64,000 nt of DNA from Salisapilia sapeloensis CBS 127946. Lineage: Eukaryota; Protista; Oomycota. The notes under the pieces were generated by a model. That model was not told where the DNA came from. It made no database searches and was given only the letters and a program-made list of their open reading frames with translations. How positions within the stretch are numbered: position 1 is the stretch's first letter; each line of letters starts with the position of its first letter. The translations under genes and the position numbers were made by a program. Where the stretch lies: contig JAADVB010000034.1 of NCBI GenBank assembly GCA_023334545.1, positions 1 through 64,000 of the forward strand, written 5' to 3'. This document shows positions 1 to 64,000 of the stretch, piece after piece.

Positions 1-10077: not shown

Positions 10078-13000
10078 TTACTTGGAATCCCGCATGATAT
10101 GACGCAAATCGACACCCAAGACTTCGGTCGCATGCAGCTGCATCTGCGCCATCGCACGACAAGCACACACTTCCTCCACTTCCGGCAAGAACCGACAGCA
10201 AGTAGCCGCTCGATCGAAGTGACCAAACGCTTCGTTCGTACGTCCCTGCGCAAAGAGTACTTGCGCAATGTCCAAATGCGCCGAGCTGCACCTCTCATCG
10301 ATCACCAGAGCCTGATGGAAGTGAGCAATCGCACGCAACGGATCGTTCGTCGCAACGTACACTCTTCCTGCATTTAAAAACGGTAGCGGACACTTGGGCG
10401 ACAGTTCCAAGGACGTCCAAAAGTGACGCATCGCTTCGGCATAGTTAGCTTGATCCACCAGTACTTCTCCATAGAACAAGTGGACTTCCGGAGACTCTGG
10501 GAACAGTTTGGCTGCAGTGTCAAATACGTCTCTCGCCTGGAAAGTTGATCCGCTCTTGTACAATGCCATGCCGTACGAGACGTGGGTCACTGGCAACGCA
10601 TCGGATCGCGCGATGGCACGACGTAGACACTCCACAGCCTGTTGGTAGTCTGCTGTCAAGAGATGCATCTGGCCCATATGCAGGTAGATGTCTGCATCAT
10701 TAGCATCGACATCTGCTGCTGCATCAAAGCAGGCAGTCGCCTCTTCGATCGCACCGAGTTCCGATAGGAAACCTCCTTTCTTCACTAGCGCGTTCACCGA
10801 TTGTGGCTTGAGAGTCAAACTTTCTTCTATCGTTGCAAGAGCCGTATCGACGTCTCCGGCAACGTATTGGTAGGATGCAAGCATATTCATTGCCATAGCC
10901 TTTTCATCGTTCTCAAGCTCCATGTCAGCTACGAGAATGATATCCTTTTGAGCTTCTTCATACTGTCGTTTACGCTGGAAGTGAATGGCACGTAGCAATA
11001 GATCATGAGGACTTAGTTCAGACGCGTCTGTCTCTGTCAGTTTCGATATGTTCGACGGCAGACTGACAGCATGCTCTGCGTCATGCTCAAACGAGTCAAA
11101 GTAGCTGTCCACGAGCCACTGCGACGGTAGTGTATGCTGCTTTTCCATACCAGCAAAAATATCTTTTGCAGCGTCTCGACCAACGACTCGAGAGACGCGA
11201 TCGATGGTTTCGGCCATGTCAGGCGACCGAGATCCGTCCAATATGAAGGCTGTGACGTAGTCCTGCATCGCTTGCTTCGATGTGTTCTCCTTCTCTTCCA
11301 CTTTCGCAAGACAAGAGTAGGCGCCACTGCTGAATTTATCCACTTGCAGCGCTGCCTTTGCGACTGCCTTGCACGAATCATAGTCACCTAAGGCGAAGAA
11401 GCATCGGGCTCGACCGACGAGCACCTTGCTCATTTCGTGGTGGAAGACAGGTAATTGTGGGAACGCGTTGGCATACGCTTCTAGTGCCGCGTTGTATCGA
11501 CCCATTCGAAGTTTCCGGTCACCGTCTTCTGCAGCGTCGTGCACTGCCGCGATCTCATCCATGTATTCTTCATCTGTCGCAACAGCTCTAGTGAGGAAGT
11601 GCGTGGTCGCGTACAAATGCTCGACAGCATCTTCTCGTGTCTGGACAAATTTCTCTTGTTCCTCTTCACTCATAGCATCACAGAGCGCCTGGAACTGCAT
11701 CTGACTCACCTCTTCTTCTCCCAAGACATTCCACACAGCCTCTGCAACCGCCTGGATGAACGACTTGAGCTGCAACGTACTCAGCTTCTCTCTCGCTGTT
11801 GTCGCTGTGCGTGGAATGTAGTTCAGAGAGTACACGACAGAAGGGTACATACATCCCCACTCTCCATTCTTTTCCTCTTCCTTTGCTTCCTCCACTTCTT
11901 CAAATGCCCATGGAGAACGCTCTTGCACTGCAGTGTAGCATGCGTCCTTCAGACGTTGAGCGACTTCCAACGTGTGCTCCTGACTCCAATCAGGCACTTC
12001 CACGAAGCGTGGAGGGGTGTACAAGGCATCCCACATTTCATTGATCTGACGCACGCTTTCCTTGCAATCTCGATCTTTCTTCTCTTCCACCCACTTGTGC
12101 ACACTCATGGCCATTGCACCTTCGCTCAGGCCTTTGCGATTGTAGACAAGGTCGGAGCACACTTCGATCACGTCTTGATAAAGAGATCCGCACTGCGTCT
12201 TGACGTTGGAAAGCGAGAGTTTACCTTGAAGTGTCGACGGAAAACCGAACGGCGCGAGGACGAACGAGACCATGCGGAAGATGGCACGAGAAGAGTCTAA
12301 AAAGACACTTTTGGAAACAGGGCTGGGCATGTCGAAGAAGCGCTGCCCTTCGACTTCGTACACGACTTGGTTTTCCTCATCGTCATCCGATTCTTCGTCC
12401 TTGTCTTCTTTGGAGCGACCAGCGAGGAATTGGTCGTATGCTTGAATCAGCTTCTCAGAGTCGTACAATGTACTTTTGCATTCTACGTGCTGAGGAGAGA
12501 TGTCGATGTTGCCATCGTCGTTCACAAACGTCAGGTCGCTCGCGAGAGAAAAATTAGACGCGAGAGATGTCGGGAGGGACGTGAGCAATGACAAGGAGAG
12601 AGGAGATACACAAAATGAAACCGAGTCATGTCCTAGAACGGATAGCTGGGTAGCAACAAGAGCCGCTTCAGCGGCATCATCCGAGAAAGTTACGGCTGGA
12701 CTGTCGAATTTGACCCCGATCTTGTCGACTAGTTGCTGCAGATCGTCTGGAGATACCATTGTGTCCCTTAATTCTGCCTCTTCGTCTTCATCATTGAAGA
12801 GCGCTTGGAATGGAAGATTCTGTGCGCCTGGAAGGTGGCCGATAAGCTCTTGGGATTCAGCCATACCAGCAAACACTTCCGAAGGTCGACAGTCAATGAC
12901 TTGAGTGTCTTCATCTTGAACCTGAAGCTCGATGGCACTGTCTAGTACAGTTGTCACTTTATGGGTAGATGAAAGCAGCTCCTTGGAGCAATTTAAAGCA

Positions 13001-13337
13001 TCGTGAAGAAACTCGGATGCACTGCAGTCGGCACTGCGTAGCTAATACGCATCACTGTTATTCGTATCATTCACCTCATGGCAATCGTATATAGAGAGTA
13101 TACCTGTAAGGATGGATTTTCAATGCCCTCATTGATCAAAGCCCAGTGCATATACGTTGCAACGGCGAGCTGCTGTCTGCGATCACAAATGCCATATACG
13201 TGTAGCAACTGATTCGCATCAACATCTCCGGAGAACTGGACATTGAGTCTCGTAGCTGCTTTCGTAATGCAAGTCCGGACGTTGGATTGATCTCCATCAG
13301 CGATCGCAACGGACAAGTCTCGCTTATGCTCGATCAT
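10078..13337 (-). CDS. TPR-repeat protein with a TOM70-like C-terminal half and a long unassigned N-terminal region (at least 2 exons)
   Basis: Multiple TPR helices (GRYNAALEAYANA, ALVKKGGFLSELG, IYLHMGQMHLL, HVSYGMALYKSG). ORF 13071-13337 splices through GTGAAT..ACGCAG in frame onto ORF 10078-12957. Confidence 0.7.
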
Positions 13338-13524
13338 CTCGTTTCTGATTCCGGTCGATAGCCTCGAGCTCCTTTTTATCGATTGGGTTAGCGCTCAAGG
13401 TCTTCAGAGAAGGTTTTACTATGGGTATTTTCATCCAATCAAAAACGTCGATAGGACAATCTATCTCGACAACTAATTCGCAAACAGGTCCAGAGAGACT
13501 TGGAACGCACTTGCTACCTTCTTC

Positions 13525-14028
13525 ATGATTTACTCGTTCTACATTTTTACTGGAAGTGGTGCCTGTTTGTATGAAAAGCGATGGGGGAATCGTTCTAACC
13601 GAGCGGATGGATCGCAAGAAGATGCTACGGAGGAAAAACGACTACTATTTGGTCTGCTCTTCTCTTTAAAGGAGTTTGTGACAAAGATCCAGCCGCGAGA
13701 GACCATGCCTTCTTCTTCATATCCGTTTAATCCGGATGCCTCTGACGCGGATCGTAATAGTTCGGCTTCGACAGGACTGCAGAGGTTTCAGACTGACGCG
13801 TATACGTGCCATCACTTCGAAGCGCCAACTGGATTACGCTTTGTTCTGATCACAGATAATCTTGCTGGTGATTTGAGCACCGTATTGAAGCACATATACT
13901 CACAAATTTATGTCGAGACAGTCGTGAACAATCCGTTGGGGGAAGTGAAGAGCAATAAGCCGATTGAAAACGAACGCTTTGAATCACAGTTGCAACGTTA
14001 CATCCAAGGGTTGGCATGTGCCAAATAA
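13525..14028 (+). CDS. TRAPPC1: TRAPP complex subunit 1 (Bet5, sybindin family)
   Basis: MIYSFYIFTGSGACLY, LLFGLLFSLKEFV, HFEAPTGLRFVLITD, VLKHIYSQIYVETVVNNP. Confidence 0.9.
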   Translation: MIYSFYIFTGSGACLYEKRWGNRSNRADGSQEDATEEKRLLFGLLFSLKEFVTKIQPRETMPSSSYPFNPDASDADRNSSASTGLQRFQTDAYTCHHFEAPTGLRFVLITDNLAGDLSTVLKHIYSQIYVETVVNNPLGEVKSNKPIENERFESQLQRYIQGLACAK

Positions 14029-14074
14029 GCTAATAAAGTCAATCGAGATGCGTTTCATGTATTCTTATATGTGT

Positions 14075-16947
14075 TTACATTGTATTGGTGGGAATCAAAG
14101 CCGCAAAAGCTTCCAGTCTTGACGCAACAAAGGAAGCGGATGGCCGCTTGGTAGCATCCTGCGACCAACAGTCTTGGATCAAGTCTCTTATCATCTGTGG
14201 AGTATAACCAATAAAATAGGATTCGAAGAGAGTTTATACGGCCTTCTTACTGGCGGGGTTGATCGGGTAAAAGATGGTCGCTTTCGATGTTGAAGGACGA
14301 TTATGGGAATCATTGCAGGGCTCACACCACTGAATGGAGACGAGCACTCGCTAATCTCCCACAATATCACGCCAAGGCTATAAATGTCAGCAGCTACTGT
14401 ATACGCTTGACTTTGCATCACTTCACTGTGAAAGGTAACTTGTTGAGCTATCGTTTGTGTACAAAACAAAGAAATACGTACGGTGCCATCCATTGTAATG
14501 TACCGCGACAACCTGTCATAAAACCCGGCCCAAGTGATGCTGCTTTTCGCGAGATGCCGAAGTCTGTATAGAATATCGGCTTAAGCTGCGGGTAAGTAAA
14601 GTCACCGAATAGTAGAAGAAATACCTGCTAGTTTGACTCTTCCTTCGCTTGTAACCAAGAGGTTCCTTTGACGAATAAGTGTGTATACAGAATATGATCA
14701 CGTGCAGAAACACTTACAGTGATTTCAAGTCTCTGACAAAATGGAAAGTAGTAGATTAGATTGGTATTGGTAAATGAATGAACTGTTCGTTGCACCTATG
14801 GATGATATTGAAAGAATGCAAGAAAGCTAGTCCTTGAGCAGCATCGAGCTGTAGTTTCAACCGGAAGTATGAGTCAAAGCTCGCTGATACATTTAGTATG
14901 TGACACTAACCATCATTTTTGCTCGCAGTGTCCAAGAAGTAGATATAGATGCAAGCCGTTGATCGGCTTGATGTGCATTTTGAATCAAATCGCTGTGATC
15001 AGTATGTTAGACGTACTATGGTGCAAATTTTCGTGAATCTGAGTAATGCTTACAAGAGGGAGTATGGGAGATACTCCAAAGCTATCGCCATTGGCTCCAT
15101 GCAAATCCCAAAGAAGAGAACTAGGGATGGATGCGACCCGAGCGAAGTATGCATTGTTACCTCATTCACAAATTCTCGTTCCGCAGTAGTATTGCCTTGA
15201 CTCATGAATCTACGTGGATAAAATTAAGTTGTATGTCTGCTATAGTCGATATACTGTCAAACGAACGTCTTTAGCGCAATGTCTGTTCCTCTCCACTTAG
15301 CTTTATACACTTGGCAGCTACGTACAAGGCTGTTGAGTTACGTATTAAAATGCAATAAGTCGGAATAAGGATTCCACCTCGTGCCAGCACCTACACATTG
15401 CTCTACAGCAAACTCCTTTTGACATATGGAAGCTGTTGTTAAACTATTCTATCCTCATTTAGGCGATATTTGCATACCGATTTCGACATTTGTCGGATAT
15501 TTCTAGTCTTCAACAAGTTTTTCAGCTGGATGCTTTCAGCCGGTAGCTGACATACAGACTTTTGTAAAGTCTTGTTAATTGCGTCCGTGCTAGGATGAAC
15601 AGGTGCAGCAATTAACCCATAAGCACGGTCGATGAGGCCATTTGCATTTGTGCCATGGGAAAGCTCTTGCTGCAGACTGTTTAAGTCGAGCAAGTCAACG
15701 TTTATTGGCTTTACAGAGGTTAGCTCCTCTGTTGCCTCTACAGTATGAAAGCTAGGTCAGGGAGCTATAAATTCAAGTACAGCTTTGACGAACCGATAAT
15801 GAAGAGACATAATGGCATCGATACTGGTAGTTTAGCTACCAGATCATTCACATCCTGTTCCAGCATATATTCGATTATTATCAATGCTGTCTACACTTGA
15901 GTATATGACTCCTACCTTGTCAGTTTTGATAAAGACCCCGGTATCCGAACTACGAATTGCAAATTGCCTTAAAATCATTTACTCTGATCCTGTGAATACT
16001 TTTATACCTATGAAACTCCTGAAGCGTGATCTCTTTTGGTATCTCTCGAAATATTATTTTGGCTTTGCTTCGGAGTATCGATATACTCATGGTCTTCCGA
16101 TCAATTCGCAAGCGCGCTTGCTCATCTTTCCACTTGAGTATGACGACCAAAGCATCTATTCCGCTATTAAGATTTCAAAGTGCATCGGTATCAATTGTAG
16201 ATTACCACTGTGATTTATCGTATAATAATTGGGTGCGGATGGCGTGAGTTGCTGAGAAGGATTCTCCTGATCTAGTGCCGAAGGAAGCGACTTCTGCATT
16301 GCACTTGCCATATCTTCCAAAAAATCCGTTAAATTGTAAGGTGGAGACCACCCATCTTCCAGCCAAGGCACATGGAGATGCCCGTTATATTGTAAAATAT
16401 CTGGAAGATGCTATGGAAACAAAGTACATTGGCGACTAGGTAGTAAAATACGACGAGTAAGCTTACTTCAAACCCAGAAGTACATGATAGCATAGGTTCT
16501 GCAATTGGAAACTCGTTCGGAAGTCGTATAGCAACTTCCACAGCGTGAGTGGTAGAGTACGCACTTGATAAACTCTACTTTATAAATGCAATGAGCAAGA
16601 ATGATAGAAATGCTTTCAGATGAGTGACAAGTACTCGCGCGCTGGAAAACTTTATTTGCATCGCAACGGCACGCCTTCCATGCATCTCACCTCTTACACA
16701 ACCAATTCTATACCATATACACCACACATGAGCTATTCATATAAATCGTAAAGCTCAAGTGGAGAATGACTTTTGGATGCGCAAGTGAGCGTTGTGCTTT
16801 GCATAGTCCATAGCATTTTGAAGTTCTTGTTGAAGTCTCTATGCATATACTTCGTTCAAAACACTTTAAATGTGCTAGTTGTATTTGATTAGATCACACC
16901 TTGTCTAGGAAGGAGAGAGATCGTGGTCCACTTCCAGAGCTCATCAT
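14075..16947 (-). CDS. Intron-rich protein kinase: UBC-like/UEV domain, PSAP linker, PB1-like domain and TKL kinase (about 20 exons)
   Basis: Manual splicing of about 19 GT..AG introns of roughly 50-65 nt keeps one reading frame. It yields an intact kinase: VGAGTSCQVYKAKWRGTDIALK, EREFVNE, HRDLKSLN, LADFG, GTLQWMAPE, DIYSLGVILWE, CWSQDATKRP, stop at 14075. The first three introns and the start codon are the least certain. Confidence 0.85.
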
Positions 16948-17038
16948 GAAATGGCACGAACGACCTTTCAGAGTGCGTTGTTGAAGTATAAATATGGCTA
17001 TAATTTAAATAACTTTGGATGCATGTCAATAAGAACAA

Positions 17039-18313
17039 ATGTGGCGAAGAGTGACGCAGCGAAGTTTTGCTTGGCGAAGGACCACTACGCATGCACTACA
17101 GCCTCGTGTAAATGTGTCCAGCAGCTGGAAGCGTCTTTCTGTATGCGCCGCCTCCGGACTCGTGCTAACTAGCGCCGGATATGAGCATTATCGTATGATT
17201 TTCTTCTAGAACAAGCGTGCATTTGCCATCACGGATTCATTTGGCATTCAATAGATCGACCAGCTTTCGCAGAAGATAAATATTCGGCAGGTGTGCCCAC
17301 ATCCAAAGTATTGACGCGGAATTTCATCGCCGACGCAGTTGAAAAAGCTTTTCCAGCGGTCGTGAACATATCTATCGACTCGGGATTCACCGGCAGCAAT
17401 GGCTCTGGATTCGTCCTATCTAGCGATGGTAAGGTTGTAACGAATGCACATGTTGTTGCACGATGTAACCGGTACTCGAAAGTACAAGTAAGAAATTGAA
17501 GACTTAAAGCAGTCACATCAATGCCTCAAGTTCATATTTCGTTCATAGGTAAGCTTTCCAGACGGACGCAAGTATCAAGCTCGAATCCATAGCTTTGACA
17601 AGCTTTCGGATATTGCAATTCTAGAGATTGTGGGGGAGCCAGGTGAAACATTCCCTACAGTAGCACTCGGTTCTTCGTCGAGTCTTCGTCCTGGTGAATG
17701 GGTCTGTGCCCTCGGATCTCCCTACTCTTTACAAAACAGTGTCAGCGCAGGAATTATCAGCGCTGTAGCTCGACATAGCAGCGAGCTAGGTTACCATTTG
17801 AAGCATGGTGAATTCATCCAGACGGATGCTGCTATCAATGCTGGTAATTCAGGAGGCCCGCTCTTGGATCTGGATGGAAAAATCGTCGGGATCAACACCA
17901 TGAAGGTCGATGGTGGTCACGGTATTTCCTTTGCGATTCCGATCGATACAGCATCCCAAGTCATCGATCAATTGTTGAAAGACAAGAAAGTGACAAGAGC
18001 GTATATCGGGATGCAGATGATCAATCTGAACACTGCTGGGTTGAGGGAACTCGCAAAATCGTACCCTGATCTAAAGGATGGAGTTGTGGTAAAGTCCGTC
18101 GCGCCTGGTTCACCAGCTCACAAAGCAGGACTAGTGTCTGGAGATGTGATTGTAGAGTTTGATGGGAAGCCAGTGAAAAACACCAAGGATATCTTGAGAG
18201 CCGTTGGATATACTGTCGATCGCAGTATCGATGTAAAGATACGCCGCAAAGATGTCGGATTGAAGACATTGAGCGTAACGACCATCCCCTTGCCAACTTC
18301 ACTCGGTCAATAA
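17039..18313 (+). CDS. HTRA2: HtrA2/DegP-family serine protease with PDZ domain and mitochondrial-type presequence (3 exons)
   Basis: Arg-rich N-terminus [14 protein letters not shown]. Catalytic triad contexts TNAHVV, SDIA and GNSGGPL. The C-terminal PDZ region has YIGMQM and [13 protein letters not shown]. Confidence 0.88.
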
Positions 18314-18494
18314 ACACAATAAAACGTAGATCAGGTCTATCTCGTAAATATTGCATTTAGAAGTGCTAAGTTTATATAGTTAGACTTTTGCAACTGCTAG
18401 TATGTGAATTAAAAAACATAGATAGCTCTTATACGAATTAAATATAAAAGATGGCTAGTTCTTGTTGCTATCTTTGACGCGAAGAGAAAGAAAA

Positions 18495-19631
18495 ATGAGT
18501 TCGAATCCGAAGACACCGCCGAGTTTCAAGCCGTTGATGCCCTTTGTTCGTCGAGCAGAGGAGCTAGACCGTGATGAATCTCGCCCTGAGTCCAAGCTAA
18601 TCGCCTATTTCTGTCGACAATACGCAATGGAGATGGGTATCAAGCTCCGTGAGAACGATTCATCGAACGAAGCGACGGAGTATCTACTATCGCTCATGGA
18701 TCGTCTCGAAAGTGACAAGTCCAAGCTACCGGAAGTTACTCAAGAAGAAGGGAGAGTATGTAGTCAGAATCGTCAAAGACAAACATCCGATGCCGATGCT
18801 AATCAGCACTGGACTAGGAAATCTGCGAGGACTTTGCATTGGAAATATTCACCAAAGCGGATAACGAAGACCGAGCTGGCAATGCAGACAAGTATACTCC
18901 TTAATGCCTATCCACTTGTACGCATACTGACATGTATACATATAACTACTAGAAACACCGCTCGAACGTTTTACGCTGCCGGCACGTTCTTTGACATTTT
19001 AACCCAGTTCGGAGAAGTCAAGGAAGAACTAGCTGAAAAGCGTCGCTACTGCAAGTTCAAAGCTGCGACGATTCTAAAGGCTATTAAAGAAGGCCGGGCT
19101 CCTGAGCCTGGTCCACCAGAGAACACCACGATCCCTGATGATGATACGTCGTCAGTTGCTCCATCCACTGCTCCATCCGAAGCGCCACAAAACCCAAAGA
19201 CGGAGTTTCCATCATTCACGCAGCCAGCGTCTATTCCTCAGGCTCCGACCGTCACGCCAGTGGCCCAAGACCATTCGTCTGGGTTTAGCCAACCGTCGCC
19301 ACCAGCTCAGTCGAGTCAACCAGCACCCACATACAGTCCTCCGCCGTCTGCACCAGTGCAACCCCCATCACCACCACCGGCGCCTCAACCACCGAGCCCG
19401 CCTCAACCACCGAGCCCGCCGCAACAAATGAGTCCACCGCAGCCGAGGCGAGGCGGCGTCCCTCAAGGACAGATGAATGATGCGATGGAGTACGCTCGTT
19501 TCGCTATTGCAGCTTTAAAGGTATGCATATCAGATATGATGTAGAAGAGCAAGTACTAATGACTGCTGTAGGTGAAAGATACAAATTTGGCCGCCGAGCG
19601 TCTGGAGAAGGCATTGCAATGCATTCGATAA
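18495..19631 (+). CDS. VTA1: Vps4 cofactor Vta1/LIP5 (tandem MIT domains, Pro-rich linker, VSL domain; multi-exon)
   Basis: PFVRRAEELD, IAYFCRQYAM, ARTFYAAGTFFDILTQFG, KRRYCKFKAA, C-terminal AMEYARFAIAALK..LAAERLEKAL. Confidence 0.92.
19382..19420 (+). repeat. 18-nt tandem duplication (GCCTCAACCACCGAGCCC x2) encoding PQPPSP repeats in the VTA1 linker
   Basis: An exact direct repeat is visible in the sequence. Confidence 0.9.
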
Positions 19632-19664
19632 ACCCATTTTCTATCATCTATCCAAACCTAAAGT

Positions 19665-20573
19665 TCAGGATTCCACTTCTTCTTTGCTTTTAACATTTTT
19701 CCGATTCGGAAGCGTAGCTAAGGTCGCTTCCTTCCAATCCTTCGTTTCACTGTATCGAACGAGAATTTCAAAGACTACATCGGCGTTAGTATAGAAGTAT
19801 AGTGAGAGGTGAGAGAGGTAGCATACCATGGTTTACAGTCAGGACACGAGTGGCACTGCCCATGTCGATGTGACTGTCCAACGGCAGGCGTGCGGTCTGG
19901 ATACCTTGCTCCATCGCTTTCTTCCACGTAGATCCCTTAAGCCGATTGCGATCAACGATGCCACCGATGATGTATACTTTGTCCTTTTCGAGGGTAGTTA
20001 TAGTGTTCGGAGAGTCTGCGGTCAGGTAGACGAGTGACTCGTGCTTGAAGACATCCATGTAGCACTCGGACATGGCTGCGAACTATTTCATGGAGAAATT
20101 AGTACTTTATATGTGTAACAAAGGATTTTACGAGAGCATACAGCTTGCCATTGATCAAATCCACTGATCTTTTCCAGGTTCTGCTTCGTATCTCCACGCA
20201 ACGACGTGATGTACGCTTTCGCGGGAGCTTTGCTACGGCGATTGACACCATACGAAAACATGATCTGTTGCGACAGACTCTTCTTCTCACGTTCTTTCAT
20301 CTCTTCTTCGAATCCACAGTCAATGACGATACTAGTTCCTTCCTCCGTTGCCATGAGAAAGGATTCACGCTTGGCAATCTGACGCTCTTTACGACGCTGG
20401 ACCGCTTCGTCGCTCATATCGAGCTCGACTGGCGCTCTCTTTGGTGCATCTGCCTTTTGCTTCTTCTTCTTCTCCTCCTTCTTCTTTGCAAACAGCAACT
20501 TACGCTTTTCACGACGTTGGTCACGCTTCGAGAGCGTCGCTACTGCTTCGACCTCCTCTTCCTTGTCCGCCAT
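19665..20573 (-). CDS. TRMT10: tRNA m1G9 methyltransferase Trm10 (SPOUT family; multi-exon)
   Basis: IVIDCGFEEEM, SLSQQIMFSYGVNRR, LVYLTADS, YIIGGIVDRNRLKG, TARLPL, VLTVNHVFEIL, DWKEA. Confidence 0.92.
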
Positions 20574-20725
20574 CCGCTGCTGTTGTTTGTATCATGAAGT
20601 TGTGTCGTGTCTTTTCAAGATCTATTGATATAGCTTAAAGTATACAGATATGAATGATTTAATCCGAGTTGAAAATTACATATTTCTAGTCGGAACTCGG
20701 TATCAAACTTATTTTAGTCGCCGAC

Positions 20726-22987
20726 ATGTCAGATCTCGCTGGTTCCTTGGTCACTGGTGGTGTCGGACTCGTAGGCTTTGCAGCGAGTGCTGTGACGCTT
20801 GCCAAGTTCATTATCTCAACGCCAGTGAAAGTAGACAATCGTCGAGAAGAAGAGCTTGGAAAGGATGTCGTGCTAGGTTTTGACCTAGCATCGTTCGGCC
20901 AAGAACCTGTCGACTTCTTTATCAATGCTATGAAGCAACAGAGCAAGCTCGATATTGTCCATAAGCGAGGTGATGATGAAGTCGGAATGCATAGTGCTCT
21001 GGAATCAAAGGACGGCGAGGAACACAAATCTGGAACGATGATCTTCTACTTGGTCGGCGGTTCCGAAGAAGTGCTCGAAGAAATCCATCGTGAGAAAGAG
21101 TACAAGGCTGGCAATGTAGCCAAGAAGAAAAAGAAAGAGTTTAATTCTGGTGAACGTATTGAGCTGATCATGTACGAGCTTCGTCAACTAGCTGTTCGTG
21201 ACCCGAACGCTCTCTCCTATGGTGATGACGGAGATCAATTCCCACATCCGTTTGATACGGAAGAGCATGGATCTTTACTGCAACAAGGGTTGCATACGAA
21301 ACTCATTACCGACTGCTTCCCTCTCCACGATACGGAAGAGCGCAAGGCTTTGATGGACACTTGGGTGAAGAAGTGGCATTCTCCTCAGCCGATGAAAACC
21401 ATTCGTGACTACTTTGGCAATGAAGTCGGCTTCTACTTTGCCTTCATTGGCATGTACACCTGGTGGCTAATCATACCGACGGTGCTTGGCGTCGTCGTCT
21501 TCTTCGCGGAGCACATGGCGATAGAAAGGTATGGCGTCTACGCCCGAGGCCTGTATTCGTTGTTCATCACGAGCTGGGCGACAGCATTTCTCAAGTACTG
21601 GAAACGACAGGAGAGTACCCTGCTCATCGAGTGGAAGGTCGAGAATGCAGCGCCACAGGAATTGGAGCCTGCACGACCGGAATTTGAGGGCGAACGACGA
21701 TATGACGAAGTCGAGGGAGAGTACTATACGTACTTTTCATCGACGAAGCGTATGAAGCGGTATGGTGTGACGTCAGCAGCCATCTCCGCGGTCCTTTTCG
21801 TTGTCGTTGGCATCATGTTTGCCTACTATTACATTGAAGAGTGGGTCACAGATATATGCACGGAAGAGAATGGATGGGACGGAATGTACGCTTACGTACC
21901 AATGATTCCGTCTATGATCTACTCTATCGTCGTCATGGTGCTAGATGCTTCTTTCTCTGACCTTGCAGACAAGTTGACAAAGTTTGAGAACCATCGGACG
22001 GATTCAGACTTTACGAATGCTCTCGTGCTAAAGCTCGCGTCGTTTTACTTTGTCAATAATTTTGGTCTGCTCTTCTTTATCGCCTTTTGGTCCTTGGATA
22101 TGGACCGACTGCAGCATACGATGAGCTCCATGCTCATCACAAGACAGCTCGTAGGCAATGCTCAAGAACAATTGATCCCGTACTTTACTGCAACATCTCA
22201 GCTGAAGACGGAAGCTGGGAAGAAAGCCAAGGAGGCGCATTCAAAGGAAGCGGCGGTGCTAAGTAAGGTCGATGCAGAGCTTTTGCATCCTGACTATGAC
22301 GGAACATTTGATGATTACTTGGAGCTGTTCGTTCAGTTCGGACAAGTGACGCTCTTTGCGTCGGCGTATCCACTGGCTGCTCTGTGCTGCATTGTGAACA
22401 ACGTGATGGAAATTCGTAGTGATGCGTTCAAGCTGTGCATGACGTTCCGTCGCAGCCGACGAAAGCGCTCGACTGGCATTGGCACCTGGCTGCTAGCGTT
22501 TAATGCTCTTGGGTACTTGTCAGTGGTGACGAATTGTGCCATCTTTGGACTGCATTCAGGCATGCTGGATGAGCTCTTCCCGCGTTTGAGTGTGACGGAC
22601 ATTCTCCTCTGCGTCGCAGTGATGGAGCACGCGATGCTGGCGGTGAAAGTCGTGATTGAGATGGCGATTCCGGACACGCCAAGTGTCGTGAAAGAAAAGC
22701 AGCGTATTCAAAGAGCCAAGATGAGGCGTAATGCAGCGTTGCATGCCGAGTTGAGTAGTAGGAAGCAGCAGAACGAAGAAACTTCGGAACCGAGTGAAAA
22801 GCCGGTGGAGGTACCGGAGACGAAGGAGGACTTGAAACAGTGGATGGAAAAGGAGAGAGATCGTCGATCCAAACTGGAAGAAGAAGTCAAGGGCTTGAAT
22901 CAATTGTACATGGACTGGATCCGAAATGAACAGGAGAAGCGACGGAATCTGGAAAAGCAGTTGGCCGAGTGCCATCAGGAAAAGTAA
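20726..22987 (+). CDS. Anoctamin/TMEM16 family channel or scramblase (intronless)
   Basis: FPLHD, IRDYFGNEVGFYFAF, WKRQES, FENHRT, FDDYLELFVQFGQVTLFASAYPLA, NVMEIRSDAFKL, IGTW, EHA. C-terminal coiled coil. Confidence 0.93.
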   Translation: MSDLAGSLVTGGVGLVGFAASAVTLAKFIISTPVKVDNRREEELGKDVVLGFDLASFGQEPVDFFINAMKQQSKLDIVHKRGDDEVGMHSALESKDGEEHKSGTMIFYLVGGSEEVLEEIHREKEYKAGNVAKKKKKEFNSGERIELIMYELRQLAVRDPNALSYGDDGDQFPHPFDTEEHGSLLQQGLHTKLITDCFPLHDTEERKALMDTWVKKWHSPQPMKTIRDYFGNEVGFYFAFIGMYTWWLIIPTVLGVVVFFAEHMAIERYGVYARGLYSLFITSWATAFLKYWKRQESTLLIEWKVENAAPQELEPARPEFEGERRYDEVEGEYYTYFSSTKRMKRYGVTSAAISAVLFVVVGIMFAYYYIEEWVTDICTEENGWDGMYAYVPMIPSMIYSIVVMVLDASFSDLADKLTKFENHRTDSDFTNALVLKLASFYFVNNFGLLFFIAFWSLDMDRLQHTMSSMLITRQLVGNAQEQLIPYFTATSQLKTEAGKKAKEAHSKEAAVLSKVDAELLHPDYDGTFDDYLELFVQFGQVTLFASAYPLAALCCIVNNVMEIRSDAFKLCMTFRRSRRKRSTGIGTWLLAFNALGYLSVVTNCAIFGLHSGMLDELFPRLSVTDILLCVAVMEHAMLAVKVVIEMAIPDTPSVVKEKQRIQRAKMRRNAALHAELSSRKQQNEETSEPSEKPVEVPETKEDLKQWMEKERDRRSKLEEEVKGLNQLYMDWIRNEQEKRRNLEKQLAECHQEK

Positions 22988-23468
22988 ACACTGTCATTCA
23001 TGTCATACAAGACGATGTATTTACTCTATTATAATAGGAAGGACGAGTGATCGACGCGATGAAATATCTACAACAGTCTTTCAATACAATTTTACTTTTG
23101 ATCTAGCTATATTTGATTTTATAAATATATTCTAGCTATAAAGGTAGAATCAATGATCGTCCGTTTGTGGTCCATTAGTGGTACGTTTGTGGTACGGATC
23201 TATTTCGGCATCCAACCAACAAAAGCGGAACGGTAAGAAAAGGGAGCACTTTGGTCTGCAGACGCCCCTCGATCCTACTGCGACTCACCACTTCACTTTT
23301 GACATCTTTCATACGTACAAGAAGGTAGTATCGTTATTCTACATACCTTTCTACCCTTCCTTTGCTTCGCGTCAGACGAGAGCTCTGACTCTTTCTGCTT
23401 CTTTTTATTCTCCGCTCGTATCTCATTCTGCTTTTCGTCCGGAAACAGATACAAACCCGATTGCCAAC

Positions 23469-24678
23469 ATGTCATCAACTAGTCAAAGTGAATTGGACCG
23501 ACAGATTGAGCAGCTCAAACGCTGTGAGTACTTGAAAGAATCCGAGGTCAAGGCTTTGTGCCAAAAGGCACGCGAAATCCTCGTCGACGAAAGCAACGTC
23601 CAACGGATCGACGCCCCTGTTACCGTACGTCTACTTTTTTGTCTATGCATACAGGATAAAGTCTCAAGTGTTGTGAATAGATTTGTGGTGATATTCACGG
23701 TCAGTTCTATGACCTTAAGGAGCTATTCGACGTCGGCGGCGAGTGTCCCGAGACCAACTACCTCTTCATGGGCGACTTTGTCGACCGAGGGTTCTACAGT
23801 GTCGAAACGTTCTTACTACTCTTGGCACTAAAGGTCCGCTACCCGGATCGCATTACACTCATTCGTGGCAACCACGAAAGTCGACAGATCACCCAAGTCT
23901 ACGGATTCTACGACGAGTGTCTTCGAAAGTATGGATCCGTTAACGTCTGGCGCTATTGCACCGAAATCTTTGACTACTTGAGCCTCTCTGCCATCATCGA
24001 AGACAAAATCTTTTGTGTCCACGGAGGCCTCTCCCCATCAATCAACACACTCGATCAAGTATATTCTACTCTGATTCTTTTGTCGTATGCATCATATTAA
24101 CTTTGATGTGTCTTTAGATTCGTATTATCGACCGAAAGCAGGAAGTGCCGCACGATGGTGCCATGTGCGACCTCATGTGGTCCGACCCGGAAGGTTATTT
24201 CAATGGATACAGACGTGAGTGATACCGTACTGATGTGTAGTATAGATATTGATGGATGGGGACTCAGCCCTCGTGGTGCTGGCTATTTGTTTGGTGGAGA
24301 TGTTGTTGAAAAGGTACCTTTGGATCCGTTTTTTACTATTTAAAAGCAACGATTGAGACAGTTTGTGTAGTTCAACCAAACGAATGACATCCAATTGATC
24401 TGTCGGGCCCATCAACTGGTCATGGAAGGCCATAAATCGATGTTCAACAACGCACTCGTGACGGTCTGGTCGGCGCCCAACTATTGCTACCGCTGTGGCA
24501 ACGTTGCCGCCATCCTCGAGCTGGATGAGAACCTTGAGCAGCGATTTAAGGTGCTTTAGTATTTCTTCCATCGCTTTCCAAGACTTGTACTAATAGGAAA
24601 CGATAGATCTTTGAAGCGGCACCGCAAGAGGCGCGAGGTGTGCCAGCGAAGAAGCCAGCACCGGATTACTTCTTGTAG
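23469..24678 (+). CDS. PPP4C: Ser/Thr protein phosphatase 4 catalytic subunit (multi-exon)
   Basis: [54 protein letters not shown]-terminus KKPAPDYFL is of PP4 type. Confidence 0.95.
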
Positions 24679-24750
24679 ATGCAGCCCAGGAAGAAGAGTG
24701 TTTCCTTACAACGTGCTAATGGTGGACTGGAGGGTACAAGGCAGATACAT

Positions 24751-25181
24751 TTAGGCAATCTCGCAAACATAGGACTCGAGTTTTTCTCTTTGTTTAAGCA
24801 AGTGACAACGTCGTTTTGCCTGTAGCGAACAGAGATACATATATCACCACGTAACGTCTGCGAAAGGCTAGACATAGAGTACGTTTCAATTGTGATGGAG
24901 GCTCTGGCTATTCCTTGATAGTGTCCCCTTCAAGTGCATGCAAGGATGAGGAACGCGTTCAATTCATGATCGAGTTGCATATACCCGACATTCGGTAATG
25001 ATTGACAAACGTCAGCAGAGGCATGTAAACTTCTTTCCCTTCCACATTCGAAGGAGAGACCTTGGTAACGACCGGTGTTCACCGAGTAAAACGCACTCAA
25101 GTAGGCGATCGACATGCCGCTACGTAGAACTTGTACCTCTAAAGCTTCTATCTTTCGCGCCCTTCTAACTATGGACGCCAA
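24751..25181 (-). CDS. Small hypothetical protein, possibly 3 exons
   Basis: ORF 24930-25181 plus two downstream segments bounded by GT..AG (GHYQGIARASITIE; AKRRCHLLKQREKLESYVCEIA-stop). No homology recognised. Confidence 0.3.
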
Positions 25182-25444
25182 TAGCCCTGAGATACACGAA
25201 TGGAGTGTGACTGTCCGAGCGAACGGTGGAAAAAGCAGTGGTGGCTCGGACTGGACACCTAGGGAAAGCGTGGAAACTTGACTGGTGAGCCTTTTCCACG
25301 GACTACTGCTAGAATAGTCTGTCGCAACGCTACGCTTTGTTTCATCAGACGCATTAACACTTACATCCGTTCTACATTTGCTCTAAAGGTAGTCTTCAGG
25401 TGGACTGTGCAGACCTCGTTCTCTCCTTTATCTCAGATCGGGAG

Positions 25445-28400
25445 ATGGGTGACCAGGGTCACAGCCGACTTGAGTTCGTCTGCAATGTTGACAGCGACAG
25501 CTCTGCTATTACTTTAGGGCCGAGGCCAAGTTCAAGAATCCAAAATGACGAACTTGCTAGTGATAAAGATGATGCCTATATCGAAGAAGCGGAATTGGAG
25601 ATGAAAGCTGCTCCATGGTCAGTAGAGATACCTACTTCTGTCGCACCGAGTGGACTGTCCGAGAGTCGAAAACCACCCCAACTCGGAACATTACGAGTAC
25701 GAGCTCCAGTAATGGAAGGCACAAGTTTCAGTCGAGAGCACCAAGAATTGATGGCGAGAAGTGATAAAAAGACGGACGGAAGATGTTTGGAGTACAAGCG
25801 AAGGCACCGTGGACACTTAACAGATAAAAAACGTTGTGGAGCGGAGCTGCAGAGCGATGTACAAGCAAAGTTGGAAGCTGAATTGGGGCTATTGGAGGCA
25901 GGATCTGAGAGTACACGCAAATATGAACGTTTCTTAAGGAAATTAGAGGAAGAAAATCTAGATGATGGAAATGTAAAACGGAAACGAGGTCGGCATGACA
26001 AGGTTTTGGATAAAATTACTAAAGAAGCCGAAGCAGAGGAAGCAAAGGAGCCTTGGACAAATCGCAAGTGGGGTAAAAATGCAGGGGAAAAGCAGTACGA
26101 CAGGTTCTTAGCAAAGCTGGAAGAAGAAGGACATGTTCAAGCAGCAGCAAACAGCAAAACATCAATGGACAATCTACAGAAAGAGAAGGGGATCAAGGTG
26201 GATAGAACCAAATTCCTGAAGACGACAACTTCGCACAATGCTTTTGGAGCTCGGACGAAACATGATCCATTTCTAGCCAAGGTAGAAAATGAATATGCAC
26301 AGCATTGCAGTAAGGACGAGAAGGATAGTAAGCAAGTCTTTTCAGACTGCTACGGCCGCCTTAAGTCGAAGTTCAGGCGAGACAAGAATGAGTATGACGT
26401 ATCAATGCCTACGGAACTTACGACTTTGACGGATGATGTACGCTTTGCGAAAGAGATTGGTGCGATTGGAAACCACTTACCTCTTCATAATCGTTTAGAT
26501 AATGACAGACTGTACCGGAAGCTAAAGAAATTTGAGAATGAGAAACTCATCGGAGACACCAGTACCGATCGAGAGCGATTTCTGAACAAAGTGAAGCAAT
26601 TTGGAGAACATGATAAAAACTTAAAGGAACGAGGAGGATATGATCAGTTTATGCTCAAAATTCAGGCTGCCGGAATGGACAGAAATGATCTCTTATCAGA
26701 TACGGAGTTACAACAACTTTGGAAAAAGCTTGGGGGTGATTTATCGAATGCATGCCTGACACCCAGTGACTTTCAAAAAGACTATTATCAATCGGGTCCA
26801 TTTTCACTGCAAATGACGTATACGCTATTGTTCGCCACCTCTTCGACACTCCACTCAGTGGTATTTTTATTTTTAACCGAGCTTCGACAAGCTATGCAGC
26901 TCTATCAGCTTTCGATCGGCTTGACGATACTACTACTATGGTGCATTACTGGTGTCAGCAAGCTTATTGGTGGTATCGTTGGCGATTTATCTTCTTGCCG
27001 AGTTGGGCTTTTACGAAAGACTGGTGTTATTTGGATGGTTGCTGTCGTCTTACTACATCTGACATCTTTTCATCTCCCTCACCAACTGCACAACTTTCTA
27101 CTCAGTGTTGCATTTCCTTGTGCGTTTTACGCATATGGTACAACGGTGCCAAATATAATTGCTGTCACAGTGGCTCAACTCCGGCATAGTAATTCCTCAA
27201 AGGATGATACTCCGACGATAAAAAAACCAGCTCTCAGGCGATCCAATTCCGATGTAGGAGCTATGATGAAAGGTACACTAGCTGCATCCGAAATAGTGCC
27301 GATTGGAAACGATCTTTCTCCTACGTCGCTCGAGCCTACTAAAGCAGACGCAGAGAGAACACTATTTGCAGTTTCATCCTACTCGATCGAAGCGAATGGT
27401 CAAGTGTCGATCTTTTATGCAAGGTGCTTTCTCGCCCTTGCTCTACCAGCGTCCATAGCGCAAATTCTATATTTCGGCGTATTAGATGTCGTCTATAACG
27501 AGACTGGTGCACATTCAAACGCAATCGACGAAGAAGCAGTGTCATTAACAGGAGCGGTCTTTATGCTGTTGTCAAGTACTCTGTTAGCCTCTTCGCTGAT
27601 ATGGTTTTACACGCAAGCAAGGAGATATGTACCTGAGTTACCAGCCGTAGGCGAAGGGAAACGCCACCATAATTATAACTACGAGACTGCTGTCGATTAC
27701 CGACTACTAGCAAGACTCTTGTGCATCTCTCCGTCGATTATAGTTCTTATGATGTCCGTGTCAGCTGCAATTATAGGAGCTATAACGGCAGTTGTGATTG
27801 ATGCAGCCTTTATGGAAGTATCACCACACTTTCGAGTCTTCATCATAATCATGGTTTCGACCTCAATCTGCCTGTCTCTGTTGATCGGCATACACCTACT
27901 CGACTTTAAAAAGCGTTTGGTTTATAAAGCTCTGCAGTCGAAGCCGAAGTTCCAGCGTCAAGCGTACTCAGCACTGTTGGTGATGATGCTCGTTTGTGTA
28001 GCATCCGCTGCAGCATTCTTTCGCGCGCAACTTTACACGACATTGGTAGTACAGAGCTGTCAGACGCATCGTCGAGTGATCGGGTCACATTATCGTATTC
28101 AACCTGACATATTTGCCCCAGCATTCGAGCTTTTGGCTTCTGTACTCGTAGTAACCGTGCTCACATCAGGTTTGCAAAAGCATATCAAAGCAGGGTATCG
28201 AGGGGATGTATCATCGCCAACTGTCGTTCAACTTTCCACATATTCCATGACTTCGGAGACTGATGAGAGCAACTCATCCTGGTTGCATCCAACGCGATGG
28301 TTGACGTTCTCTCTTTCGCTAATGGTTTTGTCCCTCTTCTTGATTGGCATCATAGAGCTGTATCGTCGTCGACAGGACCAACTTGATGATGGAATTCACA

Positions 28401-28756
28401 TTGGCGAGTCTTCTACTTGCGGTGAGCTAATGCCGACAGCCTTTGGATGGGCTTGGACTGTTCCTGCTCCGTTCCTCCTTTCGGTAGCAGACGTCATTTT
28501 CCGAACGAGTATCATGGAGCAACTCGACGCCATGCCACTTTTCCGGAAACTGCCAGGAACCTTGGCTGGAATCGCATCCCTCGGAGACGTTATCGGGTTC
28601 TCGGTCGCTCTCTCGCTATCGATTGCACTATCAGATTGGTTCTATAAGTCATCATCGTATGACTTGGCCATCCTCTTGCTTCTGATTAGCACTGGCGCCG
28701 CGTTCGTGTACGGTATTCTGAAGCACGCCGTACAGCGCTTGCTCATAGTAAGTTGA
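25445..28756 (+). CDS. Divergent POT/PTR2-like MFS transporter with a ~450 aa charged, repeat-containing N-terminal extension (intronless)
   Basis: About 12 hydrophobic segments in the C-terminal 650 aa. LIGGIVGD and YGTTVPNI resemble PTR2 motifs. First ATG at 25445. Confidence 0.65.
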   Translation: MGDQGHSRLEFVCNVDSDSSAITLGPRPSSRIQNDELASDKDDAYIEEAELEMKAAPWSVEIPTSVAPSGLSESRKPPQLGTLRVRAPVMEGTSFSREHQELMARSDKKTDGRCLEYKRRHRGHLTDKKRCGAELQSDVQAKLEAELGLLEAGSESTRKYERFLRKLEEENLDDGNVKRKRGRHDKVLDKITKEAEAEEAKEPWTNRKWGKNAGEKQYDRFLAKLEEEGHVQAAANSKTSMDNLQKEKGIKVDRTKFLKTTTSHNAFGARTKHDPFLAKVENEYAQHCSKDEKDSKQVFSDCYGRLKSKFRRDKNEYDVSMPTELTTLTDDVRFAKEIGAIGNHLPLHNRLDNDRLYRKLKKFENEKLIGDTSTDRERFLNKVKQFGEHDKNLKERGGYDQFMLKIQAAGMDRNDLLSDTELQQLWKKLGGDLSNACLTPSDFQKDYYQSGPFSLQMTYTLLFATSSTLHSVVFLFLTELRQAMQLYQLSIGLTILLLWCITGVSKLIGGIVGDLSSCRVGLLRKTGVIWMVAVVLLHLTSFHLPHQLHNFLLSVAFPCAFYAYGTTVPNIIAVTVAQLRHSNSSKDDTPTIKKPALRRSNSDVGAMMKGTLAASEIVPIGNDLSPTSLEPTKADAERTLFAVSSYSIEANGQVSIFYARCFLALALPASIAQILYFGVLDVVYNETGAHSNAIDEEAVSLTGAVFMLLSSTLLASSLIWFYTQARRYVPELPAVGEGKRHHNYNYETAVDYRLLARLLCISPSIIVLMMSVSAAIIGAITAVVIDAAFMEVSPHFRVFIIIMVSTSICLSLLIGIHLLDFKKRLVYKALQSKPKFQRQAYSALLVMMLVCVASAAAFFRAQLYTTLVVQSCQTHRRVIGSHYRIQPDIFAPAFELLASVLVVTVLTSGLQKHIKAGYRGDVSSPTVVQLSTYSMTSETDESNSSWLHPTRWLTFSLSLMVLSLFLIGIIELYRRRQDQLDDGIHIGESSTCGELMPTAFGWAWTVPAPFLLSVADVIFRTSIMEQLDAMPLFRKLPGTLAGIASLGDVIGFSVALSLSIALSDWFYKSSSYDLAILLLLISTGAAFVYGILKHAVQRLLIVS
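25922..26670 (+). repeat. Dispersed protein-level repeat [YH][DE][RKP]FLxK[LV]ExE in the transporter N-terminus
   Basis: YERFLRKLEEE, HDKVLDKITKE, YDRFLAKLEEE, HDPFLAKVENE, RERFLNKVKQF, YDQFMLKIQ. Confidence 0.7.
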
Positions 28757-28917
28757 AAGTCTCAATCAGTTATCGACGTTCAGGAGTCCACGTATAGTAA
28801 AATAAAACAAGGAAGATGCCTTTGTCCTTTTCTTATCTACCCACACTACAAATACTCACGGTCTTGCCGAAAAAGATCAAACGATAACGTTGTTTGTACT
28901 AAACTTGCCAAAGTCAT

Positions 28918-31900
28918 TTATAACCATGGGTACCACGTCGAGTACATGCTCTGCTGTCGCTCCGGACTGGTGGCAATGTCTAGCAGTTCTTTGACATTTT
29001 TCCCACTTCGTTCCTCCGCTTCCTCTTTCTTTTCTGCAATACCTTTCACCCGCCCCATGAACAAGTTCACATTCGTTCCCACTCGTTGCTGCACCTGACT
29101 CTCGAGCTTCTTCTTCGCTTGTAGCAAAAGCTGCGGTTGTTGCTCGTCATTGTTGCCAGCGAGTTTCATCTTGGACAAGTACCACGACATCAGATCGTCA
29201 CGGAAGAAGAGCGAGAGTTGGTCATGCAAGATATCTTGCTCGTTCACCAATGCTGTGGCTGCCGCTTTGAAAACAATGCTCATAGATCCTTCGACACCTG
29301 CCTGAGTCACAAAATTGTGCAGATTTCGCGTCAATCGGAATGGCATCGCAGAGTTATTCTCAAGCGTCCCGTTACTTGCGTACGTTGGTCGTAGCTCGGA
29401 GCTTACGACACGTCCTGTGCGTCGAGAGAAGAGGAGCCTATGTGGCGTTCTGTCGCCGACGAACAAGGCATAGGATAGGAAAGAGGAGAGTGCAAGGTGC
29501 TTTGCAAACTCATTTCGGAATTGGAAGTATGCGTCGCTGGAGGAGCAGATGCCAGCGATGTACTTGGACAGCAGTGTCTCCGGTACGTACTTTTCGCATG
29601 CCTCTGTAAACACTCCTTCCTTGGCTTTTGCGACAATCGCCTCTTTCTCTTGTGCCGACTCGTTACCAGTAAGTGTGCTGCAGGCATCACTCACTTTTTG
29701 ACTATACAGCTCCAGTGGTTGGTCTGGATCCGTGCCATTTCGTTTGCAATGCAGGTCGTACACATCTCCCAGCGTGACTAGATCTTTATCATCTTCAAGC
29801 AACCTCACACGAGGTGTGAACGGGATAACTTTCGGTACATGCAGCACAGCATTCCGCTGCTTGGTCTCTTTCTGCCGCTGAAGCAGTCGATTCAATAGCA
29901 AGTGCATCTGCATGATACGTTCATCCGTGCGTGTCAGATGAGGCATCGAGTACTGCACTAAGAAGTGGTATGTCCGCCCATCGCTACCACCCAAGGCAAC
30001 TCTTCGATGCGTAAATCCATTCCGCAAGACCACATCAATATTGTGCCCTAGATGCAGAATACGCGGATGCAAATCCTTGATCGGTTCGCTGTCGGAAATG
30101 TACTGTCCAGGCACCTCCATGGCCGAGCTGCTAAGTTCAATCAGATGTCGACTCCAATGCTCTAGTGGGAGTTTCCCAGAGTTCCTTTTCCCCACCTTCT
30201 GCACACGTAGCTGAAGCAAGTGCTTCCATTTTTTCAGTCTGTCCATGACGTGCCCCAGCGAGCTCTTGTCTCCATCCACTGACTTGTCCATTTCATCCGT
30301 TGCAGATGGAAAGTCGCGTTCGAAAGCACGTTGGAATCTTTCTGCGAATTGAATGTGCTTCGAGTTGCGCTGATGCGGCTGTAGCGAAAATAACTTGCCA
30401 CCGACTCTAGCTAACGTTGCAAGGATCATCTTAGGTGCCGGATCGTCTTGCTTCTGTGGTGGTAACTGATAGCACTTGAGCAAGACAGCTCTCACGGCAG
30501 TAAGTAGTTCTTCCTCTGGACCAGGACGGAATCTCGTGATCATCTCTTCCAGCATCCCTTCCATCTCGAATGTCAGAGCGTCATGAGACTTGCGAAGGAA
30601 GTTAAGAAGATCCTCTGTGTACTGGACAGGTCCGAGATCCTGTCGCATGCCTTGAGACGTCTTCATTTTATCCTTCCAGAACGTCAGAGATAGAACTGTG
30701 TTGGCGCTCACTCCTGCTTCTGTTAGTGACTGCATAGCAGAGCCGACAAGCCCTGGGATCTCTTGGATCTGTGCGAGTGAGTAGGACGAAGGGACAGCCA
30801 CAACATTGTTTGTCTTCGTCCGGTAGTAGACAAACTCGTTCGAAGTTTCACGCAAACTTCCTAAGCTCGACCTCGTCGACGACGTGTCAGAACAGCTGTC
30901 TCGATTCTCCAGGAAGAAGGCACGCATCGTGTAGTACAATGCTTGTGGGAACTTGGCAGACAATCCACGCAGCAAGCCTCGAATCTGCGGAGCCTCCGGG
31001 CGTCCTAATGCAAGTAGGAGCTGTGGGATCCAGACTATCCACACCCATATCGGCAGCTGCTTCCCGTGACTTTCAAAAGCCTGTACGAGCTGTCCATTCG
31101 AGTCATCTTCCCCCAAAAGTCGGAGCACTCTGGCAATAAGCAGGCGAGCAGAGTTGCATCGATGGTGAATCGCCTGCAAGTAGCAAGCAATCGTCTGTGC
31201 CGCGAGCTTTAGTTCTCCTGTCTGTTTGTACTGAGCGTAGCAAAAGTGTCCCCAGGACAACCATCCTTTACCAAAGCTATCGCAGATCTGGAGACACTGC
31301 GAGAATGTCTGGTTCGCGTCACTTTGCTGACCTAACGCTTCCAAGAAAAGCGCCTTTAGTCGGAACATCTCTGCTTTCTGACGCAAACTAAAGTAGTCGA
31401 GGTTGGTGCTATGAAGAACTCCTAGGCCGCCAGCATACTCCTTTGAGCTGTCTAGGCAGATGCTGACTTGTTCACGGAGTTTAGCAAAAGCATCCTGTAC
31501 GTCCATCGCCTGGACGGAATACAACTTGGATAAAGCACCCAAGCAAACGTCCGGGAGGGACTGTTTACGTGCTGTATGCGCGAGCTTCACGACCGACCAG
31601 GGACTATCATGCATGGCTGCTAGTACTTGCGGGTCACTCCAACTGAACGACGTTTTAACGACTTGGAACATGTGCGACCGCCACGACAGTACGTCGTCCC
31701 ATAGCAGAATCGGCTCCCACTTGTTCGGAAGACGTTCCCTCCATGTATTCACCGCCGGCTTTAGATTCGGAAGGACATGGGATGTACTAGCTGTCTTGAT
31801 TTCACGCATCATCTGGACCGATTCTTTCACTTCGACAAACTTATGGAACAAGTGGAGGAGAGGGAGGTGGGTGCGAGAGAGGACGCGTGGAAGTCCCTGC

Positions 31901-34900
31901 CATTGCTGTAGTGCCAAGTCAGCTGTCTGGGCGAGGAGTGCGTCTACCGTCGGCTTCTTCTCATTGTCCATGACCGCAATGTACAGTCGTTGAAGCCTTG
32001 TCTGCGGAGAGCTCAAGTCTGCAGCTGCCTGTCGACCAGGAGCAACGAGAAGTTGCTTAGCCTGCTGCCACTCACCTCTCTTCCACGAACAGTCCAGCAG
32101 TAGCTCTTGGTTTTGCGTTGATCTGGCAAAGTCATGCAGTAGCTGCCACTGACACAACTGACGAGCTGTACCGACCCAACGGTCTTCCCATAACCTTAAC
32201 TCGAATGCATTCACACTTTCGATGTCCCACTCTCCAGTCTTCACCTTAGATAGAGCCTTGTAGTATCCATCCTGTGCTTCATGTACGCTTCCAAGTGCTT
32301 CCAATGCAAGTGCTTTCTTCGTCTCCATGCTATCAACGTTGCGCATCGCTAAACCTGTGCGTAGATCCTGTTCGTTCAGATGCTTGTAGATCGTACTAAG
32401 TGCTTCAATCCATCGCATTCGTGTCTTTACTCCTAAAGAAGCGTTCTCTACTTGGAACTCACACAACCTCGTCGCGTGGTTCCATACGCCGTAGTTACTA
32501 GCTAGATGAAGCACAAGCTCTGGCGTTAATGCCGGAGCATCATGACTGACTGAGACGATGCCACGTACCAACGGCTGAACTGCGTTTGTGCGGCGGAGAC
32601 AGCATGATAGAGGTACGTTCAAGTCTCGCTTGAGAAACTTGGAAGAAAGCACCTTAATGAGATCCGAGTTCGCCTGCTGTCGTTGAATGTTTGTCAGTAG
32701 CATCCATGCCGATCGGAAGAGAGCGACCCACAGCTCACTCGCCAACTCCATGTCCACATGACACAACGTTCGAAGCTCATCAAGCATATCGCCAGAACTA
32801 GAGGTGGTGTACTTGCCGATAGCTGCCTCTGCTGTCGTGCTACTCATCACTTGGTCCTGCTCCTCATCACATAAACGAAGAGAGAGAGGAACCTTGGTTG
32901 AAACAGCAGATAAGAGCACCTCCGTACCCACGATCGGCCAATAGCGAGTACCGTTCGACTGCCACTCTTGCTGAAGAACCAATTGCAACCTCTCCGTCGG
33001 GTCTTCTGCACAGGTGGCTAAGAAGCGTTGTAGGAATTGCCTTCGAACGTCCACCTTTGGAGCTAGCAGGCCAGACATGAAGTGATTTGTCAGCCCTTGC
33101 GTCTTAGCACTAGGACTTATGTGCAGTAAAGACGGATGTGGTCCGTCTGAATCGCTCAGCCTTATAATCAAGTCGTAGTACTGATCGTTCAGTGGTACAG
33201 ATGCGACTTCATTCAATCGATCGAGTCCTGCCATCTTGCTTAGAAGCAGCATTTTGTCCTTGGCGGATAGAAGCTGCTTTTCATCGTTTATCAACAGAGT
33301 TGCTGAAATCTTACTGGCTTGGAGAAGCAAAGGAACATTGCTAGAGCTATCTAGACAGTGCACAAGTAGGCTAGAAAATGCCTTTCGTTGGTCTCCGGAC
33401 GGAAGAGAGCACTTAGATAGCAAAGAATAGCACAAAATCAAGAACTCGATCGATGGCTTTCGAGTAGAGACAGTGCCGCCTCCAGGAACACGTTTCCTGC
33501 TGCCATCATTCGCTGGATTCTCTGCACCTGGTCGAATCGGTTCTGCACTCTCGACAGATTTAGTCGCCCCACGCTGCTTTTCCTTCTTCTTTAAGTGGCG
33601 CACGACGTTGTTGACTGCAAGATTGGATCGTCCAGCCTGTAGCTGATCCCATTCATCCACCAACGCCAGTGTCGGTGTCGCCATCACATTGTTCCGTCCA
33701 AAAGCATCCGTCGAAACGTGTGCTTCTGGAGTCGAGTCATTCGATACGTTCCCACCACTGCCCTTTTCATTACCAGCCACCTCTTGCGATATGTGTTCCT
33801 TGGTGAACTTTTGTGCTAGCTTCAATAGAGGATCAGCGAACTGTTCAACAAAGGATGGATCGGCTTCCGTTAACGTCGTAAGCAGTCGGACAGTCATTTC
33901 ACCAGGAAAGTTAGCTGCAGATGACAGCATGCGTGGATGATGACCAAACAAGAAACGGATACGAGCAGCCTCATTATTCACCATGGATGCAGGCAGCTTC
34001 TGCTGCTTACCTGCTGCATTCGCTGCTGCTGCATTAGGTGGTCGACCAGGAGGATTGGCTTGTCCCTTGTTCTTCTTGCCTGCAGCACCAGAAGTGGACA
34101 CTGCGGTGGACGTTTCGGACTGCTGGTACGCTGCAGCATTCGTCAGACGTTCGTTGATGATGCTTTGCAGCCACGGGTAGAATTGACATGCTTCTAGATG
34201 CGTATCAGTAGCGGATGGCGGACTGATTTCCACCATGCGCTTGAGGAATGACGTTAGACCATGCTGAATATCAGGTGCATGTCTGTCAAAGCACGGTTCG
34301 AGCAACTTCATGATGCGTGGAGCGTACTGGACAACGTACGGTACCGATCGAGTCGACTTGTTTACGACTTCTGGCGCTATGAGTGAGTTCAGAATACCCA
34401 AGACAGCATCCAAGATGGTCGGAGAGGAAAGTGGTGCGCCCTTCGGGACAGAGAAAAAGGCTGGAAGGGAGGACTGACCGCTACTTTGCTGCTGCTTCGT
34501 ACCCTGAGCTGCCTGTTGCCGTACGATCGTATCGGCAGTGACAGCAACGAGCTTGTCAAAGTACGAGAGACGGATTGTCGAGGACGGCCAGAGTCGAATG
34601 GCTTTATCAAAGAGTTCACCACACGTTTTGGACAGTCGGGTTGTCTCTTGCTTATCTGCAGACGACAGAGCAAAGCGGAAAGCAAAGTTGACGACGAGGT
34701 CTATCATGGCGTTACTCAACTCAAACTCTTCTTCCGACTTGGACGACTGTTTACTCGGGGACTTTTCTTCGTCCTTCGTGCCAGATGCAACTTGCTCAGT
34801 TGAGACTTTTCCTTCTTTGTCTTCTACCTTGCGCTTTTTGCCTCCACTGTCTATGGCTTCCTCTGCTGGTCTCTTATTGACTTGAGATTCGGTCGTAGTG

Positions 34901-37900
34901 TCCTTGGCAGCTAAGCGTTCTCGACGTGTAGTTTCCCACGAGATGATCAAGTCAACGATACTAACGGCGAGTCGGCGGTTGTCAGGGGTGCTGCTAGGAG
35001 GGATCGCGAGACGATTCAGACTGCTCACCATGAGCGGCACGAACTGACCACGGAATGGGTAGAAGAGCGCTGGGTGTCGTACAACCAAAAACCACACGTG
35101 GACTAACTGAGGCAAATTCTGTCCTTCTTCATACGCGATCTTCTTGGTCCACTTAATCGCCTTGATGAACTCAGCCGACGGAAGACGAGTTGGTAACGCA
35201 GGCAAGAGAATGTCAAAAGCTTTGCGTACGAGGAATCGACAATCCATGTCATACGTACGCAGCAGTGCTACGTACACTTGCAGTACGATCTTTGGTGGCG
35301 TGTCGTAGACGGAAATGAACCGACAGACGTTTACGTACGCCCACAGCTTGGACGTCAGATCAGGTGATTTGAGGTGGTTCCACGCAAACTTGATCACGTC
35401 CTTCCGATGGTCCGTCACGTGCTTACTCATATGCTGTATCAAGAGCGTCCCAAGCTTTAACAGTTCAATCCTGAGACTTTGCATGGAGTCAGGTGCATGC
35501 TCTTTGCTCGCCAAGATTTCCCGAAGAGCCCACAGGACGGTGTCCTGGTCCATGATCTCCGTATTATCTACATCTGGATCCTCAAAGCTCTTTGTCAAGA
35601 CAGGCAACACTAGCACCCGCATCGCCTTTACCTTCAGCTCTTCCGTCGCAGTCGGTTCACGCAGCATTCTCAGCACGAGTCGAATGAGCGTCCGCTTGTT
35701 CGCTGCAGAGTACGTACGAGCCACCTCTTCACTCAAGAACTTGTCCAAGAAGGAAAAGTCAAACGCTGTCGGGTGAAGGAAGACAGAGAGCAAGTCCAGA
35801 AGCACTTGTGCGTCCTCCGGCTTCGCGCGACAGTACGACACGAGACACTTGACCAGCAACTTGGTCTCAAAGTGATGCTGGATCGGCAGTCGGTCCTGTG
35901 CTAACAAGCGTTGGATACGCGCTGGCGACCTCCACAGCTTCCGAAGACACTCAATCACAACGTTCTGATTCGCAAGCCACTCGGGATGCAGCTTACTCAC
36001 CGTCCGAACTAGGCGTAGACCTTGGTAATGTAGCTCAAGCGCATCTTTCTGAGCCTTGGAAGCAAATGGACCTCCTGTCGTAGCATTCGTACTTGCCAAT
36101 GCAACCGCTGGACTCTGCACCCTCGCCAGTTTTGCCTGTGCCTGAGCCTTTGCCCTCTGAACATAAGCCGATTGTGCCTGCTTTGCCTTCTCCTGTGCTT
36201 GCGCCAAGGTCATTCCTTGTGCTTGCGCCGCCGCGAGTGTCTGTGAATGCACTTTTTGGGCATTCGCCTGGATTTGGGCTTGCAACTGCTGCGCTTGGTG
36301 GTGCGTCGTCAGATTATTCAGTCCCGACGGTTGTGCTTTTGCCAAGTACTCTTTGCTAGCTTGATTCGCCTTTGCTTGCGCCTGTTGCAACGGAAGGCCT
36401 TGGCTTTGAGCCTGTGAAAGCGCCTGGTTATAAACCTTCTGAGCATTCGCTTGCACCTGTACTTGTGACTGAACCTTTAGCGCTTGCTGAGCATTCGCTT
36501 GAGCTTGTGCCTTGGCAACGTACGCTGCTTTCGCTTGCGAACCACGTGCTTCTGCTGCTGCTTGACTGAGACCCTGCGCCTGCGCGTTGGAGATGGCCTG
36601 CTGTGCTGCTTTCTTCGCATTCGCCTGGATCTGCGCCTGAACCTTTTGATCGTCCGTGTCCTCTGTTTTCGTTTCAGTTGCAGTGGAAGTGGGTGAAGGA
36701 GAAGCTGCAGATGTGTTGGACTTGGAAGCCGCTACGAACGTCGCAGAGATAAGCATTTCAGCACCTCCGTCAGCAGTGATGACCGATCGGATAGGTGCTG
36801 CTTCTGGCAGTCGAATCAGCTGCTGGAATAGAGAGTTATAGCGCCCATCGACAAGATGCTCTCGCTTTAGAAAGTAATTCACTGTCTGCTGTGCGTACTT
36901 GTTCAGGAACTTGGCTAGAGGTTTTAGATACGGACTACTCATGCGGCCATAGCTACCGTATTTTGGTAATGCAGCCTCCAACTCCACAACACATTGCACT
37001 AGAGGTTCTAGGAACGATTCATTCGGTGGAAGCAAGTGGAAGAGATCAATAATAGCAGCGGCTACAGCAGGCTCCTCGCCTCTCTTCCAGATGCCTGGCT
37101 TGATAATGCGTTCCGGCTCCTTCCACTGATTCAAATGCTCCAACAGCTTCTCACCGAGCGTTACGTTGAAGCAGCTACTGAGCATCGTCAATAACCTCGA
37201 CAGTCCCTCAAGAAGCGGCAAGTTCAGCTTCCTATAGTCTGCTAGGTTCAGTAGAACAGGACGCAGACACTGTTGCAGCAGCTCTTTCGGCAGTGCCATG
37301 TCCTTATTCCGCTTGTTGAGCTGGATCACATCGCCCAACGCTTTCTGCGCTGAGGAGACGAGAGACTCTGGCTGACCTGTCAAGTACCGGAAGAAGACAC
37401 CTACGAAGCGGTTCCTAGCGTCTTGGTGTTCACGAAAGTCTTCTGGTGCCGCCAAAAGTGCTGCTCGGAAGAGACGTACGGCAGCGATGCGTAGCTCGGA
37501 GGCTTGAGAGAGACTGAAAGGATACTCTTGAGAGGACGCTGCGCCAGGTAAGCTGGACGAATTGGATGACAACTCGCCATCACTACGTTGAGACGATAAT
37601 GGAGACTCTTCTGTGATAAGTTTCCAGACATCATGCAAAAAGTTGAGCAGCTCTTTTGTAAGTTCAAAGACTGGCGGATCGAGTTCCAAAACGTACGCCA
37701 TCGCATCGACGTATCCGACTCTTGTCATGGACGGAAGGGACTTGAGATTGCAACTCGTGGTCTGTTTAGACAGCATGGCATAGTACGGAGACAACAAGGT
37801 CGAAATGTCTGTCTGGGAGAGCTGAGCAAACTGTTGGATGCACTTCTTGGCACTGTCTCGCGCTGGTGTTTTGGCGCTTAGCAAGTGGACAACGAACATT

Positions 37901-40900
37901 TGGAAGAGTTCCGTGTGTTGGAACGACGCGGATGCCGCAAAGGTCGAGTCACTCGTCTCTTCCGACTGCAACGAGCCTACTTGCCATGCCTTTTCAACAA
38001 TGAAGAGCAGTGCCTCATTCGCATGCTTGGACACGACAGAAGAAACTTCAGCCGGATGGTCTGACAGTACGAACAAAAGCGCACGCACAATGGTAAGTAG
38101 ATTCTCATGGCACCAGCGAGCATCGAGGCGAACCGCCAACGCACGCAGACCGAGTGTACTTCCGTACTTTCGACGCCATCCACTCTTGTCGTAGCAAGCA
38201 TGGGCAAAGACAGCGCATGATGTATTAAAGAGACCTCCTGCAGTCTTGACAGCCTCTTCAGAAGAGTCATAGTAGGCAACAGCAGCATCCACAATGGTGC
38301 CTAGTACGCTTTCACCATGCTCTGCAACTTGATTATCATCTGAGCTGAGTGCATCTAAAAGTACGTTAAGAAGCATGTACAAGTCTTCAGACGACTCGGC
38401 GCCTTCCTGCATGCCTGCACTCCCATACATTGTCTGCTGAAGAGCCTCGATTCGTTCCGCCGTCGCAAGGTTTCTACCTGGAGACACACCTCGATTTCCG
38501 GCAGTCAACGTGCATGGCTCTAACGTCGAAAAAGGTTCCGATGTGGGGTCTTTTCGCCAGCAGTAACGAATAGCTCTCTTCGTAAGAACGGACGCTAGTG
38601 CTGCTATAAACGACATGGCTTCTTCACCAATATCCACATCCGTCGACACGTCTAATAGAAGAACAAGTAGCTTGTGAAGGACACTGCGTTGTGCCTCCAA
38701 TGCTTCAATCTGTCGCACGAGCGCTCGAGACGCGGTCGTATCGTTCTTCTCAAGACACGTAGCTACAATCTCCTGAACATCCGGTCCGGTTGAACTAGTC
38801 GACTCGTCGTCTTTATCCAGACGAAGTGCGATGACGAGTGTCCTACAAGCGACCGAAAAGGCCGCGTGCTTGTGTTCCTGCACAGTGTCCCGTATACGTG
38901 TCATCGTCTCCTTCTCCAACTCTAATGTCTTTTCATCCTTTTCGAGCAAAAACGACGGTCCGGACGACTCACTTTCATCAAGGTCTTCAAAGTCCACTAG
39001 ACGAGAATCAATCTTTCCTTCTCGAGCCCACTCGCAAGGTTTCTTGTGCACGTACTTGCGCAAAACGACACAAAGTCTCGAGACGATGGCTCCTATGGGT
39101 AACTTGAGATCCGTCTCGGATGCATCCTTCCACTTGAACAAGAACTCTAGGTCTGGTGACATGCGATCTGAGTTGTTTAGCTCGAGTGGATCCATTAGAT
39201 ACTGCCGATTGCGTCCACCAATCTTACCCAGAATACGCATCGCCAGCTCTCCATACGGGTAGGGAGGTGGTAAGAGGTGGGTATTTAGTGCCTCAATGAT
39301 TTCGGTTAGGAGTCGATCTTGGGACGTCATGATGGGGTAGAGAAAGTCTGGATTCAAGTTGTCCACCCAGAACTCTAGCGTACGTAGCCCAAGGAAGGCA
39401 AGTTCTCCTTTGGAAAGAATAGCCTTCACCACTGACTTCATGAGGGACGGAAGGTATTGTAGCAACGAGCTCAGTCGTGCTGGAATCGTTAGGCATAGTT
39501 CCAAAAGCACCTCTTGCATGGCAGGCCGTTGAATATGCTTTTGAAGTCGCATGAGCGCTGACAAGACACCAGACAGTAATGGAAAGACCTCCTTGTAAAA
39601 GTTCTCATACTTGCCACCAGAAATGGATCGAAATAGAGCTCTTAACAGCAACAAGTAATTGTCCGGATGTGGAGTGACAGTCGCTTCACGGAGACAAGCT
39701 TCAATGATCGAGCGCAGGTGTGGGAAAAGCGCCGATTCGTTTGACTTGAAGAGCGTCACACTGCCAAAGACGATTTTAAAAAGACGCAGGACGATAGATG
39801 CTCGATGCGCTTTCGACACAGGACGCATGCGTTCAAAGCGCAGACTTTCAATCTCCAACACACGTTGCTCACGAGACGTATCCTGCAGTTCACTATCTGC
39901 CTCGACACTTAGATCCTGCATCTGCGTAATGAGGAACTTCAGTAAGATCTCTGCAAACCAGCAGCTAACGTTCGAGTTCGCGAGAAAGTGCTGTGGGATC
40001 GTCAGAATAGCATTGTCCTGTAGGATACATTCAAACAGAAGATCAATGTTCGCAATGAAGAGATCACGAAAATCCGCTGCTTCTAACACTGTGAAAGCAC
40101 CTGCGAAGTGGTCCAGCATTTGCTTTTCTTCTGCAAGTGTGTTCTCGGACAAGGTGTACAGCACAAAACATCGGAGACCGTTCTGAAGCACTTTCGAGAT
40201 AAGCATTCGTTCGTCATCTGTCAACGGGAAGCTCTGGTTACTAGCATCCACTTGAAGAGTACTGTTGCTGGATAGAGGACTTGGATTTCGGTAGTGAGCC
40301 GTACACCAGATGACGGCTCTAATGCCTAGAATCATGGTCCTAAGGAGCGACTTGAGGTCACGCAAGGAAGGCTCTTCCTCTCCAACTGCCTCATCCGACT
40401 TTTGAGACTTGCGATACGGCTGTAAAAGCTGCTTTAGCTTCGCATCGTACGCAGATTCTTCTCCTGATTCCTTCGGAAGAAGACTACTCTGTCGAATTTT
40501 ACGCATGGCGCCACCGTCCAGCACATCGTTCCGCTCCCCATCCTTCTGACGCATTGAAGCTGCTAGCGCCACGGGAATATTATCTAGCGTCGTACCGAAC
40601 TTGCCAGAGATTGTCAGCAAGATACGAGCGAGGATGTTGCGCCCCCTCCATCCGTCAGGCTCTTCGTTCTTCGCACTGATGTCAACAAGGTTCAGGAGTA
40701 GTCTGATGGACGTTGTCTGTATGGAGATCGGCAAGGTCGCGTCGTGAATCCGTTTACCGTAGAACTCAACGATACGACTCACCTGACCCAGCGTCAGCAT
40801 ATCGCGGACATGATGGATCATGTCGGCGAGCGTCGAATATGCCAGCGGTCGGATCTGGAAGAAGCTACTGCGGCCTTTACCCACAAGCACATCGTCATTC

Positions 40901-42096
40901 ATGAGCGTCTCCAGTTGTGCGTAGAAACCTCGTCGAAAGTCTGTCGAAATGATGTGTCGAGCAGCTACGAAGATGTCCTTTCGAAGCACAAACGCGTCTT
41001 TCGGACAAGCTACAAGCAGCTTGACGGTGTACTCGCAGATGGAATCTTGGTATGGACGTACTTGATGGGCACAACCGCGCAAGAGGTACGTTACAAACGA
41101 CAGTGTTTTCACTTGACAGTCTAGGAAGTTGGTGTATCGTGTCGGATGCATCTTAGCAGCATGGTCTGGTGCTTTCAAAGCCAAGGCACGCATCATGGCA
41201 GGTACTAGAACCGGCACGTAGCGCTCGACGTATGGAGGGTAGGATTGGAAAAGCAACATGATGAGCAACGGTGCTTCGGAGATCGTTTTAAACGATTCCA
41301 TACCACCCCAAAGCTCCTGCTCAGTAGACTCTGTCCCTGGTTTTTCGCTCTCTGTAAATGTCGATTCAGGCTCCACTTTCGACGTTGGAGGCTGCTGGTC
41401 AGAAGACGCTGTTGCTTCCGATGTGACTTCATCAGCGACGACGACAGGGTCAGGAACTGAGACAGGTGCGCTCTCTTCTTTCGTCTCTTCGTCCTCTGTC
41501 GACTTGGCTTCTGGGTTCTCCGGCTTCATCTCGAGCTCCGACACGTCGGACGGTATTTCTGTTTCATTCATTGCTGCGGAGACTGCTGCTGTCGTCAACG
41601 GACTATTCTCAGCAGCTTTTGCTTCAGGAGGTGGTTCTGGAAACTGTTTCTTGATCGTCGTCTGTAGTTGTTTGTACATTTGCTGCACGACTTCGAGGAA
41701 CGCTGGGACGTCACTCTTGAGCGCCGGACGATAGCTCCTGTGCAGATCGAACAGCGTCTTTTGTGCTAACAAGGCATTCTCTTCATTGTCTTCCTTTATC
41801 ACGTGGAGTAGCAACGGAACGAGCTGTGGAAGGTGCGCTTTGAGTGCTTCACCCATGGGCACACGACCGACGATCTGCAAAAGGACTTTGCGACACCGGT
41901 GCCTGGTATTGGCATGTGTCTGTGGCAGCTCATCCGTTTCCAGCAGTTTCTTCCAGACGGGAAAAAGTTGCTCGAGGATGCTCCCGAGCTGCGGTGTATG
42001 AAAGACATCAGCTCGTCGGTTGAGCTCCTGGAGCTCCTGCAATCGAGTCTCCGAGGTGCCTTCCAAGAGCTTTTGCTTGGTCACTTCGACGTTCAT
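28918..42096 (-). CDS. TRRAP: TRRAP/Tra1 PIKK pseudokinase, scaffold of SAGA and NuA4 (single ~13.2 kb exon)
   Basis: HEAT solenoid with GLRTLEFWVDNLNPDFL and RILGKIGGRNR, FAT region (WRERLPNKWE), degenerate kinase loop (GDRTPHRL), PFRLTRNL, FATC ending WYPWL. First ATG at 42096. Confidence 0.96.
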   Translation of the reverse strand: MNVEVTKQKLLEGTSETRLQELQELNRRADVFHTPQLGSILEQLFPVWKKLLETDELPQTHANTRHRCRKVLLQIVGRVPMGEALKAHLPQLVPLLLHVIKEDNEENALLAQKTLFDLHRSYRPALKSDVPAFLEVVQQMYKQLQTTIKKQFPEPPPEAKAAENSPLTTAAVSAAMNETEIPSDVSELEMKPENPEAKSTEDEETKEESAPVSVPDPVVVADEVTSEATASSDQQPPTSKVEPESTFTESEKPGTESTEQELWGGMESFKTISEAPLLIMLLFQSYPPYVERYVPVLVPAMMRALALKAPDHAAKMHPTRYTNFLDCQVKTLSFVTYLLRGCAHQVRPYQDSICEYTVKLLVACPKDAFVLRKDIFVAARHIISTDFRRGFYAQLETLMNDDVLVGKGRSSFFQIRPLAYSTLADMIHHVRDMLTLGQVSRIVEFYGKRIHDATLPISIQTTSIRLLLNLVDISAKNEEPDGWRGRNILARILLTISGKFGTTLDNIPVALAASMRQKDGERNDVLDGGAMRKIRQSSLLPKESGEESAYDAKLKQLLQPYRKSQKSDEAVGEEEPSLRDLKSLLRTMILGIRAVIWCTAHYRNPSPLSSNSTLQVDASNQSFPLTDDERMLISKVLQNGLRCFVLYTLSENTLAEEKQMLDHFAGAFTVLEAADFRDLFIANIDLLFECILQDNAILTIPQHFLANSNVSCWFAEILLKFLITQMQDLSVEADSELQDTSREQRVLEIESLRFERMRPVSKAHRASIVLRLFKIVFGSVTLFKSNESALFPHLRSIIEACLREATVTPHPDNYLLLLRALFRSISGGKYENFYKEVFPLLSGVLSALMRLQKHIQRPAMQEVLLELCLTIPARLSSLLQYLPSLMKSVVKAILSKGELAFLGLRTLEFWVDNLNPDFLYPIMTSQDRLLTEIIEALNTHLLPPPYPYGELAMRILGKIGGRNRQYLMDPLELNNSDRMSPDLEFLFKWKDASETDLKLPIGAIVSRLCVVLRKYVHKKPCEWAREGKIDSRLVDFEDLDESESSGPSFLLEKDEKTLELEKETMTRIRDTVQEHKHAAFSVACRTLVIALRLDKDDESTSSTGPDVQEIVATCLEKNDTTASRALVRQIEALEAQRSVLHKLLVLLLDVSTDVDIGEEAMSFIAALASVLTKRAIRYCWRKDPTSEPFSTLEPCTLTAGNRGVSPGRNLATAERIEALQQTMYGSAGMQEGAESSEDLYMLLNVLLDALSSDDNQVAEHGESVLGTIVDAAVAYYDSSEEAVKTAGGLFNTSCAVFAHACYDKSGWRRKYGSTLGLRALAVRLDARWCHENLLTIVRALLFVLSDHPAEVSSVVSKHANEALLFIVEKAWQVGSLQSEETSDSTFAASASFQHTELFQMFVVHLLSAKTPARDSAKKCIQQFAQLSQTDISTLLSPYYAMLSKQTTSCNLKSLPSMTRVGYVDAMAYVLELDPPVFELTKELLNFLHDVWKLITEESPLSSQRSDGELSSNSSSLPGAASSQEYPFSLSQASELRIAAVRLFRAALLAAPEDFREHQDARNRFVGVFFRYLTGQPESLVSSAQKALGDVIQLNKRNKDMALPKELLQQCLRPVLLNLADYRKLNLPLLEGLSRLLTMLSSCFNVTLGEKLLEHLNQWKEPERIIKPGIWKRGEEPAVAAAIIDLFHLLPPNESFLEPLVQCVVELEAALPKYGSYGRMSSPYLKPLAKFLNKYAQQTVNYFLKREHLVDGRYNSLFQQLIRLPEAAPIRSVITADGGAEMLISATFVAASKSNTSAASPSPTSTATETKTEDTDDQKVQAQIQANAKKAAQQAISNAQAQGLSQAAAEARGSQAKAAYVAKAQAQANAQQALKVQSQVQVQANAQKVYNQALSQAQSQGLPLQQAQAKANQASKEYLAKAQPSGLNNLTTHHQAQQLQAQIQANAQKVHSQTLAAAQAQGMTLAQAQEKAKQAQSAYVQRAKAQAQAKLARVQSPAVALASTNATTGGPFASKAQKDALELHYQGLRLVRTVSKLHPEWLANQNVVIECLRKLWRSPARIQRLLAQDRLPIQHHFETKLLVKCLVSYCRAKPEDAQVLLDLLSVFLHPTAFDFSFLDKFLSEEVARTYSAANKRTLIRLVLRMLREPTATEELKVKAMRVLVLPVLTKSFEDPDVDNTEIMDQDTVLWALREILASKEHAPDSMQSLRIELLKLGTLLIQHMSKHVTDHRKDVIKFAWNHLKSPDLTSKLWAYVNVCRFISVYDTPPKIVLQVYVALLRTYDMDCRFLVRKAFDILLPALPTRLPSAEFIKAIKWTKKIAYEEGQNLPQLVHVWFLVVRHPALFYPFRGQFVPLMVSSLNRLAIPPSSTPDNRRLAVSIVDLIISWETTRRERLAAKDTTTESQVNKRPAEEAIDSGGKKRKVEDKEGKVSTEQVASGTKDEEKSPSKQSSKSEEEFELSNAMIDLVVNFAFRFALSSADKQETTRLSKTCGELFDKAIRLWPSSTIRLSYFDKLVAVTADTIVRQQAAQGTKQQQSSGQSSLPAFFSVPKGAPLSSPTILDAVLGILNSLIAPEVVNKSTRSVPYVVQYAPRIMKLLEPCFDRHAPDIQHGLTSFLKRMVEISPPSATDTHLEACQFYPWLQSIINERLTNAAAYQQSETSTAVSTSGAAGKKNKGQANPPGRPPNAAAANAAGKQQKLPASMVNNEAARIRFLFGHHPRMLSSAANFPGEMTVRLLTTLTEADPSFVEQFADPLLKLAQKFTKEHISQEVAGNEKGSGGNVSNDSTPEAHVSTDAFGRNNVMATPTLALVDEWDQLQAGRSNLAVNNVVRHLKKKEKQRGATKSVESAEPIRPGAENPANDGSRKRVPGGGTVSTRKPSIEFLILCYSLLSKCSLPSGDQRKAFSSLLVHCLDSSSNVPLLLQASKISATLLINDEKQLLSAKDKMLLLSKMAGLDRLNEVASVPLNDQYYDLIIRLSDSDGPHPSLLHISPSAKTQGLTNHFMSGLLAPKVDVRRQFLQRFLATCAEDPTERLQLVLQQEWQSNGTRYWPIVGTEVLLSAVSTKVPLSLRLCDEEQDQVMSSTTAEAAIGKYTTSSSGDMLDELRTLCHVDMELASELWVALFRSAWMLLTNIQRQQANSDLIKVLSSKFLKRDLNVPLSCCLRRTNAVQPLVRGIVSVSHDAPALTPELVLHLASNYGVWNHATRLCEFQVENASLGVKTRMRWIEALSTIYKHLNEQDLRTGLAMRNVDSMETKKALALEALGSVHEAQDGYYKALSKVKTGEWDIESVNAFELRLWEDRWVGTARQLCQWQLLHDFARSTQNQELLLDCSWKRGEWQQAKQLLVAPGRQAAADLSSPQTRLQRLYIAVMDNEKKPTVDALLAQTADLALQQWQGLPRVLSRTHLPLLHLFHKFVEVKESVQMMREIKTASTSHVLPNLKPAVNTWRERLPNKWEPILLWDDVLSWRSHMFQVVKTSFSWSDPQVLAAMHDSPWSVVKLAHTARKQSLPDVCLGALSKLYSVQAMDVQDAFAKLREQVSICLDSSKEYAGGLGVLHSTNLDYFSLRQKAEMFRLKALFLEALGQQSDANQTFSQCLQICDSFGKGWLSWGHFCYAQYKQTGELKLAAQTIACYLQAIHHRCNSARLLIARVLRLLGEDDSNGQLVQAFESHGKQLPIWVWIVWIPQLLLALGRPEAPQIRGLLRGLSAKFPQALYYTMRAFFLENRDSCSDTSSTRSSLGSLRETSNEFVYYRTKTNNVVAVPSSYSLAQIQEIPGLVGSAMQSLTEAGVSANTVLSLTFWKDKMKTSQGMRQDLGPVQYTEDLLNFLRKSHDALTFEMEGMLEEMITRFRPGPEEELLTAVRAVLLKCYQLPPQKQDDPAPKMILATLARVGGKLFSLQPHQRNSKHIQFAERFQRAFERDFPSATDEMDKSVDGDKSSLGHVMDRLKKWKHLLQLRVQKVGKRNSGKLPLEHWSRHLIELSSSAMEVPGQYISDSEPIKDLHPRILHLGHNIDVVLRNGFTHRRVALGGSDGRTYHFLVQYSMPHLTRTDERIMQMHLLLNRLLQRQKETKQRNAVLHVPKVIPFTPRVRLLEDDKDLVTLGDVYDLHCKRNGTDPDQPLELYSQKVSDACSTLTGNESAQEKEAIVAKAKEGVFTEACEKYVPETLLSKYIAGICSSSDAYFQFRNEFAKHLALSSFLSYALFVGDRTPHRLLFSRRTGRVVSSELRPTYASNGTLENNSAMPFRLTRNLHNFVTQAGVEGSMSIVFKAAATALVNEQDILHDQLSLFFRDDLMSWYLSKMKLAGNNDEQQPQLLLQAKKKLESQVQQRVGTNVNLFMGRVKGIAEKKEEAEERSGKNVKELLDIATSPERQQSMYSTWYPWL
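36148..36639 (-). repeat. Three ~45-aa Gln/Ala-rich repeats inserted in TRRAP
   Basis: QAQIQANAKKAAQQAISNAQAQGLSQAAAEARGSQAKAAYVAKAQ / QVQVQANAQKVYNQALSQAQSQGLPLQQAQAKANQASKEYLAKAQ / QAQIQANAQKVHSQTLAAAQAQGMTLAQAQEKAKQAQSAYVQRAK. Confidence 0.85.
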
Positions 42097-42473
42097 CACA
42101 ACCTCAAGACGCACTTGCTCCTTCCTAGTAGTTGACAGTTGCAGCAAGCGCTAGGAAGAGCGACGAGTACCGATCACTTTCCTACTTGAGATCGATTTGT
42201 TGCGCTTATGGCCAAGGCAGAAGTGATTGTTCGCAAGTCTAGTCCAATCAAATTGCATGAAAATTATTTTAACCAATTAGATGGTTTTGATACTGTTTAA
42301 TTCGTTGCAAACCTTTCTGAGTGTGCATGGGATACATGGATCTACTGGCCATGAGGTGCGAGTTCGTGGTAGACAGAAAGGATATAGGTAGCATAGCTAC
42401 AGTACTTTAAACTAATGGAATCTTGTAGTGTATTTGCATGCTTTTGCGTTCGAAGAGCTAGAAAGCAGCGGTA

Positions 42474-43856
42474 TTAATCACGGTACGAAACGTAATGGAG
42501 ACGTTCGCCACAAGTCACAAACTGGTTCGTCGTGGACTCATTGTACGTCTTTCGTGGATCAATCTTCGAGAAAGCGAACCACTGGTCCACGGATCGCTTT
42601 TTGCCCACACCATACGTCCTCATCTCATCCATCTTCTCCTTGGTCGAGACTGGTAACCCCATCAGTCTCCTCATTCTCCTGTACCCTTGCTCTGCAGGCA
42701 GTTTCCACTGATGCGTCTGTGTCGCCTGGACGTCATCATTAAAACTCGGTGGAACAGGTCGATCATATCGTTGAAATATAACATCAACGGTCGGTGAGTA
42801 AAAGTCGTATCCGTACGTCCAGAAGCGTGCAGCTCTTGTGTATTCATGTCCGACGCCAACAAAAGGAGTATGTGGGTCAGATGGAACGTCTATCAATGCT
42901 TGCATCGGTCCAAAGTGGAATAGTTCAGAGTACTGCGCTTGTAAGACTGGACTCAAGTGTGAGGTGTGACCCATGCGAAGAGGTTCCGGTGGGTTGAACT
43001 CAATGACAGGGTCACCCCTACGTGCGTGAATGCGAGCAGAGCAATGGTAGTGCACGATACTAGAAGAAGCGAATGGTTGCATTTCAATCGCTTTCGGAGC
43101 AGCACTTAAGATAGCGCGGTCGTTACCGGTCAAGTACCATTGTTGCACAAGCTGCAAGTCCCACTCAGGTGTGAATTGAGCGCCCGAATCGATGGACATG
43201 TAGAACTTGGCAGCGCGGAGCTTGGTGTTCGAATAGACCATGCTTTCGACGAGATTTTTGAGAACGGTCCATCCCTTCGACGCATAGGCTTCGCGCTTTT
43301 TGACGAATAGCTGTCCTGACTTTACAAGCTTCCCACAGCTACCAGCGCCGTACAACTCGCACACGTGTGCAAAGCAAGTGGATTCCGACGGCATGTCTGC
43401 CTCTTCAAAGACACGAATTAAAATTCTGTCCGGATTGTATGCATTCGAAAGGATCGAGTCGACCGCCTTAGCGCATGAAAATGAGTCCTTGTAGCTAGTA
43501 AGCAGCACCACGATCTCTTCGCTTTCTCCGAATCCGTACGTGTCGTCCGCTAGATGGCTTGGGGCATTTTGCTTGGCAAGTGCATTCTTTGCATCAGCTT
43601 TCTGCTCATCAACAACTAAATTATGAGATTTATCAAGACGTTTCTTAGCTTGCTGCGTAAATTGGCTTGGTTGTTTTCCTGGAGCTGCGGCAAATGACGA
43701 TTCGAACGATATAAATTGCACCGCTGTGCCAATGACAAGCATGAAGCCAATAAACAAGAGGAAGAGTCGCTCTTTCGATGAGAACAGACGTCGTCCGTTA
43801 GGCGAGTGTGGTCGTGGTGACGTGTGAGGTAAACCGAGCGCATGGGACGGCGTCAT
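42474..43856 (-). CDS. Type II membrane GlcNAc-transferase-like protein (GT60 / Skp1-GlcNAc transferase family), divergent
   Basis: One N-terminal TM segment, then IVVLLTSYKD, YNPDRI, FYMSIDSG..FTPEWD, VPSDPHTPF, ARFWTYGYDFYSP, YGVGKKRS. Confidence 0.8.
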   Translation of the reverse strand: MTPSHALGLPHTSPRPHSPNGRRLFSSKERLFLLFIGFMLVIGTAVQFISFESSFAAAPGKQPSQFTQQAKKRLDKSHNLVVDEQKADAKNALAKQNAPSHLADDTYGFGESEEIVVLLTSYKDSFSCAKAVDSILSNAYNPDRILIRVFEEADMPSESTCFAHVCELYGAGSCGKLVKSGQLFVKKREAYASKGWTVLKNLVESMVYSNTKLRAAKFYMSIDSGAQFTPEWDLQLVQQWYLTGNDRAILSAAPKAIEMQPFASSSIVHYHCSARIHARRGDPVIEFNPPEPLRMGHTSHLSPVLQAQYSELFHFGPMQALIDVPSDPHTPFVGVGHEYTRAARFWTYGYDFYSPTVDVIFQRYDRPVPPSFNDDVQATQTHQWKLPAEQGYRRMRRLMGLPVSTKEKMDEMRTYGVGKKRSVDQWFAFSKIDPRKTYNESTTNQFVTCGERLHYVSYRD

Positions 43857-44646
43857 CGCGAAGTGGGTGATGTGCCCTTGGATGAAATATTCACAGAGAC
43901 TAATCGAGCAGTACTAGAGTTGTACAGGTGTGCAGGTGCCGAATACGACCTTGTGCTTCGTGATCACGAAGTATAGGCGGAAGAAAGTCAAGTGGATGGA
44001 AGAGTTTCCACGTGACCCTTGATCCCGATCTCATGCGGTCGGTTCATTCCGTAGATCATGATGCTTTTCATTCGTTGAAAAGTTATATTTATATCCAATC
44101 ACAGGTGATTTCCTACTGCAGTTTTCGGTGTACTTGATGCGGAAGGATGCATTCCGCCTAGCCTTTTGCTCTTTTGTTGCAATCTGTGGTCAGCTATACC
44201 CAAAGGTCGACCGATATCTTCATGTTCGTCGCTTTTGCATATTCGACTGTGTTCCTTCGAATTGGAAGAGCTCTGACTCGGTGTGGTAAGTGGATATGGC
44301 TACAGAGTCTCTTGCTGAATCAATCGTAACCTCTTTCAAGCGGCAGTACTCTCCATCCAGCACAGTGAACTCTAGTAGATTACCACTGGATAGTGCGGAT
44401 GCCCAAAGGACTCTTTGGTTACCGCATCCGGATACATTTGGTCAGCTCCTATTCGTTTGACTTGCTTTTGTATGTCGCATCTGGCCGATTTAGCTTGGCG
44501 TAAAGTGTAAATTATCCAATCAATTTCTTTTCTAAATCATAAATACCTCTTTTATCAGCGTTTTATGCTTAATTTGCCTCGACAGGAATAAATCGACTCT
44601 ACTATCGTGCTTTGGACTGCGTCTTCTATCGCTACCAGTGGAAGCC

Positions 44647-46204
44647 ATGTCCGAGTTTACGAAGCGTGATTTGGCGTTGCTACTACCGGACGGAACACCA
44701 GGTGATCCAGTTTCTCTCCGACACACCAAAACAAAGTACAAGAGCTAGACTACGCTATCAAAGTCCATTCATCTCATAGTATTTATTTGACGATGGTAGT
44801 GAAAAGACCGAGGAGTATGTCGCTCCAAAGCCCAAGGTAGACCTTTCCAAGAAAGTGGCTCGATATCGGGCTGGTCAGGTACCAGAGTACGCTCAATTCT
44901 ACGAAGAAGACCGTGGATTCGTCACTTTGGACAGCAAAGTTCGTGATGACAAGCGTCCGACAGAGACCAAGACACCAGCTCCTCGTCGAAAGAAGATTGA
45001 GGCTCAAATCCTGACTGCTCCAAAGCCTTCAAGTGAATTTGAAACTCAGGAATCCAATTCTTTAGTCGAGAAAGAAGAGTCATCTGATGATGAGCAACAG
45101 GTTGTGAATGCTCTCGAGGACTCCGAGTCCGATTCCGATTCGGACGATGAAGAAGTAGCTCGACGTCGTCAACGACTGAAGGCTCGTGTCATCGCAAAGG
45201 AAAAGGAACAAGAAGCTCCATTAGAAGAGAAAGTCGAACCACCTAAAAAAGAGGAGACATCTCCATCAGAAGAGTCTGAATCAGAGTACGAGACCGACTC
45301 AGACGAAAGTGAAGAGGAGATGATGAAGCCAGTGTTTGTACCAAAGAACAAGCGTAAGACATTAAAGACACAGGAAGAGATAGAGCAGGAAGAGGCAGAA
45401 AAACAGCAAAGGGAAGAAGAAAAGGTAGACAGATTACTATTCAGTACCAAAGGCATCGTCCTAATCGGTTGGCTTAGGCTCAGAGGAAGAAGCAGGAGGC
45501 AAAGGAGCTCTTGGCAGAAGAGATACGCCGGTCAAAGGAGGCAGCTGTGGATGATAGTACGACAGACGAGGAAATGCCGGACGATACAGACGGCGTGGAT
45601 CCCGATCAAGAGTACCGGGACTGGGAACTACGAGAGATGCGACGCATCAAGCGAGAGCGTGATCGTGCAGAGGCTGCTAGGAAGGAAGCAGAGGAAACGG
45701 AGCGTCGGCGGAATATGACTGAGGAAGAACGAGCAGAAGAAGATGAGCGTCTGCGGAAGAACGAACCGAAGGACAAGAGCAAGCTGAAGTTCCTTCAAAA
45801 GTATTATCACAAGGGTGCTTTCTACATGGATGAAGGGAGTGTCCAGCAAAAGGACGACGTTCGGAGGCGAGAAGCAAGTGGTGCGACGCTCGAAGACAAC
45901 TTTAACAAGGAGATGATGCCCAAGGTCATGCAGGTCAAGAACTTTGGTCGCAGTGGACAGTACGCTATGTATGCCTCTTCCTCCATACCTTGTCTAACGA
46001 TATGATAGGACCAAGTACACGCATCTCGCAGATCAAGACACATCCACGAAAGACGCGCTGTGGTCTCGCAAAGACTCGTACGTAACACCATCTACTTGTA
46101 TTATGTAGAGACTAACGTCGCGTAGGATTCGAGACAAGTATGAGCGAAAGATGGGTGGCATCGGCGATCTGGAGAAGCCTCGGAAGAAGCGCAAGAAAGA
46201 ATAA
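44647..46204 (+). CDS. MFAP1: Microfibrillar-associated protein 1 (spliceosomal B-complex factor; multi-exon)
   Basis: VARYRAGQVPEYA, MKPVFVPKNKRKT, EYRDWELREMRRIKR, KFLQKYYHKGAFY, PKVMQVKNFGRSG, TKYTHLADQDT. Confidence 0.92.
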
Positions 46205-46301
46205 AATATGCAGAGTGCATTCTTGAAAAAGACCAACAAGTGTAGAATGTCCAAAGCGTACGTCTTCGAATTCAACCTTTCTTCCTCTTTGCAATAGCTG
46301 C

Positions 46302-48078
<1,777 letters not shown>

Positions 48079-48397
48079 CGTAGCTACTGGTTCTGGTATG
48101 TTTGCAAACGTTGATTCTTTTCCTGTCTTGCTCCGATAAGGTCGTAGAGGTCCAATGTGCACCACCCAACGTCCGGTTTTTTTACGTTTTGGACCGTAAA
48201 ATCGGCGGAAGGATTTGTGAAAATGTGGTCCACATGAATGAATAAACGTATATGATTGGAGAAAAGAGAGTAGTTTTATAGCCAATGATAGAGGGAATAT
48301 AAACAATAAAACTTGGCAATTCAGTAGTTGAGGCCTGACGGTAGGAAGAGTAGACCTCCTCCTACGTGATTACTACTTGTAGGATTTTTATTCAGAG

Positions 48398-49741
48398 ATG
48401 AACGGAACGAATGGAAGTGGAGTGCAGAATGGACAAGATTCTGCTACTAGAACGGTTCTTGTGATAGGTAAAAGCTGTCTATTGTGGACTGGATGAAATA
48501 AGCTTTGACGATTCTTTCGTCTAGATGGGTCATACGCGGAAATTGGATCAAAAGCATTAGTATGTGCATATTTTGTCTATGAGAGATAGTTTGCATACTC
48601 ATGCAAGATCTGAAATAGTCTTCCGGTAAAATTGACTACGCAAAACTTCGAAGCACGTTGGAAGAGATGGAGGTCAAGACGACATTTAAAGGTACTGTTG
48701 CCATTTGCACATATCTCATTTCCAATATGAATCGTTTTCAATTCTAGAATGCTGGTTCTTTGACCAGGATCCTATCTTTCGCAAGTCACCCAACCAGGAA
48801 CTGTCCGAATACTATACGTCTCTCAAGTGTGCACCTCCTCGAGGTCCACAGTTCCAGCTCAGTCTCTACGCCATGAAGCCAATCGCTTGTCACTGTCCCT
48901 CTTGTGGTCATAACTTTAGTAAAAAGGTTCAAAAAGGGGTTGACAACGGGTATGTAACAAAGACTTCCATAGTCATTTCGATCCTTAACCAACCTCATTC
49001 GATAGCATTGCCACGAAAATCCTGAGCCTCGCTTACGAAAATGTACTTTTCTCTATTTTTAAATGGGACAGCAAAAGGACTCATTCTCGAATAGGTTGCT
49101 GACCGCTTTGTTCTCTTCGCCGGTCTTATTCTATATTTCTTCATGCCATTCGATCGCGCCATAACTTGGTATCATGTTTAGGTGATGGTGATTTCTACGA
49201 CTCTTTGAACTTGGTCAAAAACGTATTGCGCAAAGATCTATGGGTGATCGGTAAACCCTTCTTTCCCCACTTTTAAATGCATACTCTAAGGAAGTATACA
49301 GGGTACCGTCCATCCATGTCAGCGGATTTACAGCAACTCGCTACTCGTGTGTTATGGGTAGAGGATTTTGCCAGTAGGATCATGAATGTCAGTTCCCAGC
49401 CTCCTCGAAATCCTCCATATACATCGAAGAAAACGAGGAAGAAACCATCGAAACCAAGAGGCACAAAGCGTCAGATAGAGGTAGTTGAAGACAGTCAAGC
49501 AGTTGACAGCAATTGGAAGCATAAGAGAGACGACTTGATTCGAAAGAGTGAACAGAGAATGTCATCTAAAAGCACGTTCTATGAGGACCGGGTGGGAAGT
49601 CCGAGGAAACGAGCAACTCGCTGGGCTCAAAAACCCGTGGAGAGTAAAGTGGAGGTGGAAACAGGTGAACCAGAACGGACGCTGATTGTGCCGAGTGATG
49701 TGATTGAGCTGTTATCGGAGACGGAAAGCGATTCAGGATAA
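48398..49741 (+). CDS. NYN (LabA/DUF88, PIN-like) domain nuclease with a Cys-rich insert and basic disordered tail (8 exons)
   Basis: Seven GT..AG introns join in frame: TVLVIDGSY..IDYAKLR..CHCPSCGHNF..QKGVDNGIATKILSLAYEN..FVLFAGDGDF..LWVIGY..SADLQQLA. The acidic residues expected for the family are present. Confidence 0.82.
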
Positions 49742-49811
49742 ATTTAGCGTTCAGTTTTTGCAGGTATGAAGACATAGCCGCGGTAGTATTTAGCATAGAC
49801 CATGCCGCATG

Positions 49812-50665
49812 TTATAAAAAGGGAATATCAAAGCGTTTGTTCCCAATCACAGCTTCAGCCGACGTCATACGCTGTCTCCAATCGTGTAACGGTGGAGATA
49901 GCTTGTCTTTGTCTATAGAAGATGCATTGAATGCTTCTACAAGAGATCTACTGGGAGCAGAGGCGACGCTTGTATGGAAGATGGGGTCCTACCATTCGAA
50001 TAAGTGTTCATTCATCTTGGTGATAAAGTAGATAGAAACCTGATAGTAAGTGGGCTGATCATATTGCTCCAAGACATTATCAATCTTGGTAACCAGATCG
50101 GAGAGCTTATTGGTACCTTCACTCGCTTTGAAAGCAAAGAAGGATCGAGTGTCATGGTCGTTCGCTAGTGCAATTGGCTTGTCAAAGCTTACGTAAAAAC
50201 TACACAAACGGTCATTTAAACGCCACTAGTTAAACTGTTTGTGCTCTACCCTTGCTGACGTTGAAGGGCTCTTCTCAAGTGCATGATAAATGGATCGATC
50301 TGGTCGTACGTGAGAACGAACGGCTTTGTCAGACTTAGATGACAGCTTCCGTCTTCCTCCAAGATCGATACAACTGAATCATTATATTCATTCAGCTTTG
50401 CAATCATATCCTTGATCGATTTCTCTTGAGCAAGCGTGGTTTTTAAATTAAGTCGAATGTGACTTGGCCATTGGCCGTCCACATGCTCAAAATTGCGCAC
50501 CCATTGGTATTTCTCATCTCGTGGTCGCTTTAAACTCCTATCATTGCTGCTTTCTGGACTAGACAATACCTTACGCTTATGGCTATCAACTTTACTTTCT
50601 TCTGCATCACTTTCGGAGCTGGAAGATGATGAAGATGAGCCATAATGAGCAGAGATAGCATCCAT
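49812..50665 (-). CDS. USB1: U6 snRNA phosphodiesterase Usb1 (2H phosphodiesterase; 3 exons)
   Basis: VRNFEHVDGQWPSH, first HxS motif CHLSL, NDHDTRSF, PTYYQ-DPIFHTS (second HxS motif). Confidence 0.88.
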
Positions 50666-50826
50666 TTGGTGTTTTTTGCTTTGCTGTCATGCATCATGTC
50701 CAAACGATGTGGTACACATGAATAACCATGATGCTGTCACGGACACGTACCGACTTTGGCTCTTTAGCACGATAGGAACTATATTACCGAAAGCGAATGC
50801 ATTCAAACAATACTACTAACGTGGAT

Positions 50827-52075
50827 CTATTCGTCTTCTAACGCCAATTCATCAATCTGCTCATCAGTCGGAGGTCTTCCAGTGATCAGCTACTTTATCT
50901 GTAAGTGTGTTTCTATTCTAATATGAACAGATAACTTTCGTACCTTGCACACAAAGTGGAGTATTTGAGGCTTCCCAACCTCTTGCAGTGCTCTCGGACC
51001 ATAGGTGAGGATACGTATCTTCTTATGGTCGGCATCCACATCGCTCTTGCCAATCAAGTAGCTACACCCAATGGGTTAGAAACATTCTACTACATGATCT
51101 ATATATCCAAAACCTTTGTGCTTCAAACGTCTTCAAGTGTGCTGCTACATCACCGAGTTGTCGGTGCTTTCGACCTGGCGTAATGTTCGAATCGATGTGT
51201 GTCAATTGGGTCCACAAGTCGTCTTCTGAGAGACTTCTGGATGGAGCACACCAAAGAAGTCCAATGACCATCATCAATAGGCCTCTCACCTTGCTGTTTT
51301 GGTTTTTGTTTAGCAGCAAGAGATGTTCTTGGGAGTTCAGCTTGTTCAAGACCAAGTATGTCTCTCGAGCTGTGTCCTCCATGGCCACGACACGAAAGCC
51401 AAACACTTTTTCAAGACGTTTCTTGGCGCGATGAAAGAAATATCTACATCATGAAGAGCTTCAAATCTCGTTTACTAGTATAAAGGTTACATAGATACCT
51501 CGAGACGTTCTTATATGTCGGGTAGACTTCTTTGCTAATGTCTGTGAAGCGTACTGGCAGCTTTTGCATGCCCTTGTAGAGCAAATAACGCACTAAAAGC
51601 GCTGTCAAGTCTTCCACTTGCTATTTTATTGGTGAAAAAGAGAGCCACAGTTGCATAGCTATATAAAATTACCTTTTCATCTAGCTGGGCGATGCGACTT
51701 GGTACGGAAGGGCTCTTCTTGTCGGCAGTTGCTCTATCTGCCACTTGCGAAGCAGTCGTCTCCACTTCGACAGCGTAGTCAGTCTGTGTAAAGTCGAGTG
51801 ATTCTTCTACTCCATCCTCATCAATGCTGTCGTCTTGGATACTGGATCTGTTGTGGTTGGATGAGCTAGAGCGCGACATTGGCTGCGACTGCTTCATCTC
51901 TTCGTCGCTGTCCACTTCGGTCCCTTCCGTGGCGTCACTGTCCTCATCGCTTCCTATTCCAATCATCAATCTATCTAATTTAAAAGTAGTAGAAATAGCG
52001 TTAAATACGTAAGCGTCGACGTTGCGATCTGGAGGTATTCTCTTGGCTACTACGAAGACGCTTCCTCGGGCTCAT
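50827..52075 (-). CDS. NSE3: MAGE-domain SMC5/6 subunit Nse3 (multi-exon)
   Basis: Acidic N-terminus, FGFRVV, GLLMMVIGLL, LSEDDLWTQL, Q.YL, YGPRALQEV. Confidence 0.78.
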
Positions 52076-52416
52076 GCTTGATCCTTTTTGTTGTTTAAAG
52101 GCTCCCGCGTTTTTTATTCGTTGCGGATTGGTTAGAATAAATTCATTTTACTTTATTCGTTCATAAAACAAACGATTTACACTTGACATCACTTTAAAAC
52201 CAAAGTGTCCAGTAATCGATACTACAGCGTTTCTAGTGCATCCAAGACACTAAGGAGGCTAGTCATGCTACTTTCTATGGCAATAGAGACATATTGAACA
52301 AGTAATAAGCTTCGATAGACATTTTTATAGGTAACATACTGAAAGATCAAGTCGTGCGACTGAGAGTTTCGCTCACTTCTTTGTTGTTGTGATATAGCAC
52401 TACGTTTAGAGTAATA

Positions 52417-53652
52417 TCATGCTGGAGCATAAGAACGCTTGTATGCGAGATTTCCGGCAACATAGGTGCTTTGAACCTGAAGTGCATCGTCCAGTAGTAC
52501 AAAGTCAGCGTCCGTACCGACATCCAGTGTGCCTTTCTTGTCTTGGATGCCTAGCGCCTGAGCTGGATGCAGCGTTGCACTCTCCAACGCCATTACTGTA
52601 CTGCAGCCAGTAAACTCAACTAAGTTTCGGGCACACGTGTCCATAGTGGCGATACTGCCAGCTAACGTCGATGTGTTTTTAATAAAAGCTCCGTTCGGCG
52701 TGACGTCCACGAGTCGACCGCCGAGTTCATACTCGCCCATCGGCAGACCAAGCCCATTCATAGAGTCGGTGACGAGAATGAGACCGTTTGGATGGGCTCT
52801 TTGGGCGATAGAAACAGTCGCTGGGTGGGAATGATGACCATCCACGACCATACCAAAGTACGGTGCATTTGTCTTGGATCCAAGTAGACCTACCAAGCCA
52901 GGGTCACGATGATGAAAGCTCCCCATGGCATTAAACGCATGTCTAGATATTCAAATCAGCAAGTGAAAAGATCATAAATAAAGCATAAGCATATACGTGA
53001 GGAGGGTGATGCCGTTCTCTATGGCAGCTTGACCTTCCTTGATCGTTGCCCTGGAATGACCAGCGCTCACAACGATTCCCTTTTGCTTTAGTGCTGCGAT
53101 AGCTTCTGATGATCCTTTCAGCTCTGGTGCTAATGTGATGATCACAACGTTGTCAAGAGATCCATATACGTCCAGGATAGAGTCGATCCCGTTGATCGGA
53201 TCTACCAATAACTCCTCTGGGTGTGCACCTTTGCTACCTTTGTTAATAAAAGGCCCTTCGAGATGTAATCCAATAATCTCTGCCTCGACATCGCTGTCGG
53301 GTGTCCTGGAAGTTGGATCGAATTTGGCCATGGCGTCGGGGTAAAAGTCTTTTGACGACGACACAAGTGTCGGGCAGAAACTAGTGACTCCAGTAGCGAC
53401 AATGTTCTTCTGGACCTTGTGGACATCCTCTTGTGTAACCTCTGGACTGGAAAAATCAACACCAAATCCGCCATTCACCTGAATGTCAATAAATCCGGGT
53501 GCTACAATCGCATTTTTCCCATCCACAACTTCATCCGGAGGTTGTTCCGACGGTGCAATGATCTTACCATCTCGTACCCATAGACTACTCTTGTCGATAA
53601 GATGTCCATGCCGTAGCAAACGGACATTTCGAATTTCTAAAACGTGTGGCAT
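52417..53652 (-). CDS. nagA: N-acetylglucosamine-6-phosphate deacetylase (2 exons)
   Basis: APGFIDIQVNGGFG, GVTSFCPTL, GLHLEGPF, KGAH, TLAPE, SAGHS, THAFNAM (across the intron), HHRDPG, DGHH, VTDSM, LAGS, ATLHPA. Confidence 0.96.
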
Positions 53653-53760
53653 TTGAATGCTTTCAAAGAAGACTTTTTTGTTTCTTCCCTCGAAAAAGCT
53701 ACTTGCTGAACTTCAACTTGGTCCGTCTCAAGTGGTACTCGATACAAAACACAACTCAAA
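53653..53760. promoter_or_regulatory. 108 bp bidirectional promoter shared by nagA and nagB
   Basis: Start codons at 53652 (-) and 53761 (+). The spacer contains ACTTG-N8-CAAGT (53716-53733) and TGAACTTCA (53707-53715) dyads. Confidence 0.7.
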
Positions 53761-54733
53761 ATGCGGCTGATAATCGAGGATGATAAAGCCAAGGTGGCGC
53801 TATGGGTGGCGAATTACGTGCGAAAACGTATAAATGACTTTGCACCCACGAAAGAAAAGCCGTTTGTATTGGGGCTACCGACTGGGAGCTCCCCCCTGCT
53901 TGCCTACAAGAAGCTGATTGAATACCATCAAGCAGGCACACTGAGGTATCCTTTTCTACAGTATTCCCTCTTGCCTCCAATGGTGATCCTGACCTTGACA
54001 CTAGTTTTCAACACGTCATTACTTTTAATATGGACGAGGTATGTCTATAGTTGCATCTTTTCGTCAATTGTTTTTAAGTAGCATGTCTCTAGTATGTGAA
54101 TCTACCAGAGGAGCATCCTGAAAGTTATCATTCGTTCATGTGGAATAACTTTTTCAACCACATCGACATCCAGCGAGACAATGTGCATATTTTAAATGGC
54201 AATGCAGAGGACTTGGATGCCGAGTGTGTTGAATTCGAGCGTCAGATCGAAGCTGTTGGTGGCATTGAGCTCTTCCTTGGTGGTATCGGTCCAGACGGTC
54301 ACATCGCATTCAACGAGCCAGGAAGCTCCCTTTCATCTCGAACGCGTGTAAAGACACTCGCATACGACACGATCGTTGCAAACTCTCGTTTCTTTCATAA
54401 TCACTTGGAAGAGGTGCCGAAGATGGCGTTGACTGTCGGTGTCGGAACAGTAATGGATGCTCGTGAAGTCCTCGTTATCATCACTGGCATTGCCAAATCC
54501 TTTGCTCTCTACAAGGTCGTGGAAGAAGGTATTAATCATATGTGGACCGTCTCCATGATACAACAACATCCAAAGGCATGCATCGGTACGTCCTCTTATT
54601 TGACGATAGCATACTTACCTACTAACTACGGAAATGTGTAGTGTGTGATGAAGAAGCGACGATGGAACTACGCGTGAAGACCGTCAAGTACTTTAAAGGG
54701 CTCAGTGACACGCACGCAAAGCTACTAGAGTAG
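53761..54733 (+). CDS. nagB: Glucosamine-6-phosphate deaminase (4 exons)
   Basis: [82 protein letters not shown]. Confidence 0.97.
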
Positions 54734-54892
54734 TGCCGAAAGGAACAATGCTAGAGGCGTATAACCTTCTCGGCAGTCGGATGATCAAATCTCAGCTAGC
54801 CGATGGATACAATGCAAACCCAGGATAGCAATCTCCTTGAACGAATACATTCGTGCAATATAAAAAGTCGCCAAGCAATCTAGTCTACCTAC

Positions 54893-56609
54893 TTACCAGA
54901 CAAAGTGGTGCTGGTCCGCCTCATCCGCTTGACCCACTTTGCTCTCATCTTCCGTCTGCTTCAACTGCCGTTCTGGTTGAGATCGCCACATGACCTGTCG
55001 ACCTTTACGTTTCTTTGGTGCTTGCATGCTCCGTTCCATGGACTTTTTCATCCGCTCTTCGTACATCTTTTGCTGCTGCGCAATGCGTTCTTGTCGTACT
55101 CGTTCCCGACGCTCCTTTTCTTTCTCCTTCTCTGCTTTGACGACAAAGTCTTCTGGCATTTGCTCAATGGCACTGAGCAAGTCTTCCAGCCTTGCTTCCA
55201 AGTCTGTAAGCATGTACAAGGTCGACGAGTTCGACTCTGCTTCGAATCCACACTTCTTGTACACTTCCAATACACGATCCTGCAAGTCTTTTAACACTTT
55301 CTCCTGTGCATTCTCCATGGAACTGCCCATGGATCGTTGCTTAAGTTGTTGCATCTTGCTGCTCTCCAACGCGATTTGGTTCTGCAGTTTATCAACGTTC
55401 TGCTGCAGAGCAGACGTCTTCTTATCCATAGCTTTCTTCGTTTCCTGGAACGTCTGCTTGAGCTCTTCCAATGTCTGCTCTGTGTCTTGACTGTTCTGAA
55501 TTAGGAACAGGTTGCTCTCTTCCAAAGCTGTGAATATATCCAAGAGCTGCTGTGGATGCTGAAAGTACATGGGAATCTCTTCATCCTCTTTTTCCACTGT
55601 GATTGCGTCGAGGTTGGGCATGGGAGGAAGTTGAGCATCACCTTTCAACGTCTTGCCTTTGTCCCTCTTTTTGCCTTTGCTTTCCGGTCGATCATTTTCC
55701 ACCCTCTCACGCTCTTCCGCCTCTGCCATGACTGCAGCTCGTTGCGTCTCATATTCATCCATCACCTCCTGACGTCGTTGCTGTAACCTAGCTTCATACC
55801 GCTCTTGCCTTTTCTGAATTTCCTCTTGAACGTACTCTGGTGGTGTCAAGTCATCTAGGAAAGCCTTGTATTGGAGACAATCTTGTAGCTGTTCACTGAG
55901 TTTGGTAATCTCGCTCTGGACACCCTGGATTTGCTGGTTCAGTTTTTTGATATCTTGCACCTTCTCAGCCTTGGCTTTCGTCTCTTTCTCGGCGATTTTA
56001 ATCGCGTCATGTGCTTTTTTATCATTTTCCTTGAGAAACGCGTCAAAGCGGATGGCGTCCTCTTCCAACATTAATTCGCTCTTTTTCAACGCATCTTCCT
56101 TCAACTGAGCTTTTTCCTCCAATTTTCGAATCTCTTCTCGTTTCGTGTCAAGTGACATTTGGACGAGAAACATTTCACGCTTCTTGGCGATGAAGTCCAC
56201 CATATTTTCCTTGTTGCGAAGCCGGTCACTCGCGACGCTTGCGCTAGCAGCTGCAATGAGACCTCGCATGCGTCTGTCAGAGGTCTTCGAACCTGCTACA
56301 TCCCCGGGCTACATGAGACATCCGTATAAACGATCGAGTTAGAAAGCGATATCGGATGGCATGCAATGCAGATCGTACAGTATCGTCAGTATTAAATCGC
56401 TGGATCGTGCCGATTTTGGAGGACTGTGTGGTCTTTTCATGGATTTTCAGGCTGGAAGTCTTTCGCTTTTCCTAATACCAGGTGGCGGTCAGATGACATG
56501 TAGTAACCTACGAGCCGTAAGATGTTACTTCGTCCTTGCGCTTCCTCTCAGTCTCTTTCAACCGGAAGACTTCTTCATCAGATGGCAGTGTGAAAGGATT
56601 TTGCTCCAT
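54893..56609 (-). CDS. CFAP100: Cilia- and flagella-associated protein 100 (CCDC37/MIA1-like; multi-exon)
   Basis: Upstream exon MEQNPFTLPSDEEVF, FIAKKREMFLVQMSL, LEEDAIRFDAFLKEN, MYFQHPQQLLDIFTALEESNLFLIQNSQ, KGRQVMWRS. Confidence 0.88.
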
Positions 56610-57448
56610 GGCAAGAAGAAGCTCGTCGTGCCGCAGTCAATCTGCTTTTGCAGCGAAGGAAGTATAAATAAAAGTATTATTAATAGATAGAAGTCGAAGT
56701 TGATTCTCAGGTGTTTCTGAATTGAAATGTGTACCACATTTCCCCATCGACTTGACGACAAGAACCAATGCAAGTCTGTACCTTCATCCGTGATATCCGA
56801 GCCGATCTTTCCCATAGTACACGCTAGAAATTTCGTCTACGCAGACCCAAGTGCCGACAGTACGAAGTGCACAAGTGGCATCGGTGCGTAAGTCGCGCTC
56901 CAAGTCAGCAAGTCTGCAGGTTTCCCGAAGGTTACATACAGTCGGTCATACAGATCCGTACGTACACTTCGACCAAACAACCTGAGTGTCTCGTATAAAA
57001 AGGTCGAATTGCAGCATATCCGCTATAGTCGGCGCAAGTATTTCCGGACGCGAAAGCTGATCGACGCTGGCTGACTCGCTTATATCGAGCTGCCACCACG
57101 AAGCGAAGCGGAAGAGGACTGCTTCTTGTGGTTACATTTGACGCTTTTTCGTCGCACCCAACTTTTGTTTCCGGGAGCGTATTCCCTTCAATTTCGTCCG
57201 TATAGGATCTGCTACGAGCGCCGAGAAGTCATTCTAATCATACCGATACTTGTGCCAACCGCTACGGTCGCACTAGACGAGAAAGGAGTTTGCAATTTAC
57301 TTGGAATCGTCTTCCTTACTCGAATCGCTTCGTGAGGACATTGCTGTCAAGCACGGCGTACGTGTTATATAATAGTGTTGTTGACTAGAAAGAGTCAGAG
57401 CATCGCGCGAGGTAAAACCGACACGAATACACAGTACTCGGTAGGAGC

Positions 57449-60229
57449 ATGGCAGGGTACAATCCGAACACAGATGAAGTGGCGCCGTCGGCCATGTCCC
57501 ATGAAGAGATGCTCGAGCACCAAATGAATTTACACCAGCGCATCCAGCAGCAGATGCAGATGCAGCGGGAGATCACTTCCCAGTTTGGCAGCACCCGAGG
57601 GTCTTTTTCCTCTTCTTTAGGTAAAGTAGAGCCGGACCTTGGTGACAACGTCTTCGACATGCTGGATGACCTCATTCTCATTCCGTCCGGCGCGATGCCT
57701 CCAGAGCGAACTTCCTTGTCCCACAAACAAGCCGATCTTGATGATAACACGAGCAGCTCTGGACGCGACAGTCTCGCTGACATCCTCGAGTCGCTCGACT
57801 TGGACGAGGGAGATACGTTAAGTGATGGCAACCGATCGCTGGAGAACGATAGTCTCAAAAGCCCGAGTGTGGATGAATCATTCGATGATATCGATCTAAG
57901 CGATGTCGATGACGACTTTGACGACGATGGAAGTGACCTTGGTGTTGACGATGAAGATGAAGAGGACGAAGTGGTACAGGATGATACGAGAAGCAGCGGA
58001 AGTAGCGACAATGACAGCGACGGCAGTGGACCAATTACGACATTTGCTACGAATTCGGAGAGCGAGACGATCGTAGACAGCATTGATCGTAGTCGCAAAT
58101 CTTCATTCAGTCGTAAATCGTCGCTATCATCCATGTCGATGTCCCAGAGCGGAAATAGTTGTACATTGGTGTGGGAAGGAGGTCTCTTGGGTATGAGGCT
58201 GCGCATGTCACACTCGAGAGGTCTGCCGGTCGTATCTAAGCTTACTGGTAGAAGTGCCATCGTGGGCATCCATCTCGTGGATGTCGGTGATTTGCTTATG
58301 CAGATTGGCAACGTCAGTACGCGTGATCTGGAGTTTATGGAGATGATCGACTACCTGAAGAACGTGACCAAGCCATGTAAACTCGTCTTCCGACGTTTAC
58401 ACGCCGATCCAATGGCTGTACGACCTGTTCAGCCGACGATCACCAGCTCCATCGGACTTCAATTGGCTGCTAAAATCGCTGAAATCACAAATGGAGATCC
58501 GGATAAAGCATCTTCCACTCCTCTCGTCAAGTTAGAAGACAAGTACGAGGTCAAGTGGATGGACGGACCGCTCGGCATCAGTCTAATCGCGAGTAAAGAA
58601 GTTGCCTATCCACTAGTGACGCGTATCACTGGCAAGAACAGATCACCGCAGGTACAAGACGTCCAGCCAGGTCATTATTTGGTTCAGATTGGATCGTACA
58701 ATACGGCGGACGGGAACTTTAACGCTGCGATCAAGTACTTGCAGAAAGTGAGCAAACCAGTGGCCTTGTACTTTTGTCCAGGCAATAAAAAGGTGTCAAC
58801 TCGTCCGGAATTGATGGCAGATGAGTTTGAACATGTTTGGGAAAAGAAACAACCGCTGAGCTTTACGGTCCGTCCGGATGACGTTGGTCGGATCATCGTT
58901 GCAGACCTAGGAAGTGCCAAGTCCATTAAGGTAAAGGCCAAGGGAAGCAATAACTTATCGGCTCAAGTGGACAATGGCGACTATATCGTATACATCAACG
59001 ACGACTCGACCTCTGGCATAACCTTCCACGATGCCTTGCTCAAACTACGCACAGCCAAGAGACCGCTCGTGATTCGCTTTAAGAAGAACCCGCCGCCAGC
59101 TCCTGTGCTTCCAAAGCCAACTCCCGCGCTTCCAAAGCCAGCTTCCGTTCCTCCAAAGTCTTTCACTGCTGCACCTGTGGCAGCACCACCGGCCCCTGTG
59201 GAGAAGAGCAAGTCACAACCTGCTGCGTTAACTTCATTGACACGAGGTGGGAGCCAGAAGACAGAGGTAGGGAAGTCATCAGATCCGGTACAGGCAGACG
59301 TAAAGCCACAGACAGCTCCTATGCCTCCACCGAAGAAGGCAAGCAGCCTTGGCGATGAAAAGAAGGATGCATCATCAAGACAGAATGCCGTACGACGTCA
59401 GCAGAGTGCAGACAAGCCCTTGACGTCCGTTCACCAAAAGGAACCTGCTAATGCTGCAGAGAAGCCACGTAGTCGAGAGCGACCGCCTGCACCTCGAAAG
59501 CCTGTAGAAAAAGCGGAGGAGGTATCACGAGCGAGTAAACAGGGGCATGAGACGCCAGTGCGACAGTCTCCTCGGAACAGCAGTGAGCGAGAACGGACGC
59601 ATTCACATGGCCGGAGTTCGTCACAGTCGTCTTCATCTGCTGATGAAGACGAATACGAAGTGGTGTGGCCGGAAGGAACGGCGTTGGGACTGACGTTGCG
59701 TGTGCATCCGACGACAAGATTTCCGGTCGTTGCTCGAGTCACAGGTACGAGCAATTTCAAGAACATCGAGCACGTTGCGCCTGGTGACGTCCTCTTCGCT
59801 GCGAACAACAAGAGCATTGTGCCCCAGCCAAAGTTTAAACAGACGCTGGAGAACCTAAGCAAGCTGCCCAAGCCAGCCGTCCTCCGGTTTCGACGTGCAC
59901 GGGCGATGGTGACATCACCGCACGGGTCGTCGGAAGGTAGTTCGGAAGGTGGTGGATCGAGAGGATCGAGTCTTCGAGAGAACGAGTACGAGCTCGTGTG
60001 GAAGGAGAGTGTAAGTCTAGGTCTGGTCTTCAGCGCAGATGGAGACGTGCCGAAAGTGACCAAGGTGGATTATGATGCAGGGAACCCAGGGCTGAAGAAG
60101 GTGGAACAAGGAGATGCGCTCACGTGGATTGGATCGCGTGAAATTCGAGGAGCATCGTTCCATTCATCGATGGCAGCTTTGAGAGCAGTGAAGCGGCCTG
60201 TTGTGTTGCGGTTCCAGAAGCGGACTTGA
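57449..60229 (+). CDS. Multi-PDZ scaffold protein with an acidic N-terminus and Pro/Ser-rich linker (intronless)
   Basis: Five repeats begin CTLVWEGGLLGM, YEVKWMDGPLGI, FEHVWEKKQPLSF, YEVVWPEGTALGL and YELVWKESVSLGL. Each is followed by GD/GH-x-L, and each ends in K/RPxxLxF. Confidence 0.78.
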   Translation: MAGYNPNTDEVAPSAMSHEEMLEHQMNLHQRIQQQMQMQREITSQFGSTRGSFSSSLGKVEPDLGDNVFDMLDDLILIPSGAMPPERTSLSHKQADLDDNTSSSGRDSLADILESLDLDEGDTLSDGNRSLENDSLKSPSVDESFDDIDLSDVDDDFDDDGSDLGVDDEDEEDEVVQDDTRSSGSSDNDSDGSGPITTFATNSESETIVDSIDRSRKSSFSRKSSLSSMSMSQSGNSCTLVWEGGLLGMRLRMSHSRGLPVVSKLTGRSAIVGIHLVDVGDLLMQIGNVSTRDLEFMEMIDYLKNVTKPCKLVFRRLHADPMAVRPVQPTITSSIGLQLAAKIAEITNGDPDKASSTPLVKLEDKYEVKWMDGPLGISLIASKEVAYPLVTRITGKNRSPQVQDVQPGHYLVQIGSYNTADGNFNAAIKYLQKVSKPVALYFCPGNKKVSTRPELMADEFEHVWEKKQPLSFTVRPDDVGRIIVADLGSAKSIKVKAKGSNNLSAQVDNGDYIVYINDDSTSGITFHDALLKLRTAKRPLVIRFKKNPPPAPVLPKPTPALPKPASVPPKSFTAAPVAAPPAPVEKSKSQPAALTSLTRGGSQKTEVGKSSDPVQADVKPQTAPMPPPKKASSLGDEKKDASSRQNAVRRQQSADKPLTSVHQKEPANAAEKPRSRERPPAPRKPVEKAEEVSRASKQGHETPVRQSPRNSSERERTHSHGRSSSQSSSSADEDEYEVVWPEGTALGLTLRVHPTTRFPVVARVTGTSNFKNIEHVAPGDVLFAANNKSIVPQPKFKQTLENLSKLPKPAVLRFRRARAMVTSPHGSSEGSSEGGGSRGSSLRENEYELVWKESVSLGLVFSADGDVPKVTKVDYDAGNPGLKKVEQGDALTWIGSREIRGASFHSSMAALRAVKRPVVLRFQKRT

Positions 60230-60739
60230 GTACGAAGCAGTGGGTAGAGCACCGGAAGACTTTTTTCTTGTCGACCGGCAAGAAGTTGTGAGTGAATACA
60301 CAAGCAGAGGAGAAAGAAAAAAATGAAGGAGAACATGAACAAAGGAACATGAATTGGATACAGCGATTCATTTTTACTTTTCTGGTCTTGTGCATCGTAA
60401 TCTGTAACTTGAAGGTGGAGCGGGTGAAACATGCCGGACAAGCGTTAAGAATACAATGGCCACTAGCCAAGTATTTTTGGCAGCAATTAGACTGGAAGCT
60501 GGTCTTGAAACGGATACATTTAGGCGGATGCAAAAGGTCGAAAGCTTCTGGGAAACGGGGTACGACAAGAACACGAAGCAAGGCTCGATTGACACTCCAG
60601 TGCGAGTGGCCAACTAATAAGCAATACCTGATCTGCTAGGAACGTGTTTGGATCCAGAAGGACATTTTCTATCTTTGCTTTCGACCAAGCCCCTCGCGTT
60701 CGCACAGACTACTAGCAAGTACATTTGCAATCAAAAGCT

Positions 60740-61327
60740 ATGCCGTCCGACACTCCGTTACACAAAGCAGCTCACAATGGCGACAAAGGAGCATGCCTAC
60801 AGATATTAGAAGAAGGCACGGTAGATGTCAATGCCCCTGGAGCAGGCGACCGTCGAGCACTGCATCGCGCTGCTGGCGGTAATCACACCGAGTTATGCAC
60901 GCTACTGCTGGGCAAAGGAGCAGAAATCGATGGGGTACGTACTATTGTTTGCTGTGTCATCCACTTGACGCTCCAGGTACTAATCGATCCGATTTACCAT
61001 GTCTAGGCGGATAAAAGCGGTCGAACGGCACTGCATTGGGCAGCTATATCTGGCCATAAAGAAGCAACGTTGATACTATTACAGAAAGGAGGGAATGTGA
61101 ATGCCGAGACAACGACAGGCATGACTCCGCTGCATGGTGCAGCCGAAGGTGGTAAGGCAGATATTGTAAGAGTTCTTATGGAGAATAAGGCCGACTCGAC
61201 AAAGCGTGATTCGAACGGTAAGCTCGCATTCGACTATGCAATGGACGGCAAGCATAAGGCGGTGGTCAAGGTGCTGAAGGAAACAGGAGACGCTGCGGCG
61301 CAGAGTGCTTCTTGTTTGATTCAATGA
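60740..61327 (+). CDS. Small ankyrin-repeat protein ending in a CaaX motif (2 exons)
   Basis: TPLHKAA, RALHRAA, TALHWAA, TPLHGAA. The C-terminus is ASCLIQ-stop. Confidence 0.9.
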
Positions 61328-61869
61328 GACTCGAATTATTAGGCTGTAGTCTCGTCACTAACTCCCTTGCCAATATAAAATGTTTCAAGCAATTTCCATG
61401 ACCTTCGTCGAGATAAGGAGCCGTATACGTTGTAAGATCGAGGTATCTTAATGCCAACGCGATCACAATTGCGGTCTTGTAGCTTGAGCTACATTAAATA
61501 TGCTGCCTTCATCTCGTTGTGATCATCTCTACCTGCCTTAAAAGTTTCCATGGCCTCCACTATACACTATAAGCTATGTTTCGAAGTTACTACACACAAA
61601 CCATATCTTTGTTTCTAGTCATATACAGGTTCCAATAACGCTTTGTAAGCGATCGTTCCTCGGCTTGCAAAGATACTCCGAGTCGGCTAATAACTCGATA
61701 TCCTATTTCTCGACACAGTAACTCATTATTCTCTTAGCCTCAATGCCAAGTTCCAATCAGAGGATGACCGGATGAGTCTCGATACGAACGAATTTATCGA
61801 CGCAAAGACACAAAGGCAATGGAAAGCTTGGCCATATCGATTTTTATTTCACAACAAAATCCAGCGACC

Positions 61870-63822
61870 TTAACGAGGTCGTCTTGCCCTCCACTGCTCC
61901 TTCTGCGTCTTGCGCTTGACAAGCTGCGCCTTCTTCTTTTGCTTAATACGCATCTCTCTCTTCGCGTCCTCCTTCTTCTGTTCCTGCGTCTTGCCTTGCA
62001 CCGCGTCCTTCTTCTTGAATCTCTCCTGACGCTTTTCCGCCGCAGTCTTCTTCTCCCCCTCCTCGTCCTCCGCCTTACCCAACAATACGTTCTCGTAATC
62101 CTCCTTGGACATCTTTCCCTTCTTTTTCTTCTTGAACAACCGTTCTTCCTCTGCAAGCTCATCCCACTCGTCTAGAATCTGCTGATGCGCTCCTTTCTTT
62201 TTCTCACGACGTCGAGGCTTCTCTTCCTCTTCCCTCTTTCGCTTCTTGTCCTTCTCCTCATGCTTCTTCTTCCTCTTCTCTTCATTCTCCTTTTCAAACT
62301 CGACCAGTTTCTTCTGTCGATCCTTCTCACGTGCCTTATCCTTGTACTTGATCTGTGTGAAGTCGACGTCCGTCGCTGGAGTGAAGTCGATCGTAGTGTT
62401 ACGAAGCTCACTGATCTTGGGTAAACGCAAGAGAGCAAAGCCTCGCGCGACAGCACCTAGGTCCAAGTCCTTGAATCGGAAGATGAACTGACACTGATGC
62501 TCTTTGTAAGACCGGACGAACGAGATAAACGCTTTCGTTCCTTTCTCTAACAAATCACGATCTTCCAGTTCCCACTTCTTTACATCTGGAAGAACGTCAC
62601 ACAGAGTATCGATTGGGAACGTCATTTCTTCACAAGGTACTTTACGTAGCTCGAGGAAGTTGATGTAAGCGTCTTCATTAGAAGAAAGGAACGAGAGAGC
62701 GGAGCCGGACCGACCGGCACGAGCTGTACGACCAACGCGATGGACGAAAAAGTTAGGATCCTGAGGTGGATCGAACTGGACGATCCAGTCAACATCCGGC
62801 AAGTCGATGCCTCTTGCAACGACATCCGTGCAGACGAGGACACCGTTGGATGCAGACGCGAACTCGTTGTAGTGTGTCGTACGCTTCTTTTGCGGCATCT
62901 TTCCATGCAGTGAGACGATGGGTGCTTCCAAATTCTCTTGAGTCGTCAATGTCGACAAGACACGTCCGAAGAAATCGACGGCATCACATGTGGAGAAGAA
63001 GACAATGAGCTTTTGGTCCTTGGCTTTCGACTGGATAAAGTGCCAGAGTGCAGACAGTCGATGCTCGTGGCCTACGAAAGCGTAATAGTTACTCAATGTC
63101 GCTGGTGTCACCTGCTTGTTGTTTGCGACTTGCACTGAGACTGTCGCTGGGTTTCGAAGTCCTGCTCGAGCAAGTGCCTTGACTTCCTGTGTCTGCGTCG
63201 CTGAAAAGAGCGCTGTTCGTCTCTGTTTCGGCAAGTGGTTTAGAATCACGTTTAAACTCTTTTCGAAACCCATGTCGAGTAGCGTATCTGCTTCATCGAG
63301 TACGAGGATGGCAAACTCTCTCGTGTCGACAGTCGAGCCAACGCATCGATCAAGCAAGTCCTGTGTTCTTCCTGGCGTTCCGACGACGATACAGCATTGG
63401 CCAGATGCATCGTGGAGTAGCTTAAGGTCATCCTGAACCTGTGTGCCTCCAACGAAGCAAAGCAGACTTACTGATTTGGCTGGTAGAGCGGCATCGACAA
63501 ATGTCTGTGCAGTATCAGCGATTTGTTTCGCCAATTCACGTGTTGGAGAGATAATCATAGAGACGAGCTTGGTTACATTGGCTTCCTTTGCTGGAGGAGT
63601 GATAGTGCCATCGGATAAAGAAGCACGTAGCAATTGGATGATTGGCAGGACGAACGCCAGTGTCTTGCCGCTGCCAGTGCATGCATCGACGCAGACATCT
63701 TTGTGCGAGAGGAAAAGAGGTATAGTAGCTGCCTGGACAGGTGTCATGTGCTCGAATTGTATCTTGTCGAGCTCCACCAGCATTTCGCTGCATAGCGGTG
63801 GTGAGACCTCGGAGAACTTCAT
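61870..63822 (-). CDS. DDX55: DEAD-box RNA helicase DDX55/Spb4 (60S biogenesis; intronless)
   Basis: MTPVQAATIPLF, TGSGKT, SPTRELA, GTPGR, LDEAD, SAT, RGIDLP, HRVGRTARAG, AFISFVRSYKEH, GFALLRLP. Confidence 0.95.
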   Translation of the reverse strand: MKFSEVSPPLCSEMLVELDKIQFEHMTPVQAATIPLFLSHKDVCVDACTGSGKTLAFVLPIIQLLRASLSDGTITPPAKEANVTKLVSMIISPTRELAKQIADTAQTFVDAALPAKSVSLLCFVGGTQVQDDLKLLHDASGQCCIVVGTPGRTQDLLDRCVGSTVDTREFAILVLDEADTLLDMGFEKSLNVILNHLPKQRRTALFSATQTQEVKALARAGLRNPATVSVQVANNKQVTPATLSNYYAFVGHEHRLSALWHFIQSKAKDQKLIVFFSTCDAVDFFGRVLSTLTTQENLEAPIVSLHGKMPQKKRTTHYNEFASASNGVLVCTDVVARGIDLPDVDWIVQFDPPQDPNFFVHRVGRTARAGRSGSALSFLSSNEDAYINFLELRKVPCEEMTFPIDTLCDVLPDVKKWELEDRDLLEKGTKAFISFVRSYKEHQCQFIFRFKDLDLGAVARGFALLRLPKISELRNTTIDFTPATDVDFTQIKYKDKAREKDRQKKLVEFEKENEEKRKKKHEEKDKKRKREEEEKPRRREKKKGAHQQILDEWDELAEEERLFKKKKKGKMSKEDYENVLLGKAEDEEGEKKTAAEKRQERFKKKDAVQGKTQEQKKEDAKREMRIKQKKKAQLVKRKTQKEQWRARRPR

Positions 63823-64000
63823 GCTTGTCTTCGTTGGTTCCTAGAGCTGATGTGGTTGGCAGATGAAGTAGCTCTAAAGCTTCAAGTTAAAGTGGTTTAT
63901 TGGGGCAGTTTAGTATGGAACTTAAAAATACTATATTAAAGAGAATATGAATAAAATTACGCCGAACAACAAATTCTGACAACGAATTATCAAAAACAAC

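What the first reader, a model, noticed from the sequence alone, without database searches (positions are those of the whole stretch)
14075..16947. Hidden ~19-intron kinase with an unusual UEV-PB1-TKL domain architecture
Seen in the sequence: a region the ORF track shows only as fragments splices into one continuous frame of roughly 590 aa with every kinase catalytic motif intact. The N-terminus (RLQQELQ..VEVAIRLPNEFPIAEP..HLPDILQYNGHLHVPWLEDGWSPPYNLTDFLEDM) follows the UBC-fold pattern (HPN..G.ICL..L..WSP) but has His where E2 enzymes have the catalytic Cys, which makes it a UEV like TSG101/Vps23. The middle (VVILKWKDEQARLRI..LRSK..F..ITL..IKTDKDV..L.LFII) resembles a PB1/ubiquitin-like beta-grasp. 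Established: PB1-kinase fusions exist (MEKK2/3, plant Raf-like B4 kinases) and UEV domains bind ubiquitin and P(S/T)AP peptides. Inference: this is a ubiquitin/ESCRT-coupled signalling kinase. I know of no described UEV-PB1-TKL family.
Basis: partly seen in the sequence, partly recalled or inferred. Interest (0 to 1): 0.88.

Follow-up and report, generated by a model that had tools for sequence, protein, structure and literature searches.

The report
Intron-rich oomycete UEV-PB1 kinase gene
A real, easily missed 19-exon oomycete gene encodes one protein that joins a catalytically dead ubiquitin-E2-like domain, an invariant PSAP motif, a PB1-like domain and an intact TKL-type kinase, an architecture I could not find described, though its function is untested.

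Summary
On the minus strand, 16947-14075, 19 exons and 18 GT-AG introns of 50-63 nt splice into a 605-aa frame with all kinase motifs intact. No RNA run was listed, so support is comparative. I modelled orthologs in four other oomycete assemblies: Pythium oligandrum, Phytophthora nicotianae, Nothophytophthora (partial) and an unnamed Logan contig. They lie in the same neighbourhood (Sybindin / kinase / HtrA / Vta1), keep the same intron positions and phases, and share a 15-nt exon encoding RDLKS.

Profile-profile comparison of the spliced five-species alignments supports both N-terminal domains. The first matches the E2 UBC core (hhalign P 6e-4; 0 of 300 column shuffles). H, F, V, N or D stands at the catalytic Cys, so it is a UEV in the broad sense. 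The second matches PB1 (P 2e-5; 0 of 300).

A PSAP motif between them is invariant in all five. PB1-kinases are known; I found no paper on a UEV-like domain fused to one.

Limits: Pfam does not reach threshold, no structure could be predicted because the spliced protein has no reference, and ubiquitin/ESCRT coupling is inference only. This is a new variant of a known kind, of moderate interest.

The parts
14075..16947 (-). Whole gene: 19 exons, 18 introns, 605 aa. Exons, high to low: 16947-16900, 16838-16771, 16707-16635, 16574-16467, 16410-16206, 16155-16008, 15949-15916, 15854-15794, 15737-15478, 15415-15378, 15317-15267, 15209-15054, 14992-14911, 14848-14796, 14732-14718, 14665-14625, 14563-14482, 14425-14251, 14194-14075.
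   Evidence: One search gives the model. Searches show the same intron positions and phases in orthologs. One search shows the P. oligandrum ortholog annotated as one gene.
16206..16838 (-). Exons 2-5, encoding the UEV-like (inactive UBC-fold) domain, residues about 17-140. The FPxxxP motif lies in exon 4. The motif LP..L..G.L.VPWL.DGW..Y.L lies in exon 5. His112 stands at the position of the E2 catalytic Cys.
   Evidence: Pfam UEV and UBC_like weak collinear hits; E2 top hits in the PDB search; protein-language-model neighbours are UQ_con; hhalign against E2 gives P 6.4e-4 with shuffle controls.
16231..16242 (-). PSAP motif (residues 156-159) between the UEV-like and PB1-like domains.
   Evidence: Invariant in all five orthologs while the surrounding linker varies.
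15794..16155 (-). Exons 6-8, encoding the PB1-like beta-grasp domain, residues about 168-248. It has an invariant K-W on strand 1 and no acidic OPCA motif.
   Evidence: hhalign against 25 verified PB1 domains gives P 2.2e-5 and probability 76%, with 0 of 300 and 0 of 200 shuffles. PB1 is the top family among language-model neighbours for two orthologs only 17-19% identical in this exon (19% in the pairwise alignment, 17% in the four-species alignment; neighbours). There is no Pfam or PDB sequence hit.
15478..15737 (-). Exon 9, a variable linker (residues about 249-335). It includes VDLLDLN at 15679-15699, a motif present as DLIDLN or DLLGLN in three other species.
   Evidence: In Phytophthora and Nothophytophthora this exon is fused to exon 10, so the linker and the kinase G-loop share one exon.
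14078..15415 (-). Exons 10-19, encoding the kinase domain (residues about 336-600): GAGTSC, IALK, HRDLKSLN, DFG, APE.
   Evidence: Pfam PK_Tyr_Ser-Thr on the pieces; PDB neighbours are TK and TKL kinases; the alignment is.
14718..14732 (-). 15-nt micro-exon encoding (R)DLKS(L) of the catalytic loop.
   Evidence: Same 15-nt exon in L001, P. oligandrum and P. nicotianae.

Best explanation
This is a single protein-coding gene of a peronosporalean-type oomycete. Shown: it encodes, from N to C terminus, a UBC-fold domain that lacks the E2 catalytic Cys and the HPN motif (a UEV in the broad sense), an invariant PSAP tetrapeptide, a PB1-like beta-grasp domain with basic residues on strand 1 and no acidic OPCA motif, a variable linker, and a TKL-type Ser/Thr kinase with every catalytic motif present. 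The architecture and its 17-18 introns are conserved in Pythium, Phytophthora and two unnamed relatives, and in the N-terminal half available for Nothophytophthora. Inferred: the kinase is catalytically active and the two N-terminal modules target and regulate it. The PB1-like domain looks like the basic type. If so, it would dock an acidic-type PB1 partner, as MEKK2/3 dock MEK5, rather than form head-to-tail polymers. The UEV-like domain would bind ubiquitin or a Pro-rich peptide non-catalytically. The adjacent PSAP would either fold back on it, as a TSG101-style cis latch, or recruit ESCRT-I Vps23. Either way, kinase activity would be linked to ubiquitin-dependent endosomal sorting.
For: Gene model. 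Conserved intron positions and phases, nine identical exon lengths and the shared 15-nt exon. Synteny Sybindin / kinase / HtrA / Vta1. One-gene annotation in P. oligandrum with the same ends. Linker and G-loop in one exon in P. nicotianae and Nothophytophthora. UBC fold; no Cys at the active-site column in five species. PB1; reference sets verified as UQ_con and PB1. PSAP invariant. Kinase motifs and TKL-like neighbours. PB1-kinase fusions, and M3K2/3 as type-2 PB1 domains that bind M2K5: PMC7051960.
Against: No transcript evidence was available. No Pfam model reaches its gathering score on the pieces: UEV scores 12-14 bits against a cutoff of 27. The annotated P. oligandrum product has only kinase families on record. 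With four sequences, the exon-5 profile lost its E2 hits in the PDB search. The hhalign probability against E2 is only 28%, although P is 6e-4 and shuffles do not reach the score. One of 300 block shuffles did reach it. No structure was predicted. Nothing tests ubiquitin, PSAP or PB1-partner binding, and the neighbouring Vta1 gene is synteny, not functional evidence.
Confidence: 0.7

Rival explanations
1. The architecture is as described, but the UBC-like domain does not bind ubiquitin or PSAP. Instead it acts as a structural, dimerisation or partner-docking module, as the RWD domain does in GCN2. On this reading the conserved PSAP is part of the fold or a docking site for something unrelated to ESCRT.
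For: The similarity to UEV and E2 is remote. The residues that form the TSG101 PTAP groove could not be assessed. The segment around PSAP (L..L.Q..P.QL.PSAP) is moderately conserved as a whole, so it may be structural. P. nicotianae has a 2-residue deletion in the PWL loop.
Against: PSAP itself is invariant in five species that are only 31-53% identical overall, while its flanks vary. The best Pfam family for three separate pieces is the TSG101-type UEV.
Confidence: 0.25
2. There are two adjacent genes, a small UEV-PB1 protein and a separate kinase, joined wrongly by the splice model.
For: There is no RNA evidence. P. nicotianae and Nothophytophthora annotations do not show a single gene here.
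Against: No in-frame stop or plausible new start separates the parts. All junction phases are conserved in four other species. Intron 9 is absent in Phytophthora and Nothophytophthora, so the post-PB1 linker runs straight into the kinase G-loop in one exon. P. oligandrum is annotated as one 590-aa product with the same ends. The P. nicotianae model is an evident chimera with TRM10 spanning HtrA and Vta1.
Confidence: 0.03
3. It is a decaying pseudogene, or a chance string of ORF fragments.
For: The syntenic site in Peronospora effusa holds only decayed remnants, so the gene can be lost.
Against: The frames are intact, without internal stops, in the window and in three full-length orthologs. All catalytic motifs are conserved, and exon lengths are conserved to the nucleotide.
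Confidence: 0.02

Closest known systems
MEKK2/MEKK3 (M3K2/3) and the wider PB1-kinase family reported in all eukaryotic kingdoms (PMC7051960)
   Same: An N-terminal PB1 domain sits on a Ser/Thr kinase. The PB1-like domain here has basic residues on strand 1 and lacks an OPCA motif, like the type-2 PB1 of M3K2/3 that docks the type-1 PB1 of MEK5.
   Different: M3K2/3 belong to the STE group, whereas this kinase has TKL-type motifs and neighbours. The Chromista PB1-kinases described in that paper carry WD40 repeats, which are absent here. None is described with a UBC-like domain ahead of the PB1.
Plant Raf-like PB1 kinases (for example At1G04700, the 'Kinase' family in PMC7051960; B4 group, from my own knowledge)
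   Same: PB1 followed by a linker and a C-terminal TKL (Raf-like) kinase. CTR1, a plant Raf-like kinase, is among the nearest solved chains to exon 18.
   Different: The plant PB1 domains keep the acidic OPCA motif and lack the strand-1 Lys (PMC7051960), the opposite of this family. They have no UEV-like domain and no PSAP.
TSG101 / Vps23 UEV domain (Pfam PF05743)
   Same: A UBC fold without the catalytic Cys. The Pfam UEV model is the best hit for three separate exon pieces, at collinear profile positions 42-69 and 84-120. From memory, the motif G.L.(V/I)PWL.DGW resembles TSG101's G.IYLPYLHEW, and TSG101 also carries its own P(T/S)AP.
   Different: There is no coiled coil and no Vps23 core or steadiness box; the C-terminus is a kinase. 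Scores are far below the Pfam threshold, and ubiquitin or PTAP binding is untested.
GCN2 (RWD domain plus kinase)
   Same: It is the known case of a UBC-superfamily, non-catalytic domain fused N-terminally to a protein kinase, where it serves as a docking module.
   Different: RWD lacks the HPN/active-site loop segment and the W-x-P helix start that this family retains (38 residues from FP to WSP, against 36 in a class-I E2). GCN2 is not a TKL kinase and has no PB1.
VPS37A N-terminal UEV-like domain (PDB 8e22)
   Same: It is the second hit of the four-species exon-4 profile, aligned over the strand plus FPxExP segment.
   Different: E = 1, so this is a lead only. VPS37A is an ESCRT-I subunit without a kinase.

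Membership tests
Eukaryotic protein kinase, TKL-type | Catalytic motifs: G-loop, VAIK Lys, alphaC Glu, HRD, DFG, APE | tested here: met
   GAGTSC, IALK, EREF..E, HRDLKSLN, DFG and WMAPE are present and conserved in four full-length orthologs. The third G-loop Gly is Cys in all four.
Eukaryotic protein kinase, TKL-type | Profile match to PK_Tyr_Ser-Thr (PF07714) and TK/TKL nearest neighbours | tested here: met
   PF07714 hits five separate exon pieces in collinear order; the best is 28 bits against a cutoff of 23. PDB neighbours of exon 18 are EGFR, MLKL, CTR1, TNNI3K, MET and ZAK. P. oligandrum and P. nicotianae products carry PF07714 on record.
Eukaryotic protein kinase, TKL-type | Placement inside the TKL group on a kinome tree | not tested
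   No full-length reference could be handed to the search tools, so no tree was built.
UBC superfamily / UEV (PF05743, PF00179 clan) | Sequence-profile similarity to the UBC core | tested here: met
   hhalign of the spliced five-species alignment against 107 verified E2 sequences gives score 30.3 and P 6.4e-4 over 73 collinear columns. Column shuffles average 13.3 (sd 2.5, max 23.3; 0 of 300); block shuffles reach it once in 300.
UBC superfamily / UEV (PF05743, PF00179 clan) | UEV definition: UBC fold without the catalytic Cys | tested here: met
   The E2 Cys column holds H, F, V, N and D in the five species, and the HPN motif is replaced by LPx.
UBC superfamily / UEV (PF05743, PF00179 clan) | Pfam gathering score for UEV or UQ_con | tested here: not met
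   On pieces only: UEV 12.7 and 14.2 bits and UBC_like 12.5 bits, against cutoffs of 27. The annotated full-length P. oligandrum product has no UEV or UQ_con hit on record. The spliced protein itself could not be scanned.
UBC superfamily / UEV (PF05743, PF00179 clan) | UBC-like three-dimensional fold; ubiquitin or P(S/T)AP binding | not testable with these tools
   The domain spans four exons, so no stop-free reference exists for structure prediction. Binding needs experiments.
PB1 domain (PF00564) | Sequence-profile similarity to PB1 | tested here: met
   hhalign of spliced exons 6-8 (five species) against 25 verified PB1 domains gives score 30.8, P 2.2e-5 and probability 76% over 67 columns, with 0 of 300 column and 0 of 200 block shuffles. 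Cross-controls score about 10.
PB1 domain (PF00564) | Pfam gathering score | tested here: not met
   Exon 6 gives no Pfam hit in any of four species, and none is on record for the P. oligandrum product.
PB1 domain (PF00564) | Type-defining residues: strand-1 Lys (type 2) or OPCA acidic motif (type 1) | tested here: inconclusive
   K-W is invariant on strand 1, and the column aligned to the PB1 Lys is K or R in four of five species. The OPCA region is not acidic. This suggests type 2, but the alignment is remote.
Chromista 'Kinase' PB1 family of PMC7051960 | PB1 plus kinase plus C-terminal WD40 repeats | tested here: not met
   The protein ends about 20 residues after the kinase domain in all orthologs, with no WD40.
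ESCRT-I subunit TSG101/Vps23 | UEV plus coiled coil plus Vps23 core (steadiness box) | tested here: not met
   PB1-like, linker and kinase follow the UEV-like domain, and no Vps23_core hit was seen.

The most novel reading that the evidence does not exclude
This is a ubiquitin- and ESCRT-I-gated kinase. On this reading the UEV-like domain and the invariant PSAP form an intramolecular latch, as proposed for TSG101's own PTAP, that holds the PB1-kinase inactive. Ubiquitinated cargo or Vps23 would compete for the latch and so couple endosomal sorting directly to a phosphorylation cascade through a PB1-docked substrate kinase. Such a signalling route has not been described in any eukaryote.
Probability: 0.12. 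Interest if true: 0.75.

Novelty: new variant of a known kind. Interest (0 to 1): 0.5.

Why it matters
PB1-kinases and UEV domains are each well known. A kinase that carries both, plus its own invariant P(S/T)AP motif, would be a compact natural link between ubiquitin/ESCRT recognition and phosphorylation. It occurs in a group that includes major crop pathogens (Phytophthora) and a biocontrol agent (Pythium oligandrum).

It also shows a practical annotation blind spot. In intron-poor oomycete genomes this 17-18-intron gene is called correctly in one assembly, as a chimera in another, and not at all in a third. Kinome surveys such as the P. infestans one list no PB1 or UEV accessory domain. The conserved 15-nt catalytic-loop exon is a useful stress test for gene finders.

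Tried and rejected
- RNA evidence: no RNA run was listed, with the whole stretch or with kind 'any'. The two other runs of the same study hold nothing alike at 80% likeness.
- Exon-5 search of 1.84 billion representative proteins: two spurious repeat proteins and one real ORF fragment, P0003. Its cluster has one member.
- Metagenome scan with the exon-5 alignment found no relative.
- phmmer and hmmsearch of single exons against PDB sequences gave nothing for exon 5 alone, E2 top hits at E about 0.1 with two sequences, noise with four sequences, and noise for the PB1 exon.
- Pfam on pieces never reached threshold.
- Exact look-up of a window ORF to name the assembly failed, and a paper search for the SRA run found nothing.
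- I could not obtain a protein id for the annotated P. oligandrum product. All usable queries are exon pieces, too short for the length window of the word-indexed search.
- Because the spliced protein has no reference and must not be typed in, Pfam, HHpred, AlphaFold and Foldseek on the whole N-terminus were left out. I replaced them with hhalign in the sandbox against reference alignments fetched by DNA pattern.
- RWD was considered and judged less likely, because the HPN-loop-to-WxP segment absent from RWD is present here.
- My first L001 exon 2/3 junction was revised after comparison with Pythium and Phytophthora.
Full report
**Observation.** The plus-strand ORF track of 14075-16947 shows only fragments. 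The minus strand carries a series of short open segments with clear kinase motifs. Reading the minus strand, I joined them with GT-AG introns. This gave 19 exons, 18 introns of 50-63 nt, 1818 nt of coding sequence and 605 aa, from ATG at 16947 to TAA at 14077-14075. The narrow intron-length range and the absence of any non-GT-AG junction are themselves unlikely for a chance assembly. The kinase motifs are complete: GAGTSC 344-349, IALK 361-364, HRDLKS 461-466, DFG 481-483 and APE 507-509.

**Transcript evidence.** None was available: no RNA run was listed. A Logan DNA assembly that is probably from the source sample is identical over the region.

**Comparative support for the model.**
- Exon 5, searched against 1.84 billion representative proteins, gave one real relative, a 185-aa ORF fragment (P0003).
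- Its 6.2-kb contig (L001, 59.5% G+C) carries Vta1, an HtrA-type protease, the UEV-like exon and a kinase piece in the window's order.
- Using Vta1 and HtrA orthologs as handles, I fetched syntenic loci. Three more orthologs turned up: Pythium oligandrum (L003), Nothophytophthora sp. (L005, cut by the contig end) and Phytophthora nicotianae (L008).
- I modelled all of them. L001 gives 595 aa with 18 introns, P. oligandrum 591 aa with 18 introns, and P. nicotianae 596 aa with 17 introns. None has an internal stop.
- Intron positions and phases are the same throughout the three complete orthologs and the modelled part of Nothophytophthora.
- Exons 7 and 10-16 and 18 have identical lengths, including a 15-nt exon that encodes RDLKS.
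- In P. nicotianae and Nothophytophthora intron 9 is missing. The post-PB1 linker therefore runs into the kinase G-loop within one exon, which fixes the window's exon 9/10 junction and ties the N-terminal half to the kinase.
- NCBI's P. oligandrum annotation calls one 590-aa gene with exactly my start and stop.
- Pairwise identity among the five is 31-53%.
- The neighbourhood TOM70-like TPR / Sybindin / kinase / HtrA / Vta1 / ... / anoctamin is shared.

**Organism.** A DDX55-type helicase in the window is 66-70% identical to Phytophthora, Hyaloperonospora and Pythium proteins, 57-59% to Saprolegniales and 51% to Albugo. No closer hit exists. The window therefore comes from an oomycete on the peronosporalean side that is not among the annotated proteomes.

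**First domain.**
- On single exons, Pfam gives only sub-threshold hits, and apart from one weak NOG1 hit (E 0.22, L001 exon 4) they all fall in one clan. UEV PF05743 matches profile positions 84-120 for window exon 5 (E 0.12) and 42-69 for L001 exon 4 (E 0.042). UBC_like PF23009 matches window exon 4. Across four species, each exon 4 hits UEV or UBC_like.
- A two-species exon-5 profile ranks three E2 enzymes among its seven PDB hits, aligned at the active-site loop. That signal was lost with four species.
- A four-species exon-4 profile touches the VPS37A UEV-like domain at E = 1.
- Protein-language-model neighbours of exon 5 are UQ_con in 82 of 100 cases.
- The domain is split over four exons, so it has no reference and I did not type it in. 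Instead I built the test in the sandbox. A DNA pattern for HPNI...G.ICLDI fetched giant-virus contigs. Their ORFs gave 107 distinct E2 sequences, and four samples score 174-184 bits on UQ_con.
- hhalign of the spliced five-species N-terminal alignment against this set gives score 30.3 and P 6.4e-4 over 73 collinear columns, from the strand before FPxxxP to the helix after W..Y.L.
- Column shuffles of the query average 13.3 (sd 2.5, max 23.3; 0 of 300). Eight-column block shuffles reach the score once in 300. The reversed query scores 12.5.
- The E2 catalytic Cys aligns to H, F, V, N and D in the five species, and HPN aligns to LPx.
- The domain is therefore a non-catalytic UBC fold, a UEV in the broad sense. 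Nothing resembling E2 helices 3-4 was aligned after helix 2. From my own knowledge, that is also a TSG101-UEV trait.

**PSAP.** Sixteen to thirty residues after that helix, PSAP is invariant in all five species while its flanks vary. This confirms an earlier first-stage note.

**Second domain.**
- Exon 6 has no Pfam or PDB sequence hit.
- Language-model neighbours put PB1 first, followed by other beta-grasp families. This holds both for the window and for L001, which is only 17-19% identical in this exon.
- I fetched PB1 references with a DNA pattern for DEDGD.V....D[DE][DE]L from metagenome contigs. I kept 25 non-redundant stop-free segments. Six samples exceed the PF00564 threshold.
- hhalign of spliced exons 6-8 against them gives score 30.8, P 2.2e-5 and probability 76% over 67 of 81 columns.
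- Column shuffles average 10.2 (max 19.7; 0 of 300). Block shuffles average 14.6 (max 25.9; 0 of 200). The cross-comparisons (UEV-like against PB1, PB1-like against E2) score about 10.
- The family keeps K-W on strand 1, with a further K or R in four of five species, and has no acidic OPCA motif. This points to a type-2 (basic) PB1, as in M3K2/3, p67phox and Par6 (PMC7051960).

**Kinase.** PF07714 matches five pieces in order. Exon 18's nearest solved chains are EGFR, MLKL, CTR1, TNNI3K, MET and ZAK. HRDLKSLN and GT.QWMAPE are TKL-style. All catalytic residues are conserved, so I expect an active enzyme. The third G-loop glycine is Cys in every ortholog.

**Distribution.**
- The gene is absent beside Vta1 or HtrA in P. 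infestans, Saprolegnia diclina, S. parasitica, Aphanomyces euteiches and [Pythium] brassicae. This is inconclusive, because the Sybindin-kinase-HtrA-Vta1 arrangement is not kept in those loci.
- In Peronospora effusa the syntenic Sybindin-HtrA gap holds only decayed remnants (E 0.003 for a 19-residue kinase stretch), so the gene was probably lost there.

**Annotation state.** The gene is called correctly in P. oligandrum. In P. nicotianae it is a 768-aa chimera with TRM10 that spans HtrA and Vta1. It is unannotated in Nothophytophthora.

**Literature.** The P. infestans kinome lists neither PB1 nor UEV/UBC among kinase accessory domains (PMC3019232). PB1-kinases are reported in all five kingdoms, and those of Chromista carry WD40 repeats (PMC7051960). 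Searches for UEV-kinase fusions found none.

**Mechanism.** The anatomy is shown; function is inferred. I consider it most likely that this is an active TKL kinase whose PB1-like domain docks an acidic PB1 partner, and whose UEV-like domain with the adjacent PSAP provides ubiquitin- or ESCRT-related targeting or autoinhibition. The rival that the UBC-like module is a plain docking domain, as RWD is in GCN2, cannot be excluded.

**Verdict.** This is a new variant of a known kind, of moderate interest.

Noticed in passing
L010:6051-8001 (Peronospora effusa CP090811.1): The syntenic gap between Sybindin and HtrA is only about 1.95 kb. It holds decayed remnants of the kinase: 19 residues at 84% identity to P. 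nicotianae (E 0.003), plus a weaker linker piece. The gene seems to have been lost in this downy mildew.
   Followed up: partly
L008:4122-12294 and 7283-7735 (Phytophthora nicotianae LNFO01006116.1): The kinase exons are annotated as part of a 768-aa chimera with TRM10 that spans HtrA and Vta1. A 150-aa plus-strand ORF without any family, between the kinase gene's start and HtrA, is also called as a gene.
   Followed up: partly
L005:1-2841 and 3250-5135 (Nothophytophthora sp. Chile5): The ortholog is not annotated at all, and the neighbouring HtrA and Vta1 are fused into one 464-aa model.
   Followed up: partly
window 15679-15699; L003, L005 and L008 linker exons: Just after the PB1-like domain, VDLLDLN / DLIDLN / DLLGLN is conserved in four of five species but not in L001. 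It resembles a clathrin-box or DLL-type motif. This is from memory and was not tested.
   Followed up: no
L001:4468 (intron 10) and L008:5698 (intron 8): Two orthologous introns begin with GC instead of GT (GC-AG) while keeping position and phase.
   Followed up: no
window 15378-15415 and orthologs: The third glycine of the kinase G-loop is Cys in all four full-length orthologs (G.G.SC.VY).
   Followed up: no
window 1-64000: Most other genes in the window read as long uninterrupted ORFs of up to 4409 aa. The 18-intron kinase is therefore an outlier in intron density, and G+C dips to 0.42-0.44 across it. Intergenic spacers are very short: 46 bp to Sybindin and 91 bp to HtrA.
   Followed up: partly
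window 61870-63822 and whole window: The organism is an oomycete with no closer annotated relative than about 70% identity (DDX55 helicase) or 47% (Vta1). Its Logan assembly is only about 24 Mb.
   Followed up: partly
window 4351-5625: A second kinase (Pkinase, residues 131-411 of the ORF) has about 130 unassigned N-terminal residues. Another first-stage note calls this region DIX-like; I did not examine it.
   Followed up: no
P0001, P0002: The two top hits of the exon-5 search are long tandem-repeat translations whose scores pile up from many weak repeats. They are not relatives.
   Followed up: yes

Follow-up and report, generated by a model that had tools for sequence, protein, structure and literature searches.

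A head-to-head nagA–nagB gene pair in Salisapilia sapeloensis and its conservation across oomycetes

The nagA and nagB genes and the spacer between them

The window analysed here, 64,000 nucleotides from the start of a Salisapilia sapeloensis contig, contains two genes of amino-sugar catabolism, nagA on the minus strand and nagB on the plus strand, which lie head to head with 108 bp between their ATG codons. Each is present as a single copy in the 22.4-Mb assembly, and both are intact, spliced and of eukaryote type. Homology searches, trees and alignments were run on single exons.

The nagA gene has two exons, giving 1182 nt of coding sequence and 393 amino acids. Exon 1 (53652–52997; 218 codons plus 2 nt) encodes the N-terminal half of a GlcNAc-6-P deacetylase and matches TIGR00221 positions 1–214 (E 2.2e-36). 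Following a 54 nt GT..AG intron that was read from the sequence (52996–52943), exon 2 (52942–52417, with the stop codon at 52417–52419) encodes the C-terminal half and matches positions 218–380 (E 1.4e-39). Taken singly the exons scored 125.6 and 136.2 bits; the six-frame match to the whole gene scored 256.7 bits across positions 1–380, above the cut-off of 225.65. Among proteins of solved structure the best match is human AMDHD2 (7nut), to which exon 1 aligned with E 8.6e-46 (motifs QVNGG, HLEGPF, GAHP and AGHS) and exon 2 with E 2.8e-55 over residues 232–404 (HAFNAM, DGHH and VTDSM). Four motifs of the amidohydrolase fold (HLEGPF, GHS, HxFNAM and TDS) align identically with the human enzyme, and within them we take the Glu of HLEGPF, the His of GHS, the His of HxFNAM and the Asp of TDS to be the metal-binding or catalytic residues, after Escherichia coli NagA. 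By family match the predicted product is NagA, N-acetylglucosamine-6-phosphate deacetylase (EC 3.5.1.25).

The nagB gene has four exons, totalling 804 nt and 267 amino acids, whose translations follow one another along oomycete NagB proteins and leave no gaps. Exon 1 (53761–53945) covers TIGR00502 positions 1–61 and residues 1–61 of three such proteins (P0001, P0005 and P0006). It is followed by a 59 nt intron (53946–54004) that starts in a U12-like manner, with GTATCCTT, and has CCTTGAC close to the 3′ end. The 34 nt exon 2 (54005–54038) carries the catalytic NMDE motif and corresponds to residues 63–73. Intron 2 (54039–54092; 54 nt, GT..AG) separates it from exon 3 (54093–54585), which encodes the core of the GlcN-6-P deaminase at residues 74–237. 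After intron 3 (54586–54641; 56 nt, GT..AG), exon 4 (54642–54733, stop codon included) tiles onto residues 239–267 of P0001. Exon 3 by itself exceeds the TIGR00502 cut-off (253.9 bits against 236.9), exon 1 contributes 65.3 bits, and the six-frame match reached 260.5 bits. Of the proteins with solved structures, human GNPDA1 is the best match (1ne7; exon 3 E 6e-81). Active-site motifs are kept, namely NMDE in exon 2 and a 12-residue stretch of exon 3 that is identical to the human protein. The product is thus annotated, from its profile match, as NagB, glucosamine-6-phosphate deaminase (TIGR00502, EC 3.5.99.6). The first-pass annotation had proposed a deacetylase and a deaminase catalysing consecutive reactions, and the two family matches agree with the identities that it gave.

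Exon 3 of nagB is 77–85% identical to oomycete NagB proteins, whereas S. sapeloensis NagA sits on a long branch, with 45–60% identity to other oomycetes where NagB reaches 78–85%. The nagA intron has the same position and phase in Pythium oligandrum, Phytophthora kernoviae, Saprolegnia parasitica and Aphanomyces euteiches. The position of nagB intron 1 is common to Pythium and Phytophthora, where the intron begins GTGCGC or GTGCAT, and this intron is absent in Saprolegnia. Intron 2 is absent in P. oligandrum and Ph. kernoviae, in which exons 2 and 3 are contiguous.

The spacer can be placed at 53653–53760 because neither open frame has an alternative start codon upstream; this check and the gene models uphold the divergent arrangement and the 108 bp between starts reported in the first-pass annotation. 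It has a GC content of 0.38, presumably holds back-to-back promoters and both 5′ untranslated regions, and is the shortest of seven oomycete nagA–nagB spacers, which range from 108 to 838 bp. Across these seven, no motif was kept in position or orientation. Two words were considered as cis elements and rejected: the hexamer GACGGA/TCCGTC, found in five of five oomycete spacers where 0.07 were expected from mononucleotide shuffles, and a purine-rich 8- to 10-mer found in three of five. Measured from either ATG, neither word has a constant position or orientation and, for the hexamer, the long spacers make chance matches likely.

Conservation of the pair and inversion of the unit

A head-to-head nagA–nagB arrangement was found in seven oomycete loci: those of P. 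oligandrum, Ph. kernoviae (two assemblies), S. parasitica and A. euteiches, and those on two further oomycete contigs from Logan. In all of them the nagA intron occupies the identical position. The adjacency is therefore not confined to one genome, an outcome that the first-pass annotation had allowed for, but was seen in every oomycete lineage sampled. The pair is ancestral to these lineages, which include both major orders, and is not peculiar to S. sapeloensis. The same annotation had suggested an independently assembled or ancient eukaryotic cluster; as Peronosporales-type and Saprolegniales genomes both carry the pair, 'ancient' holds at the level of the oomycetes, and the novelty attached to the suggestion does not.

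Novelty is lowered because the synteny of the two genes has already been described. Ah-Fong et al. (2017, BMC Genomics, PMC5635513) reported nagA and nagB as neighbours in Pythium ultimum and five other Pythium species, and the relation was repeated by Ah-Fong et al. (2019, PLoS Pathog, PMC6493774). The gene pair is real, and it is largely known already. What is added here is its extension to the Saprolegniales and to one Phytophthora species, making it ancestral to both major orders. The two papers also state that the genes are missing from all sequenced Phytophthora and are not linked in fungi (PMC5635513, PMC6493774). These two statements need correcting.

The surrounding genes differ between oomycete lineages while the head-to-head layout is kept. 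When open reading frames from 40 to 64 kb of the window were compared with the Saprolegniales loci, nagA and nagB were the only ones with matches. Two neighbours serve as synteny anchors on the nagB side. A DUF4200 coiled-coil gene (54893–56269, minus strand; PF13863 E 4.6e-37) lies tail to tail with nagB, and a multi-PDZ gene (57449–60229, plus strand) is 67–68% identical to a 983-aa gene of P. oligandrum. The P. oligandrum counterpart of the DUF4200 gene (72% identical) lies tail to tail with nagA instead, a layout shared by the two Logan contigs. The 983-aa PDZ counterpart sits beyond DUF4200 in P. oligandrum, and a PDZ gene is on the same side in one of the Logan contigs (L018). Because DUF4200 adjoins nagB in S. 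sapeloensis but nagA in P. oligandrum, the comparison indicates a two-gene inversion, in which nagA and nagB turned round together between neighbours that are conserved and were not separated. Through this local inversion the pair behaves as one unit. It is very probable that the S. sapeloensis genes are the orthologue of an ancestral oomycete unit, in which a NagA/AMDHD2-like and a NagB/GNPDA-like gene diverge from a short shared spacer.

Partner genes and function

We searched for the genes that accompany nagA and nagB elsewhere. Near the pair, no locus showed a GlcNAc kinase, a transporter, a GH20 hexosaminidase or an Ndt80-type regulator. Nor did any of these emerge clearly from the assembly, which, at 22.4 Mb in 1365 contigs, may not be complete, such that blank searches are not proof of absence. 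The first-pass annotation had likewise seen no GlcNAc kinase in the window, and a hexokinase-family GlcNAc kinase was found neither there nor in any oomycete locus examined. Hexokinase_1 and GH20 gave no match in this fragmented 22.4-Mb assembly. No MFS transporter gene was listed within 8–10 kb of the pair in the oomycete loci examined. NDT80 (PF05224) gave no match in the possibly incomplete assembly, and neither did the search controls. For a NAGK-type kinase (PF01869), the sole match was sub-threshold, to a sugar-kinase-like gene on contig C649 whose only matches, BcrAD_BadFG and FGGY_N, were both under their cut-offs; it was rejected as a GlcNAc kinase. The only kinase candidates in the assembly are two unlinked ROK kinases, neither of which was assigned this role: the best match of one (C510) was the fructokinase ScrK, and the other (C1289) matched generic ROK glucokinase models only. 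The assembly does encode chitin synthase and GH18 enzymes.

Together, NagA and NagB would convert GlcNAc-6-P to fructose-6-P and ammonium. The GlcNAc-6-P would be supplied by a putative unlinked kinase from GlcNAc that is either taken up or recycled. Since two core promoters and two 5′ untranslated regions must fit into the 108 bp, the two genes probably receive shared regulatory input, and co-regulation from this spacer is an inference. The annotation gives S. sapeloensis the two predicted committed steps of GlcNAc catabolism, which are reported to be missing in Phytophthora infestans (PMC6493774). A part played in parasitism is speculative, its one indirect support being that P. oligandrum can use GlcNAc and chitin for growth whereas Ph. 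infestans cannot.

The strongest alternative is that the pair is a housekeeping module for amino-sugar salvage or hexosamine homeostasis, like animal AMDHD2 and GNPDA, whose adjacency would last for no other reason than the difficulty of breaking up a tight head-to-head pair. The module would recycle GlcNAc from minor chitin in the wall and from the organism's own glycoproteins, or would use NagB in the reverse direction, towards UDP-GlcNAc, with neither GlcNAc-induced co-regulation nor parasitism. For Py. ultimum, expression of both genes is reported from ordinary media and from tubers, without added GlcNAc (PMC5635513), which fits this account, and a role in wall synthesis was also put forward in PMC6493774. 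Other points in its favour are that chitin synthase and GH18 are encoded while GH20, a linked kinase and a linked transporter were not found in our searches, that human enzymes are the nearest relatives with a solved structure, and that the spacers share no conserved motif. Against it, gene presence tracks growth on GlcNAc or chitin in the one comparison made: P. oligandrum grows on both and Ph. infestans does not (PMC7720654), the latter being reported to lack both genes (PMC6493774). Moreover, the pair outlasted both the rearrangement of its flanks and its own inversion. We consider the housekeeping account possible but not the favoured one.

A bolder reading is that the unit has been held together by selection acting on a bidirectional promoter, common to both genes and responsive to GlcNAc, that operates without an Ndt80-type regulator, or that the unit is an old eukaryotic pair shared with fungi by descent or by transfer of the whole. 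If so, the clean two-gene inversion would be the footprint of that constraint. We regard this reading as rather unlikely.

Origin of the pair and comparison with known systems

The oomycetes formed one group in the NagB tree (SH-aLRT 93), in which S. sapeloensis stood beside Pythium. The four fungal sequences formed their own clade (98), as did animals with choanoflagellates (93), and both were apart from the oomycetes. The NagB tree therefore gives no sign of a bacterial, fungal or animal origin. Environmental NagB sequences were also found, and these are nearest to oomycete NagB. For NagA, sampling was by word search with a length window that left out full-length oomycete and fungal proteins of 402–547 aa. 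In a small exon-2 tree a split with SH-aLRT 88 placed a single fungal sequence with the oomycetes rather than on the animal side, a split that is uninformative on transfer, as the tree held three groups, one fungus and no other stramenopile.

These trees bear on whether the divergent unit moved whole between fungi and the oomycete ancestor by horizontal transfer, or is an older eukaryotic pair retained by both. The head-to-head order also occurs in Candida (NAG1/DAC1; PMC8869657) and in a chytrid, Polychytrium, where the spacer measures about 2.5 kb, and the lone fungal NagA falls on the side of the oomycetes in its small tree. However, the fungal NagB clade is separate from that of the oomycetes, no adjacency was found in a second chytrid (Entophlyctis) or in a choanoflagellate, and the orthologues reported in Blastocystis, a stramenopile, fit vertical descent (PMC5635513). 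Dikarya and other stramenopiles lay outside the sampling, and with three groups the NagA split is uninformative. Such a shared history with fungi is improbable. Bacterial contamination, or recent transfer of a bacterial nagBA operon, might be suggested by the frequent adjacency of nagA and nagB in bacteria (PMC5635513) but is refuted by the introns and the synteny and can be set aside almost entirely, given four GT–AG introns across the two genes, divergent rather than co-directional transcription, flanking oomycete genes syntenic with Pythium, solved relatives that are closer in human (NagB, E 6e-81 vs 3.6e-67 in bacteria; NagA, E 8.6e-46 vs about 1e-26) and a published analysis that finds transfer from bacteria poorly supported (PMC5635513). 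The first-pass annotation had taken the spliceosomal introns in both genes as evidence against contamination and the genome as of oomycete type; the four introns and the oomycete flanks bear out both.

Among known systems, animal AMDHD2 and GNPDA1/2 include the closest solved structures by sequence to S. sapeloensis NagA and NagB. They are eukaryote-type enzymes of amino-sugar salvage and hexosamine pathway control and, to our knowledge, the AMDHD2 and GNPDA genes are unlinked. The choanoflagellate locus likewise differs from the oomycete pair in having no nagA/nagB adjacency. The bacterial nagBA and nagE-nagBACD operons link the same two enzymatic steps, as in S. sapeloensis, but they are co-directional, polycistronic and intronless, whereas the oomycete genes are divergent and separate and contain four introns. 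Bacterial nag operons are under NagC or a GntR-type repressor.

Fungal clusters serve the same pathway. Candida albicans has its deacetylase and deaminase genes side by side and divergent in the NAG regulon (HXK1-NAG1-DAC1), as in S. sapeloensis (PMC8869657), and the cluster of filamentous ascomycetes (Trichoderma) consists of hxk3, dac1, dam1, ngt1, ron1 and nag3 (PMC4950302). These clusters carry a GlcNAc kinase and, in the filamentous species, also a transporter, a GH3 enzyme and an Ndt80-like regulator, none of which was found linked to the pair in S. sapeloensis. GlcNAc induction has been demonstrated for the fungal clusters.

The nearest counterpart is the Py. ultimum pair, PYU1_G006885 (nagA) and PYU1_G006886 (nagB), which encodes the same two enzymes from adjacent genes; the accessible text of the two reports gives the adjacency without orientation or spacer (PMC5635513, PMC6493774). 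Relative to the published Pythium pair, the arrangement now extends to Ph. kernoviae, Saprolegnia and Aphanomyces and, compared with the Pythium-type locus, the two-gene unit of S. sapeloensis is inverted relative to its flanks. The pair opens no long-standing question, and it would offer a small, tractable model for oomycete bidirectional promoters.

Gene models of the nagA–nagB pair

The divergent, spliced pair described in the first-pass annotation, with 108 bp between its start codons, was borne out in every detail by gene models and profile matches. Both genes are intact and spliced in the window, and each is single-copy in the 22.4-Mb, 1365-contig assembly. On the minus strand, nagA was read from the sequence as exon 1 (53652..52997), a 54-nt GT-AG intron (52996..52943) and exon 2 (52942..52417, including the stop). 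The two exons, searched separately, matched positions 1–214 and 218–380 of the NagA model TIGR00221, and a six-frame search of the assembly gave 256.7 bits for the whole gene against a cut-off of 225.65. Among solved structures, human AMDHD2 (7nut) comes nearest, with E 8.6e-46 in exon 1 and 2.8e-55 in exon 2. In these alignments, the stretches that carry the metal-binding and catalytic residues of NagA are identical.

On the plus strand, nagB was read as four exons (53761-53945, 54005-54038, 54093-54585 and 54642-54733). Their translations tile without gaps on residues 1–61, 63–73, 74–237 and 239–267 of oomycete NagB, the missing residues being two split codons. Exon 3 alone scored 253.9 bits, exceeding the TIGR00502 (NagB) cut-off of 236.9, and has human GNPDA1 (1ne7; E 6e-81) as its best solved relative. 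The ATG-to-ATG spacer is exactly 108 bp, as neither open frame contains an upstream start codon. Individual exons, rather than the joined spliced proteins, served as queries in all searches, alignments and trees.

The first nagB intron (53946-54004) has a U12-like look, starting with GTATCCTT and carrying CCTTGAC near its 3′ AG. The corresponding introns of P. oligandrum (L003, about 10185-10237; starting GTGCGC) and Ph. kernoviae (L004, about 5686-5758; starting GTGCAT) have ordinary U2-type ends, and Saprolegnia nagB has no intron there. The U12-like features would reflect either a type conversion in one lineage or a chance resemblance. Flanking the pair on its nagA side is a minus-strand ORF (51062-51406) with a MAGE homology domain (PF01454, E 1e-7), which may form one gene with an acidic ORF at 51535-51969.

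Conservation and inversion of the pair

Comparison loci were contigs encoding NagB or NagA proteins returned by a word search. The pair proved not to be peculiar to the window genome: nagA and nagB lie head to head in all seven further oomycete loci compared, with spacers of 184 bp in P. oligandrum (L003), 255 bp in two Ph. kernoviae assemblies (L004 and L005), 654 bp in S. parasitica (L006), 838 bp in A. euteiches (L014), and about 180 and about 370 bp in two oomycete assemblies from the Logan archive (L017 and L018). The lone nagA intron splits the same codon in the window and in all of these loci, which shows that these genes descend from a common ancestor with a eukaryotic history. When ORFs from 40-64 kb of the window were compared with the Saprolegniales loci, only nagA and nagB matched and none of the flanks did; the flanks in Saprolegnia and Aphanomyces are also unlike each other. 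The pair must therefore have existed before the two major oomycete orders diverged, and it has persisted while the synteny around it was lost, so that the term ‘ancient’ used by the first-pass annotation holds within oomycetes.

The pair is thus ancestral in oomycetes, and has already been noted in the literature; our increments are minor. Adjacency of nagA and nagB was published for Py. ultimum and five other Pythium species (PMC5635513) and reported again by Ah-Fong et al. 2019 (PMC6493774), who also noted orthologues in Phytopythium, Saprolegnia and Aphanomyces; novelty is lowered as the earlier annotation had foreseen for published synteny. The 2019 paper gives both genes as missing from all sequenced Phytophthora, a claim contradicted by the intact head-to-head pair in both Ph. 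kernoviae assemblies.

In P. oligandrum, L017 and L018 the gene order is PDZ, DUF4200 (+), nagA (−), nagB (+), with nagA tail to tail with DUF4200. In the window DUF4200 (54893-56269, minus strand) instead meets nagB, again tail to tail, and the PDZ gene follows on its far side. Comparison across 52417-56269 therefore shows that the unit is flipped between conserved neighbours, still head to head. Inversion of the intact pair would be consistent with the unit being under selection, although this is weak evidence since a breakpoint within a spacer of 100–800 bp is unlikely anyway.

The genome had been called oomycete-type, rightly so, because the best NagB relatives (77–85% identity) are from Globisporangium, Pythium, Phytophthora kernoviae, Saprolegnia, Aphanomyces, Achlya and Thraustotheca, and because the DUF4200 and multi-PDZ genes match those at the corresponding place in P. 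oligandrum (72% and 67–68% identity, respectively). Within the class, the NagB tree and this synteny favour the Pythium/Phytophthora side.

NagA evolves much faster than its partner: whereas NagB is 78–85% identical to its oomycete relatives, NagA shares 45–60% identity with its oomycete counterparts, roughly as much as with AMDHD2 of insects or humans. In Saprolegniales the NagA frame runs stop-free into an ankyrin-repeat C-terminal extension of ∼140 residues (L006:2139-2570 in S. parasitica; L014:5481-5906 in A. euteiches), giving lengths of 547 and 543 aa. This predicted NagA-Ank fusion is lineage-specific, as the extension is absent from NagA of the window, Pythium and Phytophthora.

Predicted pathway and regulation

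The two intact genes, lying back to back, encode the predicted enzymes for GlcNAc-6-P to GlcN-6-P and for GlcN-6-P to Fru-6-P and ammonium. Two core promoters and two very short 5′ UTRs have to fit into the 108 bp, and for this reason nagA and nagB probably have regulatory input in common. When k-mers were compared across five spacers, none kept its position or orientation.

The main alternative is a constitutive role in salvage or hexosamine homeostasis, as in the animal orthologues. Published data showing that the Pythium genes are expressed without GlcNAc are in its favour. Gene presence correlates with growth on GlcNAc, which favours the catabolic reading. We regard the alternative as possible but rather unlikely. 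On GlcNAc and chitin, P. oligandrum grows and Ph. infestans does not (Liang et al. 2020, PMC7720654).

The first-pass annotation had found no GlcNAc kinase or transporter in the window, and none turned up close to the pair at any of the loci compared. Hexokinase_1, GH20 and NDT80 gave no match in the 22.4-Mb assembly, in which GH18 genes and one chitin synthase were found. A PF01869 kinase candidate was rejected: the single match, to a sugar-kinase-like gene, was sub-threshold, and the only matches of that gene, BcrAD_BadFG and FGGY_N, themselves fell below cut-off. The assembly holds two ROK kinases unlinked to the pair, one of them ScrK-like. The second (contig C1289 of assembly G000, 14586-15254; about 1960-2773 in the fetched locus L020) is a multi-intron gene with a Cys-rich zinc motif, CGCKQQGC, and matches generic ROK glucokinase models only. 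This gene is the strongest, albeit unproven, candidate for the missing kinase.

Phylogeny and comparison with fungal clusters

In a 61-row NagB tree, with the window represented by exon 3 only, a branch (SH-aLRT 93) separated the window, all named oomycetes and two marine-protist transcripts from the rest. Four sequences from early fungi grouped in a clade of their own (98), as did animals together with choanoflagellates (93); the backbone was unresolved. A second A. euteiches nagB (P0026, L013) is flanked by SAC3/GANP and Paf1 genes and has no nagA in its neighbourhood; both paralogues of this species fall inside Saprolegniales, and the unlinked copy therefore arose by local duplication. A small tree of NagA exon 2, covering three groups with oomycetes as the sole stramenopiles and so too few to test transfer, placed the window, on a long branch, with the other oomycetes and a single chytrid, apart from animals (88). 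The trees thus lend no support to a bacterial, animal or fungal donor; a unit transfer involving fungi, or an ancient origin in common with them, is unlikely.

Adjacency was not seen at the loci examined in the chytrid Entophlyctis and the choanoflagellate Salpingoeca. The genes are linked in the chytrid Polychytrium (L007), with a spacer of about 2.5 kb. In Candida, NAG1 and DAC1 have been known to be oppositely oriented since Kumar et al. 2000 (cited in PMC8869657), with a bidirectional promoter suggested. These two cases correct the statement, in PMC5635513, that nagA and nagB are unlinked in fungi. Larger GlcNAc clusters occur across Ascomycota (PMC4950302). No counterpart of their linked kinase, transporter or Ndt80 regulator was found beside the window pair, which we therefore class as working like the fungal cluster rather than as a member of it: the oomycete pair is analogous, but much smaller.
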